DNA from: a virus | Lineage: Duplodnaviria; Caudoviricetes | DNA length: 64,000 nucleotides | Direction: 5' to 3' (one strand) | Virus record (IMG/VR): IMGVR_UViG_3300037400_004297 | Span: 12,591-76,590 of that record | Part shown: positions 1 through 64,000 of the stretch, in pieces | How the letters are laid out: every line of letters starts with the position of its first letter | Numbering within the stretch: position 1 is the first letter of the stretch | Notes under the pieces: generated by a model | The model's database searches: none | The model's input: only the letters and a program-made list of their open reading frames with translations | Told to the model about the DNA's origin: nothing | Position numbers and translations under genes: made by a program

Positions 1-2
1 TT

Positions 3-132
3 AATTGTATCAGATTAGTTTTTTATATTATTAGATTTCTGGAAAAAGAGATATATCAATAATAACGCTGCCAATTGTATCAGATTAGTTTTTTATACCA
101 GAACACACATATGAAATTGTATCAGATTAGTT
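3..132. repeat. Three copies of AATTGTATCAGATTAGTT(TTTTATA) separated by unique 45-nt and 17-nt sequences; CRISPR-like mini-array or degenerate array end
   Basis: Identical 25-mers at 3-27 and 73-97; third copy at 115-132 keeps only the first 18 nt. The intervening sequences are unrelated. Spacing is irregular, no cas gene is in the window, and the tract may continue upstream. The repeat is certain; the CRISPR interpretation is not. Confidence 0.6.
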
Positions 133-146
133 AATTTTTGTTAAAT

Positions 147-180
147 AATCGAGGTAATGTTTGGTTATCTCGATTTTTTT
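147..180 (+). terminator. Intrinsic terminator
   Basis: AATCGAGGTAAT-GTTTG-GTTATCTCGATT stem-loop followed by a T tract. Confidence 0.75.
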
Positions 181-183
181 ATG

Positions 184-191
184 TAATTTTG
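184..191 (+). promoter_or_regulatory. Bacteroidota housekeeping-sigma -7 element (TAATTTTG-CA)
   Basis: Matches TAnnTTTG, directly upstream of the ORF at 210/219. Confidence 0.7.
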
Positions 192-218
192 CACTCGAAA
201 TAATAAAATGTGTACGTT

Positions 219-485
219 ATGACAAGAGAACAAGCTAAACAGATTCTTCTCAAGAGCATTGAGAAGGAGATAAAAAAATATGGTGAGGATACTGTCGCAG
301 TGATGTCACCTATGCCAGGCAAGAACTTCTGGACATATAAAGAGTATAAGGATGCTGTTATTAATGACACTGACCTTGATGGCTGTGAGGATTCTAATCC
401 TATCGATTCTCTTATCAGGTATGATGAATATCGTTTGGAGCGTGGCATGGAGAGTATGGTTGATAAGTTTTTAAAGGAGAAGTAA
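219..485 (+). CDS. Hypothetical protein
   Basis: ORF downstream of the promoter; ATG 219 preferred over GTG 210. Confidence 0.7.
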   Translation: MTREQAKQILLKSIEKEIKKYGEDTVAVMSPMPGKNFWTYKEYKDAVINDTDLDGCEDSNPIDSLIRYDEYRLERGMESMVDKFLKEK

Positions 486-486
486 T

Positions 487-789
487 ATGAGTAATTTGAT
501 GATTCTAATTCTAGTATGGGTAGTAGGCATTATTATTACCTTATTCATTCTCTATAAACAAAATGATAAGATAACACTTAGCGATGCACTATTGGTGCTG
601 TTCTTCTGGTGGTTTTATTTAATATTCTTCATCAGTATGTGGTTGACCGTATGTGTTGAATGGATTTATGATAACACCAGGGACATAGTATTATTTGAGA
701 AGAAGAAAGCCCCAAGGTGTAACAAGAAAACAAAGTTCCAGGAAACTATGGATAAACTGGAGAAACAAGTTGAAAATTTTAAAAAGTAA
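487..789 (+). CDS. Hypothetical membrane protein (2 TM segments)
   Basis: Two hydrophobic stretches, tight operon spacing. Confidence 0.7.
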   Translation: MSNLMILILVWVVGIIITLFILYKQNDKITLSDALLVLFFWWFYLIFFISMWLTVCVEWIYDNTRDIVLFEKKKAPRCNKKTKFQETMDKLEKQVENFKK

Positions 790-808
790 CATTATAACAT
801 TTTAAACA

Positions 809-2845
809 ATGAAAAAGCTTTTATGGATTATGTGTGCAATGCTGGTCGGTATGTCAGCATATGCAAGTGAGACTAACGACACCATTATTAACAAGTCACT
901 TGACGAGTTTACGGTAACGTCGTTCTATCGTAGTTCCACCCCAATTCTGGGTAGCACTTTGAATTCACAGTCATTGATTTCTGCAAACTATGGTCAAGAG
1001 CCTTCTTGGCTGTTAGCAAACATGCCTTCCATCTTTGCATTCAGTGACAATGGTACTGATTTCGGTTATGGCTATTTCCGTATTCGTGGACTTGACCAGA
1101 CTAGAATAAATGTAACTCTTGATGGAATGCCTTGGAATGAGGCTGAGGATTTTGGCTGTTATTTCGCTAATAGCCCTGATATTTTAGCAGACGCTGGCAG
1201 TGTTGAAGTTGGACGTGGTACAAGCACCTATAACCCTGGTACTGCATCGTATGGTGGAAGTGTAAACATTAACTCTGTTGACCTCAAAAAGGACACTGAA
1301 TCATATGCAATGTTTGGTGGTGGTAGTTTTGCATCATTTAAGACATCTGTCAATATTAATACAGGTCTTATGGGTAAGTGGGCTATGCATGTACGTGCAA
1401 CAATGTCAGAAACTGATGGCTATCGTGAGCATAGTTCAAATAAATCTAAGTCACTTGGCTTTAAGCTTGGTTATTTCATTAATGATAAGAGTTCAATTGA
1501 CCTGCTGTCAATCACTGGATATCACAAGAACGGACAGGGATATATTGGTGGCACAATGGAGGAGCTTGCGAAGAATCGTAAGATGAATGGCTGTAGTGAA
1601 TATGAGGACGATAATTTCTTCCAGACGGTAAATAAGCTTACCTATAATAGTTGGTTTGGTGATAAGGTATTGTTTACATCTTCATTGTATTGGAGTATGC
1701 TTCGTGGAGAGTATCGTTTTGATTTAGACAATTATCTGTTGCGAATGGAGGATTTTCCAGCGCAAACTGGCATGGTGTATAACTATGGGCTTATTCACCA
1801 CAGCTATGGTGGTAATGCAGCAGCACGTTATTACATCAACGACGGCTCAATTACATTAGGTACTAACATCTATAAGTTCGAGCGTGAGCATTATCTTGAT
1901 GACCGTAATGTTGATAAGGCTAAGAATATCACACCTGCTGACTACTATGACAATCGTGGACATAAGATGAGCTATGAGGCATTCATTAATGCGAAGAAGT
2001 CATTTGGCAATTTCACACTGTCTGCTAATGTTCAATATCGTGGTGTTAAGTTCTGGTATGTTGACCTTATGAATCCATTAGTTAACTTTGATGAGAATAC
2101 AACTTGGAACTTCATTAATTTTGGTGCTGATGCAAGTTATAAGATTGGAAGTCATAATGAGTTATATCTGAAGTACGCACGTGCTCACCGTGAACCGACA
2201 CGTACAGATATGTTTGGTGGAAATGAATGGTATGTTGGTTCACTTACAACAACAGATGCTGAGGTTTCAAATGATATTGAATTTGGTTGGAATATTGCTG
2301 CAAAGAAGATTAATGCTAATGTAAACCTGTTTGGAATGTTCTTTGAGAACGAGCGTTCACTTACTGGTACACTTGGTTTAAACGGTCTTCCTGAGCATGA
2401 GAAGGCTGATAACAGTCATCGTATGGGTATTGAGTTATTCGTTGATTATGAGCCTTTTAGTAAGTTCCATATCGTTAATAACTCGTCTTTCTCTAATAAT
2501 AAGGTAAAGACTGAGACCTATGGAACTAAAAGTCATGTATTAACTCCTAATTGTACGTTCAACCAGGCGTTTGAGTGGCGTGATAACAAGTGGAGTGCTG
2601 GGGTAGAGTGGAAATATCGTAGTCATATGTACATTGATATGGCAAATGAGTTCCGTGTCCCTGACCTGTGGCAGCTTAATCTCTATGGTAGTGTTACCCT
2701 TGGCAATTTCATCGTCAGTGGGCATGTTAATAACATTACCAATCGTGACAATATGCAGACAGGTGTGCTAACCAATACCAACAAGGCACGTTTCATGCCT
2801 GATGCGCCAACTAACGTGTTTGCTTCGGTGAAGTACATGTTCTAA
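809..2845 (+). CDS. TonB-dependent outer-membrane receptor (resembles Bacteroidota vitamin/thiamine-type TBDRs)
   Basis: Signal peptide, TonB-box-like LDEFTVTS, plug motif FRIRGLDQTRINVTLDGMPWNE, beta-strand-rich body, C-terminal ASVKYMF ending in Phe. Confidence 0.9.
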   Translation: MKKLLWIMCAMLVGMSAYASETNDTIINKSLDEFTVTSFYRSSTPILGSTLNSQSLISANYGQEPSWLLANMPSIFAFSDNGTDFGYGYFRIRGLDQTRINVTLDGMPWNEAEDFGCYFANSPDILADAGSVEVGRGTSTYNPGTASYGGSVNINSVDLKKDTESYAMFGGGSFASFKTSVNINTGLMGKWAMHVRATMSETDGYREHSSNKSKSLGFKLGYFINDKSSIDLLSITGYHKNGQGYIGGTMEELAKNRKMNGCSEYEDDNFFQTVNKLTYNSWFGDKVLFTSSLYWSMLRGEYRFDLDNYLLRMEDFPAQTGMVYNYGLIHHSYGGNAAARYYINDGSITLGTNIYKFEREHYLDDRNVDKAKNITPADYYDNRGHKMSYEAFINAKKSFGNFTLSANVQYRGVKFWYVDLMNPLVNFDENTTWNFINFGADASYKIGSHNELYLKYARAHREPTRTDMFGGNEWYVGSLTTTDAEVSNDIEFGWNIAAKKINANVNLFGMFFENERSLTGTLGLNGLPEHEKADNSHRMGIELFVDYEPFSKFHIVNNSSFSNNKVKTETYGTKSHVLTPNCTFNQAFEWRDNKWSAGVEWKYRSHMYIDMANEFRVPDLWQLNLYGSVTLGNFIVSGHVNNITNRDNMQTGVLTNTNKARFMPDAPTNVFASVKYMF

Positions 2846-2861
2846 TTGGTTAATAATAGTT

Positions 2862-2912
2862 AAAAAATGAGGTAATCGTTTGGTTATCTCATTTTTTTTA
2901 TGTAAATTTGCA
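2862..2912 (+). promoter_or_regulatory. Terminator hairpin fused to TAAATTTG-CA promoter element
   Basis: AAAAAATGAGGTAAT-CGTTTG-GTTATCTCATTTTTT hairpin nearly identical to 147-180, then TAnnTTTG at 2903-2910. Confidence 0.75.
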
Positions 2913-2934
2913 GGTGAAATAAAATTAATTAATT

Positions 2935-3429
2935 ATGTTAGTTTGGGCTTTTAATAAAAATAATAAATCATTTAAATTGTGCGGAACATATGAGACATTG
3001 TTTTGGACAGATAGAATGGGGTGCAAAGAAAGTAGTGTTTATATAAATGAATGCGACTACGAACTACCTAAAGATGTAGTAGATGCTTATTTTTCTGATT
3101 TGCTTTTTAACCCCTTTACTGAATACAAATTTATTGTGAATAAGGAGAAATATGAGAAATATAATAGTTTCGGAGATTTTCCAACCACATACTTGGGTAC
3201 TGTCTGTATTGTAGATGATAACAACAAAGTACTAAATGATAGACTTTATTCCCAATCAAATAATCCAAAAATAAGCATTTTAGAAAAATTTTTCGAATGT
3301 ATTGGATATAAAGTTGAAATTTATAGACTTAATTACAATATGGAAAAAGAAATGAAAGAAAAAGGGTACGAACCTGTGTACTATTATGGAAGTGGTAGAG
3401 GTTGTGCATTATTTGTTAAAAAGGTATGA
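2935..3429 (+). CDS. Hypothetical protein
   Basis: ORF after the promoter, overlaps the next start by 4 nt. Confidence 0.7.
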   Translation: MLVWAFNKNNKSFKLCGTYETLFWTDRMGCKESSVYINECDYELPKDVVDAYFSDLLFNPFTEYKFIVNKEKYEKYNSFGDFPTTYLGTVCIVDDNNKVLNDRLYSQSNNPKISILEKFFECIGYKVEIYRLNYNMEKEMKEKGYEPVYYYGSGRGCALFVKKV

Positions 3430-4514
3430 AAATAGGACTTTGTTTTGGTGGATATTGTCCAATGCATCGTGGGCATTTGGATGGCATTATGAGAGCCAAG
3501 AAGGAGAATGACTTGGTTTTTGTATTTGTGTGTGGCTATGACAATGAGCCTCGTGCTGGAAACATTAACCTCACACTCAAAGAACGTGCTGCAATTGTTC
3601 GTAAAATATTCCGCAATGATGAGATTATCAAGGTTGAGGTGATTAACGATACTGAACTTGGCATTGATGAGAGCATGAGTGAAAACAACTGGGTTGTATG
3701 GCAAACTGCTGTGTCTAAGATATTAGACAAGCACGATGCAATGCATTATGGTGATAAAATTACCTGGTATGTTGCCGAGCCTATGTACAAGGAAATGCTG
3801 GAGAAACATAATATGTTCAAGGCTGATGTAACTCTCATTGATAAGGTAGTGCCAGTGAGTGGAACTGCAATACGTGAAAACCCATTGAAATACTGGAAGT
3901 ACATTGTCAGGGAATATCGTAATAACCTGTGCAAGAACATTCTCATTACTGGAACAGCTTCTGAGGGTAAGACAACGCTAGTACGTGACATATCAACGTA
4001 TTTTGGCATCAACCATTCTGAGGAATATGGTCGTGATGACCTGCTTGCCAAGTGTAAGAGTGATACAGACCTTACTGCTGATGATTTCGTTGACTTCCTG
4101 ATTGGTCAGAGTCTGGATATGCGCAAGCGTATTGCCAATAATGACAATGGCGTGTTTATTTCAGATACTGACAATTTGGTTACGCTAATGTATGCATTGG
4201 CATATACTGAAGACCCAAATGTACCAATCACAAAGGAGGAATATGATAATAAGGTACTTCCAGTAGCAAAGGCTCTTGAGGGTCGTGTAAAGTGGGACAA
4301 GATATATTTGTTACCACCAATGAATAAGTTCGTTGATGACGGTAGCAGGTATATGAAACAGGCTTCCATTGATGAAAGGGTTGCCAATTTCTCAAAACTA
4401 TCAGCGTTATTAAAGGATTTTGGATTGTATGACAAGGTAGAAATACTTTCTGGTGATTTCAAATCCAATTTTGAAAAAGTAAAAGACTATATCAACGGTT
4501 TATATAATGAGTAA
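3426..4514 (+). CDS. nadR: NadR-like bifunctional NMN adenylyltransferase / nicotinamide riboside kinase
   Basis: N-terminal nucleotidyltransferase GGYCPMHRGH (HxGH); C-terminal P-loop ITGTASEGKTT; no HTH domain; adjacent to pnuC. Confidence 0.85.
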   Translation: MKIGLCFGGYCPMHRGHLDGIMRAKKENDLVFVFVCGYDNEPRAGNINLTLKERAAIVRKIFRNDEIIKVEVINDTELGIDESMSENNWVVWQTAVSKILDKHDAMHYGDKITWYVAEPMYKEMLEKHNMFKADVTLIDKVVPVSGTAIRENPLKYWKYIVREYRNNLCKNILITGTASEGKTTLVRDISTYFGINHSEEYGRDDLLAKCKSDTDLTADDFVDFLIGQSLDMRKRIANNDNGVFISDTDNLVTLMYALAYTEDPNVPITKEEYDNKVLPVAKALEGRVKWDKIYLLPPMNKFVDDGSRYMKQASIDERVANFSKLSALLKDFGLYDKVEILSGDFKSNFEKVKDYINGLYNE

Positions 4515-5127
4515 ATATCTCTCGTTTGGAGGCATTTTCCTAGCCTTAGGACTGCTTTTGCAGGTGGTGACGTACATTGTTACCAATGACACGTTTTTGT
4601 CGCTTATAAGCGGAATGTGTGGTGTTATATCAGTCGTATTATGCAGTCAGAGGAGTATGCATTTCTATACTTTTGGATTCATACAGCTCTTTACATATGT
4701 TTATCTATGCTGGGAACAGAAGTTGTACGCTGAGATTGCAGAGAATGTTTTCTATTTTGTAACTATGCTATATGGGATATACGAGTGGAATAACCATTTG
4801 GCAAACGATAAGGTTGAAACCAAGTCATTGGGTATTAACTGGTATACCGTTCTTGGTGTTACCATATGTGCTTGTGGTGGTGTCTGGAGCGTGTTGTTAC
4901 ATACTGATGACACACAACCATTTATGGATGCCATAACGACAGTTCCTGCGTTTACTGCTCAGATATTGATGATTTTAAGATTCAAGGAGAGTTGGTATTA
5001 TTGGTTGTTTATTGACCTTGGTTGTATTGTTATGTGGTGGAATGCAGAGAATTACTGTATGGTAATGCAGTATATATTCTGGTCTATGAATTGTATATAT
5101 GGTTTAACTAAATGGAATAAAATATGA
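4507..5127 (+). CDS. pnuC: PnuC-family nicotinamide riboside (vitamin) transporter
   Basis: About 7 TM helices, QKLYAE and PFMDAITT segments, AQILMILRFKESWYYW motif. Confidence 0.85.
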   Translation: MSKYLSFGGIFLALGLLLQVVTYIVTNDTFLSLISGMCGVISVVLCSQRSMHFYTFGFIQLFTYVYLCWEQKLYAEIAENVFYFVTMLYGIYEWNNHLANDKVETKSLGINWYTVLGVTICACGGVWSVLLHTDDTQPFMDAITTVPAFTAQILMILRFKESWYYWLFIDLGCIVMWWNAENYCMVMQYIFWSMNCIYGLTKWNKI

Positions 5128-6230
5128 AAAAGTTTTTTATTACCCTTTCATTGGGACTGATTTCATTGGCTTGTATAGGTCAAAATGATTTTGAGGTGGC
5201 ACAGTCTTTTATGTCAAAGAAGGGTGTTACCCTGGTTAATAACGGTGCTGTGTCTAGAAGAGCAACAGCAAGTAACAACCTGTACTCCATTTTCAAAGGA
5301 GAAGATGGAAAGGGATTTGCCATTGTGGTGAATGGGGCTGTTATTGGCTATTCAACAGATGATGAAATGGATGCCAATAACCTACCACCACAATTGAAAG
5401 AAATGCTAGACAACTATCCAAAGACATCTACAAGAAGGGCAGGTAATAATGGTTATCCTGATTGGTTCACACCTAGGAATGTTACACCTATTGAACCTAT
5501 GCTTACGACACAATGGGGGCAATATTCACCATACAATGATTTACTTCAACTGAAAGGTATATGTTCTGGTGTTGCAAAGGTACAAATTCTACATTACTAC
5601 AGAGTTCCTCGTACATATCTTGAATTCACATGGGAAAGTAGAAATCAGGTATTTCCAATAACAACATTCAATCATGATTTGATGCTTGACAAGTATGTAG
5701 AAGGTTCGTATACTGAGGAGCAAGGATATGAGGTTGCCAAACTATATTATTACGTAGTAGGGCTTGAATCATTTAACCCAGGTAACAGTATTTTTAGGCT
5801 GAAACAACAGCCACATGAGCCAAACAGGGATTCGGTGGACATCTATCTTGAGAATTCTCACCCTCTTTTTGTAATGGGTGGTGACAGTACTAATCTTTGG
5901 CATGCATATGTTATAGACGGACGTGATTCTGATGGTTTATACCATGCCAATTGGGGCTGGGATGGATGGGCTGACGGATATTATGTATATGCCGAAAATT
6001 ACAAAGACGTAGATAGAGGTGAATCTGAACGTGTCGGGTGGTTTTCCTGGAATTTTTGGTTTGCAACCTATATTCCTGATGACTATACCGCTTCTATCAC
6101 AAGGGTTGAACGTAAGATAGAGACTAATGGTGCTGTTTACAATCTTCAGGGACAGAAAGTAGGTGATAGCCTAAATGGGTTACCAAAGGGCGTATATATT
6201 AAAGGTGGTAAGAAATACATTGTAAAATGA
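5124..6230 (+). CDS. C10 (streptopain/interpain-like) cysteine protease with signal peptide and T9SS C-terminal sorting domain
   Basis: PMLTTQWGQYSPYN, catalytic Cys in ICSGVAKVQIL, His in WHAYVIDG, YHANWGWDG; tail VYNLQGQKV...LPKGVYIKGGKKYIVK. Confidence 0.85.
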   Translation: MKKFFITLSLGLISLACIGQNDFEVAQSFMSKKGVTLVNNGAVSRRATASNNLYSIFKGEDGKGFAIVVNGAVIGYSTDDEMDANNLPPQLKEMLDNYPKTSTRRAGNNGYPDWFTPRNVTPIEPMLTTQWGQYSPYNDLLQLKGICSGVAKVQILHYYRVPRTYLEFTWESRNQVFPITTFNHDLMLDKYVEGSYTEEQGYEVAKLYYYVVGLESFNPGNSIFRLKQQPHEPNRDSVDIYLENSHPLFVMGGDSTNLWHAYVIDGRDSDGLYHANWGWDGWADGYYVYAENYKDVDRGESERVGWFSWNFWFATYIPDDYTASITRVERKIETNGAVYNLQGQKVGDSLNGLPKGVYIKGGKKYIVK

Positions 6231-7093
6231 TACACTATAACGTAAATACATGTGACCAGATTTGTAACGAATTGCAGATTCATTTCACAAAACTGTGTCC
6301 AAATAGGTGTCCGTTTTGTGTGGATGCTATGAACCCTGGTGTAAAGGCAGAATCGCCAAAGCCAGATGTTATGGCAATATTCCAGACCGTTTCTCAGTGT
6401 AAGGATAAAATTGAATCTGTGTGTATAACAGGTGGAGAACCAATGTTGTTTATGAATGATGTTATTCAGCTTATTAACCTTTTGAAGAGAAATACTGAAT
6501 TGAAGATATATCTTGTAACATCAATGCCAGAGGAATGCCACAAACATAAAGATTTATTCTTCCAAATCATTGATTTGTGTGATGGCGTTTCTATATCTCC
6601 CCAACACTATAATGAAGAAATTGGAGATAAAATGCGTGGTCATAAATCAACATTTGACCGTCAGGCATTATACGCTGAACTTCCTCACAAGGAAAAAGTA
6701 ACACTTAACATTAACATTATGCGACCATTTCTTTGTGAAAAGAGTGAGATATGCAAATGTGTTGAACATTATAATAAACTTGGATTTAAGGATATAAAGG
6801 TTGCTGAGCTTTTCAACAAAGAGGAAATGTACGTCAGTTTTGAGGAAGTCTTTGGAATTAAACTTAAGTCTCCCTTCGCTCATGGGTGTAAGACACCAAA
6901 TTTTGATATTACTCCTTGGATTCCGTCGTTTGATGGAAAGTTTACGCTTAAAAGGACTTGTTTCCTGGTAAATAAGAAGCTTCATGCAAACTTGTCAGAT
7001 ATGTTTAAGTCTGCTACAAGGCATTTTTTGTCAAAGGGGTATTATTTTGGTGTTGTATATGAGGATGGAAGTGTACATCCTTATTTCGTATAA
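6227..7093 (+). CDS. Radical SAM protein
   Basis: CPNRCPFC (CX3CX2C) and ITGGEP motifs; no obvious SPASM domain. Confidence 0.9.
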   Translation: MIHYNVNTCDQICNELQIHFTKLCPNRCPFCVDAMNPGVKAESPKPDVMAIFQTVSQCKDKIESVCITGGEPMLFMNDVIQLINLLKRNTELKIYLVTSMPEECHKHKDLFFQIIDLCDGVSISPQHYNEEIGDKMRGHKSTFDRQALYAELPHKEKVTLNINIMRPFLCEKSEICKCVEHYNKLGFKDIKVAELFNKEEMYVSFEEVFGIKLKSPFAHGCKTPNFDITPWIPSFDGKFTLKRTCFLVNKKLHANLSDMFKSATRHFLSKGYYFGVVYEDGSVHPYFV

Positions 7094-7095
7094 AC

Positions 7096-7103
7096 TATTT
7101 ATA
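7096..7103 (+). promoter_or_regulatory. Putative phage late-promoter motif TATTTATA
   Basis: TATTTAT(A/T) recurs roughly 10-25 nt upstream of starts at 7120, 9994, 35340, 39411, 47523, 49293 and 50278. Confidence 0.5.
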
Positions 7104-7119
7104 ATTAAAATATAAGGTT

Positions 7120-7428
7120 ATGGAAAAGTTATTGTTAATTGGAGAAAATGATTTGAAGAAAATCATAAGTGAAGCTGTTACAAACGCTGTCGATACAGCA
7201 ACCAGGAAAATTGCAGCAAGGTCTGCTGTTGTTAATTACAAAAATAGGTTATTTACAGAGGAGAGTTCACCTTTTGCACCATCTTTTGACCCAGTGCATC
7301 ATTGTACTTGTGGAAACACTGGTGGTTGTGGCGCTGATGAAACAGACGGTGGCTGTGGTGGAGGCAGACGAAGTAGCTGGGGTTCATCAGGAGGCTGCGG
7401 AGGTAGCTGGAATGATGGGGGCTGTTAA
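7120..7428 (+). CDS. Small protein with IRLTESDL-like leader and Gly/Cys-rich tail (6 Cys); RiPP-precursor-like
   Basis: N-terminus KLLLIGENDLKKIISEAV; C-terminus CTCGNTGGCGADETDGGCGGGRRSSWGSSGGCGGSWNDGGC. Confidence 0.75.
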   Translation: MEKLLLIGENDLKKIISEAVTNAVDTATRKIAARSAVVNYKNRLFTEESSPFAPSFDPVHHCTCGNTGGCGADETDGGCGGGRRSSWGSSGGCGGSWNDGGC

Positions 7429-7431
7429 TAT

Positions 7432-7462
7432 AAGGCGAGGGTTGGTAACCCTCGCTTTTTTT
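7432..7462 (+). terminator. Intrinsic terminator
   Basis: GCGAGGGTT-GGT-AACCCTCGC perfect stem plus T tract. Confidence 0.85.
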
Positions 7463-7524
7463 TATTTATTTTATTATCAAAAAAAGTATATTTTATATAC
7501 TTATTGGTAATAAATTAAAAGATA

Positions 7525-7914
7525 ATGGCTAAGAGACAACTATTTGGCATAAAATACCCATTTGTTCCTGACACAGAGACAGGGTACTATGTTGCTGCCA
7601 ATAAAACTATTGCTGAGAAGGTTAGAAGCCAATTGATGCATATAGTCTTTACCCCAAAGGGACAGAGGATTAGAAACCCAGAATTTGGTACTGATTTGAT
7701 TAAATTCATTTTCAGCCCAAATGATGGTACTACCTGGGAATCAGTGAAGGCTGAGGTGACAGAATCGGTTAAAAGGTGGGCAACTAATATCAATTTAAGA
7801 GACATAAAGGTAGTGCAGAATGAAGAAGATGATGCACAAGTCTTTGTAAGGTTAGACTATAGCGTTACAGAGGGTAATAAAACGACTAATGACAGCGTAG
7901 TGGTAGAATTATAA
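7525..7914 (+). CDS. Baseplate wedge protein, T4 gp25/GPW-like
   Basis: FGIKYPF, TPKGQRIRNPEFGTDL motifs typical of the gp25 family. Confidence 0.85.
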   Translation: MAKRQLFGIKYPFVPDTETGYYVAANKTIAEKVRSQLMHIVFTPKGQRIRNPEFGTDLIKFIFSPNDGTTWESVKAEVTESVKRWATNINLRDIKVVQNEEDDAQVFVRLDYSVTEGNKTTNDSVVVEL

Positions 7915-9929
7915 TGGAAAAGAAGATAAATTATTTAAGTAGAAGTTTTGCTGATATTAAAAATGAACTTGTGAAGTTCAGTAATCAGTATTATCCAGAG
8001 CTTGCTGATGATTTTGAGGATTCAAGTATTGGTGCTTGGTTTATCGACCTTGTATCTGCTGTTGGTGATGACCTTAGTTATCACACTGACAGGATGTATC
8101 AGGAAACCAACATGAATAGTGCAAATTTGAAAAGCACTTTACTTAATCTTGCAAGAACTAATGGGCTGAAAATACCAGGACCAAAATGTTCAATCTGTGA
8201 GGTTGAGCTTAGTTGTGTTTTACCACCTTCTGCTGGAGAAAATATCGGGCAACCAAACTGGAATTATGCACCAATAGTTAAGAGAACTAGCTTATTTTCT
8301 GCTGGAAATAGCTTTTTTGAACTTAGCGAGGATGTAAATTTTGCTGAACAGTTCAACAGTGATGGGTTTTCAAACAGGAAAATAACGCCTTCACGTGATA
8401 ATAACGGTAATGTTACTGGATATACTGTTGCCAAGTCAACAATAGCCATCAATGGTACTACAAAGGTTTACAAAAAGGTTCTTTCTGCCAGTGATATTAA
8501 ACCATTTATGGAAGTTGTCCTTCCAGAAAATAATATTACAAATATAGAATCAATTATTTTCAAAGAGACTAGTGATATTTCTAAGTCTCCAGACACTTAT
8601 GAATACTATATTGATGCAGAAGAGTATAGATTGTCATCTGGTGCTGTAATGACATACAGATATTTTGAAGTTGATTCACTTGCAGACCAATATAGATTTG
8701 GAATGGTGTCAAGCGAAAATATCGGTGATGATAAAGTTTTGAAAAACATATACAAACCACATGTTTATGAGGACTATACAGAGTTTACAGCAAATGGCGC
8801 TCAGAAGGCAACAAGATATTATCGTGGTGAGTGGAAATCATTGACTCAAAAATTTATTACAGAATATACTGATAATGGTTATCTCAAAATAATCTTTGGG
8901 GGTAGTAATGGGTATGCTGTAAAGCCAGAGAATGCAACAACATATGGAGACTATATTGCTTCAAATATCATAAACAATGATATGCTTGGAGTGCTGCCTA
9001 AAGAAGGGTGGAGTATGTTTGTTTTGTATCGTGTTGGTGGTGGTGTATCAACCAATATTGGTCCTGGGTCAATAACAACCATAAACAGCGCTCAAGTTGA
9101 CTGGGGTGGTCAGACAGGTAATACCAATGGTACTCAGAGAGGACAGGTAATATCATCTTTAGAAATTACTAACTTATCAACAGCGCTTGCTGGTAAGGAT
9201 GCACCATCAAATGAGGAAATAAAATATCTTGTGAAATACAACACTTCAGCACAGAATAGAGCTGTAACTGTTAAAGATTACAAGACAAAACTTATGCAGA
9301 TGCCTCCTAAGTTTGGTGCTCCATTTAGGAACACTGTAATTGAAACAAATAACAAGATTGAAATGAGTTTCCTTGGTCTTGATGCAAACGGACAACTTGA
9401 TTCTGCGCTTCCTCAGACACTTGTTGAGAACGTTATAGAGTATATGTCCAGCTACAAGCAGATAAACGATTATATAGAGATTAAAAGCGGTAGAATCTAC
9501 AATATTGGGTTTGAAGTAGACTTGTTCGTTTCCAAGAACTATAACACTCCAGACGTTATATCAAATGTTATTGAGGTGATTAAGCAATATTTTGCTGTTG
9601 AAAATCATGATATGGGTGATGATATATTCCTTGGAGACTTGGAGAAAGAGATTTCACTTGTTGACGGTGTTATCAGTCTTATCAATTTGAGGGTATTTAA
9701 GATATGGAATAATGGGTACAGTCCTGATAAATGCCCATTGCCTACTTATGTTGAAGGAAGCGTCTGTGATGTTGGTACAAATAATTCAACATATACTATA
9801 GATGGCGTTAGTAATATTGAACAAATAGATATTGAACAAACAGACCATGTTTTATATGGAGATTATAATTCGATGTATGAAATAAAATTTCCTGCCACAG
9901 ATATTCAATGCCGTGTAAAATTGCGATAG
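7914..9929 (+). CDS. Baseplate wedge protein, T4 gp6 / baseplate J-like
   Basis: YLSRSFADIKNEL, DDLSYHTDRMYQE, YRVGGGVSTNI, AQNRAVTVKDY; follows gp25. Confidence 0.8.
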   Translation: MEKKINYLSRSFADIKNELVKFSNQYYPELADDFEDSSIGAWFIDLVSAVGDDLSYHTDRMYQETNMNSANLKSTLLNLARTNGLKIPGPKCSICEVELSCVLPPSAGENIGQPNWNYAPIVKRTSLFSAGNSFFELSEDVNFAEQFNSDGFSNRKITPSRDNNGNVTGYTVAKSTIAINGTTKVYKKVLSASDIKPFMEVVLPENNITNIESIIFKETSDISKSPDTYEYYIDAEEYRLSSGAVMTYRYFEVDSLADQYRFGMVSSENIGDDKVLKNIYKPHVYEDYTEFTANGAQKATRYYRGEWKSLTQKFITEYTDNGYLKIIFGGSNGYAVKPENATTYGDYIASNIINNDMLGVLPKEGWSMFVLYRVGGGVSTNIGPGSITTINSAQVDWGGQTGNTNGTQRGQVISSLEITNLSTALAGKDAPSNEEIKYLVKYNTSAQNRAVTVKDYKTKLMQMPPKFGAPFRNTVIETNNKIEMSFLGLDANGQLDSALPQTLVENVIEYMSSYKQINDYIEIKSGRIYNIGFEVDLFVSKNYNTPDVISNVIEVIKQYFAVENHDMGDDIFLGDLEKEISLVDGVISLINLRVFKIWNNGYSPDKCPLPTYVEGSVCDVGTNNSTYTIDGVSNIEQIDIEQTDHVLYGDYNSMYEIKFPATDIQCRVKLR

Positions 9930-9993
9930 TGCTGCTTCCATTTAAGGGTTTATTTTTTCTTACATTATGCTATTTATTTATAAAAATAGTTAT

Positions 9994-11100
9994 ATGAAAA
10001 AGAAAACAAAAGAATCGTTTATTGAGGAATCAAAGTTTGTACACGGTGATAAATATGATTATTCTAAGGTAGAATATGTAAATGCAAGGACAAAAGTATG
10101 TATAATATGTCCTGAACATGGCGAATTTTGGCAAAGACCTGCTGACCATGTTAGGGGAATAGGGTGTCCAAAATGTAAGGTAGATAAAATAACATCAGCC
10201 AGGAGATTATCAACAAATGAGTTTATTGAAAAATCTAAAAATATTCATGGTAATAAGTATGACTATTCTAAGGTAGAATATGTAAATGCAAAAACTAAAG
10301 TATGCATAATATGTCCAGAACATGGAGAATTCTGGCAAACTCCTAGTCACCACCTACTAGGACAAGGATGTATTAAATGTAAACTTGACCGCCCAAGTCC
10401 AAATAGACTTACAACAGAGGAGTTTATAAGTAAAGCTAAACAAGTACATGGAGATAAATATGATTATTCAAAAGTAAATTATTTAGGAAACAAAACAAAA
10501 GTATGTATAATATGTCCTGAACATGGAGAATTTTGGCAGACACCAAATTCACATCTTGGTGGTGAGGGGTGCTACAAATGTAGAGTAAAAATATATGATA
10601 AAAATAGCTTTATTATAGAGGCAGAAAAAAATCATGGTAATAAATATGATTATTCTAAGGTTGAATACGTTAATTCAATAACAAAAGTATGCATCATATG
10701 TCCAAAACATGGAGAATTTTGGCAGACACCATCTAGTCATATTAATCAAAAATGTGGATGCCCAATTTGTAATCAAAGCCATCTTGAAGAAGAAACAAGA
10801 ATGTATATGGAAAATAATAAAATAAAATTTGAACAGCAGAAAATGTTTAACTGGCTTGGTATGATGAGATTGGATTTTTATTTGCCAGAGTTAAAACAAG
10901 TAATAGAGTGCCAAGGTATACAACATTTCGAGCCTACAGATTTTGGTAGAATGGGGTCTGAACATGCTAGAAAAGTTTTTACAGATATTGTTAGAAGGGA
11001 TAAATTAAAAAAGAAACTATGTGAAGAACATGGTCTAACAGTTTCATATGTAAATTATAATCAAGATGTTTTGGAACAACTTAAAAAAATAGTAAGATAA
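9994..11100 (+). mobile_element. Free-standing homing-endonuclease-like gene: four Zn-binding repeats plus C-terminal PD-(D/E)XK/Vsr-like nuclease
   Basis: 4x HG(D/N)KYDYSKV.Y....KVCIICP.HGEFWQ.P..H....GC..C; RLDFYLPELKQVIECQGIQHF; sits inside the structural operon. Confidence 0.7.
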
Positions 11101-11117
11101 TATAAAAAAAAATTGTT

Positions 11118-11354
11118 ATGGGTTGTAATTGTAAAAGGTTATCGAAATTTCAAGACAAATATGGTCAAAAAGAAAAGGAATCTATTTTGACTAAAGGATA
11201 TAGATACACAATGAAACTTATGATGTTTCCTATAGTGTTATGCATAGGAATAATTGTAGTTCCGTTTGTTTTGATTTATTTGATTTGTAAATTATTCTTC
11301 GGTGATAAGAATAAACCATTTGTTTTGCCTGATTTTTCAAAGTTCTATAAATAA
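11118..11354 (+). CDS. Small membrane protein (MGCNCK N-terminus)
   Basis: Single long hydrophobic segment, operon spacing. Confidence 0.65.
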   Translation: MGCNCKRLSKFQDKYGQKEKESILTKGYRYTMKLMMFPIVLCIGIIVVPFVLIYLICKLFFGDKNKPFVLPDFSKFYK

Positions 11355-11356
11355 GT

Positions 11357-14300
11357 ATGGAAAAAAATTTTAGAATACACACTAATATAATAAGTGATAC
11401 TTTCCTTAATGTTAATATGCAACAGGATTTCGATTTTCTGGAAATCTTGTCATTGAAATTAAGACAAAAAGATGCTTATAGACTTCACTCTTCTAACTAT
11501 GGCGTTGTAGTTGGAAGGGTTCTTGCTAATGATGCGTTTGGTATCCCAAATGCAAAGGTATCTGTGTTTATAGAAAGAGACACTAATGATGACAGCACAT
11601 TAAGGAACATATATCCATACAGTGAAACTATGTCTAAGGATAGCTCTGGAAGAAGATATAATCTTTTGCCAGACTATAGTGATGATGATTGTTATAGAGT
11701 GGTTGGAACTTTCCCAAGAAAAAGATATTTGCTTGATGATGATGTACAACTAGAAGTATACGAGAAATATTGGAAATATACAACAGTAACCAACCACGCT
11801 GGAGACTATATGTTATTTGGCGTTCCAAGTGGAGGTCACCAGATTCATGTAGATATTGACCTTTCTGATATAGGTATTTTGTCTCAGAAACCTCATGATT
11901 TTATATTTAAGGGGCATAACATAGAGGAATTTGATAGTGCAAGTCAGTTTAAAGAAAGTGCTAATTTAGATAGTCTTGTACAGATAATATCACAAAACAA
12001 AGCAACAAACGTATATCCTTTTTGGGGTGATGCTGAAAATGGTATTGCTGCTATAACAAGGTGTGACATACAGGTTAACTATAAATTTGAACCAACTTGT
12101 GTGTTTATGGGCGCTATTGTGTCAGATAACGAGGGTAACTCAATAGGTCATAAATGTGCCCCAGAAGAAGATAACGGCATGAACTCACAGTTGGTTGCTG
12201 GTGAGGGAACTATCGAAATGATTAGGAAAACCAAGGATGGACTAGTTGAAGAGTTTCCAATCAAAGGAAATGCCCTTATCGATGGTGATGGTGTGTGGTG
12301 CTATCAGATTCCTATGAACCTTGATTATGTTGGTACTGATGAATATGGTAACGTTGTTCCTACAGATAACCCACAAAAGGGACTTCCAACACGAACCCAA
12401 GTAAGATTTAGATTCAGTAAGAGAGAAACTGGTAAAGAGGGTGTTTCAACGCATACCGCTAAATACCTTGTTCCAATGAACCCTATACTAGATGAAACAA
12501 GTGTAGTTCCAAAAACTGAGGTAAGTACAGGTGTTGAAATGGAAAAAATGTACAATTTCGGTTCAAATACACCTCAGAGCTGTTTCCGTGACCTTTACTG
12601 GAATAATGTGTATAGTGTAAAGAATTATATACCAAAAGTACAAGTTGCTCATAGAGCTTATGCGCCTAACTATGGAGCATTGAAAGGCTCAAATTTGGTT
12701 GATAACCAAAACTCAATTCCTTTTAATAAACTTCGTATTGATTTACCTTTTGTGTATATGATTGTTTGTATCATATATACAATGATTGTATGGATTGTTA
12801 CAATTATTAATGCAATAATTTGTATTGTTAATATAGTACTTGGATTTTTTGCTGCACTTAAAAGTATTTGTTTACCTTGGCCACTCAGTATATGTCCTTT
12901 CGAGTGGTTCTTAGGATGGATTCCAGACTACATTGGTTGTATTCCTCTTTCTGCTGGAGTAAGTGAAGGTAACATAGCATATTACCCAGGATGCTGGTGT
13001 GGTGATTATGGTGGCTGTCCTGAAGATATGGAAGGAAAATGCGAACCTTCAAAGGACTCTGATGAATTGATGGATAAAATCCAGCGCAACCTTGCTCTTG
13101 ATTTTAAGATAATAAAGCTTGATTTCTACCAGGATTGGCTTAATGGAACTCTTTATATGCCACTTTGGTATTGGAGAAAGAGAAAAAAGAAGACCTTCCT
13201 ATTTGGGCTTTTCTCAAGTAGCGCTAAAAATGAGTTTTGTAGTTGTAATAAGACATATAGTAGACTGAAAACATATGTCACTTGTAGCATGTCTTATTCA
13301 AATAACAGCCTTCGCTTTGAAGACACCGATGGTGATGAAGATGAAGAGAGGTGGCATAAGAAGAGAAGAAGTAGTGTAAGATATAATAACGGACTTATTA
13401 AACCAGTTGAAAATAAGGACGGTCTTACAGCTTATTATTATGTTGCATACCAGCCAACTACTGATGACCCAATATCTGCGCCAATAGAACAGAGGAAAGA
13501 ACGTTTCCAGATTGCTGTTTTATATGCTACTGATATAATTCTTCTTGGTAATCTCAATGAAGATAACCTTTATGGTATACCACAGTTTTTCAAGGCTCTT
13601 CCTTCAACAACAGCAAATGTACCACCTATTGCGACAATAGCAGAGTCTACATCAGATAGTGACTCTGATGACATGGCAAATGATGACTCAATTAACAATG
13701 CTAGTGATGTTGGTACAACTATTACAACTGGTATGGACTGGAATAACGACGGAGACGAGGATACTCCAGCATATCAAAAAGGGCTATTCATAGACCTTGG
13801 GTGTACATGGGCAGCAACAAGACCTAAATCTTGCGTTAATGTTGAAAGAATAAGTGAATTTGGTATGAATCCAGACATGACATACAGTGTAGCATACTCT
13901 AATGGGGTTAATGATGTGTCATATGGTGTTATGTCAAATGATGGTTTTATCACCAAGCTTGAGCTTGATGATATGGATAACCGTGCAACTTTTGCTACAC
14001 TTAACCACATTGGCTTTATACCACAGGATTACCAGGATTCAATAAATAGTTATACAACTCAGGTTCAGGATGAGACTACAGGATATCTAGTGCCTAAATT
14101 CAAGTATATTTATCCTGTTGACCTTGATGGTAGGTCAAATAGAATTATGGAAAGATATAAAGGTTCTTTCGGTCAGGCTATGTATGATGAAGCTGACGAA
14201 GCATATATATCATTCAGACTTGGTGCTGAAAAACTTGATAAAGATAAAAACCTTGAGGGTAGGATAAGGCACTTCTATCATAGTGGCAGTAATTATTATG

Positions 14301-17300
14301 AAATGCCTCTATATAATAATTCGTTCTACTTCTATTTTGGTGTGAACAATGGAAAAACTGCAATAGATAAATTTAATTCTTTGTTCTATGCTCCTTGTTT
14401 CCAGAATAGTAAAGCTCCATTCTCATTCAACTTAGATTATGCTGGAAAAGCATATTGTGATGACCCTTATAAAAAAAGTAATCCTACTGAAGCATCTGAA
14501 GCATCTAAAGCTTACAATGGACATGCATATATAAGGTTCACATCAGAAGATATTATAACACCGTTTAGTTATAAACTGTACGACGAAAGTGACAATATTG
14601 TGATAGAAGAAGATGATATGTACGATACTGATTTTGTTATTGGTGGTGTGATAACGTCTGATGGCATAGAAATGAATGACATAATTGGTAAAGTTAAATA
14701 TCACACAGAGCCTTTTGCTAGTACTAACAATAGATATGGAGAAAATGGTCTTACCAATCAAAAATACACGCTAGAAATAATTGATGCTAACGGTAAAAAA
14801 ATAACTGAAAGGGTAGAATTAAAAGTATCTAAAATAAGCGCTAACTGTAGGACTGTTGGGCTTGGGGCAAAATTTTATGATGACACTACAACAAGAATTG
14901 ATTACATTTGTAATGATGAAAATGAGTTCTATGGAATGCTTAAGATTTCATCATTTAATGTTGATGGCTCTTTATATTATATAACAGCAGCAACTGGATA
15001 TGATTATGATAGAGACGGAGATGAAGACGAGTATAATGGAAATACAGGAGAGTATTTGGTGGTAGTAAGCGGTGAAAATGTGAAAATAACCGCAACAGAT
15101 AGTGAGGTAGTTAGAAGAGCCGATGCTGTAATAAGAGTTTCTAGTACTTCTGTTGATAGTGAAGGTAAGAAACTCACTCAGGATTGTATGTGCGATTCAG
15201 ATAATAAGTCATCTTCTGGCCAAACAATTACAATCGCAGACGGAGGGGAAGGTCCAGTAACTTATGTTTTTACTGGAAGAAGTGATATCGCAGCATTGAC
15301 CAACCCACTTGGTGATTATCGTGAATATGCTAATCAAAAAGAGGTTTCATTCTTTGTATATCAGCCAAGCTCTTTCGTTGTATCTATAACACAGTTATGT
15401 ACAGAAGATGGACACCAAAAGGAAGTTGAAGATAACACTTCTTCTGAGATTGTTTCAATCAGTAATGGAAACAACTTCAACTTGTACCTTAATACCATGC
15501 CAGTTAAATTCATGATTGGAACACTTAGTGATAGTCCTGATGCTACTATTGGAAATAATAGCCTTTTCTATCGCTCATCACTTGTTACAAATCCAAAAGG
15601 GGATGGATTGTCTGGATGGTATGGAGTTCATCAGGAAGATTCTTATAGGTGGGATTTAGTACTGAAAGCAAATGAAAGAATATGGGGTGATTTTGTTAAA
15701 ATTAATGGTAGTATAACTAACCACAATACAAAGGGAGAGATACTTGAATATAAATTTAATAAAATGTTCTCATTGGCTAAAGGCGCTTATATAACAGGAA
15801 GTTCATCAAGATATTCATTATCAATAACTGGTTCACAAGGTCTCACACTTTGGAGAGCTGTTCTTCCTGATTATACTAAAGCAACTAATGGTAAAATAAA
15901 TCTTTACAAGCTAACAGAAGCTAGTCAAGCATCATGCCCAGCACAATACCCGATGATTGTAGGAAAGAATTATCTTGGTATTACTGGTGATGGTCCACAA
16001 TTCAATACTGTTGGGTATGAAAGCCAAGATGGATTTGCCACTGGTTTTTACTTTGCAGCTTTCACTAAAAATGGAGGATATACATCAGACACTAAGACTA
16101 GTAGTTATATAAAAATAATGAGAGCGCCTAGCTATGCTAAGGTAACACCTTGGAATCAGGCTGGAGAAAAACGCATAGGTAAAGACGATAAAGCCTATGA
16201 CCCTGAATGGGTTGAGAGATACAAACCAGCGCACACGAATTACTCATCATATCTTCCATATCTTAGGGCAATGACAGTTGACAGAAGGATTGACTTCGAT
16301 TTAGTTCTCTTCACACCAACTTCAAACTCTATTAATTTGTATAAGAAAATTGATGGTGTTAAAATAGACGAAAGAACTGGTGAAGAAATACCAGTAAAAA
16401 TAGATGATGGAAGAGAATACATGTGGAGATGTGGCCGTATAAAAGGAACTGTATATGGTGGTGTAGAGATGTCATATGATGCGGATTATAATATTATTTC
16501 TGCCAAGACTGAAGTTAATATTAGTACTGAGACTGCAACTGCTACACGTAATAACCGTCTAGAGTATTCATATGAATTTAATGACATGGATAGAGATGCT
16601 AAGACATACTATAATATTCCTACTGAAACAATTTGGGAAGAGGATGCGTATGGTACGCAGAAATATGTTAAGGACGAGACAGAAGGAAGCCCTACATATG
16701 GACAGATGATACCAGTGGTTGATGACAACGGAAACCCTGTATATGAAGATGGAAAAGAGCCTAAACCTGGACAAATATTGAAGAGATTCTATGAAGCTAC
16801 GTTTGCTGGTAAAGACATAAGAAATTATTTCTGGTCTACATTTAATAAAGAAAGGCTTACAAAAGAAGCTGATAACGAAAAAACCAATAAAATTGATTCA
16901 CCAGATGAAAAACTTGATAGATACATATACAAATACCCATCTGGATGCACTATGTATAACGGAGACTTCAATAGGGATAGTGTTGTAGTTAACAATAACT
17001 ATCCTACAGCCAGATACATAGACATTGGTAGAATAATGCCATCATACGACTATGGATTATATATCCAATCATGCTGTTATGGAATAAAAGCAAACTACAA
17101 TGAAGATAAAACAATAACAGCAGAAACAACTGGTGGTGATAGCATTGAATTTGAAATGGTACAGAGTTCACCAATATCCTTTGCTGGCAATAATACAAAT
17201 GCAGATTCAATTGCCACTTTTTTACTAGGGGATATTATGGGGTGTAATGGCTTCTATAGTAGAAGCGGTAATACAGATGGGTATGCTTTATTTAAGTGTA

Positions 17301-18421
17301 ACACTATATCATTATCATTTAAAATTAAACAACCGTTAACCAATCGTTTCAAATCTTATACGCCAGTTCCAAGATTAATAAAAGTTCTTCCATATCCTGT
17401 GGATGGATATGATGGTATAAGTTATGTAAAAACATTTGCACCAAGTGATAGTACAGATGATGTTCCATGCAAGACTGATAATATTTATACTGGAGCAATA
17501 GATAGAGTTAAAATTTTTGATTTTAATGACCACATGAACGTTAGAAATGAACTTAGTTTCATTGACTTAATGTTTGGACATAATTGTTTCATACAAGTAC
17601 CAGATGGAATTTGGTACACATGGGCACCTGAAATTAATGGAAGAGAACGAACTGGTAATTTCTTCTATAAAGATGGGAGTGGAGAACTAATTACTACTGA
17701 TAGCAATGAGTTTCAGGCTATAACCTATAATATTGTAGGACTTGGGGCTAAAAATGGTCTAGATGGACTAAAGATGTTCACAATTCTTGTAGAAAGAATA
17801 TATAAGAGTACAGACGAAGATGGATTAGAAAAAGATTTGCATGCTTTTGAATTTGGTGATTTATATGACATTAGAGATATCTATCTAAAAGTTACAGTTG
17901 ATAATGACGGAGATTGGAATTATATAATCAAGAAAACAGAAACAACTGATGAGGGTGAAACTACTGTTATTAAGTATATACAAACAATTTCGTTTGACCT
18001 TTATTTTCCACCTGAAGAAGACCCTAATGATAGAGCCTGTGAAAATATAGGTGTAAAAAATGTGTTAAATAAGCTTGTAGAATATTCAGTTGTTTTCATC
18101 GACCCTAATGATGATAGTAAAATTTATGAAGCAACTACAAGTGCTTGTGCTATTAATCCTGAAACTAATCAATGCGAATATGATGTGAGTGGTACTTCTG
18201 CTGTAGTTGTGAGAGTAAAAGCTGATTGTCCTGAAGAAATGAAATATCTTGGTAGTGATGAATGGATGGATAATAGAAGGTGCTACATTAAAGTTAGAAC
18301 TAGTTCTGGCTTTACATATAAAACAGCCACATTTAAATTATACATGATTAATAATCAAGTACTCCCTGAAGATGAAGGAGGTAAAAAAGTTACCAAAGCC
18401 CAAATAGAAGGCTTACAATAA
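11357..18421 (+). CDS. Very large putative baseplate/tail structural protein (2354 aa)
   Basis: Uninterrupted 7-kb ORF in the baseplate operon; no catalytic motif recognised. Confidence 0.65.
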   Translation: MEKNFRIHTNIISDTFLNVNMQQDFDFLEILSLKLRQKDAYRLHSSNYGVVVGRVLANDAFGIPNAKVSVFIERDTNDDSTLRNIYPYSETMSKDSSGRRYNLLPDYSDDDCYRVVGTFPRKRYLLDDDVQLEVYEKYWKYTTVTNHAGDYMLFGVPSGGHQIHVDIDLSDIGILSQKPHDFIFKGHNIEEFDSASQFKESANLDSLVQIISQNKATNVYPFWGDAENGIAAITRCDIQVNYKFEPTCVFMGAIVSDNEGNSIGHKCAPEEDNGMNSQLVAGEGTIEMIRKTKDGLVEEFPIKGNALIDGDGVWCYQIPMNLDYVGTDEYGNVVPTDNPQKGLPTRTQVRFRFSKRETGKEGVSTHTAKYLVPMNPILDETSVVPKTEVSTGVEMEKMYNFGSNTPQSCFRDLYWNNVYSVKNYIPKVQVAHRAYAPNYGALKGSNLVDNQNSIPFNKLRIDLPFVYMIVCIIYTMIVWIVTIINAIICIVNIVLGFFAALKSICLPWPLSICPFEWFLGWIPDYIGCIPLSAGVSEGNIAYYPGCWCGDYGGCPEDMEGKCEPSKDSDELMDKIQRNLALDFKIIKLDFYQDWLNGTLYMPLWYWRKRKKKTFLFGLFSSSAKNEFCSCNKTYSRLKTYVTCSMSYSNNSLRFEDTDGDEDEERWHKKRRSSVRYNNGLIKPVENKDGLTAYYYVAYQPTTDDPISAPIEQRKERFQIAVLYATDIILLGNLNEDNLYGIPQFFKALPSTTANVPPIATIAESTSDSDSDDMANDDSINNASDVGTTITTGMDWNNDGDEDTPAYQKGLFIDLGCTWAATRPKSCVNVERISEFGMNPDMTYSVAYSNGVNDVSYGVMSNDGFITKLELDDMDNRATFATLNHIGFIPQDYQDSINSYTTQVQDETTGYLVPKFKYIYPVDLDGRSNRIMERYKGSFGQAMYDEADEAYISFRLGAEKLDKDKNLEGRIRHFYHSGSNYYEMPLYNNSFYFYFGVNNGKTAIDKFNSLFYAPCFQNSKAPFSFNLDYAGKAYCDDPYKKSNPTEASEASKAYNGHAYIRFTSEDIITPFSYKLYDESDNIVIEEDDMYDTDFVIGGVITSDGIEMNDIIGKVKYHTEPFASTNNRYGENGLTNQKYTLEIIDANGKKITERVELKVSKISANCRTVGLGAKFYDDTTTRIDYICNDENEFYGMLKISSFNVDGSLYYITAATGYDYDRDGDEDEYNGNTGEYLVVVSGENVKITATDSEVVRRADAVIRVSSTSVDSEGKKLTQDCMCDSDNKSSSGQTITIADGGEGPVTYVFTGRSDIAALTNPLGDYREYANQKEVSFFVYQPSSFVVSITQLCTEDGHQKEVEDNTSSEIVSISNGNNFNLYLNTMPVKFMIGTLSDSPDATIGNNSLFYRSSLVTNPKGDGLSGWYGVHQEDSYRWDLVLKANERIWGDFVKINGSITNHNTKGEILEYKFNKMFSLAKGAYITGSSSRYSLSITGSQGLTLWRAVLPDYTKATNGKINLYKLTEASQASCPAQYPMIVGKNYLGITGDGPQFNTVGYESQDGFATGFYFAAFTKNGGYTSDTKTSSYIKIMRAPSYAKVTPWNQAGEKRIGKDDKAYDPEWVERYKPAHTNYSSYLPYLRAMTVDRRIDFDLVLFTPTSNSINLYKKIDGVKIDERTGEEIPVKIDDGREYMWRCGRIKGTVYGGVEMSYDADYNIISAKTEVNISTETATATRNNRLEYSYEFNDMDRDAKTYYNIPTETIWEEDAYGTQKYVKDETEGSPTYGQMIPVVDDNGNPVYEDGKEPKPGQILKRFYEATFAGKDIRNYFWSTFNKERLTKEADNEKTNKIDSPDEKLDRYIYKYPSGCTMYNGDFNRDSVVVNNNYPTARYIDIGRIMPSYDYGLYIQSCCYGIKANYNEDKTITAETTGGDSIEFEMVQSSPISFAGNNTNADSIATFLLGDIMGCNGFYSRSGNTDGYALFKCNTISLSFKIKQPLTNRFKSYTPVPRLIKVLPYPVDGYDGISYVKTFAPSDSTDDVPCKTDNIYTGAIDRVKIFDFNDHMNVRNELSFIDLMFGHNCFIQVPDGIWYTWAPEINGRERTGNFFYKDGSGELITTDSNEFQAITYNIVGLGAKNGLDGLKMFTILVERIYKSTDEDGLEKDLHAFEFGDLYDIRDIYLKVTVDNDGDWNYIIKKTETTDEGETTVIKYIQTISFDLYFPPEEDPNDRACENIGVKNVLNKLVEYSVVFIDPNDDSKIYEATTSACAINPETNQCEYDVSGTSAVVVRVKADCPEEMKYLGSDEWMDNRRCYIKVRTSSGFTYKTATFKLYMINNQVLPEDEGGKKVTKAQIEGLQ

Positions 18422-18439
18422 ACAAATAAAATTAAAAAA

Positions 18440-21400
18440 ATGACAAGTAATAAAATATTCCTTGAAAGGTGTAAGAGCAAACAGTCTAACAATACAAGTA
18501 GTGGACTTAACGTAGAATTGAAGGGTAACAGGAAGCTGTTACCCCTTGATGGCGTTAGCAAAGTAATAAGTCTCATGGAGCAATACACTGAAGAGCGTGA
18601 AAAATGCAATAAAATAAGGCTTACTTGCCAGGTTAATACTATTTGTTCTAATGTACTTTTCAATAGAATATCAGAAGTTGTAAAATATGAAGGTAGTAAG
18701 GATGTTGTTTTTCTAAATTACGGAATTGGTGGGAGCGCACCATTCGGGGGAGACCAATTATGTAAAACAACAGGAGGCACTACATATAAACCAGCTAGTA
18801 TGGATTTTTGGAGTGGCTCTACGATTGCGTGGCAGAGTATAGATGGTGACGTTATAACACAGCAAGCAGATACTCCTATTTCACAAATTGTTTCAGATAG
18901 TATTACTACATGCGCCCCTATTTCAGGAAAAGTAACTCATATAACTAACGCCATAAGAGATACTGAATTATCAAGGAATGATAAAGAGGATGGTAGCGGA
19001 GAACATTTTGTATATCATTGTGGGCTTGATATCCTTAACAATCATTTAATTAGAAGTAATACTTTCAAGTGTATTTGCAGACTTCCAGACAATTTTAATC
19101 ATGAGTACACAGCTTTCAATACAATAGCTGACCTTATGAGAGATAATTCTGGAAATAAAGTAATAGAGAAAGTATATTTTCCTGCTGATTCTGGTGTTGC
19201 TGATGGTGTTAAATTATTGTCTCTTCACACATACTTGTATGATGATATTCTCTCATTTAAAAGGGCAAAAAAAGAAAGATTAATAGAAAAATATAACGGT
19301 TGGTTTGGCTTTGAAAATAAATCAAAGATAAAAACATATGCTGATTTTGCTAATAAAGACCCAAAGGATTTGAGAATAGAAAGACCAATAATGTATATGA
19401 GTGGTGGTGATTTCGTTGAAATGTACCCAGGTCATGACTTATATAGCTTTGTTCCAAAATACAACAAGTATAGGAACAGAATGGAGAAAAACTGGAATTA
19501 TTGTATTACTTATCCTAGTTCTTCTACAACAAATGGATTTGATGATATAATAGAGACAAATGGTGGCATCAATTCTCTTAAAGCAATATATTTTGACGAA
19601 AACACAAGAGCAGATAGTGGAGCTATTCAGCTTGTAATTTACAGTAAATCGATGCACGGCTTAAAACCTGGTGATAGGGTAAATATTTATAACACCAGAG
19701 ATATAGAACAGTATTGGATTGAAGATGAAAATGGAAATAGGATTTCTGATTATTACGACACCGAAGATGAGGTCTCTAGTTTGAAGGCATCATTAGGACT
19801 AAAATACAATGATTTATTCATAAAGAACAAGATAAAAACTACCACAACTAAAATAATTGACAACGCTGAGGTAGATGAAATAGCTGATAAATTTATATTT
19901 ACAGTATTTAATCAGGGTGTTCAGATTAGTTCAAACTGGGTTAAAATTACAAATGAGGAGACTTTTAGCGCTAATACTAGAACATTCACCATGACCAATG
20001 AATCACCAAACGTGTATCGTGATGATAAATTTAACAGATATTATGTAGTTGGAAGAGGTGATAACAGATATGTTAATGTTGACCCTAATGCACAGAACAT
20101 ATCGTATAAAAAAGTTGTCAATGGTATAGAATGTGATTACTACGTAAGAATATTTTCAAGACTACCTAATTTCAGGTTTTCTAGTGCTGATACATCTTCA
20201 GAGTATGCTGTGTATAACAAAGAAAGTGGAGAAAGCCCTTTAGAAATATATCAAAAGCCAGGATATGATTTTGAAAGCCATGTTAGCAGATTAGCGTTTT
20301 CTAAAAACATATATGGTGATGAAATTGGTGAAATAGTTTTTACCGATGACATAGATTTATCTAACATTCATGACAATCTTGGCAGACCGCTTAGTGAGGT
20401 ATTCCTTACAATAGTTAAAAATAATAGGGGTTATAAGGAATGGTATGGCTTTGATTATAAAGATGATAGTTGGAAGCCTGAAAACATATCTGCTGATACA
20501 GTAGAATTTTCTCATTGTTTTGGTAGAATAACATGTGGGTTGGAGCTATCTGATGAATCAATAGATGACCCTAATACTAATAACATAAAAATAATAACAA
20601 ATGTGCGTGAAGAGTTCCGTGTTGGTTATCCTTGCGGTAGTATAAACCCTGGAAGGCACGTAGAAAATCTTAGAAATCAAGAAATATCATTTTATGATGA
20701 CTCACATTATTATGGGGATTTGTGTTGTTATGACAATTTTAATGCAATAGAACAAAGTATACAGTCATTCCTTCACAGGTTTAATACAGCACAGCGTGAA
20801 GCCATTGATTCAAAATCTGAAAGTTTTTTTAGTGGATTTAATTATGATGAAATAGAGAAGGATGATTATGATAGTGGTGGTGAATTTAAAATAAAAGCAT
20901 ATGAAGAGTCTGGATGTAACTCAAAACCTGAAGGATACTATTATATCCCTCACTACAGAATTCCTGTAAAATCATTTGGGAAAATAAATACAATTATGCC
21001 AGAATTTCTTACCATCATGTCTATTGTAAGAGGAGAGGGTAATACTGCTATTATAACGACTCTTGAATATCACTTCTTAACTCCAGGTGATAAGTCCATT
21101 ATTTATGACCAGGAGAATAATAAGTATTATTACCTAACAACAATACCAGGAGAAAAAAATAATGATAGGGTATTCACTTGTAATATTTATGATGAAAAGG
21201 GCAATTATGCTGATGGTATAGATGGCGATAATATAGGAGATTATAAACTGTTTAAGATAGATAACCTTGGAGTACCTTCATACGCTCATTTACTAAAAGA
21301 TGGAACATGTAGATATATATGGAGGGATATAGTAAATAATGGCTCTATGGATAGTGAGGATGGTCTTGAGGTTTATCCATTCACAAATGGTGCTTTCTAT

Positions 21401-21550
21401 ATTAATAAAAAAATTGACTTATTTCTAAGAAGGCAAGACCCATATAACAATTATGGACTTTATGCTGAGGAAGATATTGATGTAGATGGAGTTGCACCTC
21501 CAATAGAAGGTAAAAATGATTATTTTAGTGAGGAAGAGATAAAATGTTAA
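18440..21550 (+). CDS. Putative baseplate/tail structural protein (1036 aa)
   Basis: Long ORF in the structural operon. Confidence 0.6.
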   Translation: MTSNKIFLERCKSKQSNNTSSGLNVELKGNRKLLPLDGVSKVISLMEQYTEEREKCNKIRLTCQVNTICSNVLFNRISEVVKYEGSKDVVFLNYGIGGSAPFGGDQLCKTTGGTTYKPASMDFWSGSTIAWQSIDGDVITQQADTPISQIVSDSITTCAPISGKVTHITNAIRDTELSRNDKEDGSGEHFVYHCGLDILNNHLIRSNTFKCICRLPDNFNHEYTAFNTIADLMRDNSGNKVIEKVYFPADSGVADGVKLLSLHTYLYDDILSFKRAKKERLIEKYNGWFGFENKSKIKTYADFANKDPKDLRIERPIMYMSGGDFVEMYPGHDLYSFVPKYNKYRNRMEKNWNYCITYPSSSTTNGFDDIIETNGGINSLKAIYFDENTRADSGAIQLVIYSKSMHGLKPGDRVNIYNTRDIEQYWIEDENGNRISDYYDTEDEVSSLKASLGLKYNDLFIKNKIKTTTTKIIDNAEVDEIADKFIFTVFNQGVQISSNWVKITNEETFSANTRTFTMTNESPNVYRDDKFNRYYVVGRGDNRYVNVDPNAQNISYKKVVNGIECDYYVRIFSRLPNFRFSSADTSSEYAVYNKESGESPLEIYQKPGYDFESHVSRLAFSKNIYGDEIGEIVFTDDIDLSNIHDNLGRPLSEVFLTIVKNNRGYKEWYGFDYKDDSWKPENISADTVEFSHCFGRITCGLELSDESIDDPNTNNIKIITNVREEFRVGYPCGSINPGRHVENLRNQEISFYDDSHYYGDLCCYDNFNAIEQSIQSFLHRFNTAQREAIDSKSESFFSGFNYDEIEKDDYDSGGEFKIKAYEESGCNSKPEGYYYIPHYRIPVKSFGKINTIMPEFLTIMSIVRGEGNTAIITTLEYHFLTPGDKSIIYDQENNKYYYLTTIPGEKNNDRVFTCNIYDEKGNYADGIDGDNIGDYKLFKIDNLGVPSYAHLLKDGTCRYIWRDIVNNGSMDSEDGLEVYPFTNGAFYINKKIDLFLRRQDPYNNYGLYAEEDIDVDGVAPPIEGKNDYFSEEEIKC

Positions 21551-24500
21551 ATTACAGCGTTAAATTAGGCGAGAATAGCCTAAAGAGAGATGAATTGGTT
21601 TGGAGCGAAAAATACATCGCCCCAGACCTTTCATTTGTTTCTGGAGTAACTAGTCAGCATTATCACATAGATAAGCATGATAAAATAGCAGCATCTATAG
21701 GGTATAAAAGTAACTTCTCTACACTTAAAGTTGATTCACAAAACGTCACAAGAAATGGTTTCGTAAAAATTAGTGGTAAAAGATATCCAATTAAAAAAGA
21801 TAGTTTTATCAATAAAGCCACTGGTAAAAAACAGACATATTGGTATTCTGATATCAATGGTGTGTTCTATTATATATATCCTATTGATAATGATACAACC
21901 ATTCCTGAAGGCTCTAAAATAACAATAAAAAATTGGCTAAAAGATGAATGGAGTCAAGACGATAATGGAGAATATCATGTTGATGTTGTAGAAGGTGATG
22001 TTGAAGCCACTGTAATAAATGGTGAGCTTTCGCTTGACACAATAGTATGGATTGAAGATGGAACTGTAACTATTGATGGAGAGAAATATATATACGATAG
22101 ATTTGATGGCGGTATTAAATATTATGAAGGTGGTTTGACATTATCTGGCGAAGAAATAACAAAATGTGATGGAATAACATATAACTACTTTGAAAACGAA
22201 TCTGATTACATCTATGTAACAAAATTTGTTCTTACAAAATATGAGGATAAGAGTGTTGATTTTGATAGGATTGGTTTTGCTTCATATTATTATTTCATCG
22301 ATTACAAAAACAATTATTATCAAATTAGCCAAAGTGGTTCATCAGCTGTAAGTGGAAGTACATTACAATATGTATGCGTTGTAGATGAAAATATATATAC
22401 TGTGTCAGGAAACTCTGACTTACCAACTAGAATTAGTGAACTTAAAGATACTGATTCATATGTAAAGATAGATGATAATGAGTTCAACGTTCAATATTTA
22501 GTACAAAATGCAAACATTGGAGATGAATTAGCAATATATTTGTCAGATGATTCACATAATTTTTCTGTTGGCGATAAAATTTCTCTTGTAATAGATAATG
22601 CTGAGCATAATATAGTTCAACTTTATACTATGACTGGTACAGCAAATACTGACTCAACAAGTGGGGAAAATTATGTTGAAAAATTTGTTCTATATAACGG
22701 AGAAAAACATAATGCAGTAGAAAAGATATGTAATGTTGTTAATATAGGTAATACATTTTACGATGTATCATATCCAAACGGCATTGAAAATGGAAAGGAT
22801 GCTCTTGTCAATATAGATGGAGGATTTGTTCCTATGAAAATAATGAAAATTCAAGAAGAAGGAACAACTCTTCAGAGATATGGATACGTAGTGTTAGATG
22901 TAAAAGACGATGAAACTGGTGTTATAAAACAAAGTGCAACTACTGCAAATTATGAAGCAACTTTCTTCAGTGGTGTTACCATTGATGGAAAATCATATAG
23001 GGTATATGATAATGGAGATGGGAATGAATACATATACACCGATAAAGCAATACCAGTAGAGTTTACTATAGATTCAATACTTGGAAGTTCTTTGTTAATT
23101 TGTAAGCCTAATCTTAATGGCTATGAGTTCAATGATGAGTTTAGGGATGAGATATCAACCAATCTTTGTGAATTTATAAACTCCAGGCAATCAGAAGTAA
23201 AAGTATATTCGCAAAACAACGCCTTTGGGACAAGACACATCACTCATGAAATTGGATTTATAGGTAACGATTTGCCAACATCATCGGATGATTATGAAAA
23301 TATAATTGATAACCTCACTCTATTTGCAAATAGTGGATATATACAATTGTCACTTCCTTTGGTAATGGACGTGGCATTAAATGGTATGCAAGAAGACACT
23401 GTTAAACGAGATTTATATGATGTGGAAAAAGAAAAGGCTATAAATCCTATAGTTGATATGGAAAAAGATGTGTATGTGCCAAAATACATAAATAATAATA
23501 AAGAGTATACTGGCTCAGAAACAATCTTTAGTCCTATAAATGAGATAGAAGTTAATCTTCATTTTAGAACAAGGAATAAAGATAACTGGAAAGTTAATGA
23601 AGGGTATAATAACCCTACTGTGTCAGGTACTATGGATAACTGGTTTTGTACAGACTATTTTCCGTATAGTGGTATGGTAAGTAACTCAGGATGCGCAAAT
23701 GTGTTACAGAACAGTTCAGACCTTATGGGGTTATTATGGTTTGAGGATGATGACGTATTCTATCAAAGGGACAATATATCTAAGTCATTCCTCAGATTCT
23801 CTTATTATGATTCTACAGACCCCAATACACAATCTCTTTTGGCGACATCAACAGTGTTTATGGATGAACACGCAATGTTTAAAAAATATATAAATAATGC
23901 TAGAAGAAATATAAATAATTTTGCTAGAATAACAGATGAGCCAAAAGAAATTACTGAAAATGAAGTGGTAAAATACAAAGGCTCTCTAATGAATAGAGGC
24001 TCTATTTTAACTGAATATTATGGTAAATATGATAAAGCCAAAAAGGATTATGAAAGTGATGATTTTACAGGAAATACTCATGATGAAAAAGATAGAAGAA
24101 ATGCAATTAGTGGCGACACTATGAGGGTAAGTTCTAGATTCACTATAAGAAACAAATACGAAACGGACACATCTTCAGAAGGATTTTATCTTTATATGTT
24201 CAGAGAATATTCAGAAAATTTGCATCCGAAACCTATTTATATGAAAGTTGAATTTAACCATGCTGGAGTTGGTAGGACAATACCTTTCATTATACCAATG
24301 AAATGGTCTAACCCTAATTTAAGTGGTGAATGCCATCCAGTAGATTCTATAAAATTATCTGGTGAAACAGATAATGTAAAAGATATAGATATATTGAAAG
24401 AAGGTTATCCGTTATCATTTGTATATGCACAAACATATATACCACTATATGCGGTGTATGATTTTAAGAATAAAGAATATGGATATGTATTTGACAAGAG

Positions 24501-24666
24501 GTATGTTACAGTAGAGGATGACAAAATAAGGCTTAACTTATTTGAACTTAAGATAAAAGACGAGAATACAGCAAACAATTCAGATAGGGCTAATGTTAGA
24601 AATAACACTATTAGTAAGGGAGTAATAGACGTAGATACACAATTTGGAGGCAATGAGAGTAATTAG
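21544..24666 (+). CDS. Putative baseplate/tail structural protein (1040 aa)
   Basis: Long ORF, beta-rich, overlapping operon junctions; TAG stop. Confidence 0.6.
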   Translation: MLNYSVKLGENSLKRDELVWSEKYIAPDLSFVSGVTSQHYHIDKHDKIAASIGYKSNFSTLKVDSQNVTRNGFVKISGKRYPIKKDSFINKATGKKQTYWYSDINGVFYYIYPIDNDTTIPEGSKITIKNWLKDEWSQDDNGEYHVDVVEGDVEATVINGELSLDTIVWIEDGTVTIDGEKYIYDRFDGGIKYYEGGLTLSGEEITKCDGITYNYFENESDYIYVTKFVLTKYEDKSVDFDRIGFASYYYFIDYKNNYYQISQSGSSAVSGSTLQYVCVVDENIYTVSGNSDLPTRISELKDTDSYVKIDDNEFNVQYLVQNANIGDELAIYLSDDSHNFSVGDKISLVIDNAEHNIVQLYTMTGTANTDSTSGENYVEKFVLYNGEKHNAVEKICNVVNIGNTFYDVSYPNGIENGKDALVNIDGGFVPMKIMKIQEEGTTLQRYGYVVLDVKDDETGVIKQSATTANYEATFFSGVTIDGKSYRVYDNGDGNEYIYTDKAIPVEFTIDSILGSSLLICKPNLNGYEFNDEFRDEISTNLCEFINSRQSEVKVYSQNNAFGTRHITHEIGFIGNDLPTSSDDYENIIDNLTLFANSGYIQLSLPLVMDVALNGMQEDTVKRDLYDVEKEKAINPIVDMEKDVYVPKYINNNKEYTGSETIFSPINEIEVNLHFRTRNKDNWKVNEGYNNPTVSGTMDNWFCTDYFPYSGMVSNSGCANVLQNSSDLMGLLWFEDDDVFYQRDNISKSFLRFSYYDSTDPNTQSLLATSTVFMDEHAMFKKYINNARRNINNFARITDEPKEITENEVVKYKGSLMNRGSILTEYYGKYDKAKKDYESDDFTGNTHDEKDRRNAISGDTMRVSSRFTIRNKYETDTSSEGFYLYMFREYSENLHPKPIYMKVEFNHAGVGRTIPFIIPMKWSNPNLSGECHPVDSIKLSGETDNVKDIDILKEGYPLSFVYAQTYIPLYAVYDFKNKEYGYVFDKRYVTVEDDKIRLNLFELKIKDENTANNSDRANVRNNTISKGVIDVDTQFGGNESN

Positions 24667-27415
24667 TAAGAAAATATCATTGGAAGATTTCACATCAAGA
24701 TTACCAGGTATTGTGCCAGCATATATGGTGAATGGTGATAATAAACCATATTATTTTAATGAAGAATCACTTAAGTCTAGGAAATACGAATTTCCTAGCA
24801 ATTATGGTATGATTCCAATGAATATAGCTATTCCAGGAAATTTATCAGTACCAATATTAACTGATACTACAAGGTGTCTTTCATGGAGTACCATAAGTGA
24901 TTGGTATTATTTCTTTACTAACTATTACCACCTGTTAAATGATTGGGGACGTTGCTGTTTGAAATATAACAGTGCTGTTGAATACTATTCATATGAATCA
25001 AAAAATGGCTATGCAGACCAAATGGTATATGGTACTGATGAGGATGTGTATAAGGAGCTTGATAAAACGTTCATAGAACGAGGTGGTAAAGTGGCTGAAA
25101 TAGAGATTGATGATGAAAATGAAAAAGCACACACTAAACGTACAGATAATGGTATGTTTGAGTGGATTTGTGATAATATAATTCCAAGCTTAGAAATACC
25201 AGGAGAACTTGTTGATGCTTGGCATTGTAATAAACTTTACTATCCTGATATAATAAAATGGAGGAGTTGGTTTCAAAAAAGAGAAAAATATGATTCTCTT
25301 AATAGCTGTTCTGATACTATTGACTGTTGTGATTGTGAAGAATATTTTAAAAGGGGGGGAGATAAAATGAGAGACCTTTTGAATGATTTCAAACTACCTA
25401 ACATAGATTTCAGCAGTACCATAACCCCAACAATTGGCTGTATTGACGAAGCTGTGCAGTTTACTAAAAACGAATGTGAAACAGCTATTGAAATGCCAAT
25501 TTCATTACAGGTATCTATTGATGATATGGGAGAATTCAGTATTCTTTCTAAAGAGTATGAACTTGGAATTGATTACAGAACAGCAAGATATGGTGATAGT
25601 ACAAATACTAATCATGGTACTGTTATTTCAATAGATGGCGAATCTATGAAGTTGAAAAGTGGCAGTGGGTTTACTTTTAATTCAACTTATATGGAGAAAA
25701 AATTCAGTAAGGACGATTGGGTTGTAAATTCTGGTAATTCTAAGGCATTTTCTGATAATTCTAAGGCAATTTCTGCTGAAACATACGATGGCACAATAAT
25801 ATATCCTTTGGAAGAAGACGTTAATACTATATATTATCAATCTGGAACAACCCGTTTCTTTTATGGCTTTGACGATAATTGGCATCGTCAAATTGGTAAC
25901 AATGAGGATGATGTTAGAGAAAAAATTAAAAAATATCTTCCAATTGAAGAGGTTGATGAAGTTCTTATTGATGATACTTTATATGACGTTTTACATGAGG
26001 AATTCTATAGTGTGGATAGTGCAAGCACGGAAAGTGGCAAAACATATTGTGTGTATAGGGAAGAATATACAAATACCCCTTATACAATATGGAATAACAG
26101 AAAAGTATATGCCGAATCTAAGCCACAAAGTAAGGACGAATTTTTCTTTTTCCCATTTTTTACGTCTGGAGAAAATAATGGTGTAAAATGGTTTCCAAGA
26201 GAAAGAAGTAGTAATACCAAATTAGCTGATTTCATACTCTATGAAGGGTCGATGACACTAGTATCTAGCGGTGATACCAGAATTAGTGGTATTTGCTATA
26301 ATGACGATGGTATTATGTATCTAATTAAATATGGCGAAGGCGAAAATGTGTATTATATTGATGAAAATGGTGATTTAGCCGTAGATAGTAACTATAAAGT
26401 TTCTGGTGAAAGTATAATGTATTCAAATCAAACAATAAAAGTGTATGAAGCTGGTATAATTACTGGAAAAACTTCATCAAAACTTTATGACCTTCGCTCC
26501 AATAGTCTATTAACAGATGATACTGGAGAAGTTATTCAAGGAAGATATGATGTATCAGGAAAAACAAATCATCAGCCGTCACAAGGCGATGCACTTGACC
26601 TGATTTATGAGGTTGGTAACACTGCAAATATTGTTCCTTTTAATGAGGCAGGAAAAGATTGCTACTATGGGGATATAATAACAAGTATGGTATTCTATCA
26701 TGAAGACTATGAAGGAAACGTAATTGATGACACAGAGAAAAATTGGGCTGAGTTTAATAATTCTCTAAGTGCAATAGTTGCTTCAGAATCTGCTGCTAGT
26801 GGTATGGTTATTAGTGGATACGCACAATCAGACATTTATTGTGACATTGAATATTTAATTGGTGCAACACTAAGTGGCGTTTCTGAAACAATTCAATATA
26901 GTGGTGACACGCTATTTGTAGGCACTAAATACAGCCCAATAGACGACAGTATACATAGTAAAGGAGTTAAGCATAAAGAAACTGTTAGGTTCAAAAAGAA
27001 AGATGTACTATATAAGCTTTCAAAGGGTGTTGACGGACAAATACCAACCACATTTAATACAGTTTCAGCCAATAGCTTATGCTATCCAGTTACAGTATAT
27101 GAACTAGACCAGGATATGACTGAGATTAATTCAGGATATGGTAATAAATATCAATATGCGCTTGCAGATTTTGAATTGACACTACCACAAACGAATGATG
27201 GCTGGAGTGGCTATACAAGTGCAACACAAATATTTCCAGTTTTCAGGCAAGAATATATGCTAGGTAGTGCTGTAATGCAAAACATTGATGTCGATATTTA
27301 TATAGACAGAGGAATAAATGCAGCATTTGAAAAACATTTGAAACTTGGTGAAGTAACTAGTATGGAAGCACTTGAACAATATTCAAACGGTTACTTTAAG
27401 ATGATGGATAACTAA
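24653..27415 (+). CDS. Putative baseplate/tail structural protein (about 920 aa)
   Basis: Long ORF; ATG 24653 preferred over TTG 24644; C-terminal DVDIYIDRGINAAFEKHLKLGEV. Confidence 0.6.
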   Translation: MRVISKKISLEDFTSRLPGIVPAYMVNGDNKPYYFNEESLKSRKYEFPSNYGMIPMNIAIPGNLSVPILTDTTRCLSWSTISDWYYFFTNYYHLLNDWGRCCLKYNSAVEYYSYESKNGYADQMVYGTDEDVYKELDKTFIERGGKVAEIEIDDENEKAHTKRTDNGMFEWICDNIIPSLEIPGELVDAWHCNKLYYPDIIKWRSWFQKREKYDSLNSCSDTIDCCDCEEYFKRGGDKMRDLLNDFKLPNIDFSSTITPTIGCIDEAVQFTKNECETAIEMPISLQVSIDDMGEFSILSKEYELGIDYRTARYGDSTNTNHGTVISIDGESMKLKSGSGFTFNSTYMEKKFSKDDWVVNSGNSKAFSDNSKAISAETYDGTIIYPLEEDVNTIYYQSGTTRFFYGFDDNWHRQIGNNEDDVREKIKKYLPIEEVDEVLIDDTLYDVLHEEFYSVDSASTESGKTYCVYREEYTNTPYTIWNNRKVYAESKPQSKDEFFFFPFFTSGENNGVKWFPRERSSNTKLADFILYEGSMTLVSSGDTRISGICYNDDGIMYLIKYGEGENVYYIDENGDLAVDSNYKVSGESIMYSNQTIKVYEAGIITGKTSSKLYDLRSNSLLTDDTGEVIQGRYDVSGKTNHQPSQGDALDLIYEVGNTANIVPFNEAGKDCYYGDIITSMVFYHEDYEGNVIDDTEKNWAEFNNSLSAIVASESAASGMVISGYAQSDIYCDIEYLIGATLSGVSETIQYSGDTLFVGTKYSPIDDSIHSKGVKHKETVRFKKKDVLYKLSKGVDGQIPTTFNTVSANSLCYPVTVYELDQDMTEINSGYGNKYQYALADFELTLPQTNDGWSGYTSATQIFPVFRQEYMLGSAVMQNIDVDIYIDRGINAAFEKHLKLGEVTSMEALEQYSNGYFKMMDN

Positions 27416-27437
27416 TTTATAAAAAAAATATAATAAA

Positions 27438-28349
27438 ATGGCAATTGGAGCATACGGTACGACAATTCCTATAAACATAGCTAACCCTGATATTCCAAAC
27501 CTTGTTGACATATCATATTGCTATCATGAAAAAAGGTCATTTGACTCTTTGAGTAATGCTAATTTCAAACACCTTGATTCAGCAATACTTACTCAAGCAA
27601 GAAGGGATAAAGAAAATGGAGATTTTGACGAAATAACTGAGGGTATGTACAACCTTCAGTTACCTCTTAGTGAATTCAATAAAAAGGGATTCTACACTGT
27701 ATATATTAAGCCAAAGGAAATAGAGGCTGTAATTACTGATGTAGGTTCTCTAACAGCATTTCCAAATGTTAGAGGACTTGTTGTTGACAGTGCAAGTATA
27801 GATGGTCCTACCAGGGAAAAGGCACTTACCAACAATGGGCTTGTTGGGTATAGGATAATATATATTTCTGATGCAGGAGCAAGACAGGATTACTATAGGA
27901 TAATCACTAGCAATAACAGGTGCGAACCAGTTGTTCAAGCTCCTAATTCTTCAAGTGATAAGTCGTATACATATAGATATGAAGATGCTAGTCCTCTTAC
28001 GTTTATTACTGTATCTCCATCATCAGCGCCAACGTTTAAGGAGAATGCAACACCATTCATTGGTAAGCCAACTCAGAAGATATTGCTTGTGAACACATAT
28101 TTCGAGCCAATCATGCTTGATATAGAAATGACAACTCATGATGCTGATACAATAAGTTATATGCTTGAAAATAGTCAACTCAGAGACCTTGATAATGGTC
28201 TTGTTACGACGTTTAACGACAAAAACGAGATTTATAATCAAAAAGAATTCTACACATTGAAGGATGAATATACAGGAAAGCCTGTATATGAGGTTGGTAA
28301 GAATATAAGTGGAAATATAGATTTTAGTCAAACCATTGAAGATAAATAA
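27438..28349 (+). CDS. Putative structural protein (303 aa)
   Basis: ORF in the structural operon. Confidence 0.6.
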   Translation: MAIGAYGTTIPINIANPDIPNLVDISYCYHEKRSFDSLSNANFKHLDSAILTQARRDKENGDFDEITEGMYNLQLPLSEFNKKGFYTVYIKPKEIEAVITDVGSLTAFPNVRGLVVDSASIDGPTREKALTNNGLVGYRIIYISDAGARQDYYRIITSNNRCEPVVQAPNSSSDKSYTYRYEDASPLTFITVSPSSAPTFKENATPFIGKPTQKILLVNTYFEPIMLDIEMTTHDADTISYMLENSQLRDLDNGLVTTFNDKNEIYNQKEFYTLKDEYTGKPVYEVGKNISGNIDFSQTIEDK

Positions 28350-28366
28350 TGAAATATTAAAAGAAA

Positions 28367-31300
28367 ATGGGATTAATCAAATCACATAGCAACTACGTTT
28401 TAAAGAAAGACCATCAGTTGGTTGGGGACGGAAAGATATACGAAAGAGATATAACTACAATTGGTGCAACTAATCAGTTCGCACCTGGTCAAACCCCAAT
28501 ATACAGGAGTGGTAACTTCGTTATCACAGTTCGTGATGATAGCAGAACCACAAATCAGTATAATACACAGAAATGGGAGCAAAGCATTAGTGGTGATAAC
28601 TGGACTTTGCAATCTATTTCTGGTATGGTTTCTTCTGATGAATATCAGGATGATACTAAGATAATACTGAAGAATGACTATTATGACTTTAGAGAATTTG
28701 CTTATTATGGTTCTCTTACTGAACTATTCAGGTCTTCAATAAACGATTTGCTCGACAGATTCCCTGGCGAGCTTTACTGCATTTCTGGAAACTCTGGCTC
28801 TACGGACGGAGCTGTCTTTTATGAGTCTTCATATACTGAGGATTTCGAGGCAATAGTAAGCTCTTTCAGGCTTGGCGGTGGTAGCATGTATGAAGTGTCA
28901 AACCCATATGGTATTGATATTCATTCAGAAAAATTACCAATGGGAGCAAACCCATTAAAATATTTTGCTGAAGATGGGTGGAAAAACTATGAAATAATTG
29001 ATGGTAATGGTAATAAAACTGAAATTACTAACTGGAGTGTTGTAAATTACAGTGGGTGCAGTATAGGAACTCAAATTGCTACAATAACTATTGATGGGCT
29101 TGGAGAAATTTATGCATATATTGGAGAAGGTGGAAATATAGTATATCTACACGATGATAGAATTAATGATAAGCACATGCGCCCTAAACAGCCTATAATA
29201 AATCAGTTTTTGAGTGGGTGTAATGATTTACAGAGAATTATGTTCAACATGGACACAAATCCTATGTATAAGTCAACATTCTCTGTAATTGGCGAAGATG
29301 ACTTTGGCTATACTAGAAGTCTAGAAGAATTTATATACCCAACATCTGCTGGTGGCTATAATCCAAGCACGGACACTTATTTCATCAATAGACTAGTAAA
29401 AATAGGTGACTTCTATGATGAAAATCTTACTGACAATTTATGGCGTTCAATGACTCATGAGGCTATCAAAAATTTTGATTGGTCTTTTACACGTGAATAT
29501 GACGAAAATGCAGAGGAAGAACATACAGATGGCGGTCAAAAAATACAAAAAGCAATAAGGATTTTTGCAAGAGAATTTGATGAGCAGAAAAAATATATTG
29601 ACAATATAAAAAATACTGGAAGATTAACCTATGATGAAAGAGGTAATATTCCAGACTATTTCCTTACTGATATTTGTGAAGATGATGGATGGGATATCAA
29701 ATCTGTAATACCATATGGTCTTATTGAAAGATATATTTCTGGTATTAGTGCTGGAACTGAAGTAGGAAATGAAATTTATGAAAGCATCTCTGGTGATACT
29801 TATCAATTTCTGAATAGTGGGTCAACTGGAATGTTCAAGCGTGAATATTCACAGAGTTCTGTGTCTGCTGTTACACCTTATACTTCATCAGTAAAACAAT
29901 CGCTTAAAAATGGGTTCTTTGTGGTTTGTGATGGAGAAGGCGCATCTGTTGGAGATGAGTGTCTTGATAAATGGTATTCCGAAAAAGACGAAGATGACGA
30001 AACACATTACAATATAAGACCAGTAGCAGAAAACGAGGATGTGTATACTACTATGTTTGATAGTGGTAGAATAGAGTATAGAATCAAACCTTATTTTGAT
30101 GATGATAAAAAATACACATACCTAGACGTTAATAACGAATTCCTTAAGAGACTAAAGCTTAATTCAAGGGCTATCTGGAGACATAAAGGAACTATTGAGG
30201 GTATAGAAATGGTTCTTGGTTTATTTGGTCTTAAAAGTAGTAGATGGCTTGACAGAAATGAGAGTTGCAAATATTCGAAAAATGCTGATTATGAGATAAC
30301 AGAATATTCTCAATTCACTACTAGAATTGAAGACAACTGGGATACAATACATCAGATGTATCACATTGACTGGATTAACTCTACTAAGACAATAACATAC
30401 GATAACAGGTCAACTTCTAACTATACACTTGAAGGTAATATGGGGTATTCGTACACTCCATATCAGGGTATTCCTGTGTCATATAGAGACCCATATCCAG
30501 AAGAATATACAGGTGATGGTATTCCTCCTAGATATTTATATCCTAATTTCAATAAAGGAGAACAACTGGACGGCAATCCATACTTCCAGATGAATGGTGG
30601 ATGGCTTGCAAAGACAATAAGTGGTTCTACTGAGTGGGAATACAACTTCCAGTTTGATGTAGATAACAACATAGTCTATAATGTTGTTGAAAAAAACCCC
30701 GCCACTTCAGGACTTTCTGGAACATTTGCTGTTGATAATCATAAGTTATATAAGGAGACAATTAGAAGCATTAGAAAAGTAGAAAATCTATCAGAGTTAC
30801 TTAGTCTATCACAATCAGAACTCTATGATGGTATAGTGTGTTATGTTACAAATGTAAGCGATAGAATCGCTGTTATTGATGGAGAAGTATTTAATATAGA
30901 GCTTGAAACCGTAAATGGCGAACAAAAAGAGTATGTGGTTTTAACTAAGAAAGAAGGATTTATTAAAGTAGGAGAACATTATTTTGATGAAAGTGTTGTA
31001 GTATACGATGAAAACGGATATTCATCACCTTATTCTCTTGATGATAAATTAGATGGATATGAGGTTAAAGCTTATATAAAGTGTACTAATGGAGATGATT
31101 TCATTTGTACTAATGGAGATGATTTCATTTGTAAGAGTGGAGAATCTGAAGAATATAGTATTACTTCTTTCTCAAGAATTGATGAAAGTGATATTGGAAG
31201 TGGGTATACCAATTATTTCATTTTGAATGATGTCACATTCTCTAATATAATGGCAAACAAACAATCAATTGACGGTTGGAGAAGACTTCTAAGCAATGAG

Positions 31301-32140
31301 CCAGAATACCTTAGGATAAATACAATTTCCAACTATTATAAAGGAAATAATGGTCATAATGGTAACATGTCATACGATAGTGGTCATGAATACTTTACAT
31401 ACCTAAACAGAATATTCAAATATGCTACTGACAATGATTTGTTTGATAGCAGGTGCTATCCTGGAGGACTTGCCGAAGCATATGATGATTCGACCTATAT
31501 AAGTGGTGACACACTACTTGGATTTAGCGGTCTGATAGATTCAAATGAAGAAATAAAGGATTATGATAAGTTCCTATCTGCTGACACAAAAATACACTAT
31601 TTTGGAAACTATAAAATACCAGAATATGATATAGTTAACAAAGATTATAATGTAGTTAGTGGGTCTATATCAAGTATGACAGAAGCATTAAATGCCAAAA
31701 TGATATATAATTCCTTAGAAGATGAAAGTAAAAAACCATATACAATAGTAAACAAGATAAATAGTATAAACATATTTGGTTATGAAAATAAATATGAGGA
31801 TGGGGCATGGGAAAAGTTTTATGGCGAAATCAATCCATGTCCGTCATATTATTCAATAAATAGTGGTATTACAAATGGTATTACAACAAAAAGGGAAATT
31901 AAACCAGAATGGGGTTCTACAATGGGAAAACTTAAGGATGATGTCACCAATCAAATTGTTAACAACAAGAGACTAAAAATTAAGTTCAACATGAAGAATA
32001 AATTTGCCTCAAAGTATGGGCAGGAAGAACTTAAATATGTTGATGAAATTATAATGAATTATTTAACACAGATGATACCTTCTACAACAATATTAGAGGT
32101 AGAATATAACTTCTGTGATAAATTTACTACTGAGTGTTAA
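28367..32140 (+). CDS. Baseplate wedge/tail protein with P2 gpI-like (KGT) segment
   Basis: IWRHKGTIEGIEMVLGLFG motif characteristic of tail-I/gp7-like wedge proteins; structural context. Confidence 0.6.
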   Translation: MGLIKSHSNYVLKKDHQLVGDGKIYERDITTIGATNQFAPGQTPIYRSGNFVITVRDDSRTTNQYNTQKWEQSISGDNWTLQSISGMVSSDEYQDDTKIILKNDYYDFREFAYYGSLTELFRSSINDLLDRFPGELYCISGNSGSTDGAVFYESSYTEDFEAIVSSFRLGGGSMYEVSNPYGIDIHSEKLPMGANPLKYFAEDGWKNYEIIDGNGNKTEITNWSVVNYSGCSIGTQIATITIDGLGEIYAYIGEGGNIVYLHDDRINDKHMRPKQPIINQFLSGCNDLQRIMFNMDTNPMYKSTFSVIGEDDFGYTRSLEEFIYPTSAGGYNPSTDTYFINRLVKIGDFYDENLTDNLWRSMTHEAIKNFDWSFTREYDENAEEEHTDGGQKIQKAIRIFAREFDEQKKYIDNIKNTGRLTYDERGNIPDYFLTDICEDDGWDIKSVIPYGLIERYISGISAGTEVGNEIYESISGDTYQFLNSGSTGMFKREYSQSSVSAVTPYTSSVKQSLKNGFFVVCDGEGASVGDECLDKWYSEKDEDDETHYNIRPVAENEDVYTTMFDSGRIEYRIKPYFDDDKKYTYLDVNNEFLKRLKLNSRAIWRHKGTIEGIEMVLGLFGLKSSRWLDRNESCKYSKNADYEITEYSQFTTRIEDNWDTIHQMYHIDWINSTKTITYDNRSTSNYTLEGNMGYSYTPYQGIPVSYRDPYPEEYTGDGIPPRYLYPNFNKGEQLDGNPYFQMNGGWLAKTISGSTEWEYNFQFDVDNNIVYNVVEKNPATSGLSGTFAVDNHKLYKETIRSIRKVENLSELLSLSQSELYDGIVCYVTNVSDRIAVIDGEVFNIELETVNGEQKEYVVLTKKEGFIKVGEHYFDESVVVYDENGYSSPYSLDDKLDGYEVKAYIKCTNGDDFICTNGDDFICKSGESEEYSITSFSRIDESDIGSGYTNYFILNDVTFSNIMANKQSIDGWRRLLSNEPEYLRINTISNYYKGNNGHNGNMSYDSGHEYFTYLNRIFKYATDNDLFDSRCYPGGLAEAYDDSTYISGDTLLGFSGLIDSNEEIKDYDKFLSADTKIHYFGNYKIPEYDIVNKDYNVVSGSISSMTEALNAKMIYNSLEDESKKPYTIVNKINSINIFGYENKYEDGAWEKFYGEINPCPSYYSINSGITNGITTKREIKPEWGSTMGKLKDDVTNQIVNNKRLKIKFNMKNKFASKYGQEELKYVDEIIMNYLTQMIPSTTILEVEYNFCDKFTTEC
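31082..31129 (+). repeat. Perfect 24-bp in-frame tandem duplication (CTNGDDFI x2)
   Basis: TGTACTAATGGAGATGATTTCATT repeated twice. Confidence 0.95.
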
Positions 32141-32141
32141 A

Positions 32142-33461
32142 ATGGCAGAAATAAGACATAAAGTCATAGGTGCAGGTGAAAGTGATACCAATCCAATTAT
32201 TGTTAATCTTGACTGTGAAACAAGTGCTGGAACAATTTCTTGGGTTGGAAGAGAGATACTGTCTGGTGATTGTGGATGTAATAAGTACTATGATAATAGA
32301 TATTATACAGAGATAAGCGGAGAAACAGGATACGTTAAGACGCATACTTGGGAAGATGCTACAGTATATTATAAAAGTAAACTAGACTGCCCATCAGAAG
32401 AAGACGAGACGTGTTCTGAATATTTCTGCTCTGACCTTTCTGCTTATGCTGTTCCGTCTCATGTAAAAGAAGGTTTTAGTGGTACTATTGAAATACATTA
32501 TGATTATTTTTTAACTAGTGTAAATGAACATGAAAAAATATGTAGTAGAGAAAAAATAACTGGAGTTGATGTCATAAAATACCCAGATGATATAGCTAAC
32601 AATAGTTATACATTTAAAGTTTGTAATGATTGTCCTTGCAGTGGCTCACAAAAGACTATATTTTTTACTACATATAAAGATGATGGGACTTGTACTGAGA
32701 AGACAACTATAGAGTTATCTGTATATACTAGTACAAATGAAGTGTCATGGAAAAAGGAAACAATCAGTGTTATTTATTCATTTGTAAAAACTAAGACAAA
32801 TGAAGATTGTACCACTAAAAAAACATCTGGAAGTATTTCTGAAAATTGGGAAATACCACAGTGTGTTCCAAAAGAATTAGATGAAAAATATTGTTGTAAA
32901 GACAATATTATTACTTCTGGTATAACTGTTGATAATGTTATTAGAAAACTTGGATTTACACCAGATGAATATAATACTATAATGTATAACGGAGAAGATG
33001 TTGATACTGGAACCACTATTGAATATTCAGTTGTGCAAAAAGCAAAAACAACAGGCGAATGCCAAAGTACATGTGAAAATAAGACAACATACTGCGTTGA
33101 TTCAGGTTCAGTTAAAGTATACTACAATGTAAATGGAAAATGGGTAATTGAGGATGACCCTAGTGAACCTGTAGTCCCTGAAGAAGGTGGCAAGGATATG
33201 ATTAAGTTAACATTTAGTGGCACAGTAACAACAATTCTTAGTGATTGTAGTGCATATACTAGCGATTTCTCCAGAGAAATAAAATTTGATGTACCGCATT
33301 GTGATATAAAAAAAACATCAGCACCATATGTTTACTACTTTGAAGATAATAAAATAACATACAATTACAAACAGCAATGCAAAGGTTGCCACACCATAAC
33401 TCCTACAGAAGGTGGATGTAATTCTATGCCAAAATTTTCAGCAACAACAGCACCTCTTTGA
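32142..33461 (+). CDS. Cys-rich putative tail/fibre-associated protein
   Basis: About 23 Cys in 439 aa, Thr-rich; ATG 32142 follows the previous stop. Confidence 0.6.
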   Translation: MAEIRHKVIGAGESDTNPIIVNLDCETSAGTISWVGREILSGDCGCNKYYDNRYYTEISGETGYVKTHTWEDATVYYKSKLDCPSEEDETCSEYFCSDLSAYAVPSHVKEGFSGTIEIHYDYFLTSVNEHEKICSREKITGVDVIKYPDDIANNSYTFKVCNDCPCSGSQKTIFFTTYKDDGTCTEKTTIELSVYTSTNEVSWKKETISVIYSFVKTKTNEDCTTKKTSGSISENWEIPQCVPKELDEKYCCKDNIITSGITVDNVIRKLGFTPDEYNTIMYNGEDVDTGTTIEYSVVQKAKTTGECQSTCENKTTYCVDSGSVKVYYNVNGKWVIEDDPSEPVVPEEGGKDMIKLTFSGTVTTILSDCSAYTSDFSREIKFDVPHCDIKKTSAPYVYYFEDNKITYNYKQQCKGCHTITPTEGGCNSMPKFSATTAPL

Positions 33462-33463
33462 TT

Positions 33464-34051
33464 ATGATTAAAATTAATGGTTTTGAAAACAAATTTATTC
33501 TTGACCTCAATGTAAATCCAGTAGATGAGCATGAGCTTACTGTTATTTCAAATGATGATGGTGAGGAGCTATCTTGGGGTGTTGAACTAGTTTCATTGAA
33601 TGAAATTAGTGTTATGAAGCATTCTGGAAATAAATTATCAATTAATCTTGATGTAAATACCCTAAATAAAGACGGGTTTATACTACTAAGAAATTACAAT
33701 AAAGAAAGATTAGTGGTAGAAATAATACATAACGAAGAACTTTCAAGAGAAAAAGAATATACTTTTAAATTTGAAAACGAAAAAGTAGAAGGTAAAAAGA
33801 TTACAATAGACATATTATCACAGGAAGAGTCAAAAGAAATGTCTTGGGCTTGCACATATGATGGTAGACCTCTTAAGTATTCAATTTCTCCAAAACGTTC
33901 TGACAAGAGTGAAAAAGTAGAAATAGTATTATTATCCCCAGTATCTAATGAATTTAAATCTATAATTGAATTTACACAAGATAAAAGTGATAAAATTATT
34001 AAGCTTAAATTAACTCAAAATAGAGATAATATTACAATAAAAACTGATTAA
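33464..34051 (+). CDS. Putative Ig-like/BACON-like structural protein
   Basis: Last gene of the structural operon; ends IIEFTQDKSDKIIKLKLTQ, reminiscent of BACON C-termini. Confidence 0.45.
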   Translation: MIKINGFENKFILDLNVNPVDEHELTVISNDDGEELSWGVELVSLNEISVMKHSGNKLSINLDVNTLNKDGFILLRNYNKERLVVEIIHNEELSREKEYTFKFENEKVEGKKITIDILSQEESKEMSWACTYDGRPLKYSISPKRSDKSEKVEIVLLSPVSNEFKSIIEFTQDKSDKIIKLKLTQNRDNITIKTD

Positions 34052-34075
34052 CCAGCTAGTAGTTAATCAGTTTTT
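34038..34075. terminator. Bidirectional terminator between convergent genes
   Basis: AAAAACTGATTAAC...GTTAATCAGTTTTT inverted repeat with A/T tracts on both sides. Confidence 0.8.
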
Positions 34076-34886
34076 CTTTATTTTCTGCAAGGTCTTCAAT
34101 AGATTCTATCTCCATATCGTACAATCCATAGTCAGACTCAATGTCATGGAAGTTGTATTTCCATTCTCCGTCCACAAGTTCCCATACAGCGAATCCATGT
34201 TGCGTAATTGTTTCACCAAATGTTTGTTGCACCAAAGAGCCTGGATATACTATTTCAACATCACCTCTTTTCAACACTTGTCTTTTATGTATGTGACCAG
34301 CCATAACCATATCACACCCAGTAAAGTCATCAGTGTCTAGTCCACTATCCATGACGCTTCCGTTATTTAGTGTAGCACCAATAATAGTTCCGTGATATAA
34401 GCCAATTACAGTATTATCAGGTTTTTGTTCAAGTGAGTCCTCAATATCTGGTTTCCTGTAATCCTCGTGTATTGAATATAAAGCCCAGGTAACGTTATCA
34501 TCTATTACGCACCCACTTTCATATCCAAGCGCCATATCTAGGAATCTACAGTTTTCAAAATTTGCTGTCTGAAATATTCCTGTCAATGTATCTGTTCTAG
34601 TGGTGTTGCTAACAACCATATCATGGTTTCCACTAATTACCACAACAGTTGCTATGTCTTGTAGTTTTCTCAGGAAGATGCTAGTGAAAATTATTAGTTC
34701 ATTGCTAATTGTGTTCTTCTGATTTACAATATCACCTGCAAGTAGTATCCTTACTTCATCTTTTTCATAATGGCTTGCGATTTCTTCACACATCTGTATG
34801 AATTTCTCCAATTGCTCCCCATATTCCTCATGCCTGACAAAATTGTGAATGTGTATGTCGGCTGCGTGAATAATACATTTAATCAT
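34056..34886 (-). CDS. sbcD: SbcD/Mre11-like (T4 gp47-like) metallophosphoesterase nuclease
   Basis: HAADIH, GD, SGNHD, AGHIH, YPGSL motifs. Confidence 0.85.
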   Translation of the reverse strand: MIKCIIHAADIHIHNFVRHEEYGEQLEKFIQMCEEIASHYEKDEVRILLAGDIVNQKNTISNELIIFTSIFLRKLQDIATVVVISGNHDMVVSNTTRTDTLTGIFQTANFENCRFLDMALGYESGCVIDDNVTWALYSIHEDYRKPDIEDSLEQKPDNTVIGLYHGTIIGATLNNGSVMDSGLDTDDFTGCDMVMAGHIHKRQVLKRGDVEIVYPGSLVQQTFGETITQHGFAVWELVDGEWKYNFHDIESDYGLYDMEIESIEDLAENKEKLINY

Positions 34887-35253
34887 TTTGATATTTTTCT
34901 AATAATTTAGTTACATCATTGTAAATAGTACCAAAGTCTGAAAGCATATTTGATTCTAAATTAAGCCAAAATCCAGAACCTTGTGGTGTTCTACCCCATA
35001 CGAATAGGCATTTTCCATTACCGTGAAGCATGTCGTTTACAGTAATACATTTTGGAACTCTAATTATGTTACCTTGTGTTATTACATTTTCCCAAAATAT
35101 GCCACACATGTTTTTCTCTGCCAAATATTTAGAAAATGGCTTAATCCAATGGGTTGACATAATCTTGATATATATGTTGAAACCACTGGCTCTGGACGCT
35201 TTCCTTAAGATTTTCAGACCATGCATATAGTCTTCTTTGGCTTTTTTATTCAT
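34879..35253 (-). CDS. Hypothetical protein
   Basis: Upstream of sbcD in the same unit; start placed at MNKKAKE, downstream of the promoter. Confidence 0.6.
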   Translation of the reverse strand: MNKKAKEDYMHGLKILRKASRASGFNIYIKIMSTHWIKPFSKYLAEKNMCGIFWENVITQGNIIRVPKCITVNDMLHGNGKCLFVWGRTPQGSGFWLNLESNMLSDFGTIYNDVTKLLEKYQND

Positions 35254-35269
35254 TTGAACGGTTTTTGTG

Positions 35270-35300
35270 CAAAGATATAGAAAAAATGTTAAAAAACAAA
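35270..35300 (-). promoter_or_regulatory. Bacteroidota-type promoter TTTG-N19-TATCTTTG
   Basis: Reverse complement reads TTTGTTTTTTAACATTTTTTCTATATCTTTGCA. Confidence 0.7.
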
Positions 35301-35311
35301 GTTTGAATAGA

Positions 35312-35319
35312 TATTTATT
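35312..35319 (+). promoter_or_regulatory. Putative late-promoter motif TATTTATT upstream of amidase
   Basis: Recurrent motif, 20 nt before the ATG. Confidence 0.5.
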
Positions 35320-35339
35320 TCTATAAAGCACTAAAAAAT

Positions 35340-35984
35340 ATGGTAATACTTATTGATAATGGGCATGGTTCACAAGTTTTGGGCAAGCAATCTCCAATAC
35401 TTGATGATTCAATAAAAATCGGTGGTGAATTTACTGAAAAAGGTAGGTTCAAGGAATGGAAATATACACGAGTCATATCGCATCTTATCGTTAATGAACT
35501 TACAGATATGGGATATGATGCAAGACTGGTTACACCAGAGGATGGAGATGCTTCATTGGCTGAAAGAATTAGAAGAATCAATACAATTTGCAACAAGGAA
35601 GGCGCATCAAATGTTTTACTAATTTCAGTACATGCAAACGCTGTTGGTGATAGTTCAAAATGGATGGAAGGAAAGGGTTGGGAAGCCTATACCACAAGGG
35701 GAGAAACAATTTCAGATACTTTGGCTGATTTCCTTTATAAGAGGGCTTACAGTAATATCAAAGGAAGGAAGATAAGAGAGGATTGGACTGATGGTGATAG
35801 AGATAAAGAAGCTGATTTTTATATCATAAAGAAAGCAAAATGTGCAGCAGTATTGACAGAAAACTTTTTCTATGATAACAAGGATGACCTTAGATATCTT
35901 ACATCAGACGAGGGAGTTCATGCTGTTGTAAGATTACACATTGAAGGAATAATTGACTTTATTAACTATAAGGAAGGAAAATAA
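35340..35984 (+). CDS. N-acetylmuramoyl-L-alanine amidase (Amidase_3), endolysin
   Basis: ILIDNGHG, E, SVHANA, AVLTENFFYDN Zn-amidase motifs. Confidence 0.9.
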   Translation: MVILIDNGHGSQVLGKQSPILDDSIKIGGEFTEKGRFKEWKYTRVISHLIVNELTDMGYDARLVTPEDGDASLAERIRRINTICNKEGASNVLLISVHANAVGDSSKWMEGKGWEAYTTRGETISDTLADFLYKRAYSNIKGRKIREDWTDGDRDKEADFYIIKKAKCAAVLTENFFYDNKDDLRYLTSDEGVHAVVRLHIEGIIDFINYKEGK

Positions 35985-35986
35985 GT

Positions 35987-36151
35987 ATGGGAAGAAAATT
36001 TAGTGAAGATGAGGTTTCATGGTCATGCATTGAAAAATATAATGACTATAGTAAAGTATGCTGGTACATGCGCAAAAATGGTATACCAACATACAGATTA
36101 TATGGTAAAGACTGTAAGGAAATGGAAATAAAAACAGATTGGGACTGTTAA
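35987..36151 (+). CDS. Small hypothetical protein (54 aa, not in ORF track)
   Basis: ATG 2 nt after the amidase stop, ends before the terminator. Confidence 0.5.
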   Translation: MGRKFSEDEVSWSCIEKYNDYSKVCWYMRKNGIPTYRLYGKDCKEMEIKTDWDC

Positions 36152-36160
36152 AGAATTATA

Positions 36161-36210
36161 AAAGATTGGGTTAACACTTGGTTAATCCGATTTTTTTTTG
36201 TACTTTTGCA
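36161..36210 (+). promoter_or_regulatory. Terminator hairpin fused to TACTTTTG-CA promoter element
   Basis: ATTGGGTTAAC-ACTTG-GTTAATCCGAT plus T tract, then TAnnTTTG at 36201-36208. Confidence 0.7.
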
Positions 36211-36235
36211 GCAGAAATCAAAATACGTATATAAT

Positions 36236-36541
36236 ATGTGTAAGAAAAGTTGTTTAGAATGCAAGAACTACAAGTGGAGTGAAACCAAGGTTGTGGGTAG
36301 GAAATGGGAATGTGATGGTATGATATCTGTTCCTGTTTATAAGGAGATACCATCCCATTGTGACGTTCACCCACGATACTTCAAGAAGTGGTGGAAGGAA
36401 AATGGGCATAAGCGCAGAAAAGATGATGACTACGTAGAGCCTAAGTGCTATGAGTCTACAGAGTTAGCAAAGTCTCTTGACGAAATGATTAATATTGCTC
36501 AGGAGCTTCTCGATGATATAAAGAAAAAGAAAGGTGAATAG
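36236..36541 (+). CDS. Hypothetical Cys-containing protein
   Basis: CxxxCxxC at the N-terminus; ATG 36236. Confidence 0.6.
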   Translation: MCKKSCLECKNYKWSETKVVGRKWECDGMISVPVYKEIPSHCDVHPRYFKKWWKENGHKRRKDDDYVEPKCYESTELAKSLDEMINIAQELLDDIKKKKGE

Positions 36542-36542
36542 T

Positions 36543-36986
36543 ATGAAGTACGTTGATTTTACCAATGCAAAGAAAGGTGACATCATATTTCAGCCAAACT
36601 ATGAAGGGTCTCTTGGACAAATCTACATGTTTGATTGTGTTAAGAATAACCTCATTTATTGGCTATGCTCATTTGATATAGACAGAAACCAGTTCTCTGT
36701 ATCTGATGGAAAAACTCATATAGGGTGGGCTGATGAGACACGTGAGAAGTATATGTATAGGAATGCTACCAATAGTGAACAATGTCTTCTTTTAGCAATG
36801 ATGGAGAAGTTCGGATATTATTTCGACTTAGACGATAACGAGCTTAAGAATGATGACGTGCCAGAGGTTGGTAAACCAAAAATTACTTGGGATGACGAAG
36901 AAAATCATGTGATGGAGGTTAAAGGACTTAACAGGAATCAGCATTTCATCATAGAACAATTATTTAAGAGTTGGGACAATGGGTAA
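36543..36986 (+). CDS. Hypothetical protein
   Basis: ORF in operon. Confidence 0.65.
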   Translation: MKYVDFTNAKKGDIIFQPNYEGSLGQIYMFDCVKNNLIYWLCSFDIDRNQFSVSDGKTHIGWADETREKYMYRNATNSEQCLLLAMMEKFGYYFDLDDNELKNDDVPEVGKPKITWDDEENHVMEVKGLNRNQHFIIEQLFKSWDNG

Positions 36987-37131
36987 ATATTCATGGGACA
37001 CCAATTCAAGTATGTATTGGCTAGAAGAATGGGTTACAATAGAGAAGAAACGCCAGGACTGGTTCAAGCGTGTCTGTGAATATGCACTTGCATTTGGCAA
37101 ATCGATACGAAAAATAAATAACTATGTGTAA
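36979..37131 (+). CDS. Small hypothetical protein (50 aa, not in ORF track)
   Basis: Fills the gap with 8-nt overlaps on both sides. Confidence 0.5.
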   Translation: MGKYSWDTNSSMYWLEEWVTIEKKRQDWFKRVCEYALAFGKSIRKINNYV

Positions 37132-37951
37132 ATTTTGTGACTCCAATAAGGAGAAGAGAGTGATGTCATATGACAATCATGACTCAATGAATATTTATTG
37201 CGGACAGTATCAAGGTGTTAGCGTGACAGCAAACCTTTCAATGAAAGGTAATATGTTAGCACTAGCTGGTTCTGGTAGTTACCGTTCTCGTTCTGATTGT
37301 TATTATGAGGATGAGGGGCTTGATTGTGACAGTGAGGGTGCTGAAAATAGTCCAGAGAATTATATCAAGATTGAGTATTGCCCATTCTGTGGCAAGAAGC
37401 TTGATAGTACTGAATATGAGAAAAGAAAAACCAAGGATGAACTTGATTTCTTGAAGTATAAGTTAAAAGATACGGAGGAGAAAATCAGCAGGCTTGGACT
37501 CCACGCATATTTCACTTTTGTTGCTAAGGGCGATAAGTACGAGAAAGCCAAGAGTATGGTTTGGAAAGATTTTCATGCTGACTGTAAACTAATTCCAATC
37601 ACACTTGATACAATTCTCAAGGAGTTTGGTAACCTCAAAGTACACATACAATATGGCATAATGGATGAGTATGGGTACTTTAGAGGCAGTTATGACCCAT
37701 GCCCCATGTTTAATTCAAAGGAAGGCATTAAGTTTAATGGTGCATCATTTGGTGAGTTTCACGGAAAGACGTATTCTATTACCAATGATGACTACGAAAT
37801 GTTTATTAATATGGGACTCATAAAAGGCAATAAAACTAAACTCAATAAGATGGTAGAGAAGAACTCCAAGCTTAAAGAGGGGGCTGAGAAAATGAAAAAG
37901 AAGATTAAGAGTCTCGAAGTGAAACTAAAAGAGTATAAAAATGGGAAATAA
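37124..37951 (+). CDS. Hypothetical Zn-ribbon protein
   Basis: MCKFC and YCPFCGKKL CxxC pairs, C-terminal coiled coil. Confidence 0.65.
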   Translation: MCKFCDSNKEKRVMSYDNHDSMNIYCGQYQGVSVTANLSMKGNMLALAGSGSYRSRSDCYYEDEGLDCDSEGAENSPENYIKIEYCPFCGKKLDSTEYEKRKTKDELDFLKYKLKDTEEKISRLGLHAYFTFVAKGDKYEKAKSMVWKDFHADCKLIPITLDTILKEFGNLKVHIQYGIMDEYGYFRGSYDPCPMFNSKEGIKFNGASFGEFHGKTYSITNDDYEMFINMGLIKGNKTKLNKMVEKNSKLKEGAEKMKKKIKSLEVKLKEYKNGK

Positions 37952-38297
37952 GATATTAGGAGTATACAGGATTACGTATCCTGGCTATAACAACACCTCT
38001 CAGGTGAAGAATCTCATTTCACATGATGACTACACTACGTCATACAAGATGTGGAATAGTAAAAAGCAGGAGCTTGAGACTGAGCTTGCCGATTTAAACA
38101 AGAAAAAGCATCCAGACCGTGCTGCTGAAATAAAAAATGAGATTGGTGCTATCAAGGCTAAATTACATGATATGTTCGGTGATGAGTTTTTCACTGACCA
38201 ATCTCCATTGTGGCTATCTCATAAAACTGGCGGTAACATGTTCCTGTCAGCATGGCAGGGTGGTGTAATTGAAGTTAAACTTGAAAAATTAGATTAA
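37941..38297 (+). CDS. Hypothetical protein
   Basis: ORF in operon, converges on primase. Confidence 0.6.
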   Translation: MGNKILGVYRITYPGYNNTSQVKNLISHDDYTTSYKMWNSKKQELETELADLNKKKHPDRAAEIKNEIGAIKAKLHDMFGDEFFTDQSPLWLSHKTGGNMFLSAWQGGVIEVKLEKLD

Positions 38298-39332
38298 CTA
38301 TTGCAAATAGACTTCATCGATTTGTCGGGCATTTCTAAGATGCTCGACAATTGCTTTATATCCACCTTTCTGAAATAGTGAGGATGGGTCTTCATCACCA
38401 CCTACAGGTATATATCTTACCTTACCATATAGTCTTCCATGATTAAGAAGCTTATATGTCTCCTTAACCGTCTGGAATGCGTCACTATCAAGGAATATGT
38501 TGATATGGGCATTAGCCTTCGTTACAAGCTCCCAGTAAAGCTTGTAATCGGTGTCTAGTGCCTTTCCTAGCAATGGTATAGAGTTTGGAACTACGATGTG
38601 GTCAAATGCACCCTCTACCAGTGTTATGTCTGCATCCCACTGTACTCTTTCCTCGTTGAATATAATATTTTTCTTCTCAGCCCTTGGGTTTGCATATTTA
38701 CTTCTCTCAAAGTTAGGGTTCTTTGGTAGATAGTCTCTTCCTACCCAGTAGTTGAGTTCACCCAATGCGTCATACGAAGGTATGATTATTCTGAATGAAT
38801 ATTTTTTCTTATCAGGCTCTTCTTCCTTCTGTGTATACCCAATTTTATACTTATCTATGATATCCCATCCGACACCTCTTTCGTGGAGATATTTTGCAGC
38901 ATAATATCCTTTACGGTCATCTTTCTTTAGTAATTTGAATGTATCAGGGAACTTCAGTTCTTCCTTGCTAATGATTGAGGTGTCAATATTAAAGTCACCA
39001 TTGTTAAAGTGAATCTTGTAAAGGTCACTTTCATGTATGGAACGTATTGCCTCCTTGTATTCTGCAAGAAGGGTGTCATTACCGTACATTTTTATAAGCT
39101 TGATAATTGAACCTCTCATAGGCTCACCCATTGAGGAGCATTTCCAGCACTGGAAAACCTGTTTCTGAAGGTTTACAGCAAGGTTGTGTTTCCTTGCTTC
39201 CATGCTGCCATCTCTGTCTATACAACAAGGACATGGGAACTCCAACTCCAGGTTGTGTTCACTGAATCCATTCTTTGCTTCACCTAAGAATGAAGCCAGT
39301 ATATTGTATAATTTTTCAAGCTCATGTATCAT
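38298..39332 (-). CDS. DNA primase (DnaG-like, Zn finger plus TOPRIM)
   Basis: FPCPCC...FQCWKC Zn finger; TLVEGAFD and FLDSD TOPRIM motifs. Confidence 0.85.
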   Translation of the reverse strand: MIHELEKLYNILASFLGEAKNGFSEHNLELEFPCPCCIDRDGSMEARKHNLAVNLQKQVFQCWKCSSMGEPMRGSIIKLIKMYGNDTLLAEYKEAIRSIHESDLYKIHFNNGDFNIDTSIISKEELKFPDTFKLLKKDDRKGYYAAKYLHERGVGWDIIDKYKIGYTQKEEEPDKKKYSFRIIIPSYDALGELNYWVGRDYLPKNPNFERSKYANPRAEKKNIIFNEERVQWDADITLVEGAFDHIVVPNSIPLLGKALDTDYKLYWELVTKANAHINIFLDSDAFQTVKETYKLLNHGRLYGKVRYIPVGGDEDPSSLFQKGGYKAIVEHLRNARQIDEVYLQ

Positions 39333-39337
39333 ATCTG

Positions 39338-39369
39338 CAAATATATGGTAATTTTATGAGAAAAACAAA
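39338..39369 (-). promoter_or_regulatory. Bacteroidota-type promoter TTTG-N20-TATATTTG for primase
   Basis: Reverse complement TTTGTTTTTCTCATAAAATTACCATATATTTGCA; ATG only 5 nt downstream. Confidence 0.7.
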
Positions 39370-39379
39370 TTTTTAAAGA

Positions 39380-39387
39380 TATTTATT
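39380..39387 (+). promoter_or_regulatory. Putative late-promoter motif TATTTATT
   Basis: Recurrent motif, 23 nt before ATG 39411. Confidence 0.5.
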
Positions 39388-39410
39388 TGTAATAAAAGCG
39401 TTTTTTAATT

Positions 39411-39749
39411 ATGGCAAAGAAACTAATTAGACTTACAGAATCAGACCTTCACAGAATTGTTAAAGAATCTGTACAGCATATACTAAAGGAAATGATTGGT
39501 GGTACATCAGATGATGAATGGTTAAGCGGTGCTGATGATGAAGATGACTATAACAATAGGGAGTCATCGCTGTTAGATAAGCAATTCTATAAAGGGGAAG
39601 GTGCTATGGATTATCATCCACAGCGCAACAGAAGTACACTAATGGGTGATGATTTTGCGTCTTCGTATGCAAAATACCCAATGTTTAATGATAAAGATAA
39701 AATAGACAGTGTTACAAAATATCCAAGAAAAAGATTTGGGTTTAACTAA
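39411..39749 (+). CDS. Putative head-internal protein with IRLTESDL leader
   Basis: MAKKLIRLTESDLHRIVKESVQHILKE. Confidence 0.65.
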   Translation: MAKKLIRLTESDLHRIVKESVQHILKEMIGGTSDDEWLSGADDEDDYNNRESSLLDKQFYKGEGAMDYHPQRNRSTLMGDDFASSYAKYPMFNDKDKIDSVTKYPRKRFGFN

Positions 39750-39772
39750 GGATTAAATGACAGATATTAACT

Positions 39773-40045
39773 ATGGCAACTAAGAAATTTAAGGACAGTG
39801 ATATACTGAAGGCTATGGCTATGCACCTTGACGAGGATTCTGTTGTGTTTGGTGCTAATGGTCACTATGCCGTTGGTGGTTATTATGACATCACCAAGGT
39901 AAGTAGTGTGTTCGGTGATAAGGATTACAATTCACAGGATGCAATAGACGCTGCTGATTCAACTGACGCAGCAGAAAAATATAGAACAAATAACGATGAG
40001 CTTGATGAGGGACTTCAAAAGGCTATTTGGATGAAAAATTTATAA
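39773..40045 (+). CDS. Hypothetical protein
   Basis: ORF in operon. Confidence 0.65.
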   Translation: MATKKFKDSDILKAMAMHLDEDSVVFGANGHYAVGGYYDITKVSSVFGDKDYNSQDAIDAADSTDAAEKYRTNNDELDEGLQKAIWMKNL

Positions 40046-40052
40046 TTGAGGT

Positions 40053-41237
40053 ATGGAATTAGAAGCAAAAAAGAAAACCCCAAGAGCAAGAGAAGGCTTT
40101 AATAAGATAATAGATATTTTTTCCAATTCTAAGCCTGGTACTTTTATTACACTTTGTTATCTTAGTTCTGCTAACATACCAAAGACCCTTACAGGAAAAA
40201 ACATTGATGTAGATAAATTTGGCACAGATATTGATAACAACTTATCTCCTGGAACTGAAGCATATAAAACGTTGAAGGCATACCAGCAGGGTGGTGCAAG
40301 TAATAAAAACAAAATACCAGTTGGCGTTATAAAGAGTTCAATAATACAGTTTCACTTCCAGAACGAGGAAGGTTATGGGAAAAAATATGGGGAATTTAAA
40401 GATAAAGTTAATGGCATATTAAGTGATTATGGTGCTGAACCAATAGTAGACCGTGATGTAAAGCACGACGAGACACAAACCTTTGGAAAGGGTGGTGTTT
40501 CAGTCGGCTCTACTGATAATACACAGGGAAAAATGTATACCCACCAGAATGGTGCTACTGCTAATTATTTGAGCACATATTACTATTTGCTGAATAGTGA
40601 TGGTAATATATTCTCAAGAATTGGAAAAGAAGCAATCAATCAGATATTACCAAAAAAATCTGGACCTATGGGGGTTAGTGCTTTAAAGAAAATAAATGCA
40701 ACTGATGAACAAATAGCCAGATACATTGAAGAAATAAAACAATGCAATTTCAGCGTATTGAAATTAATGTACGATTCAATACTTTGGGTTTCTGCAACAT
40801 CTCCAGAAGGCTATAAGACATTTGCTATCAATGACAGTCTTGCAGATAAAATTGGAAGTGGCAGCTATGTTGTTAACATAAATCCGTCACAATTTGTAAA
40901 ACTTGCAAATAGTAGATATGAAAATTCGTATAAACCATTAAGACCAGGTGATGAAAACAGAATAAAACACGATTTGGATTACTTTAAGGGTGTTTCTATG
41001 TCTAATGAGTCTAAATTATTCAATTCTTTTGGTAAGTTAGTTATGGAGTCAAAAAACAAAAAGCAAAGGATGAGGCTTACTGAGTCAGAACTGAAGCAGG
41101 TTATTAAAGAGGCATCATTGAATATTCTAAAGAATATGTTGTCAGAAGGGAGACCATTTAAAAACAATCAACACTACACACATTTTGCTGTAAGCAAGAA
41201 AAATGGTAAAATACTCAATGGTTGGGATTATAAGTGA
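40053..41237 (+). CDS. Hypothetical protein with internal RLTESEL motif; frame continues 61 codons past its TGA to TAA at 41421-41423
   Basis: RMRLTESELKQVIKEAS near the C-terminus; after TGA the same frame reads YDPEELRHFKEDYF...ADFVG. Confidence 0.7.
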   Translation: MELEAKKKTPRAREGFNKIIDIFSNSKPGTFITLCYLSSANIPKTLTGKNIDVDKFGTDIDNNLSPGTEAYKTLKAYQQGGASNKNKIPVGVIKSSIIQFHFQNEEGYGKKYGEFKDKVNGILSDYGAEPIVDRDVKHDETQTFGKGGVSVGSTDNTQGKMYTHQNGATANYLSTYYYLLNSDGNIFSRIGKEAINQILPKKSGPMGVSALKKINATDEQIARYIEEIKQCNFSVLKLMYDSILWVSATSPEGYKTFAINDSLADKIGSGSYVVNINPSQFVKLANSRYENSYKPLRPGDENRIKHDLDYFKGVSMSNESKLFNSFGKLVMESKNKKQRMRLTESELKQVIKEASLNILKNMLSEGRPFKNNQHYTHFAVSKKNGKILNGWDYK

Positions 41238-41434
41238 TATGACCCTGAAGAACTCAGGCATTTTAAAGAAGATTATTTCAATGTTGATTTAAGGGATTAT
41301 GGTTTCGACCCTAAAAATTGTAGAATACTTACCTATAAGTATTTAGTAAGAAACGGTTTAAACCCAGATGACAATTCAAACTGGGCTAATAACGATGAAG
41401 CAAATGCCGATTTTGTTGGATAAGTTAATTTAAT

Positions 41435-42973
41435 ATGAAAAAAAATATTGTTATCGTACACTATAATACTCCTTACCTTACTGGGTGTTTGGTAAGGAGT
41501 ATTAATTTATTCGTAAAGGACGCTGTTATCTACATTTTTGATAATAGTGATAAATGCCCGTTTACTGCTGAATTTGACAATGTGACTATATTTGACAATA
41601 CTAAAGGGAAGATAATAGATTTTGATAGATGGCTAGAAAATTACCCTAGAAAAAAATTATCAAATGGTAAAGTTAATGGATGGGGTAGTGCTAAGCATTG
41701 CTATAGTGTTGAGAAATGCATGGAACTTATTGGTGACAACTTTTTTTTATTGGATTCTGACATACTTCTGAAATGTGATATCTCAGAATTGGCTGATGAT
41801 AAATATATATACGTTGGAACAGTTGAGGTTCAGCCAAAATCAACAATTAACAGGGTGATTCCATATCTATGTTATATAAATGTCAAAATGTGTATGGAAA
41901 ATGATATTCATTATTTTGATGATAATTACATGCACGGTCTTGCTAATAATGTAAAGAACCCATATTCTGACAGATACGATACTGGTTCTGGGTTTTATAT
42001 CAACGCATCAAAATTACCACATAATGAAGTAGATATCAACAAATATATGATACACTATGGTCATGGTTCTTGGAATAAGAAAGGATATCATTATTATTGT
42101 ACACCAGAAGAATGGACCGCACTAAATAAAAGATACTGGACTAATGAAATGAATAAAAATGTTGTATACACCTGTATAATTGGAGAATATGATGACATAA
42201 TAGAGCCATCATTTATTACACCTGGTTTCGATTACATATGTTTTACTGATAATCCAAAATTGGAGAGTAGTATATGGGATATAAAACCAATTCCAGAAAA
42301 TGAGACACTTTCTACTTTACCTGGAGTTAAACGCCAAAGGTTTATAAAGATTAGACCAGATATATTTTTGAAGGAGTACGAGCTTTCAATATGGGTCGAT
42401 GGTAATGTCATAATACAAGGTAACTTAAATGAATTTCTATCACCTGTGATTGAGGAAGATTGTTCAGTGTATGTACCAAAGCACCCATCAAGAAATTGTA
42501 TTTATGCGGAATCAAAGGTAGTATTAGCAATGAAGAAAGATGTGGGTAATAACGTAAACCCTCAAATGGATAGGTATAAAATAGAGAAGTTTCCAGAAGG
42601 TTATGGTTTATTACAGAGTAACATCCTAGTAAGAAAGCACAATAATGAAGATTGTATAAAATTAATGAAGGAATGGTCTAATGAGGTAATTAACTGTTCT
42701 CATAGAGACCAATTATCATTTAATTATTGCTCTTGGAAACATCAGGATGTTAAGGTAAAATACCTTGACGAAAAAATATATTCATCAAAATGGTTTCACT
42801 GGATGGGAATTCACACTAGTAAACGTAAAGTAGTTAATACAGATAAAGTATACCATAAGGAAAGATTTAATGCTGTAATGTCAGAACAAAAATCAAATGA
42901 TAAGAGGGAAAAACTAAGGAAACTTTTGAATGATAGTAAAAAAATTAATACGTTCAATGTGATGATATATTAA
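41435..42973 (+). CDS. Two-domain glycosyltransferase (GT-A-like N-terminus plus DUF616-like domain)
   Basis: IVIVHYNT...LLDSDILL; second domain VVYTCIIGEYD, FDYICFTD, SIWVDGN, RDQLSFNY. Confidence 0.75.
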   Translation: MKKNIVIVHYNTPYLTGCLVRSINLFVKDAVIYIFDNSDKCPFTAEFDNVTIFDNTKGKIIDFDRWLENYPRKKLSNGKVNGWGSAKHCYSVEKCMELIGDNFFLLDSDILLKCDISELADDKYIYVGTVEVQPKSTINRVIPYLCYINVKMCMENDIHYFDDNYMHGLANNVKNPYSDRYDTGSGFYINASKLPHNEVDINKYMIHYGHGSWNKKGYHYYCTPEEWTALNKRYWTNEMNKNVVYTCIIGEYDDIIEPSFITPGFDYICFTDNPKLESSIWDIKPIPENETLSTLPGVKRQRFIKIRPDIFLKEYELSIWVDGNVIIQGNLNEFLSPVIEEDCSVYVPKHPSRNCIYAESKVVLAMKKDVGNNVNPQMDRYKIEKFPEGYGLLQSNILVRKHNNEDCIKLMKEWSNEVINCSHRDQLSFNYCSWKHQDVKVKYLDEKIYSSKWFHWMGIHTSKRKVVNTDKVYHKERFNAVMSEQKSNDKREKLRKLLNDSKKINTFNVMIY

Positions 42974-42993
42974 AAATGGTTAATATATTGAAG

Positions 42994-43042
42994 AAAATCG
43001 GGACAATGCTTGTATGTTCCGATTTTTTTATGTAAATTTGCA
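42994..43042 (+). promoter_or_regulatory. Terminator hairpin fused to TAAATTTG-CA promoter element
   Basis: AAAATCGGGACA...TGTTCCGATTTT then TTTATGTAAATTTGCAG, as at 2890-2913. Confidence 0.75.
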
Positions 43043-43071
43043 GCAGATTTCAAATAAATGTAATAAAGACT

Positions 43072-43473
43072 ATGTACACAGGTATTTTTTTACTCATCGT
43101 TGGTTTGGTCATCTTTGCCATTTTTGTGCCGATGCACAATGAAGAAAAGATTGTCGAGAAAGCTGAAAGTAAGTCTCATATGGCTGCATTCTATCACGTT
43201 CTTGCTAAACTATGTTCTGGCAACTACAAGGGTTATAACAGCACCGATAGTGAGAATGACGCAATGAAAGAGTTCCTTACACGAAAGACGGTGTATGATA
43301 CTCATCCTATTGGCTCGTATTTTAAGATGCGAAAAGAACTTGGTGAAATTCTCAAGATTGGTGGTAATTTCCACAATTACAGTATGAGCTTCAATTTTGG
43401 TGAAGTTGGAACTGGTATTGCTGTGATGGTAGTGTTTGCAATTGTAGTAACATTAGGAGTAATGTACTGTTAA
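43072..43473 (+). CDS. Hypothetical membrane protein
   Basis: N- and C-terminal hydrophobic segments. Confidence 0.65.
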   Translation: MYTGIFLLIVGLVIFAIFVPMHNEEKIVEKAESKSHMAAFYHVLAKLCSGNYKGYNSTDSENDAMKEFLTRKTVYDTHPIGSYFKMRKELGEILKIGGNFHNYSMSFNFGEVGTGIAVMVVFAIVVTLGVMYC

Positions 43474-43520
43474 TAATGAACTGGCTAATTGTATTGTATA
43501 CCGTTGGCTCTATACTTATA

Positions 43521-43552
43521 AAAAAAGCGAGGCTCTTTTCAGGGTCTCGCTT
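43521..43552. terminator. Terminator between convergent genes
   Basis: AAGCGAGGCTCT-TTTC-AGGGTCTCGCTT with an A tract on the left. Confidence 0.75.
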
Positions 43553-44327
43553 ATTCATGATTTATGTATGTGGTTCTATGTTCCACTCTATCCCAATATA
43601 AAACATTGTAGTCCACCACAATGGCATTTCCAGGTTCATTCTTAGCACTTAGTTCTTCTACCTTGAATGACAACTCTCCATGCTTCTGCATATTTAAATG
43701 ACCTAGTACTGCCACGTAAGCATCACAAGCATCAAAGTTCTCTTTCTTAAGTTCGCCTTTCTTGTCATATAGCCATTCTATGTCAGGAAATAATTCTGAC
43801 ACTTTGCCCTGGATAACCGTTTTCTTATCTATTGTCCAAGGATAGCCTCCGAAAAGAACGAGTTTACACTCTTTTATTTCCTTCATTATCTTATTGTAAG
43901 GATATTGTTTCTCATCTTTACCGTACTTTCTGATAGACATAAGTTCTGGGAAAGAATACTCCCTGGCATTGTACGATGATATGTACTCTGGAACAATTCC
44001 TAGAATGTTATAAACACAATCGGATACCATTCCATTAAATCTAAGGAGTGTAGATACAGTATTCACATTATTAGACCTCAATAGAGGCTCTTCTATTATA
44101 ACTTCATCAATTCCAAAATCCTTATATTTTAACAAGAATTCCTCAAATATCTTTTTCTTGAGGAACAATTGTTCAATTCCCTTAATTTTACCAGGGACTT
44201 TTGGGTTTATGTGAGTTAGCTCTGCTATTTTACCATAATCAGAGCCATCATCTATCAAAATACAAACACCAATAGTTTGAGTTGAGACATCTAAACCCAT
44301 TGCTATCTTATTTCCATTACTATCCAT
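43551..44327 (-). CDS. RuvC-like Holliday junction resolvase
   Basis: MGLDVST, IIEEP, FDACDA acidic catalytic motifs. Confidence 0.75.
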   Translation of the reverse strand: MDSNGNKIAMGLDVSTQTIGVCILIDDGSDYGKIAELTHINPKVPGKIKGIEQLFLKKKIFEEFLLKYKDFGIDEVIIEEPLLRSNNVNTVSTLLRFNGMVSDCVYNILGIVPEYISSYNAREYSFPELMSIRKYGKDEKQYPYNKIMKEIKECKLVLFGGYPWTIDKKTVIQGKVSELFPDIEWLYDKKGELKKENFDACDAYVAVLGHLNMQKHGELSFKVEELSAKNEPGNAIVVDYNVLYWDRVEHRTTYINHE

Positions 44328-44397
44328 AGTATATTAATATTATATAACAAAATATAATATTTGGCCAATAATATTTAAATATTTTTTAGTAAATTAT

Positions 44398-44428
44398 TTT
44401 GTTTTTTAATATTTTTTATATATCTTTG
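44398..44428 (+). promoter_or_regulatory. Bacteroidota-type promoter TTTG-N19-TATCTTTG
   Basis: Near-identical to 58219-58249; ATG 4 nt downstream. Confidence 0.75.
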
Positions 44429-44432
44429 CAAT

Positions 44433-44738
44433 ATGGAAGAAGAAAAGAAAGAATTAACTATTGAAGAAAGAGTTAAAAAACTCGAAGATAACGAAATAAT
44501 TAATTATACTCCTTATCTTAGAATGATGGTTTTTGATTTGCAAAATGAGAATCGAAAGCTTACTGAAAGATTAAACAAGTACGAATACCTTTTCAACAAC
44601 CTTGAGAGTAGACTTAATGATTTGGAAATATATAAGGTTGACAGGATAAGAGAGGATTGCATGTGTTCGGTTAGTACATTAATACAAAACATTTCGTCAG
44701 ACTATATTAATAACTATACAATAGCAGGAACTTCATAA
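44433..44738 (+). CDS. Hypothetical coiled-coil protein
   Basis: First ORF after the promoter. Confidence 0.6.
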   Translation: MEEEKKELTIEERVKKLEDNEIINYTPYLRMMVFDLQNENRKLTERLNKYEYLFNNLESRLNDLEIYKVDRIREDCMCSVSTLIQNISSDYINNYTIAGTS

Positions 44739-44739
44739 T

Positions 44740-45108
44740 ATGGAGAGATTGTATTTAAAGCCCTCGTTGTGTAAGGCAATTGCCGAGTACTGCGAGGTTA
44801 ATGGGATTGAAGACATCAATGCTTTTGCTAATAGGTGCGCAACGCAAGGGTTAAGTATAATCAAATATGGTGTATCACCAGGTGATAACATTGATAGAGA
44901 AAATAAAGGTATTAAAGATTTTAAAAATGAGAGACAAACCAGAAAAAAGAAAGAACCTGGCTCAGAAAATAAAAGAGAACAGAAGAGCCAAGAAGCTCCA
45001 GTTGAACGACCTGGTAGCAGAGAAGAAGACAGTAACAAAAAAGAAGAAAAAAAGAGCAATATAACTGTCAGAAAAATTCGTATAATTAAAAAGGATAAGA
45101 ATGATTAA
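44740..45108 (+). CDS. Hypothetical protein
   Basis: ORF in operon, charged C-terminus. Confidence 0.6.
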   Translation: MERLYLKPSLCKAIAEYCEVNGIEDINAFANRCATQGLSIIKYGVSPGDNIDRENKGIKDFKNERQTRKKKEPGSENKREQKSQEAPVERPGSREEDSNKKEEKKSNITVRKIRIIKKDKND

Positions 45109-47473
45109 CGTAGGTAAAAAGTCAAAGATACATCTTCATTGGAAGGTTTCACCATATGACTACAGTAAGGACAAACTTAATTCTATAGAGGTAGCTGCTA
45201 GTAAGAAATATGGTCTCCCAAGGGACAAAGTGAAGGTTATACCAGAGTTCATGGTTATTGATAGTGATGGTAAAGAGATTTCAATGAATGAAGAAATCAT
45301 TCAGAACATTCAAGACCCAGTGTTTCAAGTCCAACTTTTTAAGGAATGGCTTGAATTGAACAAGGTAACTGACTGTGACTTTGATTTAATAAAAAAAATA
45401 GACTCAGAGATAAATGCGAAAATTGATTACCAGATTTACGACAAGTATAAGAGGTATAGTATTAAATGGATACGCTGGGATAATTTCCTTAGCTATGGAG
45501 GAGGCAATGTTTTTGATTTTACCAATATTGGAAAACTAGTACTCCTAAGCAGTGAACCAGCTAATCAGGGAGGTAAGACTACATTTTGTATAGACCTCAT
45601 CAGATTCTTACTATTTGGTACTAATGCACGTTATAAAACACAGGCAGAACTATTTAATTCATACATTCCAGAAGCCACGTCTATGTCGGCAGAAGGGTGT
45701 ATTACAATTGATGGGATTGACTATATCATAAAGAGAACTATTTCACGTCCAGCACTTGAAAGAAGAAGTGATAAAAGTAAAACAACTCAAAAGGTTGAAT
45801 ATTATAAGATTGTTGGCGAGAATAAGGAGACTCTTGAAGAATATGTTGATGACCAGCAGGAAGAGAATAGTGTTCAGACAAATAAAGTAATTAAGGAGGC
45901 TATAGGTCGTGAGAGTGATTTTGACTTGATAATGTCAATAACGGACAAAACTCTTGATGACTTAATTGAGAAGAAAGAAACTGAGAGGGGGAGACTTCTT
46001 GCAAGATGGATTGGTTTGTTACCAATAGAAGAAAAAGATAAGATTGCAAGGGAGAAGTTTAATCAGGAAGTTAAACCTTTCCTATTGTCTAACAGATATA
46101 ATACTGAAACTCTTTCACAGGAGATAGAAGCATATGACATCACAATCAAAACGCTTAAGAATAATATCAAGAAATATAAGGCTGAAAATAAATCGCTTGA
46201 TAAGGAAATCGAGACTCTTGAGAGGAATAAATCAGCTTTGTTATCTTCTAAAAAAACTATTGACGGAGACATATTAAAGATAGATATAACCACACTCACA
46301 AAAAAGTATAACGATTGCGTAGAGGATGGTAAAAAAAAGAAAAAAAACTTAGAAGATATTGATATCGAACTGAAAAAAATTGGTGATGTCAGTTTCTCTG
46401 TTGAAGAATACGATAAGCTCCAGGAAAGATTTACAAAGTTGTCTGTTGATTATACATCTTCCATTGAAAAGTATAAAACCGTTGACCATAATATTAAACA
46501 TCTTAAATCAAGTGAAATTTGCCCTACTTGCGGTAGGAAACTTGATAATGTTGATAATACAGCAAAGATAGCTGAACTTGAAAAAGAACTTGCTAGAATA
46601 AAAGAAGATGGTGCTAAGATACATAAAGAGCGTGATGAGGTGTCAGTACAACTCGAAAAAATGAAAGAAAGTAGAGAGTTGTATACTAAGAAAACCTCTA
46701 TGATGATGCAGAAATCTGCTCTTGAAGTTAATATAGAACGTCTTAGAAGTGAGTGCCTTGGTCATAAACAACTGATGAAAGAGTATAACGATAATAAAGA
46801 GGCCATCAATAAAAACAACAGTATAGACCTTGAAATACGTAATACAGAGGTAATCATCAACGGTAAAAGGAATGCCAGGGATACAAACGTTTCCCACATT
46901 TCAAGTGGAGAGAGTGATATAAAGACTTGTGAAAAGGAAATTGCAGACAGGAAAGACGTTATAAAAAAGATAAAGGAAGAAGAAATATTAATCAAAAACT
47001 GGAAGATATATATTGAACTTGTTGGAAAGAACGGTATATCAAAAATGGTATTAAGAAGGACACTTCCAATTATTAATGCAAAACTTTCTAGACTTCTTAA
47101 CGATGTGTGCGATTTTGATGTAGAAGTTGGTATTGACGCAAAAAACGATGTTACATTCTATTTAATAAAGGACGGAGTGTATAAGAACCTTCACGGTGGA
47201 AGTGGGTTTGAACTTACAGCATCAGCATTGGCATTAAGAGCTGTGCTTGCTGATATGTCAACCATTCCTAAGTGTAATATGGTTGTTTGGGATGAGGTTT
47301 TTGGTAGGATAGCAAAAGATAATTATGATAGTTTAAAGAATTTAGTTGTTAAAATATCAGAAAGTTATGATTCCATAATTTTAATTTCACATCTTGATGA
47401 AATAAGAGACTGGTGTCAAAACCATATAGTAGTAGAAAAAAATAATAATGTCAGTAAAATTTTATTAAAATAG
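45101..47473 (+). CDS. sbcC: SbcC/Rad50-like (T4 gp46-like) ATPase
   Basis: Walker A NQGGKTT, coiled coil with CPTCG zinc hook, LHGGSG signature, WDEVFG Walker B, LISH. Confidence 0.9.
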   Translation: MINVGKKSKIHLHWKVSPYDYSKDKLNSIEVAASKKYGLPRDKVKVIPEFMVIDSDGKEISMNEEIIQNIQDPVFQVQLFKEWLELNKVTDCDFDLIKKIDSEINAKIDYQIYDKYKRYSIKWIRWDNFLSYGGGNVFDFTNIGKLVLLSSEPANQGGKTTFCIDLIRFLLFGTNARYKTQAELFNSYIPEATSMSAEGCITIDGIDYIIKRTISRPALERRSDKSKTTQKVEYYKIVGENKETLEEYVDDQQEENSVQTNKVIKEAIGRESDFDLIMSITDKTLDDLIEKKETERGRLLARWIGLLPIEEKDKIAREKFNQEVKPFLLSNRYNTETLSQEIEAYDITIKTLKNNIKKYKAENKSLDKEIETLERNKSALLSSKKTIDGDILKIDITTLTKKYNDCVEDGKKKKKNLEDIDIELKKIGDVSFSVEEYDKLQERFTKLSVDYTSSIEKYKTVDHNIKHLKSSEICPTCGRKLDNVDNTAKIAELEKELARIKEDGAKIHKERDEVSVQLEKMKESRELYTKKTSMMMQKSALEVNIERLRSECLGHKQLMKEYNDNKEAINKNNSIDLEIRNTEVIINGKRNARDTNVSHISSGESDIKTCEKEIADRKDVIKKIKEEEILIKNWKIYIELVGKNGISKMVLRRTLPIINAKLSRLLNDVCDFDVEVGIDAKNDVTFYLIKDGVYKNLHGGSGFELTASALALRAVLADMSTIPKCNMVVWDEVFGRIAKDNYDSLKNLVVKISESYDSIILISHLDEIRDWCQNHIVVEKNNNVSKILLK

Positions 47474-47522
47474 CCACAAACTTCATGTTATCTGTATTTA
47501 TATTAAAATATTTGATATAGGT

Positions 47523-48536
47523 ATGAGTAAAAAAAGAGTTTTTACGTTTGAAGAGTGCTTAGAAATAGCAAAAAAATATAATAGAAAAGTAGATTTTAAA
47601 AATGGCGATAGGTCGTGTTTTAATTATTCTAGAAATATGGGGTGGTATGATGAAATAACTTCACACATAAAAACAGCACCACATAAAACTAGAACTTATG
47701 AAGAAGTATGTGATTCGGCTAAAAAATACAATTCTAGAATGGAATTTAAAAATAATGATGTAGCAAACTATTGTTATGCAGTAACGCATGGGTGGTTAGA
47801 CAATGTATGTGCTCATATGAAGCCAAAAGGTGATATGTTTAAAAGGTGTATATACGTTTATGAATTACCAAATAAAACGTGCTATATTGGACTTACATAT
47901 GATATTGATAAACGTGATAAACAACATAGAGACCCAACAACATTATCTTCTGTTAGGAAATACTGTGAAGATGCTGGTATAACAATCCCTAAACCAATTG
48001 TATTGACAGAATTTTTATCTTCTTGTGAAGCGTCTAAAAAAGAAGGAGAAATATTATGTGAATATAAAAAAAATGGATGGAAATGTTTAAATAAAGCTAA
48101 AACTGGTAGTCTTGGGGGTAGAAAACACAATTTTTCTAAGGGAGAAATCACTAAAGAGTTTTGTATTGAAATAGCTAAAAAATATAGAAACATATCGTCA
48201 TTTCATAGTAAACACCAAAATTTATATCGTATTATCAAGGATAATGGGTGGCTTGAAGAAATAAAAAACTCAGCATTTGACCTTGAAGAGTTAAAAAGAA
48301 TAAAGAGCGAACAAATATCCAAAAGAATGAAAGGTAAAAGACCAGCAATCATCCATGATAATAGTAAACCAGTTTTTCAATATACGTTAGATGGTAAATT
48401 TATAAAACGTTTTAATTCGCAAAAACAAGCTGCTATGGCTCTTGGTCATCCTAAATCTATTAGTGATATAGGTAGGTGTTGCTCTGGTAAACTTAAGACT
48501 TGTCTTGGGTTTATGTGGAAATATAATAGTGTTTAA
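47523..48536 (+). mobile_element. GIY-YIG homing endonuclease with AKKY repeats and C-terminal NUMOD1
   Basis: CIYVYEL...CYIGLT...R; KPVFQYTLDGKFIKRFNS...CCSGK...GFMWKY; TATTTATA upstream at 47495-47502. Confidence 0.8.
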
Positions 48537-48545
48537 CTTAAAACT

Positions 48546-49262
48546 ATGAATCAATATGCAAATGATTTTACACATACAGTCAGGCTATATTATGATGACT
48601 TAAAGAAAACAAAACCACTTACGAGAGCCAGAGAGAAGCGTCTCATAAGGCTCTCCAAGAGAGGTGACACAAAAGCTAGAAATGAACTGCTTGAAGCGAA
48701 TCTTAAATTTGTTTTTGACGTGGCAAAAAGATACTCTGGCAGGGGTGTTCCAATGGGTGACTTGATTTCAGAAGGTAATATGGGTTTAATAAAAGCCATA
48801 GAAAAATTTGATGAGAGAAACGATGTTAAATTTATATCATATGCTGTATGGTGGATAAGGCATTCTATATTGGATGCTATTCAGAAGAAGAAATTAACTG
48901 AGTTCGTTGAGGTTGAAAATGGTGTCAGTAATGATAAAACAATATCTAATATGCTTGTAGATGAAGAGGATGATATTTGTGATAGTTTTCAATCTCCAGT
49001 AAGGGAAGATATTTTCTCCACTGAGAATACAATTTTACAAAACAATCTCTTAGGTAAAATGTTTGGTGGACTCTCCAAGAGAGAAATGACAGTAATATTG
49101 GATTATTTCGGGATGGAAGGTCGTGACAAAAAGAATCTAATAGAAATTGGTAAAGAACTTGGAATAACAAGCGAAAGAGTCAGACAGATTAAGCTTAATG
49201 CAATAAGGAAAATGCGTTCAAGTGCAATGATGTTTGATAATTTGGAGGAAATTATGATTTAA
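48546..49262 (+). CDS. Phage RNA polymerase sigma-70 family factor
   Basis: LLEANLKFVFDVAKRY, DLISEGNMGLIKAIEKFD, KFISYAVWWIR (region 2); LIEIGKELGITSERVRQI (region 4). Confidence 0.92.
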   Translation: MNQYANDFTHTVRLYYDDLKKTKPLTRAREKRLIRLSKRGDTKARNELLEANLKFVFDVAKRYSGRGVPMGDLISEGNMGLIKAIEKFDERNDVKFISYAVWWIRHSILDAIQKKKLTEFVEVENGVSNDKTISNMLVDEEDDICDSFQSPVREDIFSTENTILQNNLLGKMFGGLSKREMTVILDYFGMEGRDKKNLIEIGKELGITSERVRQIKLNAIRKMRSSAMMFDNLEEIMI

Positions 49263-49292
49263 ATAATATTTATTATTAATAATACAGTAAAT

Positions 49293-49613
49293 ATGGCTAA
49301 GAATAAAACCACGAAAAAAGTAAAAAAAGCAGAAACCGTTCAGAAAATTGATACAAAGCCTGAGGTAACACAGGAAGAATTTGAAGCTCCTGTTGACCCA
49401 ATTATAGAAGATAATACAGAACCAATAGTAGAGGTAATGAACGGTGACCCAGCAGTATTGGTTGAATCAGAGCAAGAAATACAGGAAGAAGCTGAACCAG
49501 AGGAAGAGGCTGTACCTGTTGAGGATATGATTCACGAGGAAACTAAGCAAGACCCAGGAATGTTCAGACGTATGTTTGGATATATTTGGAACGGTCAAGA
49601 AGTAGATTATTAA
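49293..49613 (+). CDS. Acidic hypothetical protein
   Basis: TATTTATT at 49267-49274 upstream; E/P-rich. Confidence 0.65.
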   Translation: MAKNKTTKKVKKAETVQKIDTKPEVTQEEFEAPVDPIIEDNTEPIVEVMNGDPAVLVESEQEIQEEAEPEEEAVPVEDMIHEETKQDPGMFRRMFGYIWNGQEVDY

Positions 49614-49618
49614 GAAAT

Positions 49619-50215
49619 ATGGAGGAAATGAACATCACAAAGAAGATGCTTGCAAAACTTAGAGAGAACAGAGACAGGCAGGCACGTGAAGCAGCCGAAC
49701 AATTTGTAGTTGAGGCTAAGGAGGAAGATAATTTCCTCACTAGGTCAAAAACTCTTATGGAAGAAGCTGTTAGAGATAATAAAAAAAAAATCTTGACAGA
49801 GGAAAGTAATTCTTCTGAGGAAGAAGAGTCAGAGGATTCTGCACATGAAAATTATTTTGAGATTCGCCCAAACACACCACAGTTCGGTGATGTGAGAGTA
49901 TCCCAGGAAGAGGTGCTTAAAAAGACCATTGGAGAAAATATTTCAATGGATGAGGGTGCTCTAAAGTATTATCCAGATTCTGAGGATATGACACTTGAAG
50001 GTGATATTAAAAGCCTTAATTTGTCATTCCAGTTCAGATATAATGACCCATCTGGTCAGGGTGTATACATTTGGGCAGAGGCAATGCAGTTGACTGAAGA
50101 GAATACGAGGACTATAGGAAAGCTAAGAAATGCATTCCTTAACTGGAAAGATTCAATTACACAGGATGGTGACCTTATGCAAAAGCTTAAAAAAGCAGCA
50201 AATAAGGAAAAATAA
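49619..50215 (+). CDS. Hypothetical protein (possible virion/scaffold-associated)
   Basis: ATG 49619; ILTEES motif. Confidence 0.65.
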   Translation: MEEMNITKKMLAKLRENRDRQAREAAEQFVVEAKEEDNFLTRSKTLMEEAVRDNKKKILTEESNSSEEEESEDSAHENYFEIRPNTPQFGDVRVSQEEVLKKTIGENISMDEGALKYYPDSEDMTLEGDIKSLNLSFQFRYNDPSGQGVYIWAEAMQLTEENTRTIGKLRNAFLNWKDSITQDGDLMQKLKKAANKEK

Positions 50216-50221
50216 CAATAC

Positions 50222-50249
50222 AAGAGGTAGCAGTGATGCTACCTTTTTT
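50222..50249 (+). terminator. Intrinsic terminator
   Basis: AGAGGTAGCA-GTGA-TGCTACCTTT plus T tract. Confidence 0.75.
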
Positions 50250-50277
50250 ATTGTTATGTGATATTTATAAGAAAATA

Positions 50278-50502
50278 ATGTATTATATGAAGATGATTAA
50301 TGAAAGTAGAATAGACCAGATTATATCTGAAGAAATAAGCAAGGCAGATGTTGATAGGGCAGTTACCAGCAAATTGGCATCTTCGTATGATTCAAGGGAG
50401 TTCAAGAAGGCTGTGAAGGAGATTGTTGCAGACGCAATTGAAGACCTGTACAGAACTCTCTTCAACAGAAGTAGCAGTTGGAGAGGAGGAGTTGTGAGAT
50501 AA
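50278..50502 (+). CDS. Small protein with degenerate leader (MINESRIDQIISEEI)
   Basis: TATTTATA at 50262-50269 upstream. Confidence 0.6.
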   Translation: MYYMKMINESRIDQIISEEISKADVDRAVTSKLASSYDSREFKKAVKEIVADAIEDLYRTLFNRSSSWRGGVVR

Positions 50503-50864
50503 TGAAAATAATATATATTAATGAAAATAGAATCCCAGAAATAAAACGTCTGATAGACGAATCTAGCGAAAAAATTTCATTTCTTCTTTTTTTTGAACAG
50601 ATAAGGGATTTCATAAAGGGTCTGCTTGAAGACCCAATTAATACAAAACCTAGTCAGATACTTAGAGACAGGGGACTTCACAACGGAAAACTCAGGAAGA
50701 TGTTGCGTGATGCAAATATCATAAAGATGAGTGAGAAGATAGATGAGCCTCACAGTGAAGAGACTGGAGAAATAGAATCAAGGTACTACATATCATATAA
50801 AGTGCCTAAGAAGGACTTCAAGAAGAAAGTAAGGAGATTATATCAGAAGATATTTGAATCATAA
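50502..50864 (+). CDS. Hypothetical protein with degenerate leader (IYINENRI)
   Basis: TAATG coupling with the previous gene. Confidence 0.65.
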   Translation: MKIIYINENRIPEIKRLIDESSEKISFLLFFEQIRDFIKGLLEDPINTKPSQILRDRGLHNGKLRKMLRDANIIKMSEKIDEPHSEETGEIESRYYISYKVPKKDFKKKVRRLYQKIFES

Positions 50865-50890
50865 AATAACAAAGAAAAACTTAATAGATA

Positions 50891-51061
50891 ATGAAAGAGA
50901 TTGATGCAATACTTGGATACTATCAGTTTGACCCTGACAGTACTATGGTGAAAAAGGATGAAAACTATAAGGATGAAACTTTTCAGATTTCAAAGGTAGA
51001 CGAAAAAGTGCTGTCTCCTTTCAAAGAAGAAAAAGAGGAAGAAAATGACCATGAAGGTTAA
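50891..51061 (+). CDS. Small acidic hypothetical protein (56 aa, not in ORF track)
   Basis: Fills the intergenic gap on the coding strand. Confidence 0.5.
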   Translation: MKEIDAILGYYQFDPDSTMVKKDENYKDETFQISKVDEKVLSPFKEEKEEENDHEG

Positions 51062-51076
51062 TATATATCCATATAT

Positions 51077-52192
51077 ATGAGTAAACAACTAATAAGATTA
51101 ACAGAGCATGATTTACACATACTCGTTGAGGATACTGTAAAGCAGTACCTTACTGAGTTTGGACCGTCATGGGCTGGTATTAAGAACTCATTAGGAGGAA
51201 TTGGTAAGGGTAATTGGTATCTTGGTCAGACGTACAAGACTGGTAAGTTTGCGTCTCAGTTCAATAAGTATGCAAAACAAGCTCAAGACTCTCTTGCACA
51301 GTTGAAAAACATAGCTAACCAAACAAGTAACAAAGAGATTGCTGATGAAATAACAAATACTAGTAGGATGTTAGGTAAAGCATCTACTGGCTTTGCAAAG
51401 ATGGCAAAAAACACCCAGAAACCTGGTAATGCCATGAATACATCAGTACAGAATCCTTGGGGCGCTGATAGGCAAAATATGCAAAAAAAATACAATCAAC
51501 TAAACAAGAATTATAAGCAGATGTCTGGTGATTATAACACGTTACAGCAGAATAATAGCCAGTTACAGCAAGCTTATGGCGACATGTCAAGCGCATATAA
51601 TGACCTATACGATAGAAATAGCCAGTTACAGCAAAAGTATAATAGCCTAAATCAGCCATTTGACCCTTGGAAAGACTCTAATAACGGTACTCCTACTCCA
51701 CCACCAGAGAACAAACAGGGTGGACAAAACGGTTATGCGCCACCAGAAGGGTATATGAATCAGTTCTACCCTACTAATCAGCAGACACCAGGTTATAGCA
51801 CAAACTATGGTTCAAAAGTACCAACATATAGTCAATATGGAAATGAGGAAATACCAAATGTTTCACAACCTCAATCAACAACTCCAGGAATGACACCACA
51901 GGTAAATTCTACTACTGGTAAACCTAGAGTTAATAAAGGTAAGGCTGGTACGCCTAGAACAAATAAAGGTAATACTGGTGGAAGAAAATTAACAAAGAAA
52001 GAGAGAGAGGCGTTAGAAAAAAAAGAAGCTGAATTGTACAAACAAAGACAAAATTTAGCTAGAAAAAAAAGGGTAGGTAGCCTAAATTTAGGACAAGCTG
52101 CCACCAGACAGGGGGCAACTGCCAACAAACAACCAGATAACACACAAAATAATGGCTATGTAGGAGAATTATTTCCAGGTCAAGGAGGATAA
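51077..52192 (+). CDS. Putative head-internal/ejection protein with IRLTEHDL leader, heptad coiled coil and Q/N/P-rich tail
   Basis: MSKQLIRLTEHDLHILVEDTV; 18-bp repeat at 51554-51571 and 51617-51634 (63-nt period). Confidence 0.65.
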   Translation: MSKQLIRLTEHDLHILVEDTVKQYLTEFGPSWAGIKNSLGGIGKGNWYLGQTYKTGKFASQFNKYAKQAQDSLAQLKNIANQTSNKEIADEITNTSRMLGKASTGFAKMAKNTQKPGNAMNTSVQNPWGADRQNMQKKYNQLNKNYKQMSGDYNTLQQNNSQLQQAYGDMSSAYNDLYDRNSQLQQKYNSLNQPFDPWKDSNNGTPTPPPENKQGGQNGYAPPEGYMNQFYPTNQQTPGYSTNYGSKVPTYSQYGNEEIPNVSQPQSTTPGMTPQVNSTTGKPRVNKGKAGTPRTNKGNTGGRKLTKKEREALEKKEAELYKQRQNLARKKRVGSLNLGQAATRQGATANKQPDNTQNNGYVGELFPGQGG

Positions 52193-52196
52193 AAAT

Positions 52197-52595
52197 ATGA
52201 AACAAATTATAAGACTTACAGAGAGTGACCTTCATAAAATTGTGAAAGAGTCGGTACAGAATATTTTACAAGAAATGGAACAAGATGATTTCAAAAATCC
52301 ATTCAGTCCATATTTCCATTTAAATAAAAGGAGTAATAAGCCTATTTCGCCAAAGAGGAATAATGCAAAAAAACCTATTGAAGAAGAAATGGGCCCTGGT
52401 TCACCAGGAGGTGGATTTGCAGGAGGTAGTAGCACCCCAGTTGGAGCAAACAATGCCCAGATATCTTCTACTGCGGCATATGATAGACCAGTGAATGACG
52501 GAAATAACGATGATTTCTGGGGTGATTCTACAAGTAGGCCAAAGGGTGATATTGCAATGAATAAAAATGAAGAACATGTTGGGCACAAGGGATGA
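52197..52595 (+). CDS. Putative head-internal protein with IRLTESDL leader
   Basis: MKQIIRLTESDLHKIVKESVQNILQE. Confidence 0.65.
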   Translation: MKQIIRLTESDLHKIVKESVQNILQEMEQDDFKNPFSPYFHLNKRSNKPISPKRNNAKKPIEEEMGPGSPGGGFAGGSSTPVGANNAQISSTAAYDRPVNDGNNDDFWGDSTSRPKGDIAMNKNEEHVGHKG

Positions 52596-52834
52596 AGCAA
52601 ATAATTAGGTTAACAGAAAGTGATTTACATAGGTTGGTAAAAGAATCTGTACGTAGAATACTTGCAGAGACTGATGCCAGTTCTTCTGGTGATGTTAACC
52701 GTCCTGTATTTCCTATAATGAGAAGACCATCTCCAGTTGGTGAACCTATTGATAAAAAGGTTGATAAACTGGGAGATGATGCTTCTGACAGGAAAGGTGG
52801 GGATAACCATTCAATAGCAGTGAATTACGTATGA
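52592..52834 (+). CDS. Putative head-internal protein with IRLTESDL leader (paralogue of the previous gene)
   Basis: MKQIIRLTESDLHRLVKESVRRILAE; shares RPV and GD...KG..IA.N motifs with 52197. Confidence 0.65.
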   Translation: MKQIIRLTESDLHRLVKESVRRILAETDASSSGDVNRPVFPIMRRPSPVGEPIDKKVDKLGDDASDRKGGDNHSIAVNYV

Positions 52835-52992
52835 TAGACTACGAAGCAAATGAGGAGGTTATCAAGAAGGTAAAAGAGATTGATGACCAGCTCAAGGAAG
52901 AAAGAGAAAAAGAAAACCCTGATGGCGGGAAGATGACCAGACTGATGTTTGAGCAGCTTCTTAGGGGTATGTATATAAATCAATTTCAATAA
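52831..52992 (+). CDS. Small hypothetical protein (53 aa, not in ORF track)
   Basis: ATGA overlap with the previous stop. Confidence 0.5.
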   Translation: MIDYEANEEVIKKVKEIDDQLKEEREKENPDGGKMTRLMFEQLLRGMYINQFQ

Positions 52993-53003
52993 ATTATAAA
53001 ATT

Positions 53004-53828
53004 ATGGTAACAAAAATTAATGTAGGAGAGTTAAGGAAGGTTCTACACGAAGAGGCTAGTAAAAACGAGTTTAAACCCGTAATGTTTGGCGACAAAGAAT
53101 CTGCTAAGATTAATAGGGAAGCCTACAACGACATCAAGAAGGAAACAGACAAGTACGATGGTGGTGTCGGTAAGAAGAATGAGAACCCTGGAGGTGGTAT
53201 ATCAGCTACTGATAACAAGGGTATGCATGACCTTACTTATGACAATATCAATAAGCCATTTCAGGAGAGAACTAAGTCACAGATGAAGGGCTACGTTTCA
53301 AAGGATGCCGAAGATAAACATAAGGATGATGAATTCGGCAATGCAACATTCGACAAGAATGGTAAAATTTATGACGCAGCAAAAGAGCATGCTGAAGCGG
53401 CTAAACAAGGCAAGGATACTGCTGCTGAAATAGGACTTACTGGCAGTAAGTTAAATAAAAAGGATATTGAAGATAACGACAGTACTATGTACGAGAGTAA
53501 GAAAATCAAGAGGCTTACCTTTAAGACACAGTTCATTTCAGAGGGACATATGTTGACCAAGATTCCTGATGAGCTGAAGGTAGAGGGAAAGAAATTTATT
53601 ATGAGAGATACTGCTGATAATGAGTATCTTGTTGAATGGAACAGTAAAGAGCCTAAGGTTACCAAGAAGGTTAACATGACTCTAGTAAACGAGCAGAAGG
53701 AGAGAATAAAGCAGCTTTGGGGATACAAGAGTGCAGAGGCAAATAAAACAACAGCTTCTTTCAGAATCCAGGAGGGCAAAGAATTCACCGACATGGTAAA
53801 CAAGGCTAGAAAGTTAATGAATGAATAA
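53004..53828 (+). CDS. Hypothetical protein (possible head/scaffold-associated)
   Basis: KINVGELRKVLHEE leader variant; several x-x-E sites. Confidence 0.6.
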   Translation: MVTKINVGELRKVLHEEASKNEFKPVMFGDKESAKINREAYNDIKKETDKYDGGVGKKNENPGGGISATDNKGMHDLTYDNINKPFQERTKSQMKGYVSKDAEDKHKDDEFGNATFDKNGKIYDAAKEHAEAAKQGKDTAAEIGLTGSKLNKKDIEDNDSTMYESKKIKRLTFKTQFISEGHMLTKIPDELKVEGKKFIMRDTADNEYLVEWNSKEPKVTKKVNMTLVNEQKERIKQLWGYKSAEANKTTASFRIQEGKEFTDMVNKARKLMNE

Positions 53829-53860
53829 TAAGATTTAATTAATATAAAGAGGAAAAAGAA

Positions 53861-54634
53861 ATGGAAAACAAAGACATAAATATTAATATAAATCCTAGTT
53901 CAAAGAAAGAGCCAATCTACACACAAGTTGCAAAATGGGTTACTTCTACAATAGCGAATGCAAAGTGGACGAAAATTTTAAAAGTATATTTTGTTATGTT
54001 TTTCTTTCTAGCCACAGCTTTAATAGGATATTTCACATACAATGTAATTCAGAATGAGGAATTCATTGCTAAAACCTCTGACAAAATGTTGGATGGTGAT
54101 ACGAAGAAAGAAGAGGATTTAAGAGATTTTGTTGTGACACCAAAAGTTCAACACGATATTGCTGTTCTTATGTATTCATTAGATGCTGATAGAGTGTTTA
54201 TATTTGAACTTCATAATGGTAAGAGGAACATAAGTGGACTTCCATTCAGGTATGCTGATATGTCATATGAGGCAGCAAATAGGGAAAATGGGGTTGACAG
54301 GGTATATAGGAAATATCAGGATGTTCCATTGAATATGTATGTATTCCCTACCTATATGTACAAGGAGAAATTCTTTGTTGGAACTGCTGATTCTGTAGAA
54401 GAAATCGACTATGATTTTGGTAAATCAATGAAGGAAGATGGTGGAAAATATGTTTCGTTCATTTATCTTAATGGTACTTATGAGCCACTTGGATTCCTAG
54501 GAATATCATTTCATAGAAGTGAAAATTTACCAGATAAGAAGGTTATTGAAGCTAAAATGAAGGCTTACGGTAATACAATAAGCGAACTTCTTGATTTGGA
54601 TGTTCAATTAAGAAGGCAAAAATTAAATAAATAA
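53861..54634 (+). CDS. Single-TM protein with GAF-like periplasmic domain; T4 holin T-like candidate
   Basis: About 40-aa N-terminus, one TM (VYFVMFFFLATALIGYF), then DADRVFIFELHNG...PLGFLGISF. Confidence 0.45.
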   Translation: MENKDINININPSSKKEPIYTQVAKWVTSTIANAKWTKILKVYFVMFFFLATALIGYFTYNVIQNEEFIAKTSDKMLDGDTKKEEDLRDFVVTPKVQHDIAVLMYSLDADRVFIFELHNGKRNISGLPFRYADMSYEAANRENGVDRVYRKYQDVPLNMYVFPTYMYKEKFFVGTADSVEEIDYDFGKSMKEDGGKYVSFIYLNGTYEPLGFLGISFHRSENLPDKKVIEAKMKAYGNTISELLDLDVQLRRQKLNK

Positions 54635-54638
54635 TGTT

Positions 54639-55316
54639 ATGAAACAAAAATGTTTCTATATTGTATTTATTTTGTTTATAGTAACTTGTGGCCTGTTATG
54701 GTATTCATATAAACAGTATCAGGAGTCAAGCAAGCTTGTTGATGAAATAGAATACTATGATAGCTTGAATACATATAACAAGGTATACTATAGCAAGACA
54801 TTCTCTTCATTGAGGAAAGAGAATAAACAGCTATATGATTCCTTGAAACAGTATAAGGATAAAATTGACTATATTGTACAGTTCTATCACGAGAAAGAAT
54901 ATAATACTGGTAATTCTACAGTTAAGCCTAATATAAAGGACAGTACAGTATATGATACCACCCCTATGGTAATACCATCAGTTGCAAGGACTTATGAATA
55001 TGTTAGTGAACCAAACGATACATTTCAATACAAATTGAATGTGAATTCGTTTACTGAACCAAAATGGTATTCAATACAGGCTAAGGTAAAGAATAAGTTT
55101 ACTATTGTTAATAAGGAAGATGGTGATGCCAATCATGTTACAATAAAGCCTGATAATGGTGGAACAGTAAGTGATGTTACGGTTTTCCACAAAAAGGAAA
55201 CAAAGAACTTCTGGGATAGATTTTCAATAGGTCCTGGCGTTACGGCTGGATATGACCCAGTAAATAAGCAATGGGGTATTGTAGGTGGCGTAACAATATC
55301 TTATAAGTTAAACTAA
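54639..55316 (+). CDS. Spanin-like envelope protein (N-terminal TM, coiled coil, C-terminal amphipathic beta-strands)
   Basis: TM at residues 5-22; ends FSIGPGVTAGYDPVNKQWGIVGGVTISYKLN. Confidence 0.4.
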   Translation: MKQKCFYIVFILFIVTCGLLWYSYKQYQESSKLVDEIEYYDSLNTYNKVYYSKTFSSLRKENKQLYDSLKQYKDKIDYIVQFYHEKEYNTGNSTVKPNIKDSTVYDTTPMVIPSVARTYEYVSEPNDTFQYKLNVNSFTEPKWYSIQAKVKNKFTIVNKEDGDANHVTIKPDNGGTVSDVTVFHKKETKNFWDRFSIGPGVTAGYDPVNKQWGIVGGVTISYKLN

Positions 55317-55325
55317 AACATGATA

Positions 55326-55360
55326 AATGCTTGGGAAATATTTGTTTCTCAAGCTTTTTT
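55326..55360 (+). terminator. Intrinsic terminator
   Basis: GCTTGGGAAA...TTTCTCAAGC plus long T tract. Confidence 0.75.
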
Positions 55361-55401
55361 TTTATATTTTATTATATTTAATGAAATAAATCTTAAGATA
55401 T

Positions 55402-55593
55402 ATGATGACAATATTGTTACAAATAAAAGTGTTCTTGTTTATAATGGCATGGTTCACTGTAATACTGGATGCATTGCACATTGTTAGTGTGTTCCGTTTT
55501 AAGAGAGGCAAACTGTTCGAAAGTGATAAAGACCTCACACTATTTGGTGCGTCAGTTGCATATATACTAACTATTTTAATATGTGGTTTCTAA
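55402..55593 (+). CDS. Small 2-TM membrane protein
   Basis: Two hydrophobic helices. Confidence 0.6.
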   Translation: MMTILLQIKVFLFIMAWFTVILDALHIVSVFRFKRGKLFESDKDLTLFGASVAYILTILICGF

Positions 55594-55594
55594 A

Positions 55595-56086
55595 ATGAAG
55601 ACGTTACAGGAGAGAATGGATGGTATGCGCCCATACTTCAGAGCCATTGAAGTATATAACGACGCTCTTATGGTAAGAGTTGTACTGCCTTCAAGCTGGA
55701 AGATATACCCTTCACAGGATGGTAAAATAAAGGTAACTCCATCAGAGGCTAATGCTAATGAAGCTATATATTATGCAGACTGTAATGAAGCATCCTATGA
55801 AGACATATTCGACCTTGTTGAAGAGACAATAAAGAACAATAAGGATATAGTTTCAAAACTTAAACTCTTAAAAGAAAAGGTTGAAGAACTTAAAGAGTTG
55901 TTTTCAAGGCATAGTTTCGAAGAATTGCAAACTTTGAAATTCGAGATTACAGAGGCTAAAAAGGAGAAACCTAAGAGGAAGTACACCAAGAAGAAGAAAG
56001 AGGCTGAGAAGCCATCAGAAGAGCAAATAGAAGCAGTTGAAGGGGTTGATGAAGGACAAATAACAGTAGAAGAGAATAGAGACTAA
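55595..56086 (+). CDS. Hypothetical protein
   Basis: ATG 55595; coiled-coil C-terminus. Confidence 0.65.
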   Translation: MKTLQERMDGMRPYFRAIEVYNDALMVRVVLPSSWKIYPSQDGKIKVTPSEANANEAIYYADCNEASYEDIFDLVEETIKNNKDIVSKLKLLKEKVEELKELFSRHSFEELQTLKFEITEAKKEKPKRKYTKKKKEAEKPSEEQIEAVEGVDEGQITVEENRD

Positions 56087-56448
56087 TGGAGTGGATTATT
56101 ATTTTTGTGTTTTGTGTGGTTGCATATGGTATATCAAACCATTTTGTATATGCTCATGGTCCGATGCACATTTATGACCATATACGTTGTCTTGCAGATA
56201 AGATACACCCAAATCTTGGAGAATTATTCCAGTGTATGATTTGTTTCCCAACATGGGTTGGGTTTATACTTAGCGCAGCAAATTCGTGGCTACTACCAGA
56301 GCTTGCTCTAACGCCAGGAACGCTTCTTATGAGTATGTTTGCCCCTTGGTGGGTAATAATGATTATAGATGGATTCTTTGCATCTGGTATTGTATGGCTA
56401 ATACATACAGTGCAAGAGGCGTTGGAAAGGAGTAACGGAGGTGAGTAA
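56086..56448 (+). CDS. DUF1360-like membrane protein
   Basis: ELFQCMICFPTWVG motif with 3 TM segments. Confidence 0.55.
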   Translation: MEWIIIFVFCVVAYGISNHFVYAHGPMHIYDHIRCLADKIHPNLGELFQCMICFPTWVGFILSAANSWLLPELALTPGTLLMSMFAPWWVIMIIDGFFASGIVWLIHTVQEALERSNGGE

Positions 56449-56638
56449 TATTGCTATTGATAGGGAGATAACTACCCTGGAAAGTGAAAAGAAAATGTCT
56501 GAGCTTGCACTTAAAGCTCACCAGAATGCTCTTGCAGCACAACTCAGGGGTAGTATGGGAAGAGACATAGACAAAACGGTTAAGAAAAAGAAATCGTTTT
56601 GGGATAAATTTGATAATTTCCTAAAGATGCTTGGTTAG
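56441..56638 (+). CDS. Small hypothetical protein
   Basis: ORF in operon; TAG stop. Confidence 0.6.
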   Translation: MSNIAIDREITTLESEKKMSELALKAHQNALAAQLRGSMGRDIDKTVKKKKSFWDKFDNFLKMLG

Positions 56639-56639
56639 T

Positions 56640-56888
56640 ATGAGTGAATTTAATTTAAGTAGTATGAGCATATTCAGTATTGGCACAATACTCAGTGATA
56701 CACTTAGAGATTATGGAATAACTGAAAAGGCTAATCTCACTATTTATGTGGACGAAGAACAGTTTAAGTTGGTTGATGAAGACTTGTTCTACAGGAACAG
56801 AAAGGATGAGAAGGAGGAATTTGTGCCTTCAGAGGGTGAGATAGATATTAATTTTGAATTGGCTAAAATTATAATTAAGAAAAAATAG
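56640..56888 (+). CDS. Small hypothetical protein
   Basis: ATG 56640 just after the previous stop. Confidence 0.6.
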   Translation: MSEFNLSSMSIFSIGTILSDTLRDYGITEKANLTIYVDEEQFKLVDEDLFYRNRKDEKEEFVPSEGEIDINFELAKIIIKKK

Positions 56889-56890
56889 TT

Positions 56891-57445
56891 ATGAATGTTA
56901 TAAAAACTGATATTGAAGGAGTTGTTATCATTGAACCAAAGATATTTGAGGATTCAAGGGGATATTTTTTTGAGTCATACAATGACCTAGAGTTTATTAA
57001 CAAAGTTGGGTTTGTAGATTTTATTCAGGATAATGAATCAAAGTCTTCCTATGGTGTTATGAGAGGGCTTCATTTTCAAAGACCGCCACATACACAGGCA
57101 AAGCTTGTAAGGTGCGTTAGAGGGGCTGTATTGGACGTTGCTGTTGATTTGAGAAAGGATAGCCCAACTTATGGTAAACATGTTGCAGTAGAACTTACTG
57201 AAGATAATCATAGACAATTGTTTATACCTAAGGGGTTTGCTCATGGTTTTGCGGTTCTTAGTGATACTGCTGTATTCCAGTATAAATGCGATGACTTTTA
57301 TCATCCAGAGCTGGATGGAGGTATAAATATACTTGATAAGTCACTTGGTATAGACTGGAAAATACCAGAAGATAAGGTTATACTTTCTGATAAGGACACG
57401 AAGCATCCAATGTTGAAAGATTTTGATACACCGTTTACAATGTAA
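56891..57445 (+). CDS. rfbC: dTDP-4-dehydrorhamnose 3,5-epimerase
   Basis: FEDSRGYFFESY, QDNESKS, RGLHFQ, AKLVRCVRGAVLDVAVDLR, GFAHGF, YKCDDFY. Confidence 0.95.
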   Translation: MNVIKTDIEGVVIIEPKIFEDSRGYFFESYNDLEFINKVGFVDFIQDNESKSSYGVMRGLHFQRPPHTQAKLVRCVRGAVLDVAVDLRKDSPTYGKHVAVELTEDNHRQLFIPKGFAHGFAVLSDTAVFQYKCDDFYHPELDGGINILDKSLGIDWKIPEDKVILSDKDTKHPMLKDFDTPFTM

Positions 57446-57448
57446 TAT

Positions 57449-57481
57449 AAAAGAGTGAGGAACAGTCCCCACTCTTTTTTT
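57449..57481. terminator. Bidirectional terminator
   Basis: AAAAGAGTGAGG...CCCCACTCTTTT between convergent genes. Confidence 0.8.
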
Positions 57482-58175
57482 ATGGTCTTGTGCTTGCCCT
57501 TTTTATCTTTGACAAATCCCAGTGTGTAAGTTCTTGTATTCTATTCATCCAGAACTTTTTATATTTGCCTCCATCAACATCTCCAATAAATGCTATATAT
57601 TTATATTTTTTATTTCTGGCTTTTTCTTCTATTGCGTTATATAATCTTATACTGTCCTGTGTATTTTTACATATAACCATTTCAAGTTTTCCGTTGCAGT
57701 CTACAAGAAGTTTGTTCTTGAATACCTGGATGGATTTAAACATATATTTGTTGGAAGCATCCTTTGTAATGAAGGTATCAAATATCCAGTTGAAATCTTT
57801 TCGCTGTAATCTGGGGTGATACCCATATACCCAGAATGTTTCTTCGACGTAGTATGGCGCTCTGTCATAGATGACCCAATCTTCGTCAGATGATTTGTAA
57901 TTGATATATTTTCCATATTCATCTTTTATTTTTGATATACTGTTTTCGAATTCGTCTTTACCTTTAATTATGACTAGCTCGTATTCGCATTCAAGCATAA
58001 CGTGTTCGTGGTTGTTCCATCTCATTGGAAAAACCACATTTTTATTTTCCTTAAGCATAGAGGCAAATTTCTTATTCACTTTAGCCTCAGAATTAGTAAA
58101 ATACAAGTCTCTTAACTGTTTACCGTGATTAGTCAATATTATATGGTATAACAGTTTTTTAGGTTTACGTGCCAT
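57480..58175 (-). CDS. Hypothetical basic protein
   Basis: Long minus-strand ORF; start placed at MARKPKK. Confidence 0.7.
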   Translation of the reverse strand: MARKPKKLLYHIILTNHGKQLRDLYFTNSEAKVNKKFASMLKENKNVVFPMRWNNHEHVMLECEYELVIIKGKDEFENSISKIKDEYGKYINYKSSDEDWVIYDRAPYYVEETFWVYGYHPRLQRKDFNWIFDTFITKDASNKYMFKSIQVFKNKLLVDCNGKLEMVICKNTQDSIRLYNAIEEKARNKKYKYIAFIGDVDGGKYKKFWMNRIQELTHWDLSKIKRASTRP

Positions 58176-58218
58176 ATGATAAAATATACCCAAAAGTTAA
58201 AAAAAGTAAATGAAATAT

Positions 58219-58249
58219 TTTGTTTTTTAATTTTTTTTATATATCTTTG
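58219..58249 (+). promoter_or_regulatory. Bacteroidota-type promoter TTTG-N19-TATCTTTG
   Basis: Exact spacing; near-identical to 44398-44428. Confidence 0.75.
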
Positions 58250-58266
58250 CACTAGATAATAGCATT

Positions 58267-59361
58267 ATGGAAAATCTGTTTAAAGACGCATATTTCGGCA
58301 AATCATTCATGATGATAGGAGATAGTTTACCCTATTGTCTTGGTTGCTCGTATTGTAGAGCAAATGATGGTGATGAGAAACATTATGGATTAATTCCAAC
58401 GGAGATTAATCCAAAGTTCAAGAACATACCAGTAGCTGTTAATTTGTTTTATGGAGACCCCATGATACAAATTGACAATACTTTGTCGTATCTAGATAGG
58501 TTAGAGAAGGCAGGGCATACAGGACCAGTTATAATCATCACTAAAGGTAATCTTAGGAAATTCCCTAAGGACAGGAAATACAACCTTGACCTTCACTTTG
58601 GGTTATCCACGTTTGGTGTTGACACAACCCCACGTTATGATGGGGGAAGTATGGGCTGCTTCAGAGATAATCTCGAATATGCCAGGGAACTTGGGTATAA
58701 GTACTCCATAGAGTTCAGACCAATCATAAACCACATCAATGATGACTGGGAAACGATAGAAGACGTGTTTAAACTTGCTTCAGAGCATAATACTGGAATA
58801 GGCTATTGTGGATTACAGGTATCACCGATATTGAAGAAACTCATTGAGATTGAGAAACTACCCTTTATACCGTATGAAGGCTGTGGATTTGGAATGAAAA
58901 AATATCTTCCACCAAGGATAACTTCGATATTTGACATCTTGAATCAGAAGTATATAGACAGCGCCCATGCGTTCAGGAAGACATCGTGTTTAATTGCATG
59001 GAAACATGGTCTGGATAGAGACCCTAATGCACACTATTACAGACCTAATGAGGTTGGATGTAAGACATGCCCTATGTATGAGAAGTGTATGACTTATAAG
59101 AACAGCTTGAGTAAGGGTAACGATATCGACATACCATTTGATTATGAGATTGTGGAAAAAGATAAGCATGTATGTGGTTTATTCAAGCTTGGCGTGTGCA
59201 AGTTTCCAAGTTCAGATTGTATGAACATCAATGGAAAGCTGATAAAGATAAATGAGAAAATAACTACGACAGACGTTAGGCTAATCAAGTGGCTTACAGG
59301 ATATACCGTTGATGCTGAGTTTGTTGAATCACCTTTTATGAGTAAAAAATGGATAGTTTAA
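58267..59361 (+). CDS. Putative radical-SAM-like Fe-S protein with atypical CX2CX2C motif
   Basis: YCLGCSYC near the N-terminus; YGDP, IIITKG, EFRPII; extra Cys clusters in the C-terminus. Confidence 0.5.
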   Translation: MENLFKDAYFGKSFMMIGDSLPYCLGCSYCRANDGDEKHYGLIPTEINPKFKNIPVAVNLFYGDPMIQIDNTLSYLDRLEKAGHTGPVIIITKGNLRKFPKDRKYNLDLHFGLSTFGVDTTPRYDGGSMGCFRDNLEYARELGYKYSIEFRPIINHINDDWETIEDVFKLASEHNTGIGYCGLQVSPILKKLIEIEKLPFIPYEGCGFGMKKYLPPRITSIFDILNQKYIDSAHAFRKTSCLIAWKHGLDRDPNAHYYRPNEVGCKTCPMYEKCMTYKNSLSKGNDIDIPFDYEIVEKDKHVCGLFKLGVCKFPSSDCMNINGKLIKINEKITTTDVRLIKWLTGYTVDAEFVESPFMSKKWIV

Positions 59362-59540
59362 AGGTTGGTGATACAGTTACATACAAAGGCAAGGAATATT
59401 GTGTGTATAGCATATATTCTCCAGGACTTTGTGAGATAGTTAGGATAAGAGACGGTAAAATCACCAATATAAAAGGTGGAGAAGAAAGATTAAATGCCAG
59501 CATAGTTAATTTGCCAGTAAAGGAGTTAGAAAATGGATAA
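59349..59540 (+). CDS. Small hypothetical protein
   Basis: Overlapping operon ORF. Confidence 0.55.
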   Translation: MDSLKVGDTVTYKGKEYCVYSIYSPGLCEIVRIRDGKITNIKGGEERLNASIVNLPVKELENG

Positions 59541-59703
59541 ATATGTTTTAACTAGAATAGATGAACGAGGAAATGAACGTCATATATGCTGGAGTAATAA
59601 TTTGAATTCCCTTGTTGATTTAGCATACGATATTGACAATAAATGTGTAGAGAAAGGATACAAGATATATGAGCTTGTTGAAAAAAAATACGAAAGAAAA
59701 TAA
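59533..59703 (+). CDS. Small hypothetical protein (56 aa, not in ORF track)
   Basis: 8-nt overlap with the previous gene. Confidence 0.5.
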   Translation: MDKYVLTRIDERGNERHICWSNNLNSLVDLAYDIDNKCVEKGYKIYELVEKKYERK

Positions 59704-59728
59704 GTTTAACCAAAATATTTGATAAATT

Positions 59729-60202
59729 ATGGCAAAGATTTTTGAAACAGCAGCAGACATTGCTGAATTGGCGCAGGATAAGTTCGAAGACACAGGTCTT
59801 GCACAGATGGGAATTAATTTGAAGGTGCTTTCAGTTACAAAATCGAAGAATGTGTTGAAGGTATCTAAGGCTGGAGCTATACTTCACGGTTTGACTGGAA
59901 AGGATGTCATACTCGTTGTATATGAAGAGGCTTTCGATAGGTTATCGGATGAATTCAAGAACAAACTTATGGAGGGAGCTATAAGTAACATCACCTACGA
60001 CAGTGAAAAGGATAAGCTTAATGTTGATGGTGACTTTGCTAAAGAAATCTTCAGGATGCGCAGGAAATATGAGAACTATGTTGATGTAGCTGAAACATCA
60101 TATCTAGTAGTTGAAGAGATTGAAGACGAGGAAAGACGTAGGAAAGAAGAGGAAAAACTAAAGAAGGCAGAAGAGAGGGCTGCTAAGAAAAGAAATGGAT
60201 AA
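59729..60202 (+). CDS. Hypothetical protein (weak resemblance to phage metallopeptidase fold, no HExxH)
   Basis: LVVYEEAFDRLSDEFKNKLMEGAISNI where HExxH would be expected. Confidence 0.5.
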   Translation: MAKIFETAADIAELAQDKFEDTGLAQMGINLKVLSVTKSKNVLKVSKAGAILHGLTGKDVILVVYEEAFDRLSDEFKNKLMEGAISNITYDSEKDKLNVDGDFAKEIFRMRRKYENYVDVAETSYLVVEEIEDEERRRKEEEKLKKAEERAAKKRNG

Positions 60203-60238
60203 AAAACAAGCAGAACAATTCATAGATGACTACATATT

Positions 60239-60478
60239 ATGAGTAAAAGCATTTCACAAGCTAGGATAATGCGTTTGAAAGCAAAGAAACTCAGGGCTAA
60301 GGCAAAGAGGGAAATGCTGAGAGATTATCCTAAACTGATGGAAGACCCAGAACAGAAGAAAAAGATATTCGAATTGATTGACAATGCGAATGTAGCTGTT
60401 GATAGCACTGGTAACCTTCGTATAATATACGATAATATAGAAAATAATGAAAATAAAAATTTAGTTAATTTAAGCTAA
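60239..60478 (+). CDS. Small hypothetical protein
   Basis: ORF coupled to the vWA gene. Confidence 0.55.
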   Translation: MSKSISQARIMRLKAKKLRAKAKREMLRDYPKLMEDPEQKKKIFELIDNANVAVDSTGNLRIIYDNIENNENKNLVNLS

Positions 60479-61182
60479 TGGGAAGAGTTAATGTAAATTG
60501 GATTAATCTTGTGTTTGTTATTGACAAGTCTGGCAGTATGTACCCATCAAGGGATGATGTTGTTGGAGGATTCAATAGCATGATTGAAAAACAGAAGGCT
60601 AACAAGGATGGTAAGGTTACGGTATCGCTTTACACGTTCAATGAAAAGGTAAGGGAAGAGTATCTTGGCGTTGACATTAATGATATTGCAAAATTCCACT
60701 ATTCTCCAGATGGTATGACTGCCATGAATGACGGAATTGGTACTGCAATCGATAATGTTGGTAAATGGCTCTATGAAAAGGACAGAACAGACCAGGAAAT
60801 GCCTGGTAAAACGCTTGTAGTTGTTATGACTGATGGTATGGAGAATGCATCAAGGGAGTATACTTTGAAGCAGATTCAGGATAAGATTAAGGAACAGACT
60901 GACAAGTACTCTTGGGAGTTCATCTATCAGGGTAATGATATTACTACAACTAAGGCTGCTGATGACCTTGGGTTCAAGTTCAAGACCTTTAATTCAAGAG
61001 CTAAACTTAGCAAGGGTTATGATATTATCGATAGCGCTGTTAATTGCTACAGGAGTATGGCAGCAACTGGTGCATCACTTTCTGATACAACTCTTGCATT
61101 TGCAGCAACTCTGGATGAGGAGGCAACTAAGAATACCCTTGACTTCGAGGCAGAACTTGGCACTAAGCTTAGTAATGCCTAA
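60478..61182 (+). CDS. von Willebrand factor A (vWA) domain protein
   Basis: MIDAS motif FVIDKSGSM, GMTAMNDGIG, VMTDGMENAS. Confidence 0.85.
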   Translation: MGRVNVNWINLVFVIDKSGSMYPSRDDVVGGFNSMIEKQKANKDGKVTVSLYTFNEKVREEYLGVDINDIAKFHYSPDGMTAMNDGIGTAIDNVGKWLYEKDRTDQEMPGKTLVVVMTDGMENASREYTLKQIQDKIKEQTDKYSWEFIYQGNDITTTKAADDLGFKFKTFNSRAKLSKGYDIIDSAVNCYRSMAATGASLSDTTLAFAATLDEEATKNTLDFEAELGTKLSNA

Positions 61183-61188
61183 ACTAAT

Positions 61189-61216
61189 AAGGGGGCTAGC
61201 ACGTAAGTCCCCTTTT
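61189..61216 (+). terminator. Intrinsic terminator
   Basis: AAGGGGGCT...AGTCCCCTT plus T tract. Confidence 0.7.
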
Positions 61217-61229
61217 AAATTTTTTCATT

Positions 61230-61808
61230 ATGGCAGTTGTTGAAAAAACAGAAAGACCACCATCGTATATACATGATATAAATAAATATGGAGGTGGTGG
61301 TGAAAAGATTTTTTTAGCACTTGAGGGTGGTAATTTCTCAAGGAAAAAATATAGGATATTTGATGTTACAAAGGATAAACAGTATCAGTTTGTTGATGTA
61401 GATTTCGTAATATCGAAGGACGGTGCAATAGATAAATTACCAGAAATCGAGAAAGTTCTTGCATTGGATTCTTTTGAAAAGGTAGAGGTGAAGGTTGATA
61501 CAAGGGCATTAGAAACTGGTAATTTGCCTTACGAAGTGGTATCGCACGGTAGTACTGGATGGTCAGTTTTAACAAAAGCCACATATGTCTATATGATATT
61601 GTGCATAGAGGGAGGTGGAGAAACAATTGCCAAGAAAATTATGTGGATAGACATGAATAAATGGCATTCATTCGCACAAAATAGAAATACTACCAAAAAA
61701 TTGAATATAATAAAGAATGAATCAATTGTTGATTTATTGTGCAGGATAAATGACATGAGGGAATATGGTGTGATACTTTCAGAAAAAGATATTAATTTTA
61801 AAGTTTAA
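61230..61808 (+). CDS. Putative PD-(D/E)XK nuclease
   Basis: YQFVDVDFV ... VEVKVDTRALETGNLPYE, matching the D..D ... EVKxD...TGN..E pattern of phage restriction-like nucleases. Confidence 0.55.
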   Translation: MAVVEKTERPPSYIHDINKYGGGGEKIFLALEGGNFSRKKYRIFDVTKDKQYQFVDVDFVISKDGAIDKLPEIEKVLALDSFEKVEVKVDTRALETGNLPYEVVSHGSTGWSVLTKATYVYMILCIEGGGETIAKKIMWIDMNKWHSFAQNRNTTKKLNIIKNESIVDLLCRINDMREYGVILSEKDINFKV

Positions 61809-61813
61809 ATGAA

Positions 61814-62746
61814 ATGGCAGATATTGAACTACTAAATAAACTTGACAACTATGACAAATCAGTATGTTATCAATACAAAAGAAGGGTTGATACTATTGAG
61901 GAAGATAAAGAAAAATATGGATGGACAAATGAAGACCTTTCTGAGATAAAATTATCTGATTTTGTTTTTGAAAATATTACATCAGATGAAGATAAAAAAG
62001 AATGTAAGAGCTTTATAGAGAGGTATGAATGGCTAGGTTGTTTGGGATGGTATAATACTCATTATTTTACCGCCAGATATGTTGGCAATAAGAAACCAGA
62101 AGGCACTGATGAAAGGGGGCTTCTTGGTGGGGTGATAGTAATGGGCATGCCAAATGCGTTTTCTAAGATGCTTGGCGAAGAAACTAGAAATCTCGAAAGA
62201 TTGGTTAATAGGGGTGCATCTGCTTCTTGGACACCTCCTCACCTTGCTACCATGTTCCTAAATTGGTGTTGTAGGTGGATGGTTCAGAATACCCAATATA
62301 GGTTGTTCACTGCATACAGTGACCCTTCTGCTGGTGAACTTGGTACAATTTACATGGCATCTAATTGGTGGCTAGTGTCTAAGAGAGGCGGTGCTGCTAC
62401 TATGTGCATAAACCCATATGATAGAACAAAAGTAATTAGTGACAGAAGGTTTAGAGCACGTTCATTCTATCGAAGATATGCAGATGAGCTTGGAATCGAG
62501 TGGCAAGATAATTGGAAAAATGATACTAAAATGCTGTGGGAAAACATACCAGATGATATAGAGAAAAAACTAAGAGATTATAGCAAAAAGAAATATGCGG
62601 AAGCTGAAAAAATAATTGTTCCAGCAAAACTTAAATGGGCATATGTTCTTGGGAAAGACAAAAAAGAAACAAAATTTCTTAGGAGAAGATTTTTGGAACT
62701 TAACAAAATATATGACCACCCAAAAAAAGAGGATAGAGGAAAATGA
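61814..62746 (+). CDS. Mom-like (GNAT-fold) DNA adenine modification protein
   Basis: FIERYEWLG, GVIVMG, LVNRGA, FTAYSDPSAGELGTIYMASNW, similar to Mu Mom family YAD...G.IY.A.NW. Confidence 0.65.
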   Translation: MADIELLNKLDNYDKSVCYQYKRRVDTIEEDKEKYGWTNEDLSEIKLSDFVFENITSDEDKKECKSFIERYEWLGCLGWYNTHYFTARYVGNKKPEGTDERGLLGGVIVMGMPNAFSKMLGEETRNLERLVNRGASASWTPPHLATMFLNWCCRWMVQNTQYRLFTAYSDPSAGELGTIYMASNWWLVSKRGGAATMCINPYDRTKVISDRRFRARSFYRRYADELGIEWQDNWKNDTKMLWENIPDDIEKKLRDYSKKKYAEAEKIIVPAKLKWAYVLGKDKKETKFLRRRFLELNKIYDHPKKEDRGK

Positions 62747-62946
62747 GAATAACAATACCAGATAGCTATTCTAACGTAACAGAAACAAAGCAAGACCTTG
62801 CAAATATGACATGCGAAGAGGTAACTGACATGTTTATAGGTAGACCTAATACTGCTGCATCCAGAATGGAAATAGAAATGAAAATAAAGGAATGGGCTAG
62901 TCTTCACAACTATGACCCTGAAGATGTGAGAATTAAAATCGAGTAA
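62743..62946 (+). CDS. Small hypothetical protein
   Basis: ATGA overlap. Confidence 0.55.
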   Translation: MRITIPDSYSNVTETKQDLANMTCEEVTDMFIGRPNTAASRMEIEMKIKEWASLHNYDPEDVRIKIE

Positions 62947-62949
62947 TAT

Positions 62950-63477
62950 ATGGCAATAGTAATTAATTTATTCGCAGGTCCTGGTGTTGGAAAGAGCACC
63001 ACTGCTGCTCGAATATTTTCCGAGCTTAAACTGAAAGGCATAAACTGTGAAATGGCACTTGAGTTTGCAAAGGATAAAGTGTGGGAGGAATCGTTCAAGA
63101 CTATGGATGACCAGATTTATATCTTCGGAAAACAGTTTCATAAAATTTGGAGATTGAAGGATAAGGTGGATGTAATTATATGTGATTCACCATTGCCAAT
63201 TTCTATTGTTTATGACAAAGAGAATTCGCAGGCGTTTCATCAACTCATCATGGAACAATTCGATAAGTTCGAAAATTTCAATTTCTTGCTAGAAAGAGGA
63301 GGTGAATATCAGGAAAGCGGTAGGGTTCAAACTGAGGAAGAGGCAAAGGAAGTGGATAGAATTGTTAAAAGAGTGTTGGATGACAATAGGATAGATTATA
63401 CCACATTGCCTATTGATGGTGCTGCAAAGCATATTACAGGACTTATAATGAACTATTTAGAAGAGGTACAAAGATGA
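62950..63477 (+). CDS. P-loop nucleoside/nucleotide kinase-like ATPase (AAA_28/NadR-kinase-like)
   Basis: INLFAGPGVGKST, IICDSP. Confidence 0.75.
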   Translation: MAIVINLFAGPGVGKSTTAARIFSELKLKGINCEMALEFAKDKVWEESFKTMDDQIYIFGKQFHKIWRLKDKVDVIICDSPLPISIVYDKENSQAFHQLIMEQFDKFENFNFLLERGGEYQESGRVQTEEEAKEVDRIVKRVLDDNRIDYTTLPIDGAAKHITGLIMNYLEEVQR

Positions 63478-64000
63478 AAGATTTAACACAAGATTTTAGA
63501 AAATTTGCCATTAGCAACACCAATGCAAGGGCAACTGTGGTTGATGACCAAATTAAAAAGGCAAACAATCTATTAACACCTTACATTCTTGAGGAAAGAC
63601 AACTCAATGTTGCAGCGTTTGACGTATTCTCAAGACTTATGTATGATAGAATAGTGTATTTCACAGGAGTAGTTAATGATGATACATGTAACACAGCGAT
63701 TGCACAGTTGCTTTATCTTGCTTCTGTTGATGAGAGAGACATCAGCATGTATATAAATTCACCTGGTGGCTCTGTTGTTGATGGACTTGGACTAGTTGAT
63801 ACGATGAATTACATTAATTGTGATATTTCTACACTGTGTGTCGGAATGGCTGCATCTATGGGTTCTGTTCTTCTTAGCAATGGTGCGAAGGGTAAGAGAT
63901 TTGTATTGCCACACAGTAGAGTCATGATACACCAGGTAAGTAGTGGAGCGCAGGGAGTATTGAAAGACCTTGAAATAGAACTTGAGCAAACTAGAAGATG
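63474..64000 (+). CDS. clpP: ATP-dependent Clp protease proteolytic subunit (partial, runs off the window; absent from ORF track)
   Basis: DVFSRLMYDRIV, YINSPGGSV, GMAASMGS (catalytic Ser), RVMIHQ (catalytic His). Confidence 0.92.
   Translation, partial: MKDLTQDFRKFAISNTNARATVVDDQIKKANNLLTPYILEERQLNVAAFDVFSRLMYDRIVYFTGVVNDDTCNTAIAQLLYLASVDERDISMYINSPGGSVVDGLGLVDTMNYINCDISTLCVGMAASMGSVLLSNGAKGKRFVLPHSRVMIHQVSSGAQGVLKDLEIELEQTRR

Follow-up and report, generated by a model that had tools for sequence, protein, structure and literature searches.

A TonB-dependent receptor linked to NadR and PnuC in huge phages: a putative import route for NAD+ precursors

The phage locus and its three predicted NAD+ genes

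The locus analyzed here raises the question of whether a phage can encode a complete route from a NAD precursor outside its host to NAD+ in the cytoplasm. The sequence, hereafter the window (64,000 nucleotides), comes from a 76.6-kb IMG/VR virus record, a phage fragment from cattle gut whose relatives are found on contigs of 370–430 kb. Its phage origin holds, given the IMG/VR record, the genes for gp25 and baseplate J identified by family search downstream of the module (7525–9929), and the primase, SbcC and homing endonuclease genes elsewhere in the window. As originally predicted, a TonB-dependent transporter (TBDT), an HTH-less NadR and PnuC of this huge phage all lie on the plus strand within 4.3 kb (809–5127), each where it had been placed.

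The first of the three genes (809–2845, plus strand) was assigned to an outer-membrane TBDT of 678 aa by family search, sequence reading, profile comparison and AlphaFold/Foldseek analysis. The plug domain matches Pfam Plug (PF07715, E = 4.5e-9, residues 58–150), and PF00593 is matched by homologues of the receptor. Reading of the sequence revealed a Sec signal peptide ending in AYA before SE, the motif DEFTVTS (residues 32–38), which by eye we take to be a TonB box of the BtuB/FhuA type, and a C-terminal KYMF with Phe as the last residue. A profile built from the receptor and its relatives matches the solved TBDTs PiuA, YncD and PqqU. The AlphaFold model displays a confident 22-strand barrel (pLDDT about 70–87) and a plug part of low confidence, and its top Foldseek matches are PqqU (TM 0.78), YncD, FecA and FhuA, all over the full length with TM 0.76–0.78. 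Together, these sequence and structure features confirm that the gene product is a complete TBDT. Assignment to the SusC type was considered and rejected, as SusC-type receptors, which carry an N-terminal extension, are about 1000 aa long, compared with 678 aa here, and no SusD partner was matched among the searched neighbors, i.e., the small membrane protein and the 164-aa open reading frame (ORF) described below.

The NadR gene (3426–4514, plus strand) encodes a bifunctional protein of 362 aa, identified by family, profile and structure-sequence matches and by motif alignment. Family search assigned a CTP_transf_like and an AAA_28 domain, and matches were obtained to L. lactis NadR 6GYE (E = 7e-46), a homologue of proven NadR activity, and to 9X6F (E = 3.5e-18). 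Since the alignment to the 411-position model NF005988 covers positions 65–405, the HTH domain is absent. The NMN adenylyltransferase (NMNAT) domain carries HRGH (residues 14–17) and SGTAIR, and the ribosylnicotinamide kinase (RNK) domain carries the Walker A motif GTASEGKT together with ExGR, DTD and DDGSR. These motifs (HxGH, SxTxxR, Walker A, ExGR, DTD, DDGxR) align with those of Bas28 and bacterial NadRs, and at the sequence level every catalytic motif of both domains is intact, in agreement with the predicted HTH-less combination of an HxGH adenylyltransferase and a P-loop kinase.

The PnuC gene begins within the 3' end of NadR, sharing 8 bases with it (4507–4514). Its product (4507–5127, plus strand, 206 aa) was identified as a PnuC-family inner-membrane facilitator by family, profile and structure-sequence matches (PF04973, E = 1.2e-39; TIGR01528, 123 bits, cut-off 42; the PnuC structure 4QTN, E = 1e-21), which bears out its earlier designation as an inner-membrane transporter. 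It keeps the WxxW(x)3D motif and both gate Trp residues.

Two probable transcription units

The unit upstream of the module is closed by an intrinsic terminator-like hairpin with a 12-bp stem and a T-run (147–175, plus strand; hairpin scan and sequence reading). It is followed by the promoter-like motif TTTTTATGTAATTTTGCA with a Bacteroidota-type -7 box (TAnnTTTG; 176–193, plus strand), the probable start of the receptor unit. The first gene of this unit is a 91-aa ORF with no assigned function (210–485, plus strand), and directly 5' of the receptor lies a gene for a small membrane protein of 100 aa with two hydrophobic helices (487–789, plus strand) and a weak match to phrog_14512 'membrane protein'. 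The unit probably ends at a weaker copy of the first hairpin, followed by a T-run (2869–2890, plus strand), and a second exact-class promoter-like copy, TTTTTATGTAAATTTGCA (2895–2912, plus strand), is the probable start of the NadR-PnuC unit. The motif occurs in exact form at 176, 2895 and 43025 and in variant form at 36193, 44413 and 58234, in each case just 5' of an ORF, and 7 matches were obtained compared with 1.1 expected. The trio stands as predicted, with two refinements: an ORF of 164 aa intervenes, and because of the hairpin with T-run and the promoter-like motif between them (2869–2912), the receptor and NadR-PnuC probably form two adjacent transcription units.

The intervening ORF (2935–3429, plus strand) has no assigned function. 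Family and profile searches yielded neither a family match nor a signal peptide, and no similarity to the ORFs at the same position of other loci was found. It is variable and mobile, being missing or swapped in relatives and located 5' of the receptor in locus L062, and strain breakpoints lie just before it, at 2837–2912.

Downstream, the NadR-PnuC unit continues with genes outside the NAD route, namely a T9SS-tagged C10 cysteine protease overlapping the end of PnuC (5124–6230), a radical SAM enzyme (6227–7093), whose gene is found 3' of PnuC in 10 of 16 IMG/VR loci, and a Cys/Gly-rich ORF of 102 aa (7120–7428), all on the plus strand. A strong intrinsic terminator with a 12-bp stem, six GC pairs and a T-run (7432–7458, plus strand) closes the unit before the baseplate genes. 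Contigs from an RNA library, representing a relative of about 95% identity, span receptor, NadR and PnuC, a weak indication of transcription given possible DNA carry-over.

Conservation of the trio and relatives of the receptor

Each of the 16 IMG/VR loci at which the receptor gene is whole encodes NadR and PnuC 3' of it on the same strand, and the trio is also found in Lak-C1, LR756501, LR756502 and five metagenome contigs, the LR7565xx phages carrying it being 642–735 kb in size. Since these IMG/VR loci, Lak, LR756501 and LR756502 all keep it, the trio is a conserved functional unit and not a chance neighborhood, and the co-occurrence across phages, proposed as a check of the original prediction, was thereby observed. 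In the phages LR756501, LR756502 and L017 the genes are in the bacterial order TBDT-PnuC-NadR.

In a search of 401 Bacteroidota genomes, overlapping TBDT-pnuC-nadR operons on contigs of 0.78–4.9 Mb accounted for three of the top four receptor hits, and in a Bacteroidia MAG TBDT-PnuC-AAA_28 is divergent from NrtR-NUDIX-NAMPT-Prs. Judged by sequence, these rare operons, of which no description was found in the literature searched, are the nearest chromosomal relatives of the module. They comprise the same three families as the window, and their receptors fall into one tree clade with that of the phage (99–100 SH-aLRT). However, their order is TBDT-PnuC-NadR with overlapping genes, whereas in the window the TBDT is followed by an ORF and then by NadR-PnuC, with a hairpin and a promoter-like motif in the intergenic space, and identity to the window proteins is only 24–25% for NadR and 19–23% for PnuC. 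We propose that the module and such rare chromosomal operons of Bacteroidota have a common origin, or that the module arose from one of them.

These bacterial operons also bear on the view that the receptor serves not for uptake but for remodeling the surface of the infected cell, e.g., for superinfection exclusion or receptor masking. Huge-phage outer-membrane proteins (OMPs) have been proposed as surface remodelers by analogy with lambda Lom, nicotinamide mononucleotide transport is listed among their neighbors, and transcription of a 22-strand TonB-dependent receptor of Lak has been reported (bioRxiv Oct 2026, 10.64898/2026.10.24.761521). Earlier, megaphage TonB receptors in Mar_Mega_1 and LR745206 were read as 'SusC' for carbohydrate uptake (PMC9723777); homologues of the window receptor occur in LR745206 and Lak phages. 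Phage TBDTs and NMN-transporter neighbors of huge-phage OMPs had thus been noted in 2021 and October 2026, but neither paper states the strict linkage to NadR/PnuC or the homology to bacterial operons, and the best structural matches of the window receptor are PqqU and YncD. Phages do encode other surface proteins, as exemplified by the tagged protease of the window. Nevertheless, the linkage to PnuC and NadR is equally strict on bacterial chromosomes, where exclusion plays no part, and the receptor conserves its plug, its barrel and its TonB-box-like motif, as a working transporter would, which makes surface remodeling highly unlikely.

In the receptor tree, the window receptor falls among NadR/PnuC-linked receptors, and the context label is clustered, with 3 changes compared with 8.9 under shuffling, and none of 500 shuffles gave so few. 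The next subfamily out consists of thiamine receptors behind TPP riboswitches, which are present at 17 of the 30 top Bacteroidota receptor loci, and one TPP-riboswitch-linked receptor (L014) nests within the NadR-linked clade. From this nesting and the thiamine sister subfamily it follows that receptor specificity is labile, and no residue column of the alignment was found to split NadR-linked from TPP-linked receptors consistently. The receptor could accordingly import thiamine or another cationic vitamin, and it would then lie near NadR-PnuC as part of a common 'vitamin uptake' island rather than of a single pathway. That the receptor probably has a separate promoter and terminator would fit such a role, as would the window PnuC, whose WxxW(x)3D/N motif has Asp, as in PnuT (PMC5749112). 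Against this stand the synteny with NadR and PnuC kept at every one of the 16 loci and the overlapping bacterial operons, one of which lies beside an NrtR/NAMPT locus. Moreover, no Rfam family, the TPP riboswitch included, reached the gathering threshold in the window or in the phage loci L001–L003, L013, L015 and L017, and no thiamine pyrophosphokinase was present among the annotated neighbors. We regard import of thiamine or another cationic vitamin as improbable.

The thiamine TBDTs form the nearest other subfamily; their profile scores reach 320 bits, and L014 scores 412 bits. Like the window receptor they are of vitamin size and pair with a Pnu-family inner-membrane facilitator, but most have 760–830 aa because of an N-terminal extension, compared with 678 aa in the window. 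Membership of the window receptor in this class was rejected, as it has no TPP riboswitch and its neighbors are NadR and PnuC, not thiamine salvage genes.

Comparison with NARP3 and proposed function

NARP3 of T5-like Escherichia and Salmonella phages consists of the NadR-like enzyme Bas30_86, of proven NadR-type activity, and the PnuC-like transporter Bas30_87; import of nicotinamide riboside (NR), rebuilding of NAD+ and defeat of Sir2-HerA were shown by experiment (Sci Adv, Aug 2026, PMC13464706). The window resembles it in having a phage HTH-less NadR (NMNAT plus RNK) immediately 5' of PnuC. This order is that of Bas28 (Escherichia phage IrmaTschudi), a relative of Bas30, all NadR catalytic motifs are common to the window and Bas28, and the predicted chemistry would likewise lead from imported NR via NMN to NAD+. 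The window differs in its constant third partner, the TBDT, as the NARP3 paper makes no mention of TonB (PMC13464706), and in its phage type, with genomes of hundreds of kb and Bacteroidota-type hosts. Identity to the Bas28 proteins is low (NadR, 24%; PnuC, 28%), and the three NR-contact residues N45, Q94 and N180 of Bas30_87 are replaced by G, M and D in the window PnuC (alignment; numbering checked on Bas28 PnuC), this contact set being a property of Bas30_87 and not a definition of the PnuC family. The NadR-linked chromosomal PnuCs have the same Asp and, as in the window, are without the Gln.

NARP1 and NARP2 (KVP40 NadV-NatV) are also phage pathways that restore NAD+, but from intracellular ADP-ribose and nicotinamide without import; neither was found in the 76.6-kb fragment. 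The original prediction had presented import-based restoration of NAD+ as a distinct route. For PnuC and NadR this is not new, because NARP3 demonstrated it experimentally (PMC13464706). What would remain new is the reading as a route across three compartments and a vitamin-type TBDT subfamily that appears tied to NadR.

Because a complete-looking TBDT adjoins PnuC and NadR, the module resembles NARP3 plus an outer-membrane step, and we estimate a probability of about 0.6 that it represents NARP3-type rebuilding of NAD+ by HTH-less NadR and PnuC extended by a phage TBDT. Expressed from its own promoter, the receptor would leave the cytoplasm via Sec, be placed in the host outer membrane by BAM and draw its energy from host TonB-ExbBD. 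Neither the three complete megaphages nor the window's fragment yielded an ExbB gene, and LR756501 alone had a TonB_C gene. Gene context suggests a NAD precursor as substrate, most likely NR and possibly NMN or NAD+, a scarce compound that the receptor would concentrate in the periplasm. As NR (255 Da) could pass porins, it is not evident why an active receptor would be needed. The labile specificity of the receptors, the replaced NR-contact residues of PnuC and the probable split into two transcription units also count against this reading. PnuC, from its family membership and linkage to NadR, would then pass NR over the inner membrane by facilitated diffusion. The NadR kinase domain would trap NR as NMN and the NMNAT domain would adenylate NMN to NAD+, as their intact motifs and the activity shown in homologues suggest.

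The benefit would be a NAD+ supply independent of host synthesis, which could counter NAD+-depleting defenses, as with NARP3, or feed a long infection. With the same biochemistry, the selective value may thus lie in the general supply of NAD+ during long megaphage infection, for NAD+-dependent DNA ligase and redox reactions, rather than in counter-defense. NAD+-dependent ligase domains are encoded in Lak-C1 and LR756502, and in L007 such a domain immediately precedes the receptor. All three complete megaphages carry a NAPRTase/NAMPT-family gene, whole NAD gene sets (NAMPT-family, NadE, NUDIX) occur in megaphages, and LR756501 contains an island of NAMPT-family/NadE/TBDT/PnuC/NadR. Free-living Bacteroidota, too, carry the same operon as ordinary vitamin salvage. 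However, the two-gene core of NARP3 suffices against Sir2-HerA (PMC13464706), and we rate general supply as the sole value somewhat below even odds.

For the NARP3-type reading in its broader form, i.e., that megaphages infecting Bacteroidota install a TonB importer coupled to PnuC and NadR as a pipeline from environmental NR, NMN or NAD+ to cytoplasmic NAD+, the odds appear evenly balanced. If true, this would represent the first TonB-dependent nutrient importer encoded by a virus for which the substrate is defined, and the receptors would form a NAD-precursor TBDT subfamily with the thiamine receptors as its sister group, in parallel to the division between PnuC and PnuT at the inner membrane. 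In Lak-C1, the trio contains no in-frame TAG and several neighbors require 7–13 TAG=Q readings, which would fit translation of the trio before any late code switch.

Receptor, NadR and PnuC genes of the window

The original prediction had placed a TonB-dependent outer-membrane receptor, an HTH-less NadR and a PnuC transporter on one strand at window positions 809-5127, and this observation as such was confirmed, since the genes for all three are present on the plus strand. The TonB-dependent transporter (TBDT; 678 aa, 809-2845, +) is preceded by a small called ORF (210-485, +) and by a gene for a 100-aa membrane protein with two helices (487-789, +). Its sequence contains a Sec signal peptide, the TonB-box-like stretch DEFTVTS, a Plug domain and a final Phe residue, and a profile of the receptor family matches PiuA, YncD and PqqU, receptors of solved structure, in their barrels. 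An AlphaFold model with a mean pLDDT of 64.7, in which the barrel is confident and the plug poorly resolved, aligns with PqqU, YncD, FecA and FhuA along its entire length (TM 0.72-0.78). The window receptor is thus a real and complete TBDT of compact, cofactor-size type, and it is not a SusC, the identity assigned to a megaphage homologue in 2021 (PMC9723777).

The NadR protein (362 aa, 3426-4514, +) has no HTH and begins straight at the adenylyltransferase domain. It retains the motifs HxGH, SxTxxR, Walker A, ExGR, DTD and DDGxR, which align (alignment A3) with those of the NadRs of Lak and LR7565xx phages, of bacteria and of the T5-like phage Bas28; among solved proteins it is best matched by the NadR of L. 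lactis (E 7e-46), which has been characterised biochemically. PnuC (206 aa, 4507-5127, +) scores above the TIGR01528 cut-off, aligns to N. mucosa PnuC and retains the gate tryptophans and the WxxW(x)3D/N motif as defined in PMC5749112.

Between the receptor and NadR lies a 164-aa ORF (2935-3429, +) for which family searches found no family. Because of this missing match, and because it resembles none of the ORFs at the same position in Lak-C1 or in the related loci L005 and L008, it was rejected as a conserved fourth component or surface lipoprotein partner. The interval 2837-3430 is a strain-variable hot spot, with contigs from several runs diverging at 2837-2912, and among relatives, homologues of the ORF are present, absent or, in L062, shifted to a site upstream of the receptor.

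The window comes from a 76.6-kb IMG/VR virus record with a CheckV completeness estimate of 34%. This contig further encodes a primase, SbcC, homing endonucleases, a 5'-3' exonuclease and a sigma-70 family factor (48546-49262), together with a dTDP-4-dehydrorhamnose 3,5-epimerase (RmlC; 56891-57445; E 1e-72) and a Mom-family protein (61814-62746). Near-identical DNA occurs in bovine-gut metagenomes of 16 studies, and close homologues of the receptor and NadR are carried on contigs of 374-427 kb; the window is therefore a fragment of a huge rumen/gut phage. As the baseplate J protein is not of the Lak type, the lineage is distinct from the Lak megaphages. GenBank phages gave no megablast match to the first 12 kb. 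An IscB-like ORF (435 aa, RRXRR and HNH domains; L011 11130-12437) stops about 150 bases upstream of the window.

Recurrence and bacterial relatives of the module

Using tblastn, the receptor was found in 22 of 50,697 GenBank phage records (15 Lak, four LR of 635-735 kb and three fragments), NadR in 442 and PnuC in 550. In the complete megaphages Lak-C1, LR756501 and LR756502 the receptor is found together with PnuC and NadR. LR756502 has a NUDIX gene in addition and LR756501 a NadE gene directly upstream, the latter as part of an NAD island (L002 4049-11475) comprising a NAPRTase/NAMPT-family gene, NadE, TBDT, a 205-aa ORF, PnuC and NadR. A scan of IMG/VR yielded 18 loci, and NadR and PnuC lie downstream on the same strand in all 16 that have an intact receptor. 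Of the remaining two, one is a fragment at a contig end and the other has decayed (L076 8001-9938, IMGVR_UViG_3300022654_000841): about 360 aa are left of its receptor frame, PnuC comes immediately afterwards, and NadR was not detected. The same arrangement is found on the metagenome contigs L005-L009 and L017. The trio is thus a conserved module.

An exhaustive profile search revealed a graded receptor family of about 650-690 aa, whose members with readable context again adjoin PnuC and/or an AAA_28 NadR-like gene. In one Bacteroidia MAG, TBDT-PnuC-AAA_28 lies divergent to NrtR-NUDIX-NAMPT-Prs, which is a locus typical of NAD regulons. Among 401 sampled Bacteroidota genomes only four reached at least 420 bits with the receptor profile, and at three of these four loci the genes overlap in a TBDT-pnuC-nadR operon, each on a large chromosomal contig. 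A motif scan for the phage family in the genomes of 185,579 species, which is uninformative on distant bacterial homologues (the representative search and the phylum sample supplied these), returned a single contig from a goat-ileum 'Clostridia' MAG. This contig bears the same TBDT-NadR-PnuC-radical SAM cluster as the relative L008; it probably belongs to a phage and was mis-binned.

Quick receptor trees under LG+G4 and a C20 mixture model agreed with each other. The window receptor groups with Lak in a phage clade with 100% support, whose sister is a PnuC-TBDT-NadR contig. In the enclosing 14-row clade (SH-aLRT 99-100) they are joined by the bacterial operons, two further lineages of phages, a receptor standing alone and L014, a receptor linked to a TPP riboswitch. 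The context label is strongly clustered on the tree, with 3 changes versus 8.9 in shuffles. Since phage receptors occupy at least three tree positions and the gene order is NadR-PnuC in the window/Lak group but PnuC-NadR in bacteria and LR phages, the module was assembled or acquired more than once.

Putative import of an NAD precursor and the receptor ligand

It was shown experimentally that an HTH-less NadR and PnuC of phages import nicotinamide riboside, rebuild NAD+ and neutralise Sir2-HerA (NARP3; Sci Adv, August 2026; PMC13464706). Import-based NAD+ rebuilding by phages is therefore already known, and the interpretation put forward in the original prediction is partly supported. TonB is not mentioned in the NARP3 paper, whereas the window module has a TBDT. 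A preprint of October 2026 (10.64898/2026.10.24.761521) catalogues huge-phage outer-membrane proteins, including a transcribed 22-strand Lak receptor, and gives nicotinamide mononucleotide transport as one of the functions encoded nearby; its discussion concerns surface remodelling and no pathway. A search of the literature on TonB with PnuC, NadR or nicotinamide riboside, whose coverage stopped short of subscription journals, found no description of a TBDT-pnuC-nadR operon. None of the papers found states that an outer-membrane step is a constant third part of the route, that it is homologous to a bacterial operon or that it is akin to the thiamine receptors.

Most likely, the module is a NARP3-type pathway supplied by a phage-made TBDT, which would bring an NAD precursor across the outer membrane in dependence on the TonB-ExbBD of the host. 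ExbB was not found in the three complete megaphages, and among them only LR756501 (735 kb) has a TonB_C gene, encoding a TonB C-terminal domain protein (LR756501.1 (W02) 470226-470459, -; 268-aa frame, E 5e-23). From the gene context we infer an NAD precursor as the putative ligand, and an anti-defence benefit would be a possible gain for the phage.

The main alternative is that the receptor takes up thiamine or another vitamin. The next receptor class (at most 320 bits, mostly 760-830 aa) is the thiamine receptor, with a TPP riboswitch just upstream in 17 of the 30 top loci. Receptors under TPP-riboswitch control (L014 1260-3567; L023-L047) form a sister subfamily, and one of them, the 670-aa L014, nests within the NadR-linked clade, which suggests that ligands may have switched between thiamine and NAD precursors within the family. 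In the window, an Rfam search found no riboswitch or other Rfam family. A specificity signature was rejected, as NadR- and TPP-linked receptors differ at just two alignment columns and L014 is of the NadR type at both.

At the inner membrane, the nicotinamide riboside-contact residues N45, Q94 and N180 of the NARP3 transporter are replaced by G, M and D in the window PnuC, the Asp being the PnuT-like state. Because states of the G/M/D type are common to chromosomal NadR-linked PnuCs of Bacteroidota, these changes look like a lineage trait and not a loss of function, and nicotinamide riboside is the putative substrate.

If the receptor does import an NAD precursor, NARP3-type counter-defence would reach beyond T5-like enterobacterial phages and would take an outer-membrane-extended form in the largest known gut/rumen phages. 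Viruses would then equip their host with an energised outer-membrane nutrient gate, beyond inner-membrane carriers and enzymes, and a candidate ligand would be at hand for a so far uncharacterised TBDT subfamily of Bacteroidota, with a bearing on gut vitamin B3 cross-feeding. The module is experimentally tractable, consisting of three genes, two of them with known assays.

Regulation, expression and downstream genes

Directly after a strong terminator (147-175, +) comes the motif TTTTTATGTAATTTTGCA. The gap between receptor and 164-aa ORF holds this hairpin again in a weaker form (2869-2890, +), with a second motif copy behind it, so that at 147-193 and 2869-2912 hairpin and motif are fused into a terminator-promoter cassette. 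The promoter-like motif TTTTTATGTAAWTTTGCA occurs on the plus strand at 176-193, 2895-2912 and 43025-43042, with variants at 36193, 44413 and 58234 (seven matches versus 1.1 expected); it contains a Bacteroidota-type -7 box and sits just upstream of ORFs. Given this placement and recurrence, the receptor and NadR-PnuC look like two neighbouring units with the same promoter class. In Lak-C1 (L001 1642-10461), the receptor, NadR and PnuC need zero TAG=Q codons and several neighbours need 7-13, which would allow translation of the trio under the standard code of the host.

Transcription of a Lak TonB-dependent receptor has been reported (10.64898/2026.10.24.761521). In one rRNA-depleted RNA library, contigs of a relative about 95% identical span the receptor (224-2843, in one piece), NadR, PnuC and the downstream genes; such contigs are blind to strand, level and ends, may include DNA carry-over and leave an uninformative gap at 3001-3300, and they are a weak hint of expression.

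PnuC is followed by a C10 cysteine protease of the streptopain/interpain type (5124-6230, +), whose frame overlaps the end of PnuC on one side and the radical SAM start on the other. The protein has a Spi pro-domain, and its Cys, His (HAYVIDG) and NWGW motifs are intact. Its signal peptide is lipoprotein-like (...SLAC), and its C-terminal tail resembles a T9SS sorting domain. The protease is missing at this position in the relatives L005 and L060-L066, so it was inserted into the operon. The radical SAM enzyme (6227-7093, +; CxxxCxxC at residues 24-31) and a 102-aa Cys/Gly-rich ORF (7120-7428, +), whose final ~40 residues are rich in Gly and Cys and contain repeated GGC units, look like a RiPP-style maturase/precursor pair. 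A strong terminator (7432-7458, +) ends the region, and baseplate gp25 and J genes come after the 102-aa ORF on the plus strand. The radical SAM gene stands directly after PnuC in 10 of 16 IMG/VR loci, often with overlapping frames.

What the first reader, a model, noticed from the sequence alone, without database searches (positions are those of the whole stretch)
61230..62746. PD-(D/E)XK nuclease coupled to a Mom-like DNA modifier: candidate non-methyl restriction-modification pair
Seen: right after a terminator, a restriction-like nuclease (D.D...EVK.D...TGN..E) lies 5 nt upstream of a Mom-like GNAT protein. Known: Mu Mom converts adenine to N6-(1-acetamido)adenine and protects against host restriction; it is not known as part of a cognate nuclease pair. 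Inference: the phage marks its own DNA with a Mom-type modification and uses the nuclease to degrade unmodified host or competitor DNA, giving an R-M-like self/non-self system based on hypermodification.
Basis: partly seen in the sequence, partly recalled or inferred. Interest (0 to 1): 0.7.

Follow-up and report, generated by a model that had tools for sequence, protein, structure and literature searches.

The report
Phage nuclease paired with Mom modifier
A large uncultured phage carries a small restriction-enzyme-like nuclease directly in front of a Mom-type DNA-adenine modifier. In other phages the same nuclease family sits behind ordinary adenine methyltransferases, so this is probably, though not provably, a restriction-modification pair in which Mom replaces the methylase.

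Summary
ORF192 (61230-61808) follows a terminator-like hairpin and ends 5 nt before ORF310 (61814-62746).

**The two genes**
- **ORF310** belongs to the Mom family. It passes Pfam's threshold, and the solved structure closest to its model is phage Mu Mom.
- **ORF192** matches no named family. A confident model has the PD-(D/E)XK restriction-endonuclease fold, and E25, D56/D58 and E86-x-K88 are invariant in 30 relatives.

**Support for a restriction-modification reading**
- Of 20 close-family clusters, 5 sit overlapped behind a Dam-class methyltransferase and 4 sit directly in front of Mom. One distant member overlaps an N6/N4 methyltransferase.
- The Dam-nuclease pair is the only thing shared between four otherwise unrelated contigs.
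- Nuclease and Mom identities co-vary across nine linked pairs.

**Caveats**
- Mom is a fixed gene of this phage group. The nuclease is an accessory insert, absent from syntenic relatives.
- Eleven of the 20 clusters have no recognisable modifier next door.
- A selfish homing nuclease is not excluded, and nothing has been assayed.

My odds for a Mom-protected restriction pair are about 0.45. If true, it is a new variant of a known kind.

The parts
61189..61224 (+). Terminator-like hairpin (9 bp stem, 8 nt loop) with a T-rich tail. It separates the VWA gene from ORF192.
   Evidence: -16.6 kcal/mol, z = -1.9 against shuffles.
61230..61808 (+). ORF192, a PD-(D/E)XK-fold nuclease of an unnamed phage family. 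Candidate catalytic residues: E25 (61302-61304), D56 (61395-61397), D58 (61401-61403), E86 (61485-61487), K88 (61491-61493).
   Evidence: ORF. 33 homologues. Invariant residues. Model pLDDT 89.9. Fold matches to NhoI, I-Ssp6803I, RecU/PrfA, D212, ThaI, DpnI, Hjc, EcoRV and PvuII. Distant relatives weakly hit PD-(D/E)XK-clan Pfams.
61814..62746 (+). ORF310, a long-form Mom-family GNAT and presumed N6-adenine DNA hypermodifier. Equivalents of Mu Mom residues: R111 = R133, S124 = T146, D149 = D170, Y159 = Y180.
   Evidence: Pfam and PHROG. Alignment with Mu Mom. Model with Foldseek top hit 8bv8 (Mu Mom S124A), E 6.5e-7. Residue roles from PMC13219725.
60478..61182 (+). VWA-domain gene, the left anchor of the conserved VWA-[slot]-Mom-...-ClpP synteny. 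Context only, not part of the pair.
63474..63998 (+). Gene running off the window end, at the position where syntenic relatives carry a ClpP protease gene; taken as the right anchor of the synteny. Not scanned against Pfam here. Context only.
   Evidence: ORF. ClpP (PF00574) at this position in relatives.

Best explanation
ORF192 is an active, Mg-dependent PD-(D/E)XK DNA endonuclease from a small accessory family of large uncultured phages. That family behaves as the restriction half of two-gene modification-restriction modules.

In this phage lineage the protective half is the adjacent Mom-family enzyme ORF310. ORF310 adds a bulky group to N6 of adenine in double-stranded DNA. In Mu this is glycyl transfer from Gly-tRNA followed by rearrangement to carbamoylmethyl.

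Phage DNA carrying the mark is spared. DNA without it, meaning the host chromosome or a co-infecting rival phage, is cut.

The likely history is that a nuclease blocked by N6-methyladenine, as in the Dam-linked relatives, came to lie beside a resident Mom gene that blocks the same N6 position. A dedicated methylase then became unnecessary.

- **Shown:** the fold, the conserved catalytic residues, Mom membership, and the recurrent tight linkage to three classes of DNA modifier.
- **Inferred:** nuclease activity, its blockage by the modification, the chemistry performed by ORF310, and the direction of the partner swap.
For: 1. **Fold and active site.** The model has pLDDT 89.9. The top 14 structure matches are PD-(D/E)XK nucleases, mostly restriction enzymes, with Z 8.4 down to 5.9. 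E25, D56, D58, E86 and K88 are invariant in 30 sequences; E25, D56, D58 and K88 stay at least 90% conserved in 101 distant relatives.
2. **Dam linkage.** A Dam-class methyltransferase lies directly upstream and overlaps by 11-38 nt in five clusters: L006, L007, L014, L016, L051.
3. **Cassette behaviour.** In an all-against-all comparison of four of those loci, only the Dam and nuclease genes are shared. Four of the five linked Dams cluster together, apart from 77 orphan phage Dams. None of 80 other phage Dam loci carries the nuclease.
4. **A third modifier class.** An N6_N4 methyltransferase overlaps a distant family member, L112.
5. **Mom linkage.** Pairwise identities of nuclease and Mom co-vary (Spearman 0.48, pairs not independent). 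The nuclease evolves faster: 55-91% identity against 61-97% for Mom.
6. **Asymmetry expected of restriction-modification.** Mom without the nuclease is common. In this clade the nuclease is never seen without Mom.
7. **Precedents.** An unrelated restriction-enzyme-like gene overlaps a true Mom gene in cyanophage DSL-LC03. The order nuclease-then-modifier with overlap is known from Eco29kI (PMC3113576 abstract).
8. **ORF310 is a real Mom relative** and keeps R111, D149 and Y159.
Against: - Mom is a core syntenic gene found in more than 1,500 relatives. Syntenic phages have the VWA-Mom slot empty or filled by an unrelated 109-aa ORF. Adjacency could therefore reflect a permissive insertion site.
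- 11 of 20 close-family clusters have no recognisable modifier next door.
- A large distant subfamily from gut phages sits behind an integrase instead.
- The Mom-linked members form one clade. The Mom association may therefore be a single historical event.
- The top structural neighbours include modification-dependent enzymes (NhoI, Eco15I, DpnI), a homing endonuclease and junction resolvases, at Z values too close to separate.
- ORF310 differs from Mu Mom at S124 (Thr), H58 and R151, so its chemistry is not certain.
- Only 34% of the genome is held, so a methyltransferase elsewhere cannot be excluded.
- There are no experimental data.
Confidence: 0.45

Rival explanations
1. ORF192 is a free-standing homing endonuclease. 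It is a selfish mobile nuclease gene that has inserted into the intergenic slot in front of Mom. It spreads by cutting the empty allele in co-infecting relatives, and it does not depend on the Mom modification.
For: - Presence and absence vary between syntenic relatives, and the slot is variable: empty, a 109-aa ORF, or an extra 175-aa ORF in L040.
- The gene has its own upstream terminator.
- It evolves faster than both flanking genes.
- The second-best fold match is the PD-(D/E)XK homing endonuclease I-Ssp6803I, Z 8.1.
- Other homing-type nucleases lie just upstream of Mom genes: HNH-AP2 in Vibrio phage 501E54-1 and HNH in Geobacillus phage PK3.6.
- Mobile elements sit near some family members: TnpB, a serine recombinase, and a LAGLIDADG insert.
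Against: - Homing does not explain why one nuclease family lies, usually overlapping, next to three unrelated classes of DNA modifier.
- Homing does not explain why Dam plus nuclease travel as a two-gene unit between non-syntenic genomes, with co-clustering Dams.
- The protein is one compact domain with no extra DNA-binding module.
- Catalytic residues are intact in all 30 members, with no decayed copies.
- Nuclease and Mom co-diverge rather than the nuclease hopping between genomes.
Confidence: 0.25
2. ORF192 is a housekeeping DNA-processing nuclease. It would be a Holliday-junction or branched-DNA resolvase of the Hjc/RecU type, or a repair nuclease. Its position beside Mom would be incidental.
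For: Foldseek's best hits are Hjc resolvases (prob. up to 0.96). VIA-align gives RecU/PrfA Z 7.2 and Hjc Z 6.4-6.6. The E...D...ExK tetrad matches that of Hjc-type enzymes (my knowledge of the family).
Against: - A resolvase would be a core gene. This one has only 33 close homologues, against more than 1,500 for the neighbouring Mom, and it is absent from syntenic relatives.
- The repeated overlap with methyltransferase genes is unexplained.
- No homologue was found in 50,697 sequenced phage records.
Confidence: 0.1
3. ORF192 is a modification-dependent (type IV-like) nuclease. It would cut DNA carrying a foreign mark, such as host or rival-phage methylation, while Mom-modified phage DNA escapes.
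For: The best structural match is NhoI of the BisI family of modification-dependent enzymes (Z 8.4). Eco15I-N (Z 7.2) and DpnI (Z 6.6) are also high (PMC11347163 abstract).
Against: These Z values tie with those of ordinary restriction enzymes. In five lineages the nuclease is co-transcribed with a Dam methylase, which would be suicidal for an m6A-dependent enzyme unless the specificities differ. No separate modification-reader domain is present.
Confidence: 0.07

Closest known systems
Orthodox Type II restriction-modification systems with a D12-class (Dam-like) m6A methyltransferase and a PD-(D/E)XK endonuclease, such as EcoRV or DpnII; also Eco29kI for the order nuclease-then-modifier with overlap
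   Same: A small single-domain PD-(D/E)XK nuclease is tightly linked to, co-oriented with and often overlapping a DNA-adenine modifier. In relatives that modifier really is a D12 methyltransferase. The two-gene unit moves between genomes.
   Different: Here the partner is a GNAT-fold Mom enzyme, not a SAM methyltransferase. The carrier is a lytic-looking large phage, not a bacterium. The nuclease has no detectable sequence similarity to any solved restriction enzyme. The recognition site and blockage by the modification are unknown.
Phage Mu Mom (with its activator Com), a stand-alone anti-restriction adenine hypermodifier
   Same: ORF310 passes the Mom Pfam model. Its closest structural match is Mu Mom 8bv8. 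It keeps R111, D149 and Y159.
   Different: - ORF310 is about 70-80 residues longer.
- It has Thr in place of the catalytic Ser124, and it lacks H58 and R151.
- The gene overlapping from upstream is a nuclease, not the Com zinc-finger translational activator.
- Mu Mom has no cognate nuclease.
T4-type strategy: hydroxymethylcytosine DNA plus endonucleases II and IV, which destroy cytosine-containing DNA (from my knowledge of T4 biology)
   Same: A phage marks its own DNA with a non-methyl modification and encodes nucleases that degrade unmarked DNA.
   Different: T4 modifies at the nucleotide-pool level and replaces every C. Mom acts after replication on selected adenines. The T4 nucleases belong to other families and are not adjacent to the modification genes.
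Bacterial non-methyl restriction-modification systems: Dnd/Ssp phosphorothioation and Dpd 7-deazaguanine (from my knowledge)
   Same: Self and non-self are told apart by a DNA modification other than methylation, coupled to restriction genes.
   Different: Those are multi-gene bacterial islands with different chemistry. This would be a two-gene, phage-borne pair acting on N6 of adenine.
Synechococcus phage DSL-LC03: genes annotated 'type II restriction endonuclease' and 'Mom-like DNA modification protein'
   Same: A 185-aa nuclease-like gene overlaps, by 38 nt, the start of a true Mom gene (Pfam E 7.6e-35). The order and orientation are the same as here.
   Different: That nuclease shows no sequence relation to ORF192 (hhalign probability 0.1) and only weak Pfam hits to RE_EcoO109I and Endonuc_Holl. 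It exists only as a database annotation; I found no study of it.

Membership tests
PD-(D/E)XK nuclease superfamily | Core alpha-beta-beta-beta-alpha-beta fold shared with restriction endonucleases and resolvases | tested here: met
   Model pLDDT 89.9. In the VIA-align wide search the top 14 hits are PD-(D/E)XK nucleases, Z 8.4-5.9. The Foldseek hits are weak but of the same kind. The Z values are middling, so this shows the fold only.
PD-(D/E)XK nuclease superfamily | Catalytic acidic residues and lysine: E on helix 1, D before strand 2, (D/E)-x-K on strand 3 | tested here: met
   E25, D56, D58, E86 and K88 are invariant in 30 homologues. E25, D56, D58 and K88 are at least 90% conserved in 101 distant relatives. 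Their positions fit the model's helix 13-38 and strands 59-62 and 82-90. Spatial clustering in the model was not measured.
PD-(D/E)XK nuclease superfamily | Significant match to a named Pfam, NCBIfam or PHROG nuclease family | tested here: inconclusive
   ORF192 itself has no hit. Among 101 distant relatives, 14 weakly hit clan members: SfsA, NOV_C, NERD, PDDEXK_5 and UPF0102. The Atlas's nearest named clusters are PDDEXK_14, PDDEXK_16 and NOV_C.
Type II-like restriction-modification pair | Nuclease gene adjacent to and co-oriented with a DNA-modifying enzyme gene | tested here: met
   There is a 5-nt gap to the Mom gene. In relatives the gap is -14 to +10 nt to Mom and -11 to -38 nt to Dam.
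Type II-like restriction-modification pair | Linkage kept across relatives and across different genomic contexts (a mobile cassette) | tested here: met
   For Dam-linked members, only the two genes are shared by four loci, and the linked Dams cluster together. For Mom-linked members, synteny is kept and the two genes co-diverge. The Mom linkage may be a single event.
Type II-like restriction-modification pair | Nuclease never found without a protective modifier | tested here: inconclusive
   11 of 20 close-family clusters have no recognisable modifier within one gene. Their neighbours are unknown proteins, and whole genomes were not available.
Type II-like restriction-modification pair | Sequence-specific cleavage that the partner's modification blocks | not testable with these tools
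   This needs enzyme assays.
Mom protein family (PF25680) | Match to the family model above the curated threshold | tested here: met
   31.3 bits against a cut-off of 27.1, E 2e-7. phrog_1384 gives 4e-11. The whole-genome scan gives 31.7 bits.
Mom protein family (PF25680) | GNAT fold closest to the Mu Mom crystal structure | tested here: met
   The Foldseek top hits are 8bv8 chains A and B (E 6.5e-7 and 9e-6). Generic GNATs follow from 3e-4. The model's pLDDT is 77.
Mom protein family (PF25680) | Residues essential in Mu Mom: R111, S124, D149, R151 (PMC13219725) | tested here: inconclusive
   From alignment A2: R111 and D149 are kept, as is Y159. S124 is Thr in this subclade and Ser in most long-form relatives. 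R151 is Ser, and is also not kept in the strong Mom of DSL-LC03. H58 and Y59 are E and W.
Mom protein family (PF25680) | HTH-like insertion needed for activity, and formation of N6-carbamoylmethyl-adenine | not tested
   The model has extra helices after the GNAT core, but I did not map them onto the Mu insertion. The chemistry needs LC-MS.
Free-standing homing endonuclease | Sporadic presence in an intergenic slot between conserved genes of related phages | tested here: met
   The slot between VWA and Mom holds the nuclease, a 109-aa ORF, or nothing.
Free-standing homing endonuclease | Cleavage of the nuclease-less allele and gene conversion | not testable with these tools
   This needs mixed-infection or in vitro assays.
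Holliday-junction resolvase (Hjc/RecU type) | Core gene conserved in related phages | tested here: not met
   There are 33 close homologues, against more than 1,500 for the neighbouring gene. The nuclease is absent from syntenic relatives and from 50,697 phage records.

The most novel reading that the evidence does not exclude
A restriction-endonuclease lineage whose relatives are protected by Dam-type N6-methyladenine has switched partner to a Mom-type enzyme. The result would be a virus-borne restriction-modification pair in which self is marked by a tRNA-dependent adenine hypermodification rather than a methyl group. It would be the first cognate nuclease for Mom, and an enzyme whose cutting is blocked specifically by that adduct.
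Probability: 0.4. Interest if true: 0.75.

Novelty: new variant of a known kind. Interest (0 to 1): 0.55.

Why it matters
Mom has been understood for decades as a purely defensive, stand-alone anti-restriction function. A nuclease that relies on Mom for self-protection would show that adenine hypermodification can also serve as the identity mark of an offensive system. Such a system could be used to destroy host DNA or exclude rival phages.

It would also show that restriction enzymes can swap a methyltransferase for a chemically unrelated modifier that blocks the same atom.

In practice it would supply three things:
- a new, unnamed restriction-enzyme family with about 570 representative relatives;
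- a natural positive control, the Dam-linked cassettes;
- a possible reagent for detecting Mom-type modification.

If the homing-nuclease reading is right instead, the finding is ordinary.

Tried and rejected
**Searches on ORF192 that found nothing**
- Single-sequence and profile searches against PDB sequences gave only chance-level hits.
- Pfam, NCBIfam and PADLOC gave no significant match for ORF192 itself; PHROGs gave only one weak hit (phrog_13596, unknown function, E 0.0035).
- tblastn against 50,697 phage records found no match.
- A search for longer, fused forms of ORF192 found none, which is weak evidence.
- ORF310 by sequence against the PDB did not find Mu Mom. The structure search did.
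- The scan's own earlier findings held nothing on this family.

**Tests of whether unknown neighbours are hidden modifiers**
- The 253-, 256- and 277-aa proteins downstream of other family members are unrelated to Mom and to each other, and have no Pfam or PHROG match.
- The 169-, 141-, 231- and 105-aa neighbours also have no match.
- The 109-aa ORF filling the slot in L035 is not a decayed nuclease.

**Tests of relatedness to other nucleases**
- The nucleases of cyanophage DSL-LC03 and of Vibrio phage 501E54-1 are unrelated to ORF192 by hhalign.

**Searches limited by the data or the tool**
- The genome record has no Dam or N6_N4 methyltransferase, but it is only 34% complete. The near-complete relatives' contigs could not be searched.

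**Ideas dropped**
- I considered whether the Ser-to-Thr change in Mom tracks nuclease presence. It does not: L041, and P0039 (paired with a nuclease only by matching contig length), keep Ser while linked to the nuclease.
- I ran no complex prediction, because I do not claim that the two proteins bind.
Full report
**Origin of the window**

The window is bases 12591-76590 of a 76.6-kb IMG/VR virus record that CheckV rates 34% complete. The phage is therefore probably a large one, above 200 kb. Close relatives lie on metagenome contigs of 175-410 kb, several from bovine and gut samples.

**Observation**

- ORF192 (61230-61808) and ORF310 (61814-62746) are real, co-oriented open frames 5 nt apart.
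- A 9-bp hairpin with a T-rich tail lies at 61189-61224, between the upstream VWA-domain gene and ORF192.

**ORF310 is a Mom-family enzyme**

- It passes Pfam's Mom model (31.3 bits, cut-off 27.1) and matches phrog_1384, 'Mom-like DNA modification protein'.
- An AlphaFold2 model (pLDDT 77) has the Mu Mom crystal structure 8bv8 as its best solved match (E 6.5e-7). Generic GNAT acetyltransferases come next.
- Aligned with Mu Mom, it keeps R111, D149 and Y159. It has Thr in place of Ser124, and it lacks H58 and R151.
- The 2026 mechanism paper reports R111, S124, D149 and R151 as essential. It shows that Mom transfers glycine from Gly-tRNA(Gly) to N6 of adenine in duplex DNA (PMC13219725).
- R151 is also not kept in a strong Mom from a cyanophage.
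- Family membership is therefore firm. Identical chemistry is an inference.
- The long form of 297-312 aa is abundant, with more than 1,527 hits, mostly on large phage contigs.

**ORF192 is a PD-(D/E)XK nuclease of an unnamed family**

- ORF192 itself has no significant match in Pfam, NCBIfam or PADLOC, only one weak PHROG hit to a family of unknown function (phrog_13596, E 0.0035), and none to PDB sequences.
- A word-seeded search found 33 homologues, all about 170-210 aa.
- A full profile search found 573 representative relatives, all small.
- The AlphaFold2 model is confident: pLDDT 89.9, pTM 0.85.
- An exhaustive structural comparison puts PD-(D/E)XK nucleases in the top 14 places:

| Match | Z |
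|---|---|
| NhoI | 8.4 |
| I-Ssp6803I | 8.1 |
| PrfA/RecU | 7.2 |
| Eco15I N-domain | 7.2 |
| D212 | 7.1 |
| ThaI | 6.8 |
| DpnI | 6.6 |
| Hjc | 6.6 |
| EcoRV | 6.3 |
| PvuII | 6.3 |

- SfiI and MspI follow. Foldseek agrees weakly, with Hjc on top.
- These Z values are middling. They establish the fold but do not say which kind of PD-(D/E)XK enzyme this is.
- E25, D56, D58, E86 and K88 are invariant in 30 sequences. They sit on the first long helix and on the strands where the superfamily's E...D...(D/E)xK residues lie.
- Among 101 distant relatives, 14 weakly hit PD-(D/E)XK-clan Pfams.
- The protein-language-model atlas finds only viral hypotheticals. Its nearest named clusters are PDDEXK_14, PDDEXK_16 and NOV_C.
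- No fused forms were found, and no homologue was found in 50,697 sequenced phages.

**Gene neighbourhoods: the main evidence**

I collected 100 or so loci carrying family members. I labelled the neighbours with Pfam and with local profiles.

The close family clusters at 70% identity into 20 groups:

| Neighbour | Clusters | Spacing |
|---|---|---|
| Mom directly downstream | 4 | gap -14 to +10 nt |
| D12-class (Dam) methyltransferase directly upstream | 5 | overlap 11-38 nt |
| No recognisable modifier beside them | 11 | n/a |

- A more distant member (L112) overlaps the end of an N6_N4 methyltransferase.
- Within the fetched flanks, every Dam or Mom gene found was the immediate neighbour of the nuclease.
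- The Dam-linked loci L006, L007, L014 and L016 share nothing but the Dam and nuclease genes.
- Four of the five linked Dams group together, apart from 77 other phage Dams.
- None of 80 other phage Dam loci has the nuclease.
- This is how a mobile methylase-nuclease cassette behaves. A nuclease merely parked next to a common gene would not show this pattern.

**The Mom-linked clade**

- The window belongs to a well-supported clade of 13 sequences.
- Every member whose downstream gene could be read or paired by contig has Mom next.
Nuclease identity is 55-91% against 61-97% for Mom.
- This points to long co-inheritance with a faster-evolving nuclease. It includes one lineage, L041, whose Mom is only about 60% identical to the window's.

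**What weakens the pair idea**

- Phages with the same VWA-[slot]-Mom-...-ClpP synteny lack the nuclease. In L035 and L036 the slot holds an unrelated 109-aa ORF. In L037-L039 the slot is empty.
- L037-L039 stand for a Mom cluster of 333 member sequences.
- Mom is therefore a fixed gene with its own role, presumably anti-restriction as in Mu. The nuclease is an accessory insert.
- This asymmetry, modifier without nuclease but never the reverse within this clade, is what restriction-modification logic predicts. It is equally what one expects of a selfish nuclease inserted beside a core gene.
- Other nucleases also sit just upstream of Mom genes:
  - an HNH-AP2 gene in Vibrio phage 501E54-1, whose Mom is 48% identical to ORF310;
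  - an HNH gene overlapping Mom in Geobacillus phage PK3.6;
  - a restriction-enzyme-like gene overlapping Mom in cyanophage DSL-LC03.
- These can be read either as further nuclease-Mom pairs or as evidence of a homing hot spot.
- Most Mom genes in cultured phages are orphans.

**Weighing the readings**

- The homing reading explains the patchy distribution. It does not explain adjacency to three unrelated classes of DNA-base modifier, or the travelling Dam-nuclease cassette.
- The resolvase reading fails on distribution.
- The modification-dependent reading is hard to square with co-transcription with Dam.
- I therefore favour a restriction enzyme blocked by N6-adenine modification, protected here by Mom, at about 0.45. 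Homing stands at 0.25 and the other readings are below that.
- The mechanistic appeal is simple, but it is an inference. A methyl group and a carbamoylmethyl group occupy the same N6 position. An enzyme blocked by one is therefore likely to be blocked by the other, wherever the Mom motif covers its site.

**Novelty**

- Non-methyl self-marking coupled to nucleases is known: T4 hydroxymethylcytosine with endonucleases II and IV, Dnd/Ssp, and Dpd (my knowledge).
- Phage-borne restriction-modification systems are also known.
- I found no paper describing a nuclease cognate to Mom.
- If real, this is a new variant of a known kind, resting on a new, unnamed nuclease family.
- Nothing here has been tested at the bench.

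Noticed in passing
L054-L116 (metagenome loci), e.g. L058:2033-3522: A distant subfamily of the nuclease (168 aa, about 27% identity) sits 6 nt downstream of a tyrosine integrase in about 60 metagenome contigs, many from human gut. In some it is followed by a Schlafen/AlbA_2-HATPase_c_4 gene. This is a different context from the modifier-linked members, so the function may differ.
   Followed up: partly
L112:213-1857: An N6_N4 DNA methyltransferase (Pfam E 4.9e-41) overlaps by about 50 nt the start of a 174-aa distant family member. This is a third class of modifier partnered with this nuclease fold.
   Followed up: partly
L026:2451-3621 (Synechococcus phage DSL-LC03, OR003938.1): A 185-aa gene annotated 'type II restriction endonuclease' (weak RE_EcoO109I and Endonuc_Holl hits) overlaps by 38 nt a true Mom gene. 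It is unrelated in sequence to ORF192. It may be an independent nuclease-Mom pair.
   Followed up: partly
L033:1311-2493 (Geobacillus phage PK3.6) and L025:3067-4867 (Vibrio phage 501E54-1): HNH-type nucleases lie directly upstream of Mom genes in two cultured phages. The one in PK3.6 overlaps Mom by 59 nt. The one in the Vibrio phage is HNH-AP2, a typical homing type.
   Followed up: partly
window 61814-62746; alignment A4: The residue equivalent to Mu Mom's catalytic Ser124 is Thr in the window's closest Mom subclade and Ser in nearly all other long-form relatives. The change does not track nuclease presence.
   Followed up: yes
L010:1266-5823, L045, L046: In another branch of the nuclease family, the gene lies next to sugar-nucleotide enzymes: a GDP-mannose-dehydratase/epimerase-like gene and a dTDP-sugar isomerase. 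A dTDP-sugar isomerase also lies a few kb upstream of the VWA-Mom block in relatives of the window (L002, L037). These might be DNA or surface glycosylation genes.
   Followed up: no
L014:2083-4019; L015:1552-4073; L028:529-4531: Mobile-element genes sit beside some family members: a serine recombinase directly upstream of a Dam-nuclease cassette, a TnpB (OrfB_IS605) two genes upstream, and an SNF2 helicase carrying a LAGLIDADG insert.
   Followed up: no
window 58267-59361 and 62950-63477: A 364-aa protein has a weak radical-SAM match (E 1.9e-4, below threshold). A 175-aa AAA_28 protein matches PHROG 'thymidylate kinase'-like families. Both flank the pair, and both may relate to nucleotide or DNA modification.
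   Followed up: no
L040:682-1209: In one relative an extra 175-aa ORF lies between the VWA gene and the nuclease. This shows that the slot upstream of Mom accepts repeated insertions.
   Followed up: no
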